A program made the position numbers and the translations under genes. Below, one piece after another: positions 1 to 32,000 of a stretch of 32,000 nt of DNA (positions are counted from its first letter, which is position 1; the number at the start of each line of letters is the position of its first letter). This stretch comes from Aliivibrio fischeri ES114 (GTDB lineage: Bacteria > Pseudomonadota > Gammaproteobacteria > Enterobacterales > Vibrionaceae), in NCBI RefSeq assembly GCF_000011805.1, contig NC_006840.2, one strand, 5' to 3'. A model generated the notes under the pieces. That model did not search any database. It had not been told where the DNA came from and worked only from the letters and a program-made list of their open reading frames with translations.

Positions 1-1
1 T

Positions 2-64
2 AAGTCTGTCGGTAGATTAGATGATGAAACTATAACCTTGATTTCACAGGCACTGCAATCATGA
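2..64 (+). CDS. 3' end of an upstream gene running off the left window edge (product unknown; possibly the adaptor of the ABC system)
   Basis: Frame 2 is open from the window edge (..KSVGRLDDETITLISQALQS*). Its TGA at 62-64 overlaps the ATG at 61 as ATGA, a typical translational-coupling junction. Twenty residues are too few to assign a product. Confidence 0.3.
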   Translation, partial: KSVGRLDDETITLISQALQS

Positions 65-1278
65 TGGCGTTATTCTCTCAAACAATTCAAACTTTATTGG
101 CTCATCGTTTGAGAGGTTTTTTGGCTATCCTAGCTATTGTATGGGGAATTATTTCAGTTTTGGTTTTAGTTGCACTTGGTGAAGGCTTCTATCAAATAAA
201 TATGAAATCGTTTTCCTTATTAATGAATGATACTCAGGTAGTCTTTTTGGGGCAATCTACTACCAAAGAGTGGAAAGGAAGAGCAGCAAAAAGGCTAATA
301 GTACCTTCTGAAGCAGAAGTTCGTCAAATACGTAATCATCCTGCTATTGAGAATATATCAGTGATATACAGTAAACGGAATGCTAGCGTCACGGATAGTC
401 AAGGTCGTTCTTTGCCGAGGAATGTTACAGGTATAGATGATCAATTTATTGAATTGCGAAATGTGAAATTAAGCAAGGGTTCACGACAAGTTAACCATGG
501 TGATTTGGTTAATCATAAGCGTGTTGCCTTGGTTAGTTGGCAATTAGCAGATATAGGCTCTTTACATATAGGAAGCTCTTTAAATATTAATGGTATTCCT
601 TTTAAGGTTATTGGTATTACAAAGAAAAATGAAGATGGGATTTCACTTGGTGATGTTAGCCAAGCAATGATCCCAAGCACAGTATTTACTGATTTGTGGG
701 AGAGTGAACCAGATATGCTATTTATTTCCCCTGTAGAAGGTGTTTCTAGTTGGCTATTGAGAAAGAATATATTGTCATTTTTTGCGAATCAACAATACTT
801 TGATCCTAATGATAAAGATGCGATGTATATGCCTGACTTTGGACAGGAAGCGGCATTTTTTAAAAAATTATTAAGGGGCATTCAACTGTTCTTAGGAGCA
901 AATGGTGCTATGACTCTAGTTGTTGGCTCACTAGGTGTCGCAAATATAATGTTTTTATCAGTGACTGAACGAACGAGAGAAGTTGGGGTTCGACTTGCGA
1001 TAGGTGCGACACCAAATAATATCTTAGGCCAATTTTTAATAGAAGGAGGCATTCTCATTGCATGTGGAACCGCTATTGGAATTGTATTCTCCTATGGCAT
1101 AGTTATGTTATTAAATATGATTGGTATGCCTGAATGGTTAGGTGAACCAATGATCACGCTTGATGCTATTAAAATATCATTAGGGGTGACAGCTGTATTG
1201 GCATTATTAGCAGCGTATTTTCCTGCGCGTCGTGCATCGAATTTACTTCCAGTCATTGCCTTAAGTGCGAGGGCTTGA
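61..1278 (+). CDS. ABC transporter permease, FtsX/MacB (type VII) family, subunit 1
   Basis: N-terminal TM helix (LRGFLAILAIVWGIISVLVLVALGEG), a large extracytoplasmic domain of about 230 aa, and a C-terminal 3-TM FtsX bundle with TERTREVGVRLAIGATPNNILGQFLIEG. This architecture is typical of MacB/LolC/LolE-like permeases lacking a fused ATPase. Confidence 0.85.
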   Translation: MMALFSQTIQTLLAHRLRGFLAILAIVWGIISVLVLVALGEGFYQINMKSFSLLMNDTQVVFLGQSTTKEWKGRAAKRLIVPSEAEVRQIRNHPAIENISVIYSKRNASVTDSQGRSLPRNVTGIDDQFIELRNVKLSKGSRQVNHGDLVNHKRVALVSWQLADIGSLHIGSSLNINGIPFKVIGITKKNEDGISLGDVSQAMIPSTVFTDLWESEPDMLFISPVEGVSSWLLRKNILSFFANQQYFDPNDKDAMYMPDFGQEAAFFKKLLRGIQLFLGANGAMTLVVGSLGVANIMFLSVTERTREVGVRLAIGATPNNILGQFLIEGGILIACGTAIGIVFSYGIVMLLNMIGMPEWLGEPMITLDAIKISLGVTAVLALLAAYFPARRASNLLPVIALSARA

Positions 1279-1281
1279 TTA

Positions 1282-2565
1282 ATGCTATTGCCAATGAGAC
1301 TAATATTTCAAGAAATGGCTGCTGAGAAAGTACGCTTGAGTTTACTTCTCTTAGCTGTGGCATGGGCGACATTATGTATTGCAACTATGCTTGCAGTTGG
1401 TGAAGGCTTACGTCAGGGAGTGATCCGAAGTTCAGAGAGCGGTAATGGTAAATTAATCTACCTTACTGGAGGTTATGCCACTATAAATTCAAGTAACTTC
1501 TACATTGGTAAAGCATTGCAGCTGACATCGGAAGATCTAAAAGTAATAAAAGTCTTACCAAGTGTAAAGCATGCTCAACTAAGTGCTATTTGGGATGAAC
1601 AAGCAAATTATAAAGATCATAGAACTTGGCAAAAACCACTTGCCGTATATCCTGATTATCAAGCATTAACTGGCTTAAAAATAGTACCAGGAGGGCGATG
1701 GTTTAATCTTTTAGATATCAAAGAACAGCGTAAAGTGATTATATTAGGTGAAAGTGCCGCTATCTCTTTATTCAATGAATCGAATGACTTTGATTGGATG
1801 AATCCCCCTAAATTAAAGGTTGATCCGGTTGGTAAAAAAATAAAATTGGGTAGTGAAGAGTTTATTGTTATTGGTTTGATTAAGCGTAGTAGTGCAAATA
1901 TAGAACAAGGTATACCGCTTAATGAATCACTTTTTATACCGTTTACAACTTGGAAGCGCTTTCATCAAAATAGTGCTATATCTGCAATTAATATAGAGCT
2001 AATGGCTAATGCAGATCGCAAGCAAGTAGCTAAAACCGTTAAACAAGTGATTGCTAGAAAGTATGGAGCAAGCATTGAAGATGATAAATTGCTTCAAGTT
2101 GAAGATATGCTATTAAAACAGAAAACCATACGACAATTTTTAATTGGTTTACAAGGTTTCCTTGGCATTATTGGTTTAGTGACTGTGGGCGTTGCAGGGA
2201 TTGGAATTGCAAATGTAATGTACGCGACAGTTAAGCGTTCGACTAAAGATATAGGTGTCAGAATGGCAATTGGAGCAACCCCCATAACCATACGTCTGCA
2301 CTATTTAACGCAATCATTGTTTACGATGAGCGTTGGCGGGGGGATGGGGTTAGGTTTAACTTATTTTTTAATGCTATTAATACAAGCGCTCCCTTTAGCT
2401 GGAAATGATTTGTATGATGAGTTAGGACAGCCAACACCAGAACTCTCTTTACCTATTGTTGGTTTAATTATATTAGCATTAGGACTTGTTGGTATTTTAG
2501 CAGCTTGGTTCCCTGCGAATAGAGCTGCATTAATAACCCCATTAGAGGCATTACAGAGTGAATAA
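1282..2565 (+). CDS. ABC transporter permease, FtsX/MacB (type VII) family, subunit 2
   Basis: Same architecture as the preceding ORF (N-terminal TM, large periplasmic domain, VKRSTKDIGVRMAIGATPITIRLHYLTQS in the FtsX bundle) but strongly diverged from it. Starts 4 nt after the previous stop. Confidence 0.85.
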   Translation: MLLPMRLIFQEMAAEKVRLSLLLLAVAWATLCIATMLAVGEGLRQGVIRSSESGNGKLIYLTGGYATINSSNFYIGKALQLTSEDLKVIKVLPSVKHAQLSAIWDEQANYKDHRTWQKPLAVYPDYQALTGLKIVPGGRWFNLLDIKEQRKVIILGESAAISLFNESNDFDWMNPPKLKVDPVGKKIKLGSEEFIVIGLIKRSSANIEQGIPLNESLFIPFTTWKRFHQNSAISAINIELMANADRKQVAKTVKQVIARKYGASIEDDKLLQVEDMLLKQKTIRQFLIGLQGFLGIIGLVTVGVAGIGIANVMYATVKRSTKDIGVRMAIGATPITIRLHYLTQSLFTMSVGGGMGLGLTYFLMLLIQALPLAGNDLYDELGQPTPELSLPIVGLIILALGLVGILAAWFPANRAALITPLEALQSE

Positions 2566-3283
2566 CCATCATAAGCAAAGGGGGGGGACCTCCTTAATAA
2601 AAGATTTAGTCACACTTCGTGATATTAGCAAGCATTACAAAAATGGTACCGAAGAAGTTCGTGCTTTAGATGGTGTATCTCTTTCTATCAAAAAAGGTGA
2701 GTTTCTCTCTATTTTAGGCCCTTCTGGCTCAGGAAAATCCACCTTAATGAATATGCTAGGCTGTTTAGATACGCCGACTGTGGGTAAATATTATTTAGAT
2801 AGCAAAGACGTTTCGGTACTGAGTAGTCATCAATTAGCTAGTATACGAAATCAAAGTATTGGCTTTGTATTTCAAAGCTTTAATTTGTTGGAGTACGCAA
2901 GTGCACTTGATAATGTTGCCCTTCCTTTGGTGTATGGTGGCGTAAAAATAGCGGAAAGAAAACAGAAGGCGGCAGCATTATTAGAGAGAGTTGGATTAGG
3001 TGATAGGATGAATCATAAACCTAACCAGTTATCTGGTGGACAAAAACAGCGCGTAGCTATTGCAAGAGCTTTAGTTAATGATCCACAAATTATATTGGCA
3101 GATGAACCTACAGGGGCTTTAGATTCAAAATCAGGAGCTGACATAGAAGCACTCTTTAATGAATTACATCAGGAAGGACGAACTTTAATTATTGTAACTC
3201 ATGATAATGCGCTAGCTCAGAGAACGAAACGCATTATTAATATTAAAGATGGAAAAATAATCACAGATGAATACTTAGCCTAA
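2558..3283 (+). CDS. ABC transporter ATP-binding protein (MacB/LolD-like)
   Basis: Walker [10 protein letters not shown], signature [15 protein letters not shown], Walker [13 protein letters not shown]-loop VTHD. GTG at 2558 is the only start after the in-frame TAG at 2543. It overlaps the permease stop by 8 nt, with GAGG 9 nt upstream. Confidence 0.9.
2580..2587 (+). repeat. G8 homopolymer tract inside codons 8-10 of the ATPase gene
   Basis: Read directly: ...caaa GGGGGGGG acctcc... The surrounding region is AT-rich. Confidence 0.95.
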
Positions 3284-3308
3284 TACCTAAGGTATTAGAC
3301 ATTTTTTA
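3280..3308. terminator. Hairpin between the convergent ABC ATPase and EEP genes
   Basis: CTAATACC-taa-GGTATTAG (8-bp stem, 3-nt loop) followed by acaTTTTTT. It overlaps both stop codons. Confidence 0.45.
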
Positions 3309-4322
3309 TGCCTGACGTATACGAGCTGTAATGGAAACTAGAGCGTGATCGGTACTGAATTGGTCAATATCGAATGTCGGGTTTACAATGTGTTTATCTG
3401 TCACCGTGTAGTCAACCACTTCTAAAATATTGCCAGAAAATGAGCTATCAAATTCATTAGAAAGCAGTATGTAATCTAACACAGAGCCTTTTGCGCCGTA
3501 GTAATGCGTATAAGTTCGTTCTTCCAATAAATCTATCCCTTTTAATTTTCCATAAAGATTCCAACTGTCTTTTAGTTGAAATTGAGCTAAATAGTCAGAG
3601 CTAAACTTATCAAATCGTAGTTCATGAGACAGTAATCCTTTGAATTCATCGTGAAACAAGGGCTTATTAAAATCGCCCATGACGACGATAGCTTGGTTTG
3701 TTTTTTTGCGTTGCTGAATAATATGGTTATGTAGAATATTCGCTTCTAACCCTCGTTGAGCGGTAGAAAGCCAAGATCCTAATTGCTCATTATGGAGCTG
3801 ATTAAGGGAAGAGAGACTCTCTTCATCTATCTCATTATTAACTTCAGGCTCTTTTGGGCGTTGAGATTTAAAATGCACGACATAGCAATCTGTTATACCC
3901 AAGTGAGGCAGTTCGATACTGGCATGAACGGGAATACGATTAAATTCAAACTCAATGCCAAATCGTTCAAGTTGTGTTTGTTCAGCTATTACAGGTTGAG
4001 CGTTTAATATTGGATAGCGTGAAGCAAAGGCAACCACCGGGGAATTGAAGACATAGCCATCTTCAGATTTTGGTTCATCTACCGTACAAAAATACGCATA
4101 CCCTAACTCATCAACTAACGCTTTTAATGCGTTGGGACTGAATACCTCTTGAAAGCCAATCACATCAGAGTTTAATTCGGTAATTTTATCTTTAAACCAA
4201 CCTTGTTTTTTTTGCCATTCATCTTGGGTCAATATGTTTTCAAAATCATAGAATGCATTAGGCGGCTCAACAAAGTTGAACATATTGATGGTAGTAAAGG
4301 TGAGGCTTTCTGGTGATGACAA
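3306..4322 (-). CDS. Endonuclease/exonuclease/phosphatase (EEP) family protein
   Basis: EEP signature motifs in order: TINMFNF near the N-terminus, DVIGFQEVF (catalytic Glu), VVMGDFNKP, and C-terminal STDHALV (catalytic Asp-His). No signal peptide seen. Confidence 0.75.
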   Translation of the reverse strand: MSSPESLTFTTINMFNFVEPPNAFYDFENILTQDEWQKKQGWFKDKITELNSDVIGFQEVFSPNALKALVDELGYAYFCTVDEPKSEDGYVFNSPVVAFASRYPILNAQPVIAEQTQLERFGIEFEFNRIPVHASIELPHLGITDCYVVHFKSQRPKEPEVNNEIDEESLSSLNQLHNEQLGSWLSTAQRGLEANILHNHIIQQRKKTNQAIVVMGDFNKPLFHDEFKGLLSHELRFDKFSSDYLAQFQLKDSWNLYGKLKGIDLLEERTYTHYYGAKGSVLDYILLSNEFDSSFSGNILEVVDYTVTDKHIVNPTFDIDQFSTDHALVSITARIRQA

Positions 4323-4502
4323 AATACAAGGCTCTTTATTTTTATGATGAATATGAAGTGGATATACCTTCAGTGTAAAGGGGTTAGTCCACTCTTGCCA
4401 GTGAATAGTTTGATTTTAAAAGCTTATAAAAGTACATAGTTTGTCTTTCAAATGGTATAACTGAATCATAATATTCTTCATCTAGCGAACAAGTTGATAT
4501 AT

Positions 4503-5747
4503 ATGCGTATTTTACATACTTCTGATTGGCATTTAGGTCAAAATTTCTTCACAAAAAGTCGTCGTAATGAACATCAAAAATTCATTACCTGGTTACTTGA
4601 GCAAGTACAAGAAAATGCCATTAATGCTGTCATTATTGCAGGGGATGTGTTTGATACAGGGGCGCCACCAAGTTATGCCCGCGAAATGTATAACCAATTT
4701 GTGGTGGAGATGAACAAAGTAAATTGTGAGTTGATTGTGCTTGGTGGAAACCATGACTCAGTTTCAACATTAAATGAATCTAAACAATTATTGGCTCACT
4801 TGAACGCACGAGTGATTGCCAATACCAATGATGATTTATCCACTCAATTATTAACGCTTCCAGACAATGATGGGGGCGTGGGCGCTATTTTATGTGCGGT
4901 TCCATTTATTCGTCCGCGTGACGTTGTCACTAGCGTGGCGGGTTCAACGGGTGTAGAAAAGCAACAAGCACTCGGTGAAGCGATTAAACAGCATTATCAT
5001 CAGCTGTATCAGAAAGCACTAGAGCTACGAAAAGAATTAAATGTGGAAGCGCCTATTATTGCAACTGGTCATTTAACCGCACTAGGGGTAAAACAATCGG
5101 ATTCGGTTCGAGATATTTATATTGGTACGCTTGATGGTTTTGCTGCGGATGGCTTTCCGCCGGCGGATTACATAGCATTAGGCCATATACACCGACCTCA
5201 ACTTGTCGCTAAATCTGAACATATTCGCTATTCGGGTTCGCCAATCCCATTAAGTTTTGATGAATTAAAATCTCAAAAACAAGTGGTGATGGTTGAGTTT
5301 GATAAGCAAGATGTCACTCAAATTACGCCAATTAATGTGCCTATGTTTCAACAAATGAAGGCATTAAAAGGTGATTTGGAAAACATCGAAAAAGAATTAG
5401 TCCAATTTAAAGAGTGTGAAGAAACAACTTGGTTATGTATTGAAGTTGAAGTGCAAGATTACCTTTCCGATCTACAACAACGCATTCAGGCGCTAACGCA
5501 AGACCTTAATGTTGAGGTGTTGCAATTGCGTCGTGCAAGAAATCGCAGTGAACAAACCTTAGCACAAGAAAAAACAGAAACCTTAGCTGAGTTAACGCCT
5601 TTTGATGTGTTTACTAAACGTATAGAGCAAGAGACGTTTGAGACAGAAAAAGAGCAGCAACGAGCTGAAAGAATGACTGTGAAATTCAAACAAATTCTGT
5701 CAGAAGTAGAACATAAAGATACAGATCCACAAGAAGGTGATGCATGA
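4503..5747 (+). CDS. sbcD: Exonuclease SbcCD, nuclease subunit SbcD (Mre11-like)
   Basis: Calcineurin-like phosphoesterase motifs HTSDWHLG, AGDVFD, GGNHD, TGHLT, GHIHRPQ. I place the start at ATG 4503 (MRILHTSDWHLG) rather than the TTG at 4494 given in the ORF track. The stop overlaps the sbcC start (ATGA). Confidence 0.9.
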   Translation: MRILHTSDWHLGQNFFTKSRRNEHQKFITWLLEQVQENAINAVIIAGDVFDTGAPPSYAREMYNQFVVEMNKVNCELIVLGGNHDSVSTLNESKQLLAHLNARVIANTNDDLSTQLLTLPDNDGGVGAILCAVPFIRPRDVVTSVAGSTGVEKQQALGEAIKQHYHQLYQKALELRKELNVEAPIIATGHLTALGVKQSDSVRDIYIGTLDGFAADGFPPADYIALGHIHRPQLVAKSEHIRYSGSPIPLSFDELKSQKQVVMVEFDKQDVTQITPINVPMFQQMKALKGDLENIEKELVQFKECEETTWLCIEVEVQDYLSDLQQRIQALTQDLNVEVLQLRRARNRSEQTLAQEKTETLAELTPFDVFTKRIEQETFETEKEQQRAERMTVKFKQILSEVEHKDTDPQEGDA

Positions 5748-8700
5748 GAATTTTAAGCCTAAGTTTTTCAAATTTAAACTCATTAAAAGGTGAGTGGAAA
5801 ATTGATTTCTCAGCATCTCCTTTTGCAGAAAACGGGTTGTTTGCGATTACTGGTCCAACAGGAGCGGGTAAAACAACGATTTTAGATGCGATTTGTTTAG
5901 CGCTTTATCATAAAACGCCTCGCCTTGGTGGTATTTCAACCTCAAGTAATGAAATTATGACTCGTGGCACGGCGGAATGTTCTGCGGAAGTGGAATTTGA
6001 AGTGAAAGGCAAAGCGTACCGTGCGTTTTGGAGTCAGCGTCGTTCACGTGGCAAAGTGGATGGTAATCTACAAGCCGCGACTGTAGAGCTTGCAGAGGTG
6101 GATTCTGAAAAAGTATTAGCAACGCAAGTTAAAAAGAAAGATGAGCTAATTAATACCATTACAGGTTTAGATTTCTCTCGTTTTACAAAGTCCATGATGC
6201 TCTCTCAAGGTCAATTTGCCGCGTTTTTAAATGCGGATGCGAATGATCGTGCTGGGTTATTGGAAGAGTTAACCGGTACAGAGATTTACGGTCAGATCTC
6301 AGAAAAAGTGCATGAGCATTACACCGCATCAAAACAGAAATTGGCAGAACTTAAGGCAAAAGCTGAAGGGGTTGAGCTGCTTTCTGAAGAAGATAAACAA
6401 GCGTTAATTGATGAGCAAACCGAACTGCAAGCTAACCAAAAACAGCAACAAGCGCAGTTAGTTGAATGGCAGGCGCATGTTGAGTGGTGGAACGCAGAGG
6501 TTAAAAACCAGCAGCAACACCAACAAGCGATTGAGCATCATCAATTAGCCTTGGATAAAGAAAAACAAGCGAGCGAACCATTACATCGTTTAGCACAAAG
6601 TGAACCTGCTGAAAAATTGCGTGCGCCTTATCAGCTGTGGCAAGAAGCACAAGAGCGCTTTGATGAAGTGGTTAAAGAATTGAGTTTAACCGAGGTATCT
6701 CATCAACAAAAAACAAGTGATAAATTGACGCTTGAGTCTCATGTTACACAGTTAAAACAAGTGTTTGATGACATTAAGGTGGAAAGTAAAACACTAGAGG
6801 CGTTAATTAATGATTCAGTGCAGCCGCTTGATACAAAGATAAGTCAATTAACTCAGCAGTCACAGGAAAAACAACAGAACATTGCCCACCTAACGACACG
6901 TTACGAAGAGAGTTATAAAAAACAACAACACTTAACGGTGACGTTATCTGATGTGACGGAAACTTTGGCTCAGTTGACAAGCTATGTTGAGAAGCATCAA
7001 TCCGATGTGCAACTTGAGCGTTATTTAGGTCAGTGGAAGCGTCAAGTTAGTTATATTTCACAGCAAGATAAAGAAGTGAGTGCGTTAAATAGCAAAGTGA
7101 CATCAGCTAAGGCCACACTAGACGCTTTACTTGCGAATATGACGAAAAAAGAGACGGAACTACACCAAGCTCAAGTTGTTGTTAAAACTGAAGTGGATGC
7201 GTTAAAAGCTGCGGAACTTGTACTACAGCAATCACAAGAAAAAGGCACAGAAGCACAACTGGCAGAGCAAGTCGCAGCACTAACTAATCGTCATCAATAT
7301 CGTGTTGAATTGACTCATGTAAACAATGAGTATTTACGAGCAATAAAAGAGCTACAAACCTTAGAGATGATGCAGAAAACGCAATCTTCAGAGATTCAGA
7401 CGCTGGAAGCGCAGCGTGCTGAACTAGGTTCGCAGTTTAAGCAACTAGAGCAACAGGTAATTGATTTAACAACATTAATTGAGCAAGAAGGCGAGCTGGC
7501 AAAATATCGTGCTGAATTAATGAAAGATCAAGATTGTCCGCTGTGTGGTTCAACACATCATCCATTATTAGAACAGTCTCAATCTCTTGATCTTAATGCT
7601 ACAATGCAGCGCAAAAAAGAAGCTGAACAAAAGCGAGCAGAGATCGTTGAACAGGGCAAGTCGGTACGTGAGCAATTGGATTCACTTAAAGTAAAACAAG
7701 AACATTGCCAATCTCAGTGCGTGCAGTTTCAAAATATTGTTAAATCGACTCAGCAGCAGTGGTCTACCTTGTTAGAGGCGACTCAATTAACATTAAATTT
7801 GGGCGATACGGATACGATTAATCAGTCGATTACTGAATGCGAAGCATTGTTAACGGCACTTAATGAACAAGTTAAACAAGTACGCCAAGCGGATGAAAAA
7901 TACCGAGCGCATCAAAACCAATTACAACAAGCTCAACATCGCCTTGATACGGTCACTGCTGGATTAGAGTATGATCGTAAATCACATCAAGTAGCGGCAC
8001 AGTTACAGCTTGATGATTCGGTTAAATTAGAGCAACTGCAGCAGCATGATGCTGAGTTGAAACAGCAGTTGGTTGCTGAAATTGAGCAAACCGGATTTAA
8101 CGCCCCTAAATTGGCAGAAATAGAATCGTGGTTTACGCAAAAAGAGCAAGATTTACAGCGTATTCAGCAACAGATTTCGGAGCAACAAAGGTTTATTCAG
8201 CAACAACAAAAGCTGCAGAGTGAGCATGGTCATTTATCAGAGCAATTGAGTGAGTTAACTAACCAATTAAAAACAACTCAAGCGGAGAACGTATTACTAA
8301 CTTCAGATCTAGAACAACAAAAAGCAAAACGTGTTGAGCTGTTTGGTATGCAAGAAGTCAAAGTCGCACGTTCTGAAATGGTTAAGAAATTGGGCGATTC
8401 TGAACAACGCTATCAGGCCGGGCAACAAAAGCTGCAAATTCGAGTACAAGAACTTGCAGTTATAGAAGGTAAGTTGACGAGCTTAAAACAAAGTCATGCT
8501 AATAATGACAAGCTAACAGCAGAGCGAAGTGGTGTATGGAAAGAAGCATTATTGCATAGCCCATTTGAAACACTAGAGCTGTTTCAAGCAGCCTTGATTT
8601 CAGAAGAAGAACGCCAACAGTTACTTGATCTGAAAACAGAAATACAACAAGCGATTGAACGAACAAGTGCGTTGTTAGATAGCGCAAAACAAACGAAGGA

Positions 8701-9424
8701 ACAGCATTATCAGATGCCAAAAGCGACAGAGTGGCAATTGATGCCAAAAGACACCGTTGAGAGTGAATTGGCTCAAGTGAAGTCAATATCTGAAAGCTTG
8801 GTGAAACGTGAAGGTGAGATTGCTCAAGCCTTACGTTCGGATGATGAACGTAAAACCAACCAAAAGACCTTGTTTGAAGCAATAGAAGCGTATCAGTCTG
8901 AATACGATGATATTCAATACCTGCATTCATTAATTGGTTCGCAAAAAGGGGATAAATTCCGTAAATTTGCTCAAGGGTTAACGTTAGAGAACCTCGTTTA
9001 TTTAGCCAATAAGCAGCTAACGCGTTTGCATGGCCGCTATGAACTTAAACGTAAAGCCAGTGATGGATTAGAACTGCAAGTATTGGATACATGGCAGGGT
9101 GATGTGGTTCGTGACACCAAAACCTTATCGGGTGGTGAAAGTTTCTTAGTCAGTTTGGCGTTAGCGTTAGCGCTTTCTGATCTTGTTAGTCACAAAACGA
9201 GTATTGATTCGCTGTTCTTAGATGAAGGTTTTGGTACGCTAGATAGTGAAACGCTAGATATGGCGCTTGATGCGTTAGACAATCTCAATGCATCTGGGAA
9301 AATGATCGGTGTAATTAGCCATATTGAAGCGATGAAAGAACGTATTCCAGTTCAAATAAAAGTCACCAAACGTAGCGGATTAGGCGTGAGTGAGCTAGAA
9401 AAACAATATAAAAAAGTCAGTTAA
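5744..9424 (+). CDS. sbcC: Exonuclease SbcCD, ATPase subunit SbcC (Rad50-like)
   Basis: N-terminal Walker A GPTGAGKTT, a very long Q/E/K-rich coiled coil, central zinc-hook CPLCGS, and C-terminal signature LSGGESFLVSLALALALS plus Walker B LFLDEGFGTLD and ISHIE. Confidence 0.92.
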   Translation: MRILSLSFSNLNSLKGEWKIDFSASPFAENGLFAITGPTGAGKTTILDAICLALYHKTPRLGGISTSSNEIMTRGTAECSAEVEFEVKGKAYRAFWSQRRSRGKVDGNLQAATVELAEVDSEKVLATQVKKKDELINTITGLDFSRFTKSMMLSQGQFAAFLNADANDRAGLLEELTGTEIYGQISEKVHEHYTASKQKLAELKAKAEGVELLSEEDKQALIDEQTELQANQKQQQAQLVEWQAHVEWWNAEVKNQQQHQQAIEHHQLALDKEKQASEPLHRLAQSEPAEKLRAPYQLWQEAQERFDEVVKELSLTEVSHQQKTSDKLTLESHVTQLKQVFDDIKVESKTLEALINDSVQPLDTKISQLTQQSQEKQQNIAHLTTRYEESYKKQQHLTVTLSDVTETLAQLTSYVEKHQSDVQLERYLGQWKRQVSYISQQDKEVSALNSKVTSAKATLDALLANMTKKETELHQAQVVVKTEVDALKAAELVLQQSQEKGTEAQLAEQVAALTNRHQYRVELTHVNNEYLRAIKELQTLEMMQKTQSSEIQTLEAQRAELGSQFKQLEQQVIDLTTLIEQEGELAKYRAELMKDQDCPLCGSTHHPLLEQSQSLDLNATMQRKKEAEQKRAEIVEQGKSVREQLDSLKVKQEHCQSQCVQFQNIVKSTQQQWSTLLEATQLTLNLGDTDTINQSITECEALLTALNEQVKQVRQADEKYRAHQNQLQQAQHRLDTVTAGLEYDRKSHQVAAQLQLDDSVKLEQLQQHDAELKQQLVAEIEQTGFNAPKLAEIESWFTQKEQDLQRIQQQISEQQRFIQQQQKLQSEHGHLSEQLSELTNQLKTTQAENVLLTSDLEQQKAKRVELFGMQEVKVARSEMVKKLGDSEQRYQAGQQKLQIRVQELAVIEGKLTSLKQSHANNDKLTAERSGVWKEALLHSPFETLELFQAALISEEERQQLLDLKTEIQQAIERTSALLDSAKQTKEQHYQMPKATEWQLMPKDTVESELAQVKSISESLVKREGEIAQALRSDDERKTNQKTLFEAIEAYQSEYDDIQYLHSLIGSQKGDKFRKFAQGLTLENLVYLANKQLTRLHGRYELKRKASDGLELQVLDTWQGDVVRDTKTLSGGESFLVSLALALALSDLVSHKTSIDSLFLDEGFGTLDSETLDMALDALDNLNASGKMIGVISHIEAMKERIPVQIKVTKRSGLGVSELEKQYKKVS

Positions 9425-9456
9425 TTTTGCAAATAGAGCAGTAAAAGGAATTTATA

Positions 9457-9942
9457 ATGGGTAAAACAAAACGTGAAGTAACGTTACGCTTTTTAGCTGA
9501 GCCGGGCGATGTAAACTTTGGTGGTAAGGTACACGGCGGTGCGGTAATGAAATGGATCGACCTCGCGGCTTATGCATCAGCGGCGGGTTGGAGTGGGAAA
9601 TATTGCATTACCGCATATGCCGGTGGCATTCGTTTTGTTGAGCCTATTTTTGTTGGCAACCTTGTGGAAGTGACAGGTAAAGTCATCTATACCGGAAAAT
9701 CGTCTATGCACATCGCTATTGATGTGCAAGCAAGTGACCCTAAAGAGCAGAATAATCGCTTAACGACGCACTGTATCGTTATCATGGTGGCGGTTGATGG
9801 AAATGGTAAACCGACATCAGTTCCTGAGTGGGTACCAGAGACAGAAGAAGACATAAAATTAAGGGATTCGGCTATCAAACTGATGAATATGCGTAAAGAG
9901 ATAGGCGAAGAGATGGAAGCACATGTTCAATACTTAAAATAG
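9457..9942 (+). CDS. Acyl-CoA thioesterase (hotdog fold, YciA/Acot-like)
   Basis: Pattern LRFLAEPGDVNFGGKVHGGAVMKWIDLAAYASA...AYAGGIRFVEPIFVGNLVEV matches the hotdog acyl-CoA thioesterase core. SD AAAGGA lies 7 nt upstream, and the gene starts 32 nt after sbcC. Confidence 0.8.
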   Translation: MGKTKREVTLRFLAEPGDVNFGGKVHGGAVMKWIDLAAYASAAGWSGKYCITAYAGGIRFVEPIFVGNLVEVTGKVIYTGKSSMHIAIDVQASDPKEQNNRLTTHCIVIMVAVDGNGKPTSVPEWVPETEEDIKLRDSAIKLMNMRKEIGEEMEAHVQYLK

Positions 9943-9967
9943 AGTAAAATTTCCTATTGTTTTTTCT

Positions 9968-10019
9968 ATGCGCAATATAATTTTAAAATGTATGTTTTAG
10001 CCTGAATTATATTGCGCAT
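9968..10019. repeat. Perfect 15-bp inverted repeat with a 22-nt spacer
   Basis: ATGCGCAATATAATT (9968-9982) and AATTATATTGCGCAT (10005-10019) are exact reverse complements. No U-run follows on either strand. Confidence 0.9.
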
Positions 10020-10110
10020 GCCTTCTAAATGACGCTGATATAGACACAAAATCTACTTTGGTGTGTATTAAGATAATACAACACGCACAATAAGGTAGAG
10101 GAATAAACTA

Positions 10111-10542
10111 ATGGCATCATTACCAGACGAAAATCAAAAACGCTTTGTAGCCATCTTAAATAAAAAGATGGATTTAGGGCGTACACTCAATGTACTTGGC
10201 CATATTAGTGTCGGCTTATCTGATTTACTTGAGCAGAGTGATGCAGAGTTTGTTGATTACTATGATAAAGATAAACACCACCATCCTAATATCTCTCATT
10301 ACCCATTTATTGTTTTAAAAGCGCCAAACTCGAATAAAATCAGAACTATTCGTGAGCAAGCGTTAGAGCTTGGTATTCAATTTACGGATTTTACTCATAC
10401 GATGATTGAAGGTGGCTCTATCGTTCAACAACAGACAACCAGTGAAACGAAGGATGAAGATTTCGAATACCTTGGAATATGTTTGTTTGGGGATACTGAA
10501 ACTATTAAAGGGATCACCAAAAAATTCAGTTTATATAAATAA
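10111..10542 (+). CDS. DUF2000-like protein (PTH2-like fold family), function unknown
   Basis: From memory, the layout KRFVAILNKKMDLGRTLNVLGHISVGLS ... FTDFT ... YLGICLFGDTETIKGITKKFSLYK resembles DUF2000 family members. SD GAGGAA upstream. Not verified by search. Confidence 0.55.
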   Translation: MASLPDENQKRFVAILNKKMDLGRTLNVLGHISVGLSDLLEQSDAEFVDYYDKDKHHHPNISHYPFIVLKAPNSNKIRTIREQALELGIQFTDFTHTMIEGGSIVQQQTTSETKDEDFEYLGICLFGDTETIKGITKKFSLYK

Positions 10543-10761
10543 CTATTATGTTATTTGTTCAGTTTCTATCTAGCGTTTAAAAAGTAAGAAATGGATAAAT
10601 AATTTAGTAGATGTTAAAGGATAGGGGAAACAAGTTTATTTAAGGGTTGCATTGCCAAGTTCATTATATAGAATGGATCGGACTACTAGTTTGGTAGTTC
10701 GGTCAGTAAAGGATTTACGACCTATTATTATAAATGGAATGTGACTAATTAGGATGTACAC

Positions 10762-10926
10762 ATGATTTTCCAACTAACATCAGGCCCATTGTTAGAGCCT
10801 ACAGAAGGTTCACCCCATCATACTGGTTTCAAATCATCAGTTGTTCTTTCTCTGCGTTTCTTCTCGTCTCAGTTTCTCGCGTTTCACTTCTTCTCGTATT
10901 TTCGATTTCTCCGTTTTTATTCGTAA
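10762..10926 (+). CDS. Candidate leader peptide / small ORF (54 aa) with a Phe/Tyr-saturated C-terminus
   Basis: Hand translation: MIFQLTSGPLLEPTEGSPHHTGFKSSVVLSLRFFSSQFLAFHFFSYFRFLRFYS*. AGGA lies 7 nt upstream of the ATG. There are 9 Phe and 2 Tyr in the last 22 codons. It lies 111 nt upstream of the first aromatic-amino-acid permease gene and is absent from the ORF track because of its size. Confidence 0.4.
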   Translation: MIFQLTSGPLLEPTEGSPHHTGFKSSVVLSLRFFSSQFLAFHFFSYFRFLRFYS

Positions 10927-11037
10927 TTAATCAGCTCTAATTTCAACCGCGTTATCTTTGTGGGTAATTTCTTGCGCGTTGAATTTGACAAAAAATAAAA
11001 CTAAAGCTCAAACTCGAATAAAAGTAAGGGAAACATT

Positions 11038-12192
11038 GTGAATTTAAAATTAATCGGAAGCTCACTTATTATTTCAGGTACTGCGCTAGGCGCTGGTATG
11101 CTGGCAATCCCAATGGTATTGGCTCAATTTGGCCTACTTTGGGGTACTGCTCTAATGTTGTTTATCTGTCTTGGAACAACATATGCCGCTTTATTGCTGC
11201 TAGAAGCGAGTATTAATGTTGGTGGTGGTTTAGGTATGAACACCATCGCTCGTAAAAGTTTAGGTAAAAGTGGACAAATTATTACTAATGGTCTGCTTTA
11301 TGCGCTTTTAATCTGCTTATTAATGGCTTACATCTTAGGTGCTGGTGATCTATTAAATAAGCTGTTGCGTGGTATTGGTGTTGAGTTGTCACTCATTCAA
11401 AGCCAGATTGCATTTACATTGGTTGCCGGCATTATTGTTGCTTCGGGAACTGCAGTTATCGATAAATTAAACCGTGTTTTATTTGGCATTATGCTGCTGA
11501 TGCTTGTTTTAACGCTTGTATTTTTAGTTCCTGACATATCGTTTGAGAATATGACACAAGTGACGAATTCAAGTACGACCGATTTAGTTAAAACCAGTGC
11601 AATTATTTTTACCAGTTTTGGTTTTATGGTTGTTATCCCATCATTAGTGTCTTACAACCATGACGCAACACCAAAGCAACTGAGAAATATGGTTATTCTT
11701 GGTTCATTAATCCCATTAGTTTGTTACCTAGTATGGCTTTATGCTGTGGTTGGTAATTTAACGGCTGAACAACTGATTCATTTTACAAATGTCTCTGAGT
11801 TAATCTCTGTATTTAGTGCAGAACATGCATTTATTAGTGTTGTGTTATCTGGTTTTACAGGTCTTGCTTTATTAACCTCATTCTTAGGTGTAGCAATGGC
11901 GCTTTTCACTCAAAACCAAGATATGTTTAAACAGAACAAAGTAGTAACTTATGTTATTAGTTTTATTCTGCCACTGACTGGCGCTATTTATGCGGCTGAT
12001 CAATTCTTATCTGTTTTAAGCTACGCAGGGATCATCTTAGTTTTCTTAGCGGTCTTTGTACCTCTTGCAATGGTGGTAAAACTAAGAAAATCAGAGAATG
12101 CCGAGAAAACATACATTGCGGAGGGTGGGGTAGCTATGCTGACTTTCTCTTTTGCTTTTGGTGGTTTTCTTCTGATTTCACAAGTGATCTAA
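11038..12192 (+). CDS. Aromatic amino acid permease, HAAAP family (TyrP/Mtr/TnaB-like), copy 1
   Basis: N-terminal SGTALGAGMLAIPMVLAQFG matches the TyrP/Mtr/TnaB motif (GTTIGAGMLAMP). About 11 predicted TM segments, about 385 aa. GTG start with AAGGGA 6 nt upstream. Substrate (Tyr, Trp or Phe) cannot be determined. Confidence 0.8.
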   Translation: MNLKLIGSSLIISGTALGAGMLAIPMVLAQFGLLWGTALMLFICLGTTYAALLLLEASINVGGGLGMNTIARKSLGKSGQIITNGLLYALLICLLMAYILGAGDLLNKLLRGIGVELSLIQSQIAFTLVAGIIVASGTAVIDKLNRVLFGIMLLMLVLTLVFLVPDISFENMTQVTNSSTTDLVKTSAIIFTSFGFMVVIPSLVSYNHDATPKQLRNMVILGSLIPLVCYLVWLYAVVGNLTAEQLIHFTNVSELISVFSAEHAFISVVLSGFTGLALLTSFLGVAMALFTQNQDMFKQNKVVTYVISFILPLTGAIYAADQFLSVLSYAGIILVFLAVFVPLAMVVKLRKSENAEKTYIAEGGVAMLTFSFAFGGFLLISQVI

Positions 12193-12303
12193 TGTTATAA
12201 GCTCTTATTTACGGTGTTGTCACATACTATGAATAAGAGCACATCATATCGACAATCTAATTACAGTGTTGATATAAATTTGTTTCAAAAAGAATGATAT
12301 ACA

Positions 12304-13470
12304 ATGAATTTTAAATTATTTGGTAGTGCGTTAATTTTATCTGGTACAGCATTAGGCGCAGGGATGCTGGCTATCCCTATGGTATTGGCACAGTTTGGAT
12401 TGTTTTATAGCACTCTACTAATGTTGATTATCTGTGCAGGAACAACATACGCAGCTTTGCTATTAACAGAAGCATGTTCAAAAACAGAATTAGCATTTGG
12501 GATTAATACTGTAGCAAATAAGACCATTGGTAAAGGTGGTCAACTTGTTACTAATGCTCTGTTCTATCTTTTATTATTTTGCATGTTAATTGCTTATATT
12601 TTAGGGGCAGCAGATTTAATTAAACGTATATTTTCTATGATGAATGTAGAAATGAGCATTGAATTTGCTCAGGTTGCATTCACCTTGTTTGCGAGTGCTT
12701 TTGTTGTTTGTGGAACACAAATTATTGATAAGCTAAATCGACTGTTGTTTTTCTTTATGATTTCCATGTTGGTGTTGACTTTAATCATTCTAATTCCAGG
12801 TATGACAGTGGAAAATCTATCGCAAGTAACAAACCATGATAAAGGTATGCTATTTGATACCAGCACGATTTTGTTTACTAGCTTTGCCTCTATGCCAGTA
12901 ATTCCTTCGTTAGTTGCTTATAATAAGGAAGCGACAAAACAACAATTGCGAAATATGGTTATTCTAGGATCGATCATTCCATTGATCTGTTATTTAGTAT
13001 GGCTATATGCGGTTGTTGGTAACTTAACAGCAAATGAAATTACGCATTTTTCTAATATCTCTGATTTGATTCAAACATTCAGTGCGAAGAATGAATATAT
13101 TGAAATTATTCTGTCGATTTTCACATCATTAGCATTATTGACTTCTTTCCTTGGTGTGGCGATGGCTTTATATAATCAAAATAAAGATATGATTTCACAT
13201 AATAAGATTGTGACATATGTGTGCACGTTTATTTTGCCTTTATTAGGTGCTGGTTTAGCGGCTGATCAATTCTTATCTGTACTTGGTTATGCTGGTGTTA
13301 TCTTGGTTTTCTTAGCTATTTTTATTCCATTAGCAATGGTTGTAACGTTAAGAAAAAAAGAGACAGAGGAAGTGCATCAAAACCTTCATATTTATACAGC
13401 TGAAGGTGGTAAATTAGCTCTTGGTTTAACTCTTTTATTTGGTTTATTGCTATTAATTAGCCAAATTTAA
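12304..13470 (+). CDS. Aromatic amino acid permease, HAAAP family (TyrP/Mtr/TnaB-like), copy 2
   Basis: Alignable end to end with the preceding ORF (MNFKLFGSALILSGTALGAGMLAIPMVLAQFG...; NMVILGS-IPL-CYLVWLYAVVGNLTA shared). Confidence 0.8.
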   Translation: MNFKLFGSALILSGTALGAGMLAIPMVLAQFGLFYSTLLMLIICAGTTYAALLLTEACSKTELAFGINTVANKTIGKGGQLVTNALFYLLLFCMLIAYILGAADLIKRIFSMMNVEMSIEFAQVAFTLFASAFVVCGTQIIDKLNRLLFFFMISMLVLTLIILIPGMTVENLSQVTNHDKGMLFDTSTILFTSFASMPVIPSLVAYNKEATKQQLRNMVILGSIIPLICYLVWLYAVVGNLTANEITHFSNISDLIQTFSAKNEYIEIILSIFTSLALLTSFLGVAMALYNQNKDMISHNKIVTYVCTFILPLLGAGLAADQFLSVLGYAGVILVFLAIFIPLAMVVTLRKKETEEVHQNLHIYTAEGGKLALGLTLLFGLLLLISQI

Positions 13471-13483
13471 TAGATATTATGAT

Positions 13484-13537
13484 CTGACCTGATACAGTTA
13501 ACGTAATAGTTAAAGAATATTTACTGTAGAAGGTCAG
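13484..13537 (+). promoter_or_regulatory. Intergenic hairpin whose 3' arm covers the SD of the first lipoprotein gene
   Basis: CTGACCTgaTACAGT (13484-13498) pairs with ACTGTAgaAGGTCAG (13523-13537): 7 + 6 bp with a 2x2 internal loop and a 24-nt apical loop. GAAGG (13529-13533) is the SD for the ATG at 13542. Confidence 0.35.
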
Positions 13538-13541
13538 CATT

Positions 13542-13898
13542 ATGAAATACTTAATTATTGCATTTTCTGCTTTATTTTTAGCGGCATGCGCAACTCCTCC
13601 TCCTACTTCAATGCTCGATAGTGACTGGTCAACCTTTGGTTACGAAAGAGCCATGAAAGGACAAATAGCTCAATCAGAATCACGACTAGATAAATTACTA
13701 GACGATCAAAATTTAAAATCGAGCAATTATCAAGCCTACTTAGCTGGTTACAAAAAAGGTCAGAATGAGTATTGTTCGCAAAATGCGTATATACTTGGTG
13801 TAACTGGTGGTCCATATAACGGAATATGCGATCTTATCGATTGGACTTTCCGAGAAGACTACAACAGTGGTCGATTTTCAACTGCGAATGGGATGTGA
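13542..13898 (+). CDS. Small lipoprotein, DUF2799-like, paralog 1
   Basis: Signal peptide with lipobox FLAAC. Conserved D-W-x2-G and Y-x-x-G-Y-x-x-G-x-x-x-YC-x-Q-x-x-Y-x-LG-x-x-G-x-x-Y-x-G-x-CD shared with the ORFs at 13929 and 21797. Confidence 0.7.
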   Translation: MKYLIIAFSALFLAACATPPPTSMLDSDWSTFGYERAMKGQIAQSESRLDKLLDDQNLKSSNYQAYLAGYKKGQNEYCSQNAYILGVTGGPYNGICDLIDWTFREDYNSGRFSTANGM

Positions 13899-13928
13899 AA
13901 ATAATCATTCGATGTAAGGAGACATTAC

Positions 13929-14288
13929 ATGAAAGCATTTATAACTGTAGTACTTAGTTCTTTGTTGTTTGCTTGTTCTACAACTGCACCAATCACTTCA
14001 ACGCAAGATAGTGATTGGAACCAGTATGGTTTTGACAGAGGCTCTAAAGGGTGGAACCTAGAGACACAGGAGCAATTAAATAATGCTTCAGATGGTCAAC
14101 AAATAAAAGTATCTAATTATCAGGCTTATACAGCAGGCTATGCTAATGGACAAATGAAGTATTGTCAGCAAGATGCTTATGAATTAGGTATGAAGGGTGA
14201 GGTTTATACTGGTGTATGCGACAGCATAAATAAAGATTTTAAGTATGATTACTTACGTGGCTATCATTCACACACTAAAGATATGTAA
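13929..14288 (+). CDS. Small lipoprotein, DUF2799-like, paralog 2
   Basis: Lipobox LLFAC, SD AAGGAG upstream, and the same conserved core (SNYQAYTAGYANGQMKYCQQDAYELGMKGEVYTGVCD). Confidence 0.7.
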   Translation: MKAFITVVLSSLLFACSTTAPITSTQDSDWNQYGFDRGSKGWNLETQEQLNNASDGQQIKVSNYQAYTAGYANGQMKYCQQDAYELGMKGEVYTGVCDSINKDFKYDYLRGYHSHTKDM

Positions 14289-14308
14289 ATGACTTATGGT
14301 TTTGATAT

Positions 14309-14338
14309 AAAAAATGGCGGGAATTCCCGCCATTTTTT
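14309..14338. terminator. Bidirectional rho-independent terminator
   Basis: AAAAAATGGCGGG-aatt-CCCGCCATTTTTT is a perfect 13-bp stem with A/T runs on both sides, lying between convergent genes. Confidence 0.85.
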
Positions 14339-14342
14339 ATAA

Positions 14343-14897
14343 CTAATCTACTTTAATAATATTAAAGCGTCCCATTTTCTTTAATATAGGAATGAACTCT
14401 TTGTTCACTTCAAGCATTACTTTTTTCGCTTTAGTATAAGCACTTAATTTGTCGTTGCCGTTACCATGCGAGAATAGGCGACTTTTCGGCTTATATTCAC
14501 CATCAACTAATTCTTTCCAACGAACAATATAGTAATCAGTGGTTCTTACTTCGCCAGAGAGTAGGGTGCGTTTTTTAGTGATAATATCAGGCTCAAGGCT
14601 GTGAGGAAGGCGTTCAAACAAACTTGGTGTATTTAATACTGCGTTCCAACAGCTACCCCATAGTTCTTTACCCACTTTGTTTCGTTGTTTCACTGCTTCT
14701 TTTAATGCTTTTTCGCGGCCCTCTTTTAAGCAGCCAACCGAGCGGTTATACATACCATCATCAGGTGTATGGATATGTATTTTTACGCAATTGAATGAAT
14801 GGGAAATAAAGCGATAATCACTTTTCATACCTTTCCATTCAGCTCTTAACTTTTGCGCTCTAGGAGATAGAGTGTGCTTTTTCTTATTCATATTCAT
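14343..14897 (-). CDS. Hypothetical basic protein, possibly with two AP2/integrase-type DNA-binding-like repeats
   Basis: 184-aa Lys/Arg-rich ORF with its own terminator and AT-rich upstream region. Two segments (about aa 25-80 and 118-175) each show an aromatic/beta-like stretch followed by a basic helix (..EKALKEAVKQRNKVGKEL.. and ..KLSAYTKAKKVMLEVNKEF..). The fold assignment is by eye only. Confidence 0.55.
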   Translation of the reverse strand: MNMNKKKHTLSPRAQKLRAEWKGMKSDYRFISHSFNCVKIHIHTPDDGMYNRSVGCLKEGREKALKEAVKQRNKVGKELWGSCWNAVLNTPSLFERLPHSLEPDIITKKRTLLSGEVRTTDYYIVRWKELVDGEYKPKSRLFSHGNGNDKLSAYTKAKKVMLEVNKEFIPILKKMGRFNIIKVD

Positions 14898-15056
14898 TAT
14901 GTTGTGTGTTGATGCATTAATGACAATATTACATTAATTGAGCATATTGTTAATAGTGAAGTGGTGAGAAAGCGTAAAGTTTTTGTAAAAAATAGAAATA
15001 TTTAAAATAATTGTAGTTTAGATAGCTGAATTTTGTAGTATTTTTTTGTAAAGCAT

Positions 15057-15082
15057 AAAAAAAGGGACGATAAATCGTCCCT
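15057..15082 (-). terminator. Rho-independent terminator of the sdaCB operon
   Basis: AGGGACGA-taaa-TCGTCCCT with a 7-A run on the plus strand (a U-run on the minus-strand transcript), 24 nt downstream of the sdaB stop. Confidence 0.75.
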
Positions 15083-15105
15083 TAGTAATGGAATGTCATG
15101 CTCTA

Positions 15106-16467
15106 TTAGCAAATAACTTTAATTGCTAGGCCACCCTGAGAAGTTTCACGGTATTTAGCATTCATGTCTTTACCTGTTTCAAGCATTGTCTCAATAACTT
15201 TATCAAGAGATACACGAGGTGCTGATGCACGACGTAAAGCCATACGAGTTGCGTTGATAGCTTTAACCGCAGCAATGCCGTTACGTTCGATACAAGGAAC
15301 TTGTACTTGGCCAGCAACAGGGTCACAAGTTAAACCTAAGTTATGTTCCATTGCAATTTCTGCAGCCATACATACTTGCTCTGGGCTACCACCCATAAGC
15401 TCAGCAAGACCTGCAGCAGCCATAGAACAAGCAACACCAACTTCACCCTGACAACCAACTTCTGCACCAGAGATTGATGCATTTTGTTTGTAAAGACCAC
15501 CGATTGCACCAGAAGCTGCAAAGTAACGGATGTAATCTTTCTCAGTTACTGTTTGGATAAACTTATCGTAGTATGCTAGAACAGCAGGGATGATGCCACA
15601 TGCGCCATTAGTTGGAGCGGTAACAACACGACCACCAGCCGCATTTTCTTCGTTTACAGCAAATGCGTACATGTTAACCCAATCAACTACTTCCATAGGG
15701 TCGTGAGACGTTTTTTCAGAAGTCAGTAATTGTTGACGTAGAGCTGCAGCACGACGAGGAACACGTAGAGGTCCAGGAAGGATGCCTTCAGTATTCATGC
15801 CTTTTTCCATACAGTCACGCATGGTTTTCCAGATCTTAGCAAAATAAGTACGAACTTCATCTTCTGCAAGAATCGCGTGTTCGTTTTTCATTACTAGAGT
15901 ACTGATAGATAAGCCGTGCTCTTTACATAAATCAACAAGTTCAGAAGCATAGTTGAATGAGTAAGGAACTTGGATTGATGATTCTACTTCTTTACCAAAG
16001 TTTTCTTCATCAACAATAAAACCACCACCGATAGAGTAGTAAGTTTTAGAGTAAGCCACTTCACCGTCAATCCACGCATGGATTTGCATGCCATTTTCGT
16101 GAAGTGATAGGTTAGAAGTATGGAAATTCATTCCACCTTCTTTTGGAAATTCTACCGTGTGGCAGTGCATACCAACTGGTAAGCGCTCAGTTTCTTCAAC
16201 GCGAGCGATGAAGCCCGGAATAGAGTCAATATCTACGTGTTCTGGCGTGTTACCTGCCAGACCCATAATGATAGCGATATCAGTATGGTGACCTTTCCCT
16301 GTCAGTGATAATGAACCGTAAACATCAACAGTGATTTTAGTGATATCACGCAGTTTGCCCATGCCTCGTAAATCGTCAATAAACTCTTTACCTGCTTTCA
16401 TTGGACCAACGGTGTGGGAGCTAGAAGGACCAACTCCGATTTTGTAGATATCAAAAACACTAATCAT
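15106..16467 (-). CDS. sdaB: L-serine dehydratase (L-serine ammonia-lyase), single-chain Fe-S type
   Basis: N-terminus [23 protein letters not shown], plus [10 protein letters not shown] and [19 protein letters not shown] motifs, 453 aa as in E. coli SdaA/SdaB. The sdaB symbol is chosen only because the gene follows sdaC, as in the E. coli sdaCB operon. Confidence 0.9.
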
Positions 16468-16482
16468 GTAATTACCTCGAAT

Positions 16483-16504
16483 AAGCCCCCAAAAGAGGGG
16501 GCTT
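16483..16504 (-). other. GC-rich intercistronic hairpin between sdaC and sdaB
   Basis: AAGCCCCC-aaaaga-GGGGGCTT (8-bp stem) lies upstream of the sdaB SD (GAGG) on the minus-strand transcript. No long U-run follows it. Confidence 0.4.
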
Positions 16505-16562
16505 TATTATCATTATTATTAACTTCGTTTAACTAAGTTTGTATTAGTTTACAAATTAGTTA

Positions 16563-17813
16563 TTAAAGAGCGCCGTAGATTACAGAAGTAATCGCCGCAA
16601 CACCACATAATGCTGTAAAGATTTGCACAGGTGCTGAAGTTTTGTACTTAGCCATTGCTGGAACTTTACGCATTGCGAAGATAGGCATAAGGAATAGGAT
16701 AGCTGCAATCATTGGAGCACCCATTGTTTCAATCATACCTAGGATACTTGGGTTGATGATAGAAACGATCCATGTAGTAACAACGATAAAGATTAGAGAT
16801 GCTTTTTCTAGCTTAGCAACTGGTGCTTTTGAGCGAGATTTAGCTAGGCCAACGAGACCTTCGTGAGCACCTAGGAAGTGACCGAAGTAGCTTGAAGTAA
16901 TCGCAGCGAAAGCAACGATTGGACCTAAGTAAGAGATAAGTGGAGATTCGTGTACGTTTGCTAGGTAAGAAAGTACAGAGATGTTCTGTGCTTGTGCTTG
17001 CGCTAGTTGCTCTGGAGATAGAGAAAGAACTACAGAGAAAACGAAGAACATAACGAAGCTCATTAGCATCATTGCTGCACCGCCAGTGATCATGTCAGTT
17101 TTAGCAACTGCATCTTCACCGTATACACGACGTTGTTCTTTAGAGAACTGGCTGATTACTGGGCTGTGGTTGAAAGAGAAAACGATGATAGGAATCGCTA
17201 ACCAAACAACAGAAGGCATTGAACCCCAATCTGGGTCAACAGACATCATAGATGTGTTCCAACCAGGGATTAGGTATACAGAAAGAGCCATTAAGATGAA
17301 TACAAGAGGGTAAACCATTGCTGAAGTTGCTTTCAGCATTAGTTCTTTACCAAATACTACACCACATGTCATCAGAGTGATAAGAACACCTGATAGTAAC
17401 CAACGAGGGATAGATTCCATACCCATTTGGTTAACCATGAAAGAGTCTACTGTGTTTGTAATACCAACACCGTAGATAAGTACAATCGGATAAATCGCGA
17501 AAAAGTAGGCAAAAGTGATTAGGTTCGCGCCTGTTTTACCGAAATGCTCTTCTACAGTATCAGTAATATCTGCATCTGGGTTTTTAGCTGAAAGAACGAA
17601 ACGAGCCAAACTCTTGTGAGCAAACCAAGTCATTGGTGCAGCGATTAGAGCAAGAATAACTAGAGGCCAAAAACCACCAGCACCCGCTTTGATTGGAAGG
17701 AAAAGAACACCAGCACCTACAGCGGTACCGAACAGAGAAAGACACCAAGTGAAATCTTTATAAGTCCACTTAGTTTTTTTTGCACCGATAGATGCAGTAT
17801 TTGTTGTTTGCAT
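16563..17813 (-). CDS. sdaC: Serine transporter SdaC (HAAAP family)
   Basis: FGTAVGAGVLFLPI motif. MQTTNTASIGAKKTKW..DFTW aligns with the remembered E. coli SdaC N-terminus METTQTSTIASKDSRSAW, so I start at the second ATG (17813) rather than 17822. Confidence 0.88.
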   Translation of the reverse strand: MQTTNTASIGAKKTKWTYKDFTWCLSLFGTAVGAGVLFLPIKAGAGGFWPLVILALIAAPMTWFAHKSLARFVLSAKNPDADITDTVEEHFGKTGANLITFAYFFAIYPIVLIYGVGITNTVDSFMVNQMGMESIPRWLLSGVLITLMTCGVVFGKELMLKATSAMVYPLVFILMALSVYLIPGWNTSMMSVDPDWGSMPSVVWLAIPIIVFSFNHSPVISQFSKEQRRVYGEDAVAKTDMITGGAAMMLMSFVMFFVFSVVLSLSPEQLAQAQAQNISVLSYLANVHESPLISYLGPIVAFAAITSSYFGHFLGAHEGLVGLAKSRSKAPVAKLEKASLIFIVVTTWIVSIINPSILGMIETMGAPMIAAILFLMPIFAMRKVPAMAKYKTSAPVQIFTALCGVAAITSVIYGAL

Positions 17814-18002
17814 AATTAACATACTCTTAATTTTTTGGAACAGGAATTTTAGGAACGGCGCTATTGTCGTTATTTTGACGAGAAAAACTTTGACCCAGAT
17901 CCAGAAATGAAAAAAGATGAACGAAGATCCAAAAATAATTGATAATGATCACAGTAGTTGTAACTGTAATATTAGAAAAACTTATCGTTAATGATAAATT
18001 TT

Positions 18003-18584
18003 CTAAGCCGTTATGTAATTCATTGCGTGAATTATTTCGGCAGTTACACCCCAAATGAGTTTTTTATCAAAAGGAATAAAAATCAGATTGTATGTGTGTT
18101 TTTTGTTAAAAACGTGATGATTGTAGGTGTTTTTTGGGTTAATAAGATGATTTATCGGTGCTTCAAATGTGCTACTAACCTCACCGTAATCGATTGCGGT
18201 GGTATAATTTTCATCAATTAATGCAACGATAGGGGTTACTTTATAACCTGATATTGTTGGTATTGTGTTAAGTTTTACTAATGGTTTAATGTGTGCAGGA
18301 TTAATGCCAATCTCTTCATTCGTTTCACGAATAGCTGTATGAATAAGAGACAAATCATCGGGTTCAACCTTACCTCCTGGGAAGCTAATTTGACTTGGGT
18401 GATGACGTAAATGTGGCGCTCGTTGGGTTAAAATTAAGTGATAACCCGTTTCTCTTTTTACAATAGGAACAAGAACGGCTGCTGATTTAAAATGGCCATT
18501 TTTCAATAAAGGGTGGGAGAGTAAACTTGAACTGTAATTTATCGGTTTATGAAGTAACAAATGAGAAAGTAAATGTGTGTCCAT
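18003..18584 (-). CDS. nudL: Nudix hydrolase, CoA pyrophosphatase type (NudL/YeaB-like)
   Basis: Nudix box GGKVEPDDLSLIHTAIRETNEEIGI preceded by the CoA-type motif LILTQRAPHLRHHPSQISFPGG. It is positioned between pabB and a serine dehydratase locus, as in E. coli. Confidence 0.8.
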   Translation of the reverse strand: MDTHLLSHLLLHKPINYSSSLLSHPLLKNGHFKSAAVLVPIVKRETGYHLILTQRAPHLRHHPSQISFPGGKVEPDDLSLIHTAIRETNEEIGINPAHIKPLVKLNTIPTISGYKVTPIVALIDENYTTAIDYGEVSSTFEAPINHLINPKNTYNHHVFNKKHTYNLIFIPFDKKLIWGVTAEIIHAMNYITA

Positions 18585-18600
18585 AAACCGATCCTTATCG

Positions 18601-19971
18601 TTATAAAATAGGTAAGATTTTGCTTAACTTATGCAATGTCTCTTCATATTCTAGTTCAACTTGACTATCAGCGACGATACCACCGCCTGCAGATGCATAT
18701 AAGCTTCCTTCATAAGCAATTAATGTGCGTATGGTTATACTGGTGTCCATTGTTCCACAGCGGCTAATGTAGCCAATACTGCCACAATATAAGTTACGGC
18801 GATGTGGTTCGAGTTCTTCAATGATCTCCATTGCTCTGATTTTAGGCGCTCCTGTGATAGAACCACCAGGGAAAGATGCTTTAAGTAAGTCTGTTGCAGA
18901 GTATTCTGTATTGAGTTCACCTGTAATGGTACTTACTAAGTGATGCACAGCTGGGAAAGACTCTATATCAAACAGTTTCGGTACTTTTACAGAGCCCGGT
19001 GTAGCAACACGGCCTATATCATTTCTCAGCAAATCAACAATCATCAGGTTTTCAGAGCGGTCTTTTGGGCTATTACGCAACGTTTCTGCTTCTTGTTTAT
19101 CAATCTCAGGATAATTTGAACGAGGTCGGGTTCCTTTAATTGGTTTTGTTTCAATTTTTCGCTCTTTTACTTGTAAAAAACGCTCTGGAGAAACAGAAAG
19201 AATCGTTACTTCTGGAGTTTTTATATAAGCAGAGAATGGAGCCCCGTTTTGTGTGGCTAGTTTTTGATACGCTTCCCATTCAGAGCCCTGATATTGTGCT
19301 TTAAATCGTTGTGCTAAGTTTATTTGGTAACAATCCCCTGATTCTAGGTAGTGCTGAATTGTATTGAACTTTTTAGCGTATTCAGACTCGGTCATATTCG
19401 ATTTCCAGTCTGAGGTTAAGCTAAATGGTGTATCTACTTCTTTTATAGCAATAAATTGTTGAAGCCAATGCAATCGATCACCACCTTCGGGTTGTATCAA
19501 ATACAACGTTGATGTTTTATTATCTGCCACCAGTGCCCAGTTATAAATTCCTACAGCCATATCTGCACATAAAATGTCATGTTGTGCCGTATTTGGAATC
19601 GTTTCGACACGACGCCCTAAGTCATAGCTGAAATAGCCTAACGCACCACCAATGAAAGGTAATGCTTGTATTGGTTTGCAAAAAGGGGTTAGGCGTTCTT
19701 GATAATGCGCAAGTAACTGAAAAGGACATGCTTCACTGGTTACAGGTTGTTTTCCTATTACATTAATCGTGGTGATATCGCCGTGTGTTTGTAATGTAGC
19801 GATAGGATCGGCAACCAAAATGTCATATCGATTATCAATGTGCTTTTGTGCTGATGAGTTAAGCAACATCGCCCAAGGTTGATTTGCAATAGCAGAAAAG
19901 AAATCAATCACAGAGTTAGATTGATAATCAAGTTGAGTGATACTTAGTTTTGCATCTAATTGATTGTTCAT
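18601..19971 (-). CDS. pabB: Aminodeoxychorismate synthase component I
   Basis: Chorismate-binding enzyme motifs SPERF, PGGSITGAPK and SAGGGIVADS. 456 aa, with nudL immediately downstream matching the E. coli pabB-nudL arrangement. TrpE/PheA-type alternatives are less likely given size and context. Confidence 0.82.
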   Translation of the reverse strand: MNNQLDAKLSITQLDYQSNSVIDFFSAIANQPWAMLLNSSAQKHIDNRYDILVADPIATLQTHGDITTINVIGKQPVTSEACPFQLLAHYQERLTPFCKPIQALPFIGGALGYFSYDLGRRVETIPNTAQHDILCADMAVGIYNWALVADNKTSTLYLIQPEGGDRLHWLQQFIAIKEVDTPFSLTSDWKSNMTESEYAKKFNTIQHYLESGDCYQINLAQRFKAQYQGSEWEAYQKLATQNGAPFSAYIKTPEVTILSVSPERFLQVKERKIETKPIKGTRPRSNYPEIDKQEAETLRNSPKDRSENLMIVDLLRNDIGRVATPGSVKVPKLFDIESFPAVHHLVSTITGELNTEYSATDLLKASFPGGSITGAPKIRAMEIIEELEPHRRNLYCGSIGYISRCGTMDTSITIRTLIAYEGSLYASAGGGIVADSQVELEYEETLHKLSKILPIL

Positions 19972-20135
19972 TTTGAGTTTTATAACCAGAATGTGATGAG
20001 CAACGATAGCCTTGGATGGAGAGCAAGAGTATCATAATGCGAGTTCTAAAAGAAAATAATAGATGGCGATTGCTCACGTCATACACAATAAAAATCATCC
20101 TTAATTGCCATGGAAGCTTATAAAAAGAGGGCCCT

Positions 20136-21665
20136 ATGATTAACGTTCACCAAGAAACATTGATTCGTAATGAAGATGTGATCAGTTCTGTAGCCGATGC
20201 TCTGCAATATATATCTTATTATCATCCGCTAGATTTTGTTCAAGCACTTGAAAAAGCGTATCACCGAGAAGAAAGCCAAGCTGCAAAAGATGCGCTTGCA
20301 CAAATCCTAATTAATTCACGTATGTCAGCAGAGGGGCGTCGTCCTATCTGTCAAGATACGGGAATTGTAACTTGTTTTGTTAATATTGGTATGAACGTTA
20401 GGTGGGAAGGAGACTTAACGGTTCAACAAATGATTGATGAAGGTACTCGTCAAGCTTATACCAATCCTGACAATCCATTAAGGGCATCCGTATTGTCTGA
20501 TCCGGCTGGTAAACGTATAAACACAAAAGATAATACGCCAGCAGTGGTTCATATTAATATGGTTCCGGGAAACAAAGTTGAGATTCAAATTGCTGCAAAA
20601 GGTGGCGGCTCTGAGAATAAAACTAAAATGGTAATGTTAAACCCATCAGATGATATTGCTGAGTGGGTAGAAAAGACGCTTCCAACAATGGGTGCGGGTT
20701 GGTGTCCTCCAGGTATGCTTGGTATAGGTGTTGGCGGTACGGCTGAGAAAGCAGCTGTATTAGCAAAAGAAGCACTGATGGAACACATTGATATTCAAGA
20801 CCTTATTGAACGAGGTCCTCAGAATGCAGAAGAAGAACTTCGTCTTGATATTTTTAACCGTGTTAATAAATTAGGTATCGGAGCTCAAGGTCTTGGCGGA
20901 CTTACTACTGTTGTTGATGTAAAAATCAAATCAGCACCAACGCACGCAGCCTCTAAACCTGTGTGTTTAATTCCTAACTGTGCTGCTACTCGTCACGTAC
21001 ATTTTACCCTTGATGGTACAGGTCCTGCTGATCTTCAGCCGCCAAAGTTAGAGGAATGGCCTGATATTACGTGGGAAGCGGGAGCAAATACACGCCGAGT
21101 TAATCTTGATGAGATAACAAAAGAAGACGTTCAAGAGTGGAAAACGGGCGAAACGATCTTGCTTAATGGTAAAATTCTAACAGGACGTGACGCGGCACAT
21201 AAACGTCTTCAAGGAATGATCGAAAGCGGTGAAGGTTTACCTGATGGTGTTGATTTTAATGGTAAATTCATTTACTACGTAGGCCCTGTTGATGCTGTAG
21301 GTGATGAAGCGGTAGGTCCTGCCGGCCCAACGACCTCTACTCGCATGGATAAATTTACCGATATGATGTTAGCTACAGGCTTAACGGGCATGATAGGTAA
21401 AGCGGAACGTGGTCCAGCAACCGTGGCATCTATTAAAGAAAATAAAGCGGTATATTTAATGGCTGTTGGTGGCGCTGCTTACTTGGTTGCTAAAGCGATT
21501 AAAAAAGCACGTGTTGTTGCCTTTGAAGATCTTGGAATGGAAGCTATTTATGAGTTTGAGGTTGAAGATATGCCAGTTACTGTGGCCGTTGATTCAACAG
21601 GTGTAAATGCGCATCAAATTGGTCCTGATACATGGAAGGTAAAAATTGCTGAAATGAGCAATTAA
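20136..21665 (+). CDS. fumA: Class I (Fe-S) fumarate hydratase, fused alpha/beta type
   Basis: CQDTGIV, KGGGSEN and CPPGMLGIGVGG in the N-terminal half, and GPAGPTTSTRMD in the C-terminal half. These are typical of Fe-S hydro-lyases of the fumarase/tartrate dehydratase class. Confidence 0.85.
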   Translation: MINVHQETLIRNEDVISSVADALQYISYYHPLDFVQALEKAYHREESQAAKDALAQILINSRMSAEGRRPICQDTGIVTCFVNIGMNVRWEGDLTVQQMIDEGTRQAYTNPDNPLRASVLSDPAGKRINTKDNTPAVVHINMVPGNKVEIQIAAKGGGSENKTKMVMLNPSDDIAEWVEKTLPTMGAGWCPPGMLGIGVGGTAEKAAVLAKEALMEHIDIQDLIERGPQNAEEELRLDIFNRVNKLGIGAQGLGGLTTVVDVKIKSAPTHAASKPVCLIPNCAATRHVHFTLDGTGPADLQPPKLEEWPDITWEAGANTRRVNLDEITKEDVQEWKTGETILLNGKILTGRDAAHKRLQGMIESGEGLPDGVDFNGKFIYYVGPVDAVGDEAVGPAGPTTSTRMDKFTDMMLATGLTGMIGKAERGPATVASIKENKAVYLMAVGGAAYLVAKAIKKARVVAFEDLGMEAIYEFEVEDMPVTVAVDSTGVNAHQIGPDTWKVKIAEMSN

Positions 21666-21694
21666 TTTACATCATAAAGCTTCTTAAATAATGT

Positions 21695-21722
21695 AAAAGC
21701 ATTCATTTTGAGTGCTTTTTTT
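21695..21722 (+). terminator. Rho-independent terminator after the fumarate hydratase gene
   Basis: AAAAGCATTC-atttt-GAGTGCTTTT (10 bp including one G-U) running into a T-rich tract. Confidence 0.75.
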
Positions 21723-21796
21723 GTTTTTTGTGTCTTTTATGTTAATCATTTGGGTGTAATATATAAGTAACTATTTGATAAATAAATGAGGGAACA

Positions 21797-22153
21797 ATGA
21801 AGAAGTTAACAATTGGGTTATTCATTACTGTACTTGCTGGGTGCGCCTCCTCTGATGATGTTGAACAAGAAAAGAACGTTGATGATTGGTTCGCGATAGG
21901 TGAAGCTAGGGCGAAAAATGGATTTTTATTGCAAACAGAATCACGACTTGTTGATCGTTATCCTGAAGAGAAAATTACAACCGAATTCTATAATGGTTAT
22001 GTAAAGGGTCACGAGGCTGGCACAAAAGTCTATTGTTCACAAAATCCATATATATTGGGATTAAGTGAAGAACCTTATTTCGGACTATGTGATCAAATTG
22101 ATTCTAATTACTCTGATGAATATCAAAAAGGGAAAAAGCATAAAAAAGAATAA
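21797..22153 (+). CDS. Small lipoprotein, DUF2799-like, paralog 3
   Basis: Lipobox LAGC, SD GAGGGA, and a core (EFYNGYVKGHEAGTKVYCSQNPYILGLSEEPYFGLCDQID) collinear with the ORFs at 13542 and 13929. Confidence 0.7.
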   Translation: MKKLTIGLFITVLAGCASSDDVEQEKNVDDWFAIGEARAKNGFLLQTESRLVDRYPEEKITTEFYNGYVKGHEAGTKVYCSQNPYILGLSEEPYFGLCDQIDSNYSDEYQKGKKHKKE

Positions 22154-22176
22154 AAACATTGTTTTTTATAACTAAT

Positions 22177-22205
22177 TTTATTTGTTGACTGGATGAACAA
22201 ATAAA
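22177..22205. promoter_or_regulatory. 10-bp inverted repeat overlapping a TTGACT hexamer upstream of the RND operon (candidate operator/promoter)
   Basis: TTTATTTGTT (22177-22186) and AACAAATAAA (22196-22205) are exact reverse complements with a 9-nt spacer. TTGACT at 22185-22190. The repeat lies about 52 nt upstream of the first adaptor ATG. All A/T except 2 bp, so chance occurrence is plausible. Confidence 0.3.
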
Positions 22206-22256
22206 TATAGGCAATAATTCTTTATGTAATCAATTAATAATGACAAGGAACGGCAT

Positions 22257-23291
22257 ATGTTCAAAAAGACTGCAATAGCCGCAGTGCTTGGCTCCATTTT
22301 ACTCGCAGGCTGTGACAGTAAAGAGCCTAGTATTGCAGAGCCTGACTCTCGTCCAGCAAAGATCTTAACCGTTTCTGTTGGTGACCACGAAACATCACGC
22401 TTGTTTCCAGCTAAAGCCGAAGCGGGCGATAAAGCCGTTTTGGCTTTTAGAGTTCCTGGACAATTAAATACATTGAATGTACATGCTGGCCAATCGGTTA
22501 GTAAAGGTGAGCTTCTAGCTACAATCAATCCAGATGAATACCGTTTAATCCAGAAACAAGCACAAGCACAATATCGATTGATTGATGTGCAATATCAAAG
22601 GATTAAAAAGTTAAGAAAAGATAAAGTCGTATCAGAACAAGATTATGATACAGCGGTTGCCAATAGAAAAACTGCGAAAGCTTCTCTTGACCAAGCCTCT
22701 GCTAATTTAAGCTACACTAAGCTTGTCGCACCATATGACGGCACGATTTCACTTCTTCCGACAGAAAACTTTGAATATGTAAATGCGAAGCAATCGATTA
22801 TGCATATTCAAACTAACGATATTCTATATGTTGTTTTTCAACTTCCGGATTATTTGCTTCAACGTTTCAGTTTTACAGATGTATCAGCAACAGTTTCATT
22901 TGATTCGTTTCCAAACACTACTTTTCCTCTTGAATTTGAAGAAATTGATACTGAAGCCGATCGTAAAACATCAAGTTACACGGTAAAAATGAGTATGCCG
23001 CGTCCTAAAGATTTAGGGGTTCTTCCGGGGATGTCTGGACAAGTGAAAGTAACTATTCCTAAGGGCGGAAGTGAAAAACTGCCACTTTCAGCTATCGATC
23101 AAGATGGTGATACCACGTATGTATGGCGTGTGAAAGAAGATGGAATTGTTGAAAAAGTGGCAGTGAAATTAAATGAGAAACGTCAGGTAGTCTCTGGGAT
23201 TGAGGATTCAGATCAAATTGTATCTTCAGGCATCACAGGGCTAGAAGAGGGAATGAAAGTTCGCAAGTGGGTTAAGGAAAGAGGATTATAA
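22257..23291 (+). CDS. RND efflux periplasmic adaptor (membrane fusion protein) 1, lipoprotein
   Basis: Lipobox LLAGC. Barrel-sandwich/lipoyl motifs (GQSVSKGELLATINPDEY ... YTKLVAPYDGTIS) flank a coiled-coil hairpin. Confidence 0.85.
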   Translation: MFKKTAIAAVLGSILLAGCDSKEPSIAEPDSRPAKILTVSVGDHETSRLFPAKAEAGDKAVLAFRVPGQLNTLNVHAGQSVSKGELLATINPDEYRLIQKQAQAQYRLIDVQYQRIKKLRKDKVVSEQDYDTAVANRKTAKASLDQASANLSYTKLVAPYDGTISLLPTENFEYVNAKQSIMHIQTNDILYVVFQLPDYLLQRFSFTDVSATVSFDSFPNTTFPLEFEEIDTEADRKTSSYTVKMSMPRPKDLGVLPGMSGQVKVTIPKGGSEKLPLSAIDQDGDTTYVWRVKEDGIVEKVAVKLNEKRQVVSGIEDSDQIVSSGITGLEEGMKVRKWVKERGL

Positions 23292-23293
23292 TA

Positions 23294-24376
23294 ATGCAAA
23301 GATTAATGAAACTATCTTTACTTTCCAGCACGTTACTTCTTACTGCTTGTAATCCTGCGCCGACGGAAACTGTCGTAGAAATTCCGAATGTTGTGATTAA
23401 AGATATTAATTCAAATGGGGTAAGTGATCGCCTTTATCTTCCTGCGGTAGCCACTGCTGCTGATCGTTCCCATCTAAGTTTTCGACTTTCTGGTGAGATT
23501 AAAGAGCTAAATATAAAAGCAGGGGAAATCGTTAAAAAAGGTCAAGTTTTAGCGGTGTTAGATAAAACCGACTACAACATTGATGTTGATAATGCTAGAG
23601 CTCGTTACAACGTAGCAAACAGTCAATATAAGCGTTCAAAACCCTTAGTTGATAAAGGATTGTTAGCTAAATCACAATTCGATGAATTAGCAGCGCAACG
23701 ACAAATTGCACTAGCGGATTTAGAGTTAGCAAAATTGCGTTTAAGTTTTACCGAGTTAAAGGCGCCAATTGATGGTGTTATTTCTCGAGTAAGTGTTGAG
23801 CAATTTGAAAATATTCAAGTAGGGCAACAGATCTTTAATATTAATAACCGAGATGCGGTAGATATTATTGTTCAAGTACCTGACAAGCTTTATGCAAAGC
23901 AACCGAATAAAGAAATAATTGAAAGCATTAAAGCAACAGTTCGCCTTGATAGTGGTGAGAGCTACTCCGCAAGAATTAAAGAATACACCACAGAGCCTGA
24001 TCCTGATTCAGGTGCGTATCTAGTTACACTGACAATGCCTATGCCTGAAGACCAATTTATATTGGATGGTATGGCAGTTGAGGTGGCAACCAGTGAAAGT
24101 GAAATTCGTTTATCAACTCAAGCAGGCATGGTAATTCCGATTGAAGCTATTTTTAATGAAGATGGTGACACTATTGATCTTGCTGAAAAATACGTATGGC
24201 TTGTTGATGAAAATAATACAGTGAAAAAACAAAAAGTAGTAACGACAAAAGCGACTTCATCTGGTTTACGAGTTGTTGAAGGTTTATCAACCGGTGATCG
24301 CATTGTAATAGCAGGGGTATCACGACTGCGTGATGGCATGTCAGTGAATGTTATTAATGCGGAGGAGAAAAAATGA
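23294..24376 (+). CDS. RND efflux periplasmic adaptor (membrane fusion protein) 2, lipoprotein
   Basis: Lipobox LLLTAC, GEIVKKGQVLAVLDKTDY ... FTELKAPIDGVIS around a coiled coil. Starts 2 nt after adaptor 1, and its stop overlaps the pump start (ATGA). Confidence 0.85.
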   Translation: MQRLMKLSLLSSTLLLTACNPAPTETVVEIPNVVIKDINSNGVSDRLYLPAVATAADRSHLSFRLSGEIKELNIKAGEIVKKGQVLAVLDKTDYNIDVDNARARYNVANSQYKRSKPLVDKGLLAKSQFDELAAQRQIALADLELAKLRLSFTELKAPIDGVISRVSVEQFENIQVGQQIFNINNRDAVDIIVQVPDKLYAKQPNKEIIESIKATVRLDSGESYSARIKEYTTEPDPDSGAYLVTLTMPMPEDQFILDGMAVEVATSESEIRLSTQAGMVIPIEAIFNEDGDTIDLAEKYVWLVDENNTVKKQKVVTTKATSSGLRVVEGLSTGDRIVIAGVSRLRDGMSVNVINAEEKK

Positions 24377-27300
24377 GCCAAGAAAAAGGAATTGCAGCTT
24401 ATTTCATACAGAATAAAGTCATCAGTTGGATGTTAACACTGATCTTTATGATTGGTGGTACATCCGCATTTTTTGGTTTAGGACGTTTAGAAGACCCTGC
24501 GTTTACCATTAAAGATGCAATGGTCGTAACCAATTATCCTGGTGCGACACCAGAGCAAGTGGAAGAAGAAGTAACCTACCCACTAGAAAAAGCAATTCAA
24601 CAGTTAACTTATGTAGATGAAGTTAACTCGCTGTCTAGTCGTGGACTGTCTCAGATCACTGTAACCATGAAAAACAATTATGGTCCTGATGATTTACCAC
24701 AAATCTGGGATGAACTACGCCGTAAGGTGAATGACTTAAAACGTCAATTACCTCCTGGTGTTGGTGAACCATCAGTTATCGATGATTTTGGTGATGTTTA
24801 TGGTGTGCTTTTAGCCGTAACAGGAAAAGGCTACTCATATAAAGAAATCTTAGATTATGTTGATTATTTGCGTCGTGAATTAGAGCTTGTTGATGGCGTT
24901 AGTAAGGTATCTGTTAGTGGTGTTCAACAAGAACAAGTCTTTATTGAAGCGTCATTAAAGCGTATGACAAGTTTAGGAATTTCTCCTCAGACTTTGTATA
25001 GCTTATTGTCTAATCAAAATACGGTATCGAGTGCTGGTGCTGTAAAAATCGGAACGGAATATATTCAAATTCACCCAACAGGGGAGTTTGAAGATGTGGC
25101 ACAGCTCGGTGATTTGATTATTACTGATGGTGGTGCTCAAGGACTAATTTATTTAAAAGACATCGCAGAAGTTAAGCGTGGTTATGTTGAAGTGCCAAGT
25201 AATATTGTGAACTTTAATGGTAATTTTGCTCTAAACCTCGGTGTTTCATTTAGTGCAGGTGTTAACGTAGTTGAAATTGGTAAATTAGTTGATCAACGAA
25301 TGGCTGAGCTTAAAGAGCAGCAGCCTATTGGTATTGATATCTCTGAAATTTACAGTCAACCAAAAGAAGTGGATAAATCGGTAAGTGGTTTTGTTGTCAG
25401 TCTGGGGCAGGCTGTTGCGATTGTAATTATCGTTTTACTTTTCTTTATGGGAGTACGTTCAGGCCTATTAATTGGTCTTATCTTATTATTGACCGTTGCT
25501 GGTACTTTCGTCTTTATGAAGTATTTTGCTATCGATTTACAACGTATTTCTCTTGGTGCTCTGGTTATTGCTCTCGGTATGCTCGTAGATAACGCCATTG
25601 TGGTGGTGGAAGGCATACTCATCGGGATGCAAAAAGGAAGGACACGTTTACAAGCCGCTACCGATATTGTGACACAAACAAAATGGCCATTGCTAGGAGC
25701 AACGGTTATTGCGGTAACCGCGTTTGCGCCAATTGGTTTATCTGATGATGCGACCGGTGAATACTGTGGAACGCTCTTTACCGTCTTGCTAATTTCGTTA
25801 ATGCTAAGCTGGTTTACTGCTATTTCACTTACGCCTTTCTTTGCTTCTTTATTCTTTAAGGAGAGAGTACAAAGCGAAGAAGAGAGTCTTGAAGAGAAAG
25901 ACCCATACAATGGGATGATCTTTGTTGTTTATAAGCGTTTCCTAGAGTTTTGTATGCGCTACTCTGTAGCAACCATGGTAATACTGGTTGTAGCTCTTGG
26001 TGGTAGTTTATATGGCTTTACCAAAGTTAAACAATCTTTCTTCCCATCATCAACAACGCCAATCTTCATGGTGGATGTATGGATGCCTGAAGGGACAGAT
26101 ATTCGTTCAACTAATGCGACATTAAAAGAGTTAGAAGAATGGATATTAGAACAGCAACATATTGAACACGTAACAACAACCGCTGGTAAAGGTTTACAGC
26201 GTTTCATGTTGACTTATGCACCAGAGAAAAGTTATGCAGCTTATGGTGAGATAATGACTCGTGTTGATAACTATGAAGCATTACAGCCCTTGATGGCGAA
26301 GTTCCGTCAGCATATCGAAGATCAATACCCACAAATTCAATATAAATTGAAACAAATTGAATTAGGTCCGGGTGGCGGTGCGAAAGTTGAAGCTCGTATT
26401 GTTGGTGCTGATCCAACGGTATTACGTGGCTTAGCGGCGCAAGTTATCGACATTATGCATAATGACCCAGGAGCAACAAACGTACGTCATGATTGGCGTG
26501 AGCGTACAAAAGTACTTGAGCCTCAATTTAATGAGAGTCAGGCTCGTCGTTATGGTATTTCAAAGACAGATGTAAACGAACTATTAGAAATGGCGTTCTC
26601 AGGTAAAGCAATTGGTGTTTACCGTGATGGTACAACATTAATGCCAATTGTCACTCGATTACCCGAAAATGAACGTGTTGATATTAGTACGATTGAAGGA
26701 ATGAAAATTTGGAGTCCAGCTCTGTCTCAATACATCCCATTACAGCAAGTTGTACTTGGTTATGATGTGATTTGGGAAGACCCACAAATCGTACGTAAAA
26801 ACCGTAAACGTATGCTAACTGTAATGGCTGACCCTGATATTTTAGGTGAAGAAACTGCAGCTACATTGCAGAAACGATTACAAACTCAAATTGAGGCGAT
26901 CGATTTTCCTACGGGTTACAGTTTAGAGTGGGGCGGTGAATATGAATCGTCTCGTGACGCTCAGGCATCATTATTCCAAACGATGCCATTGGGTTATCTA
27001 TTCATGTTCTTAGTTACTGTCTTCTTATTTAACAGTGTGAAAGAGTCGGTGATTGTTTGGCTAACGGTACCATTAGCTATTATTGGTGTAACCAGTGGTC
27101 TATTGTTACTTAATACGCCATTTGGTTTTATGGCTTTACTCGGTTTCTTGAGCTTGAGTGGTATGCTGTTGAAAAATGGTATCGTATTGCTTGATCAGAT
27201 TGAAATTGAAATCAAGTCAGGTAAAGAGCCTTATCATGCGGTGGTTGATGCGGCATTAAGTCGTGTGCGTCCTGTTTGTATGGCAGCGATTACAACAATT

Positions 27301-27450
27301 CTTGGTATGATACCTCTATTGCCTGACATATTCTTTAAGCCAATGGCGGTAACGATTATGTTCGGTTTAGGTTTTGCAACGGTTCTTACTCTAATTGTGG
27401 TTCCGGTTCTATATCGAATGTTCCACAGAATTAAAGTGGTTGAATACTAA
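24373..27450 (+). CDS. RND efflux pump inner-membrane permease (AcrB/HAE1-like)
   Basis: 1025 aa with a 12-TM layout and two large periplasmic loops. TM4 motif ALGMLVDNAIVVVEG is comparable to AcrB GLLVDDAIVVVEN. Confidence 0.92.
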   Translation: MSQEKGIAAYFIQNKVISWMLTLIFMIGGTSAFFGLGRLEDPAFTIKDAMVVTNYPGATPEQVEEEVTYPLEKAIQQLTYVDEVNSLSSRGLSQITVTMKNNYGPDDLPQIWDELRRKVNDLKRQLPPGVGEPSVIDDFGDVYGVLLAVTGKGYSYKEILDYVDYLRRELELVDGVSKVSVSGVQQEQVFIEASLKRMTSLGISPQTLYSLLSNQNTVSSAGAVKIGTEYIQIHPTGEFEDVAQLGDLIITDGGAQGLIYLKDIAEVKRGYVEVPSNIVNFNGNFALNLGVSFSAGVNVVEIGKLVDQRMAELKEQQPIGIDISEIYSQPKEVDKSVSGFVVSLGQAVAIVIIVLLFFMGVRSGLLIGLILLLTVAGTFVFMKYFAIDLQRISLGALVIALGMLVDNAIVVVEGILIGMQKGRTRLQAATDIVTQTKWPLLGATVIAVTAFAPIGLSDDATGEYCGTLFTVLLISLMLSWFTAISLTPFFASLFFKERVQSEEESLEEKDPYNGMIFVVYKRFLEFCMRYSVATMVILVVALGGSLYGFTKVKQSFFPSSTTPIFMVDVWMPEGTDIRSTNATLKELEEWILEQQHIEHVTTTAGKGLQRFMLTYAPEKSYAAYGEIMTRVDNYEALQPLMAKFRQHIEDQYPQIQYKLKQIELGPGGGAKVEARIVGADPTVLRGLAAQVIDIMHNDPGATNVRHDWRERTKVLEPQFNESQARRYGISKTDVNELLEMAFSGKAIGVYRDGTTLMPIVTRLPENERVDISTIEGMKIWSPALSQYIPLQQVVLGYDVIWEDPQIVRKNRKRMLTVMADPDILGEETAATLQKRLQTQIEAIDFPTGYSLEWGGEYESSRDAQASLFQTMPLGYLFMFLVTVFLFNSVKESVIVWLTVPLAIIGVTSGLLLLNTPFGFMALLGFLSLSGMLLKNGIVLLDQIEIEIKSGKEPYHAVVDAALSRVRPVCMAAITTILGMIPLLPDIFFKPMAVTIMFGLGFATVLTLIVVPVLYRMFHRIKVVEY

Positions 27451-27476
27451 TACTAATCGTAGTTAATAACTGATTA

Positions 27477-27513
27477 AAAGCTCATATTAGAATATCTAGT
27501 ATGGGCTTTTTTT
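27477..27513 (+). terminator. Rho-independent terminator after the RND operon
   Basis: AAAAGCTCATAT ... GTATGGGCTTTT (12-bp stem with two G-U pairs) followed by a T7 run. Confidence 0.65.
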
Positions 27514-27576
27514 GTGGTATTCTATCGCCATCAATCTGGATAAGACGAACGCAGTTCACATATTAGGAACCGTAAA

Positions 27577-27963
27577 ATGAGCCAATTAGATCAACAAGCA
27601 ATAGACAAAATCCAAAACTACAATGAAGAAGAGCGTTTTAATTACTTCATGAAAGAAGTAGTAGCAAATCGTCAAATTTGGATTTTAACCGATGAGCATG
27701 GTTGTGTAATGTTGAACACAGAAGAGGAAGATTGTGTTCCTGTATGGCCAAATCAAGAGTTTGCAGAAGCATGGTCAACGGGTGAGTGGGACGAGTGTAA
27801 AGCTGAATCTATCTCATTAAATAAATGGCATAGTCGTTGGACTAACGGTTTAGAAGACGATGAATTAGCTGTGGTTGTATTCCCAAATCAAAATGAAGAA
27901 GGGCAAGTTCTTTTCCCTGACGAGTTTGATTTTGAATTAACAAAACAAGAAAGAAAACGTTAA
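27577..27963 (+). CDS. DUF2750-like protein, function unknown
   Basis: 128-aa acidic protein. From memory, the pattern RFNYFMKEVVANRQIWILTDEHGCVML..EDCVPVWPNQEFAEAW...VVVFPNQNEEGQVLFPDEF resembles DUF2750 members. Not verified by search. Confidence 0.5.
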   Translation: MSQLDQQAIDKIQNYNEEERFNYFMKEVVANRQIWILTDEHGCVMLNTEEEDCVPVWPNQEFAEAWSTGEWDECKAESISLNKWHSRWTNGLEDDELAVVVFPNQNEEGQVLFPDEFDFELTKQERKR

Positions 27964-27973
27964 TTATTAGAAA

Positions 27974-28009
27974 TTAAAGGCGATACGGCTTATGCAATAT
28001 CGCCTTTAA
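27974..28009. terminator. Bidirectional terminator hairpin between the DUF2750-like gene and metC
   Basis: TTAAAGGCGATA (27974-27985) and TATCGCCTTTAA (27998-28009) form a perfect 12-bp stem with a 12-nt loop and A/T-rich flanks on both sides. Confidence 0.7.
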
Positions 28010-28016
28010 TTTATTG

Positions 28017-29207
28017 TTAAGCGTTTAATGCGTCTTGATAGCGGTGTAACCCTTCTTCAAGATCGTGAATCAGATCTTCAACATCTTCTAATCCAATGTG
28101 AACACGGATTAACGTTCCTTTAAAGTTTGGATTAGCTATGGTTCTTAATGCATTGAAGCTTCGAGGCTCATTGGCAAGAATAAGGCTTTCAAATCCTCCC
28201 CATGAATACCCCATACTAAAATGTGTCATACCATCTAACAGTGCTGTGGTAGCTTTAGTATCTGATTGTTTTAAAACAAAGGAAAATAAACCATTACAGC
28301 CTTTGAAATCACGTTGGTAAAACTCATGACCTGGGCAACTAGCAAGAGCAGGGTGGCGAACATGATCCACTAATGGATGTGCTTCTAACCATTTAGCGAC
28401 TTTGATGCTGCTCTTTTCATGTTGTTTTAATCGAACGCCCATGGTGCGAATACCACGCATTGCAAGATACGCATCATCAGGAGAAATACATTGCCCCATT
28501 AAATAACTTTGCTCACGCAGTTGATCCCAATGTTTTTCGTTAGCAACTGCAGTGCCTAACATCACATCCGAGTGACCAACGATGTATTTGGTTGCTGCTT
28601 GTACAGAAATATCTACACCGTGCTCAAAAGGGGCAAGATTAACACCCGCACCCCATGTATTATCGAGTATTACTGTAATATCTGTTTCGTGCGCAATACG
28701 ACTAAGGGTAGGTAAATCTTGAACTTCCATGGTGATAGAACACGGAGATTCAGTAAATAAAACCGTTGTATTTGGGCGGATAAGTTCGCGAATACCTTCA
28801 CCAATCATTGGGTCATAATAGGTGGTTTCTATCCCCATTCGTTTCAAGACGGTTTCACAATAGTCACGGGTCGGTTCATAACAACCGTCCACCATTAAAA
28901 TGTGATCACCTGTTTTAACAAAGGCTAAAATGGTATTAGCGATAGCAGCCGTACCACAAGGGTATAAAGCACAGCCTGCACCACCTTCAAGCTCAACCAT
29001 GGCATCTTGTAGAGCAAAGTGGGTTTCGGTCCCACGACGCCCATAGAAAAGCGTTTGTTTCGCACGGTTGACCATAGCGTGATTTTTTTCTGCAACCGTA
29101 TTAAACACCACTGTAGAAGCTCGTTGTACTGGTGGGTTAACTACGCCTTTTGTCCATTTTTTGCTACGACCAGCGATGACGTATTTGGTATCTAGTTTTT
29201 CTGACAT
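28017..29207 (-). CDS. metC: Cystathionine beta-lyase
   Basis: Collinear with the remembered E. coli MetC sequence (LDTKYVIAGRSKK..; FYGRRGT-TH; PLP-lysine motif ATKYIVGHSDVMLG; LIRVHIGLEDVEDLIHDLEEG). I place the start at ATG 29207 (MSEKLDTK), not at the upstream ATG 29264 used in the ORF track. Confidence 0.9.
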   Translation of the reverse strand: MSEKLDTKYVIAGRSKKWTKGVVNPPVQRASTVVFNTVAEKNHAMVNRAKQTLFYGRRGTETHFALQDAMVELEGGAGCALYPCGTAAIANTILAFVKTGDHILMVDGCYEPTRDYCETVLKRMGIETTYYDPMIGEGIRELIRPNTTVLFTESPCSITMEVQDLPTLSRIAHETDITVILDNTWGAGVNLAPFEHGVDISVQAATKYIVGHSDVMLGTAVANEKHWDQLREQSYLMGQCISPDDAYLAMRGIRTMGVRLKQHEKSSIKVAKWLEAHPLVDHVRHPALASCPGHEFYQRDFKGCNGLFSFVLKQSDTKATTALLDGMTHFSMGYSWGGFESLILANEPRSFNALRTIANPNFKGTLIRVHIGLEDVEDLIHDLEEGLHRYQDALNA

Positions 29208-29351
29208 ATGAATCCATTCAATAAAAAGTAAGCAATACACCCATAAAGCCAAAATGAGCACCAAATATCAAGGAATAAAGTGAATTGAGGTCGAATAAAT
29301 TTTTTTTGCTGCTAAAATCACATCATCGTTAATCTCAGAGTTGAATATCAA

Positions 29352-29702
29352 ATGCAACAGAATGAATTTGAAACATTAGTTAAAGAACTGTGTAAGAAAG
29401 AAAATCTACCTCAAGTGCTAGAAGCATTAAAAACGTGTGAAGACCAAGACATTGTTGAAGCAGCTCAATCGCTAGCAGGTCAGTTCCGTCTTGCAGAAGT
29501 AGAAGGTGAGCAACGTATTTATCATGTATTTACTGATGAAGACGAAAATGGTGAAGAGCAAGAGCTTGCAGAGTGGATCATGAACGAAGGTGATGATGTT
29601 ATTAAATTCATCGCTTGGTTCTTCTATGCAATGTTTGATATGAAGCAAAAAGAAACGTATCAAGCAGCGGGTAAAACTTACCAACAGCCAAAGCGTTCTT
29701 AG
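29352..29702 (+). CDS. Hypothetical small acidic protein
   Basis: 116-aa ORF, very Glu/Asp-rich (..HVFTDEDENGEEQELAEWIMNEGDD..), followed by a hairpin. I recognise no family. Confidence 0.5.
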   Translation: MQQNEFETLVKELCKKENLPQVLEALKTCEDQDIVEAAQSLAGQFRLAEVEGEQRIYHVFTDEDENGEEQELAEWIMNEGDDVIKFIAWFFYAMFDMKQKETYQAAGKTYQQPKRS

Positions 29703-29722
29703 ATCTTTATCACAAAAATCAC

Positions 29723-29749
29723 AAGCCAATAAGATGATATTATTGGCTT
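29723..29749 (+). terminator. Possible terminator hairpin after the acidic-protein gene
   Basis: AAGCCAATAA-gatgata-TTATTGGCTT (10-bp stem) followed by TATTATC, which is only a weak U-tract. Confidence 0.4.
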
Positions 29750-29943
29750 TATTATCAATAGGTTAAGTTTTAATGCGCCTTTCGTTTTTTATCTACTACT
29801 AAAGTATGACTCACTTCTCAGTTTTATTGTAACGCTCTCTTCCTTATTGCAGTTTTTGTCTTAGATCAAAAAGTTATTACCTGTATCAATGTTAAAACAT
29901 AAACAGTTCTTAAAAATTTATATAAATACTAATGGAGTTGGTT

Positions 29944-31089
29944 ATGAGTGCATTTTTTATCCCTACAGTAAACTTAATGGGTGCAGGTTGTCTTACAGAA
30001 GCGATGGACAGCATTAAATCACAAGGTTACAAAAAGGGTCTTATCGTTACTGATAACGTACTAGTTGCAATTGGTATGGTTAAACAAGTATCAGATTTAT
30101 TAGCAGAGCGCGGTGTTGAAGTTGCTGTGTTTGATGGTACGCAACCAAACCCAACAATCGGTAACGTAAATGCAGGTTTAAAAATTCTTAAAGATAATGA
30201 GTGTGACTTCGTTATCTCTTTAGGTGGTGGTTCTCCTCACGATTGTGCTAAAGGTATTGCTTTAGTTGCTGCAAATGGTGGTGAGATTGCTGATTATGAA
30301 GGTGTTGATCAGTCAGCTAAGCCACAATTGCCTCTAATTGCAATTAATACAACGGCTGGTACGGCATCTGAAATGACGCGTTTCTGTATCATTACTGATG
30401 AAGCTCGTCACATTAAGATGGCGATTGTAGATAAGCACACGACACCATTGATGTCTGTAAATGATCCTGAATTAATGCTTGCTAAACCTGCATCATTAAC
30501 AGCAGCAACAGGTATGGATGCGTTAACGCACGCTATTGAAGCATACGTATCAATTGCAGCAACACCAGTAACTGATGCTGTAGCAATTAAAGCAATGGAA
30601 CTTATCCAAGCGCATTTACGTACAGCGGTTAACGACGGTCAAAACCTAGAAGCTCGTGAGCAAATGGCTTATGCACAATTCATGGCGGGCATGGCATTTA
30701 ACAATGCGTCTTTAGGTTATGTTCACGCAATGGCACACCAACTAGGTGGTTTCTACGACCTTCCACACGGCGTATGTAATGCGATTCTTCTTCCTCACGT
30801 ACAAAGCTACAATGCTAAAGTATGTCCAGAACGTCTAAAAGACGTTGCAAAAGCAATGGGCGTAAACGTTGAAGGCATGACAAATGAAGAAGGCGCTCAA
30901 GCTGCATTAGAAGCGATTAAACAATTATCACAAGATGTTGGTATTCCTTCTGGTCTAACAGAGCTTAACGCTAAAGAAGAAGATTTTGATACGCTTGCTG
31001 AAAATGCATTAAAAGATGCATGTGGTTTTACTAACCCTAAACAAGCGACGCACGAAGAAATCGTAAGTATCTTCAAAGCAGCAATGTAA
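29944..31089 (+). CDS. yiaY: Iron-containing (group III) alcohol dehydrogenase, YiaY-like
   Basis: Near-collinear with the remembered E. coli YiaY sequence (FFIP-VN--GA; [20 protein letters not shown]; [32 protein letters not shown]; [20 protein letters not shown]). Start placed at ATG 29944 (GGAG 6 nt upstream) rather than 29932. Confidence 0.9.
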
Positions 31090-31121
31090 TTATTATAGAT
31101 AAAAGTATTAATTAGTTTTAG

Positions 31122-31152
31122 AAAGGTCTAACAATAGTTAGGCCTTTTTTTT
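31122..31152 (+). terminator. Rho-independent terminator after yiaY
   Basis: AAAGGTCTAAC-aata-GTTAGGCCTTT (one G-U pair) running into a T8 tract. Confidence 0.75.
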
Positions 31153-31248
31153 GATTCTTGCTTCCACGTTAGGGTATGCTTATGATCTTTTTATCTGATT
31201 AAGTCGTAGAAGATGTGATCTTCTCATTAAAAAAGGCAGTAAATTAGC

Positions 31249-31848
31249 ATGGCAAACGTAAGAGCTCGTATAGAGTTAATGGTAGGGCAAAAAAGTAATA
31301 TCCCTGCGGAGATGCTTTCATTTGAAGGGCTAGAGACTGACAAAGAGCACGTTGCTGTTGTTTTTAATCAAGCTGATAAACATCAATCCACTCCCTTAGT
31401 ACGTATGCATTCTGAGTGTTTAACAGGGGATGTCTTTCATTCATCTCGTTGTGATTGTGGTGAACAATTAGAAGAAACTATTAATCGTATGTCTGAAAGT
31501 GGCGGTATTATTTTATACCTACGCCAAGAGGGACGCGGTATTGGTTTATATAATAAATTAGATGCTTATGAATTACAGAGCCAAGGTATGAATACCTATG
31601 AGGCAAATAATCATTTAGGATTTGGTGATGATTTACGTGACTTCAAAGAAGCGGCACAAATGCTTGAAGCACTGAATATATCTAAGATAAAGCTAGTTAC
31701 GAATAATCCAAAAAAGATTAAGGATATTCAAAACTACGGTATTGAAATTGATGAAGTTGTTAATACTCATGCCCATGTAAAACAAGGCAACGAGCATTAT
31801 TTACATTCAAAGGCCGCACACGGGCATAAGTTAAATTTTGATAAATAA
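31249..31848 (+). CDS. ribA: GTP cyclohydrolase II
   Basis: [24 protein letters not shown] (zinc-binding Cys triad), [11 protein letters not shown], and a 199-aa monofunctional size. Confidence 0.92.
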
Positions 31849-31871
31849 TATTGTCTTTATTATTAACTGTT

Positions 31872-31901
31872 AAAAACCTCACTTATTTGTGGGGTTTTTT
31901 T
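31872..31901 (+). terminator. Rho-independent terminator after ribA
   Basis: AAAAACCTCAC-ttattt-GTGGGGTTTTT (one G-U pair) with a T7 run. Confidence 0.75.
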
Positions 31902-31924
31902 ATGAGTTACACAAAATCGGTAAA

Positions 31925-31995
31925 ATAAATGATAAGGATTTGCATTTAGATTCAGAATGAGTATATTACGCAAATAAAAATTATTATCATTAATG
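31925..31995. promoter_or_regulatory. Two Fur-box-like sequences at the right window edge (tentative)
   Basis: By hand count, ATAAATGATAAGGATTTGC (31925-31943) matches 12/19 and AAAATTATTATCATTAATG (31977-31995) about 13/19 to the consensus GATAATGATAATCATTATC. The context is AT-rich, so the false-positive risk is high. Confidence 0.25.
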
Positions 31996-32000
31996 AATTC

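Follow-up and report, generated by a model that had tools for sequence, protein, structure and literature searches.

Does the short open reading frame (ORF) that lies ahead of two tandem permease genes in Aliivibrio fischeri ES114 encode a leader peptide, and, if so, what would that leader control and what would it sense? We analyzed a window of 32,000 nt (the whole stretch of DNA considered here) in which a 495-nt gap runs from the stop codon of a DUF2000 gene (10542) to the GTG start codon of the first permease gene (11038). A first description made from the letters alone (the sequence-only reading) had placed a candidate leader ORF in this gap, and its coordinates on the + strand, its ATG start, its 54-residue translation, the Shine-Dalgarno sequence AGGA at 10751-10754 (7 nt 5' of the ATG), the aromatic content of its last 22 codons, and its lack of Trp codons were all reproduced (Table 1). 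Among the 141 ATG-initiated ORFs of at least 25 residues in the window, this ORF is the outlier, with 11 Phe plus Tyr residues in the last 22 codons compared to 6 for the runner-up, and a count of 11 was reached in none of 100 Markov-1 random windows; such a test of composition is far weaker than the comparative evidence for the ORF. The region 10840-10926 consists of 53% U, 25% C, and 14% G, the leader RNA as a whole is C-rich and G-poor with about twice as much C as G, and the ORF contains a weak 25-nt repeat (1.9 copies, 10847-10895) as well as an in-frame 30-nt repeat of TTCTTCTCGT.

Table 1. Positions of the leader, its predicted RNA elements, and the permease genes in the window.
Feature	Position	Strand	Description
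Promoter (inferred)	10647-10674	+	TTGCAT (10647-10652), 16-nt spacer, TAGAAT (10669-10674); inferred from conservation alone
5'UTR hairpin P1	10680-10700	+	Predicted in the window and in nearly all of 49 distinct 5'UTRs
5'UTR hairpin P2	10701-10722	+	Predicted; loop GGA at 10711-10713; kept in most Vibrio/Aliivibrio
Second conserved GGA motif (AUGGAAUGUG)	10736-10738	+	Invariant column in Vibrio/Aliivibrio alignments
Hairpin P3 (AUGUGAC/CACAU)	10739-10763	+	Loop includes the leader Shine-Dalgarno AGGA; 3' arm enters the AUG
Leader ORF	10762-10926	+	54 codons plus TAA; homologous ORFs before the orthologous permease
Conserved N-terminal peptide MIFQLTSGPLLEPTEGSPH	10762-10818	+	Codons 1-19; invariant amino acids, free third positions
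Phe/Tyr-rich tail	10858-10923	+	Final 22 codons, among them 9 Phe and 2 Tyr; pyrimidine-rich, several UUUCUC anti-SD-like copies
Long-range helix, 5' strand	10906-10923	+	Last six leader codons, UUU CUC CGU UUU UAU UCG
Intergenic hairpin (UUCAACCGC ... GCG-GUUGAA)	10942-10983	+	Within the long-range helix; stem conserved, loop inserts of 0-15 nt
Long-range helix, 3' strand (CGAAUAAAAGUAAGGGAA)	11015-11032	+	Permease Shine-Dalgarno AAGGGA (11026-11031), just 5' of the GTG
Permease 1, Trp_Tyr_perm (HAAAP)	11038-12192	+	384 aa; PF03222, E = 4e-73
Permease 2, tandem Trp_Tyr_perm paralogue	12304-13470	+	388 aa; PF03222, E = 3e-67

The 54-residue product had no Pfam or NCBIfam match at E ≤ 0.01, and cmscan of positions 9900-13600 against Rfam at E ≤ 10 returned no leader family, riboswitch, or T-box, only spurious sub-threshold matches; the ORF is thus not a homologue of pheL, pheM, or TnaC. 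Protein databases held one and four homologues, all nameless or hypothetical, among 5.8 billion proteins, and one among 1.84 billion representatives. The homologue search also gave a 1089-residue match (P0007, 35% identity), which we assume to be due to low complexity. The element was not found described in the literature on tyrP and Vibrio leaders, the EPTEGSPH motif (see below), CsrA targets, or small proteins from Vibrio ribosome profiling. For both permeases the best NCBIfam match was TyrP, under the equivalog cut-off, and permease 1 also matched TIGR00837 below its cut-off. The 111-nt spacer between the two genes contains no leader ORF, and permease 2 is probably in the same operon as permease 1.

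To place the ORF in its family, upstream regions of the orthologous Trp_Tyr_perm gene were compared among 80 Vibrionaceae genomes. Nearly all loci carry a homologous leader ORF, of 45 to 82 codons and with an aromatic-rich tail, and 51 such loci are from Vibrio and Aliivibrio; the leader ORFs that precede the permease gene in Photobacterium have different N-termini, lack the conserved N-terminal block described below, and keep the tail. The sequence-only reading had proposed this comparison and had taken a frame that is not conserved as grounds for abandoning the idea. The start codon, the frame, and the Phe/Tyr-rich tail proved to be kept in three genera. When metagenomes were scanned by the back-translated EPTEGSPH motif alone, 23 leader loci were recovered, the permease gene followed in 22 of the 22 with enough downstream sequence, and the motif was never seen before other genes or with other tails, but always with an aromatic tail and the same permease. 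These counts show exclusive linkage of the leader to the permease. Wilcoxon p-values from comparisons of these sequences overstate the support, because the sequences share phylogeny.

The N-terminal part of the leader shows what kind of selection has acted. Its first 18 to 19 codons follow the consensus M-x-F-K/Q-I/L-T-x-(G)-P-x-x-EPTEGSPH, and in 32 distinct Vibrio sequences the amino acid is kept at codons 3-6, 8-9, and 11-18 while the third bases of the Pro and Thr codons include all four nucleotides. The pN/pS ratio of this block is 0.096 in Vibrio (pS 0.645) and 0 in Aliivibrio (pS 0.34), to be compared with 0.06-0.09 for the permease, which indicates that selection at the protein level acts on the N-terminal peptide no less strongly than on the permease. 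This substitution pattern shows that the ORF is translated, and we conclude from the comparative sequence evidence that it is a genuine leader, both conserved and translated, that serves the Trp_Tyr_perm permease alone. A chance, untranslated ORF in a U-rich intergenic region might well be as short, as low in complexity, and as absent from annotations as this one, but that explanation is effectively refuted by the synonymous-only substitutions, the conserved start, frame, and Shine-Dalgarno spacing, and the composition test.

The same selection, together with the finding of the motif beside the permease only, could suggest that the ORF encodes a small trans-acting protein, such as one that partners with the permease or regulates it, and that its upstream position serves co-expression only. 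We consider this very unlikely, since the middle of the product varies in sequence and length, the tail is of low complexity and cannot be aligned between clades, Photobacterium retains the tail and not the N-terminus, no Pfam or NCBIfam family includes the product, and the nucleotide-level constraint on the tail and its complementarity to the permease ribosome-binding site (RBS), both described below, indicate a role in cis.

The tail was then considered by frame, composition, and codon use. At 48 loci picked by the N-terminal motif alone, the tail has a mean of 7.25 Phe plus Tyr in frame versus 3.35 and 3.98 out of frame, and the in-frame count is the highest at 47 of the 48. Per 20 codons, 4.8 Phe and 2.5 Tyr were observed against 3.0 and 1.0 expected from composition. 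Ser and Arg are likewise enriched, which sensing of Phe and Tyr leaves unaccounted for. The tails favor U-ending codons and UCN Ser codons; in comparison to the permease, UAU makes up 92% versus 40% of the Tyr codons, UUU 79% versus 57% of the Phe codons, and CGA 51% versus 15% of the Arg codons. Between clades the tail sequence is not alignable, and what the tails have in common is composition and a short, loose end motif, in which R-[FY] is placed at -4 or -7 and the stop codon is directly preceded by [FY]-[SC]-[FY]; of 60 distinct tails, 41 end in FSY, FYS, FSH, or YSF. Each of the three stop codons occurs in the family. In the best-sampled clade the synonymous sites of the tail are frozen (pS 0.14, versus 0.53-0.67 elsewhere in the same clade) and its pN/pS is about 1, which indicates that the U/C richness is due in part to a constraint on the RNA, whose tail has to pair with the permease RBS.

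These properties bear on whether the leader might be an arrest peptide of the TnaC or SpeFL type, in which the aromatic C-terminus would compact in the exit tunnel and block termination or elongation once a free ligand, Tyr or Phe for example, has bound, and the stalled ribosome would expose the permease RBS or block Rho; induction would then be by abundance rather than starvation. In SpeFL a sensor domain at the N-terminus is followed by a C-terminal effector domain that is based on five Phe residues, and the speFL-speF-potE system, which senses ornithine, resembles the leader described here in its conserved N-terminal block, Phe-rich C-terminus, transporter operon, and tolerance of any stop codon. 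The loose end pattern of the tails, the use of all three stop codons, the C-rich and G-poor RNA, and the selection on the N-terminal peptide, by which the amino acid sequence matters, would all suit such a mechanism. The tnaC-tnaAB operon is the precedent for an HAAAP permease (tnaB) under arrest-peptide control, a leader peptide there preceding the permease operon as it does here, and Rho may take part in the present system also. TnaC is 24 residues long, requires Trp12, Asp16, and Pro24, and senses free Trp. Unlike TnaC, the present ORF has no Trp codon and no sequence similarity to it, its tail is compositional with no fixed motif, and the TnaC-type Pro-stop ending never occurs in the family tails. 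SpeFL, for its part, is 34 residues long, lies wholly in the tunnel, has HIRRXXH as its sensor motif, and keeps its Phe residues at fixed positions, whereas the present leaders are of 45 to 82 residues, have no HIRRXXH, and have their N-terminal block 26 to 64 residues from the stop codon depending on the clade, which would put the block outside the tunnel, and at a variable distance, in a ribosome at the stop codon. Known arrest peptides require fixed residues at fixed spacing, whereas these tails cannot be aligned between clades; Photobacterium does without the N-terminal block; and the tail of the best-sampled clade is constrained at the nucleotide level and not at the peptide level. An arrest peptide is, in our judgment, unlikely.

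The RNA-level constraint was examined by folding. The sequence-only reading had called for a search for mutually exclusive structures. A helix between the end of the tail and the permease RBS is predicted; the folds are no more stable than shuffled sequence (z = -0.34 and -1.05), and stability by itself thus lends no support. The long-range helix of Table 1 appears in the minimum free energy structure and the centroid of the window sequence and in the RNAalifold consensus of nine Aliivibrio sequences, pair probabilities of its 5' strand with the Shine-Dalgarno region are 0.5-0.85, and in the centroid calculated without the leader tail its 3' strand is essentially unpaired. Among Aliivibrio sequences 97% of the cells of this helix are paired and two pairs have compensatory changes, although covariation within clades is thin (one or two compensatory pairs in the long-range helix) and the structures were derived from those same alignments. 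In one Vibrio clade the permease AUG is covered by 10 bp of helix, AUUCAUUUUC/GAAAAUGAAU, in which three species have an AU-to-GC compensatory change; other clades use different pairing registers between the tail and the permease RBS.

The mean energy of the tail-RBS duplex is -11.3 kcal/mol, versus -5.9 when other windows of the leader are used and -7.0 when the RBS is shuffled, with weak specificity in most Aliivibrio (p = 0.06-0.34 versus shuffled RBS). The best complement of the RBS lies in the ORF's terminal 60 nt at 44 of the 51 Vibrio and Aliivibrio loci, where about 22% would be expected by chance, and at only 8 of 24 loci in Photobacterium. With a ribosome footprint masked near the end of the ORF, the accessibility predicted for the RBS rose from 0.33 to 0.48 (family mean), compared to 0.33 for a control footprint. 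For the sequence of the window itself, the footprint lowered the accessibility from 0.45 to 0.30-0.35 and only masking of the whole tail gave 0.48; the footprint does not open the RBS there because the Shine-Dalgarno sequence pairs again with the redundant UUUCUC copies at 10847-10855 and 10891-10899. The results are consistent with a predicted pairing of the leader tail with the permease RBS resembling that of the ermC and cat leaders.

A conserved intrinsic terminator is absent from the family: terminator-like sites, all with stems of 5-6 bp, were present at 8 of the 47 loci from Vibrio and Aliivibrio and at 4 of the 23 from elsewhere, and the scan of the window gave a single 5-bp stem with a weak U-rich tail (10947-10963), an inner stem of the intergenic hairpin. 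The intergenic hairpin was rejected as a canonical terminator as it has no U-run after its stem. The sequence-only reading is thus borne out as to a conserved leader with Phe/Tyr codons. A terminator/antiterminator pair is not conserved, and classical transcription attenuation is therefore unlikely.

Upstream of the ORF, the blocks TTGCAA/T and TAAGAT/TAGAAT share an alignment position in 50 Vibrio and Aliivibrio upstream regions, and a promoter at this place would put the transcription start near 10680; a consensus promoter scan did not flag these blocks, since the -35 matches at just 3 or 4 of 6 positions. An internal promoter at a perfect TTGACA (10985-10990) was rejected, as no -10 element accompanies it and insertions at loci L002 and L008 disrupt the spacing. 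Control by TyrR is not indicated, as TGTAAA-N6-TTTACA with at most three mismatches gave 27 matches versus 43 expected, and the sole nearby TyrR-box-like match (10755-10772) overlaps the leader ATG, where the Vibrio sequences diverge.

The 5'UTR is predicted to form three hairpins (Table 1). The stem of P1 varies by clade (GGACUACUA/UGGUAGUUC, GACCUCUA/UAGAGGU, UAUCUC/GAGAUA, and CCACCUC/GAGGUGG), and that of P3 switches between UGUG/CACA and UGUC/GACA. P2 presents an unpaired loop GGA about 50 nt 5' of the leader ATG in most Vibrio and Aliivibrio, the Photobacterium design being alike, and we take its loop sequences, such as ACAGGAUGU, to fit the CsrA SELEX consensus. The second GGA lies at about -26 to -31 in Vibrio and Aliivibrio and at about -28 in most of 14 Photobacterium 5'UTRs, and the Shine-Dalgarno GGA (10752-10754 in the window) at -10 (one at -11) in all Vibrio and Aliivibrio and at -12 or -13 in Photobacterium. 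The three GGA motifs do not vary among 49 distinct 5'UTRs from Vibrio and Aliivibrio, and Photobacterium has them as well, a pattern like that of CsrA targets. The CsrA-repressed leaders of glgC and cstA likewise have GGA motifs about 16-25 nt apart, one in a loop and one at the Shine-Dalgarno sequence; the putative GGA-controlled cistron here is a regulatory leader ORF and not a structural gene. From this arrangement, translation of the leader is probably gated by CsrA.

With these elements in hand, one can ask whether amino acid sensing is needed at all. In a relay by translational coupling, leader translation would open the helix or mask a rut site, the permease would follow the CsrA control of leader initiation through the three GGA motifs, and the Phe/Tyr richness would be largely a by-product of a U/C-rich anti-SD or rut strand. 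The invariance of the three GGA motifs in all three genera, with one displayed by a hairpin loop and another contained in the Shine-Dalgarno sequence, the several UUUCUC anti-SD-like copies, the frozen synonymous sites, the preference for U-ending and UCN codons, and the twofold excess of C over G agree with such a relay. The enrichment of Phe plus Tyr, however, is specific to the frame and exceeds the expectation from composition, UAY Tyr codons contain an A that is no help in pairing with a purine-rich RBS, and the Photobacterium tails are aromatic-rich despite weak complementarity to the RBS. The N-terminal peptide is likewise left without a role by this explanation. We regard coupling without sensing as quite unlikely.

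Our preferred interpretation, which we hold with only middling confidence and would put about halfway between doubt and belief, is that the ORF encodes the peptide of a cis-regulatory leader for the TyrP-like permease operon, acting by starvation-sensing translational attenuation. Transcription would start about 80 nt 5' of the ORF, and the 5'UTR hairpins would display the three GGA motifs; through these motifs, of which one belongs to the Shine-Dalgarno sequence of the leader, CsrA would probably gate translation of the leader. Translating ribosomes would then reach the last ~20 codons, rich in Phe and Tyr and consisting mostly of slowly read UUU and UAU with rare CGA, and these same codons would form the pyrimidine-rich strand that pairs with the Shine-Dalgarno sequence and start codon of the permease gene. 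When no ribosome occupies the tail, the permease initiation region would be sequestered, and the uncovered C-rich, G-poor leader RNA may be open to Rho. When Phe- or Tyr-tRNA is scarce, ribosomes would dwell on the tail and occupy that strand, so that the permease would be translated (and transcribed). Such a system would combine the leader logic of pheL with the output of ermC and cat and apply them to an uptake gene. Sensing of Phe- and Tyr-tRNA by the leader is plausible, and the sensed signal, the direction of regulation, and the roles of CsrA and Rho are all read from sequence features. If ribosomes were to stall at the first Phe codons, the last anti-SD copy would still be available for pairing, so the sequence does not fix the direction of regulation.

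Starvation-sensing attenuation assigns the N-terminal peptide no role. The leader may be a two-module regulatory nascent chain of an undescribed kind, in which the 18-residue M-x-F-K-I-T-x-P-I-x-EPTEGSPH would be read outside the tunnel and the Phe/Tyr tail would double as the anti-RBS strand, all under a CsrA-type gate; we offer this tentatively, as a possibility that we judge to be fairly unlikely. As the N-terminal peptide is past the ribosome before the tail is decoded, its reader would be outside the tunnel and may be a protein factor, the membrane, the permease, or a ligand.

Comparison with other leaders helps to place the attenuation that we favor. Like pheL-pheA and pheM-pheST of Escherichia coli, the leader has Phe-enriched distal codons before a gene of phenylalanine economy, and the proposed signal is scarce Phe-tRNA. 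The pheL and pheM leaders, however, are of 14-15 codons, act through a terminator and antiterminator, and control genes of biosynthesis or charging, whereas the present leaders are three to five times longer (45-82 codons), have no conserved terminator, and precede an uptake gene; they also mix Tyr with Phe codons, have a protein-selected peptide block, and have no Rfam match. As in ermC, cat, and cmlA, the 3' part of the leader would be one strand of an RBS-sequestering helix and a held ribosome would free the RBS. Stalling in those systems is by a tunnel-bound antibiotic and a specific nascent peptide, whereas the trigger proposed here is the supply of aromatic aminoacyl-tRNA, and the helix here, unlike theirs, spans 57-200 nt and encloses further hairpins. 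Leaders in which one type of codon abounds and which control transporter genes, and not biosynthetic genes alone, are represented by Salmonella mgtL and mgtP (for mgtA and mgtCBR; Pro codons) and the Lactococcus Leu/phe leader (Rfam RF01743), Phe-codon versions of which are reported before putative transporters. The Leu/phe leader motif RF01743 is listed in PMC2864571. These leaders are from other taxa, use other codons, and act by transcription termination, and no similarity to them was detected here.

Leader-peptide control in the gamma-proteobacteria is textbook knowledge where operons for biosynthesis and tRNA charging are concerned. A leader of aromatic codons governing aromatic uptake, apparently by RBS sequestration and not by a terminator, would be new in this class, and the leader would be a first candidate for sensing of Tyr codons. 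The family also marks a gap in annotation, as it occurs in virtually every member of the Vibrionaceae, pathogens and the squid symbiont among them, and has six nameless matches in more than 5 billion proteins. Protein-level selection inside a leader would provide a direct test system for functions of nascent chains outside the exit tunnel, and the three conserved GGA motifs suggest a link between the global CsrA regulon and amino acid uptake. If the two-module interpretation is true, a leader of about 250 nt would integrate carbon/CsrA status, the supply of aromatic aminoacyl-tRNA, and a third signal, carried by the peptide, in setting the uptake of aromatic amino acids.

The account of the leader ORF given in the sequence-only reading (coordinates, translation, AGGA spacing, 495-nt gap, 9 Phe and 2 Tyr in the final 22 codons, and no Trp) held in every particular on recheck, the gap running from the DUF2000 stop codon (10542) to the permease GTG (11038). 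When all ATG ORFs of the window with 25 aa or more (141 in number) were ranked by Phe plus Tyr in their last 22 codons, the leader scored 11 and the runner-up 6, and a score of 11 was reached in none of 100 Markov-1 random windows. The leader also contains a weak repeat at 10847-10895 (25 nt, 1.9 copies) and an in-frame 30-nt repeat of TTCTTCTCGT. The best NCBIfam models for both permeases were TIGR00837 and TyrP, each scoring under its curated cut-off, and the window permease was 98% identical to that of Aliivibrio fischeri. The two permeases are tandem paralogues; the 111-nt spacer between them (12193-12303) holds no leader ORF and carries a 9-bp inverted repeat, GCTCTTATT (12201-12209) and AATAAGAGC (12232-12240), without a U-run. 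Farther downstream are tandem small ORFs, 13542-13898 (118 aa, matching DUF2799/PRK11443) and 13929-14288 (119 aa), which by appearance are lipoprotein paralogues.

Features of the leader region and the permease genes
Feature	Coordinates	Strand	Remarks
Conserved TTGCA(A/T)-16-TA(A/G)(G/A)AT block	10647-10674		5' of P1
Hairpin P1 (predicted)	10680-10700		stem sequences vary by clade
Hairpin P2 (predicted)	10701-10722		GGA in loop
Second GGA	10736-10738
Hairpin P3 (predicted)	10739-10763		displays leader Shine-Dalgarno GGA at exactly -10
Leader Shine-Dalgarno AGGA	10751-10754	+	7 nt before ATG
Leader ORF	10762-10926	+	54 codons, ATG start; translation matches the sequence-only reading
First permease, PF03222 Trp_Tyr_perm	11038-12192	+	GTG start; profile search
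Second permease, PF03222 Trp_Tyr_perm	12304-13470	+	profile search

Conservation was assessed in 80 orthologous permease loci, those of Aliivibrio, Vibrio, and Photobacterium plus a few others. Almost all of them carried a 45-82-codon ORF with an aromatic-rich tail, its stop codon 57-200 nt 5' of the permease start, and the frame was kept across the Vibrionaceae loci. Four apparent exceptions were looked at individually, among them one MAG whose leader has the variant start MKTIATGPILEPTEGSPH, one draft genome with a frameshift, and P. galatheae, which has an F/L-rich ORF farther from the permease. In L061 (Vibrio sp. JCM 19236, BBSB01000001.1, ∼2768-2977) a frameshift separates the EPTEGSPH block from the SFSRFYFSY tail; since its close relative L055 is intact, this is probably a draft-genome assembly error. 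The element is absent from two true Psychromonas genomes (L042 and L044, type strains). A contig labelled MAG Psychromonas sp. (L010, JBALXF010000006.1) has a leader of the Aliivibrio type, and its permease shares 83% identity with that of the window; the contig may be mis-binned or mis-classified. The N-terminus M-x-F-K/Q-I/L-T-x-(G)-P-x-x-E-P-T-E-G-S-P-H was found in 51 Vibrio/Aliivibrio loci, and Photobacterium leaders have different N-termini with a like tail (e.g. GFFAFSRFSFFSY and FYGYFAAFRFSH, each to the stop codon). Scanning metagenomes for EPTEGSPH in back-translated form yielded 48 matches, 23 of them leader ORFs, all with an aromatic tail; a permease orthologue (62-90% identity) lay 3' of the leader in 22/22 loci with enough downstream sequence. 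The leader product had one and four unnamed or hypothetical homologues among 5.8 billion proteins, one among 1.84 billion representatives, and no match to a Pfam or NCBIfam family, and no published description of the element was found in the literature on tyrP/Vibrio leaders, the motif, CsrA targets, or Vibrio Ribo-seq small proteins. We conclude that the leader is a real, widely conserved element whose product is practically unannotated.

Codons 3-6, 8-9, and 11-18 specified the same amino acids in all of 32 distinct Vibrio sequences and third positions were free, with Pro codons 8 and 12 and Thr codon 13 each taking all four bases; in Aliivibrio, all differences in codons 1-19 were synonymous. 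Nei-Gojobori counts for codons 2-18 gave pS 0.645, pN 0.062, and pN/pS 0.096 in Vibrio and pS 0.34 with pN 0 in Aliivibrio. This synonymous-type substitution pattern marks the leader as a translated sequence with amino acids that matter, and the loss of frame that would have counted against the sequence-only reading is not what the loci show. The block M-x-F-K-I-T-x-P-I-x-EPTEGSPH (10762-10818, 51 loci) is under purifying selection equal to that on the permease, for which codons 11-70 in the same genomes gave pN/pS 0.06-0.09.

The tails are not alignable across clades (e.g. SFSRFYFSY, AFSRFNSAYRSYRYSF, FFFKARYSYCF, and FRFLRFYS, each ending at the stop). When loci were picked solely by the N-terminal motif and the last 20 codons were counted, the mean Phe plus Tyr was 7.25 in frame versus 3.35 and 3.98 in the other frames, and the in-frame count was highest in 47 of 48 loci; the aromatic codons are thus more than a by-product of U-richness. 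Codon usage was also skewed in tails relative to the permease: UAU for Tyr (92% versus 40%), UUU for Phe (79% versus 57%), UCN for Ser (81% versus 55%), and CGA for Arg (51% versus 15%, 60 distinct loci). The window tail has the rare CGA codon at 10903-10905, and the CGA-UUU dicodon (Arg-Phe) turns up repeatedly in the tails of Aliivibrio, Vibrio, and Photobacterium. Selection may have favoured CGA because it slows decoding or because it takes part in RNA pairing (CGAUUU/AAAUUG). In the best-sampled clade, tail pS was 0.14 versus 0.53-0.67 in the N-terminus and permease; because tail synonymous sites are nearly frozen, an RNA-level constraint acts on the tail as well.

In the MFE and centroid folds of the window, the final six codons of the leader (UUUCUCCGUUUUUAUUCG, 10906-10923) form a helix with 11015-11032 (CGAAUAAAAGUAAGGGAA), which includes the permease Shine-Dalgarno. 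RNAalifold gave the same helix as the consensus for nine Aliivibrio sequences, with 97% of cells paired and compensatory changes at two pairs, covariation being thin within clades. A 13-species Vibrio clade has a 10-bp helix, AUUCAUUUUC/GAAAAUGAAU, over the permease AUG, kept in three species by an AU-to-GC double change that is a synonymous AAU-to-AAC on the permease side; further clades use other registers (e.g. GUUUCAAGCGC/GUGCUUGAAA and GUUCGUAUUC/GAAUACGAC). The mean tail-RBS duplex energy was -11.3 kcal/mol; the corresponding values were -5.9 with other windows of the leader and -7.0 with RBS sequences shuffled at matched composition. When the entire leader transcript was scanned without bias, the best RBS complement lay within the ORF's final 60 nt at 44/51 Vibrio/Aliivibrio loci (∼22% expected) and at only 8/24 Photobacterium loci. 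As the compared sequences are related by descent, the statistics overstate independence. The window folds showed no extra stability over shuffled sequences. In Photobacterium, Phe/Tyr codons of the tail make up the loop of a mini-hairpin, either GGC-UUUUUU-GCC or CGGC-UAUUUU-GCCG (e.g. L011 ∼1880-1930 and L014 ∼2850-2894).

Deleting the tail in silico left the window RBS essentially unpaired. When a ribosome footprint was masked five codons upstream of the stop, RBS accessibility was predicted to rise, as a family average, from 0.33 to 0.48; with a control footprint at codons 5-15 it was 0.33. Contrary to the model, the same masking in the window's own sequence lowered accessibility from 0.45 to 0.30-0.35, the Shine-Dalgarno re-pairing with further copies of UUUCUC (10847-10855 and 10891-10899). 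This RBS was opened only by masking the whole tail, to 0.48.

No relevant Rfam family matched the leader at E≤10, what follows the ORF in the window is just a stem of 5 bp with a weak U-rich tail, and terminator-like sites, all weak, occurred in 8/47 Vibrio/Aliivibrio and 4/23 other loci. With no Rfam match and only sporadic, weak sites, a classical attenuator was rejected as the conserved mechanism. The leader-peptide idea of the sequence-only reading is partly supported, in that the element is real, conserved, and translated. TyrR boxes were not enriched, and none was convincingly placed. One Photobacterium subgroup (L011, L013, L038, and L041) has a terminator-like hairpin and U-run 8-26 nt past the stop. 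The output mechanism may differ between genera. Leader RNA has about twice as much C as G (0.25-0.27 versus 0.14), and in the permease C is below G; because the leader is C-rich and G-poor, a Rho-dependent component, which would resemble tnaC and speFL, is a live alternative or complement.

CsrA targets are marked by multiple GGA motifs, of which one sits in a loop and another in the Shine-Dalgarno, and by its layout the leader 5'UTR looks like a candidate target. Photobacterium leaders (a set within L011-L072, 90 nt before each ATG) share this layout, with a GGA-loop hairpin at ∼-50, a GGAG Shine-Dalgarno in a hairpin loop, and, in most sequences, a GGA at ∼-28. The three GGAs (∼-50, ∼-28, and Shine-Dalgarno at -10 to -13; window 10680-10761) are invariant in Vibrio/Aliivibrio, and most Photobacterium are alike. 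No Rfam family corresponds to the three-GGA layout.

The reading with the most support is that the leader senses starvation and has a translational output. A ribosome would dwell on the Phe/Tyr (and CGA) codons of the tail and occupy the anti-RBS strand, turning the permease on; that strand may double as a rut-like strand, and leader initiation would probably be controlled by CsrA. The proposed leader would share its sensing logic with pheL/pheM and its output mechanism with the ermC/cat leaders. The main rival, ligand-dependent arrest of the TnaC/SpeFL type, gains from the likeness to SpeFL, which also has an N-terminal sensor and a Phe-core effector and uses any stop codon, but the N-terminal block lies at a variable 26-64 residues from the stop depending on the clade and is missing in Photobacterium, and the tails cannot be aligned. 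The permease-level conservation of the N-terminal 18 residues is explained by neither the starvation nor the arrest model, and is the most interesting point that both leave. We conclude that the leader is a new variation on leader-peptide control, with a mechanism that we infer.
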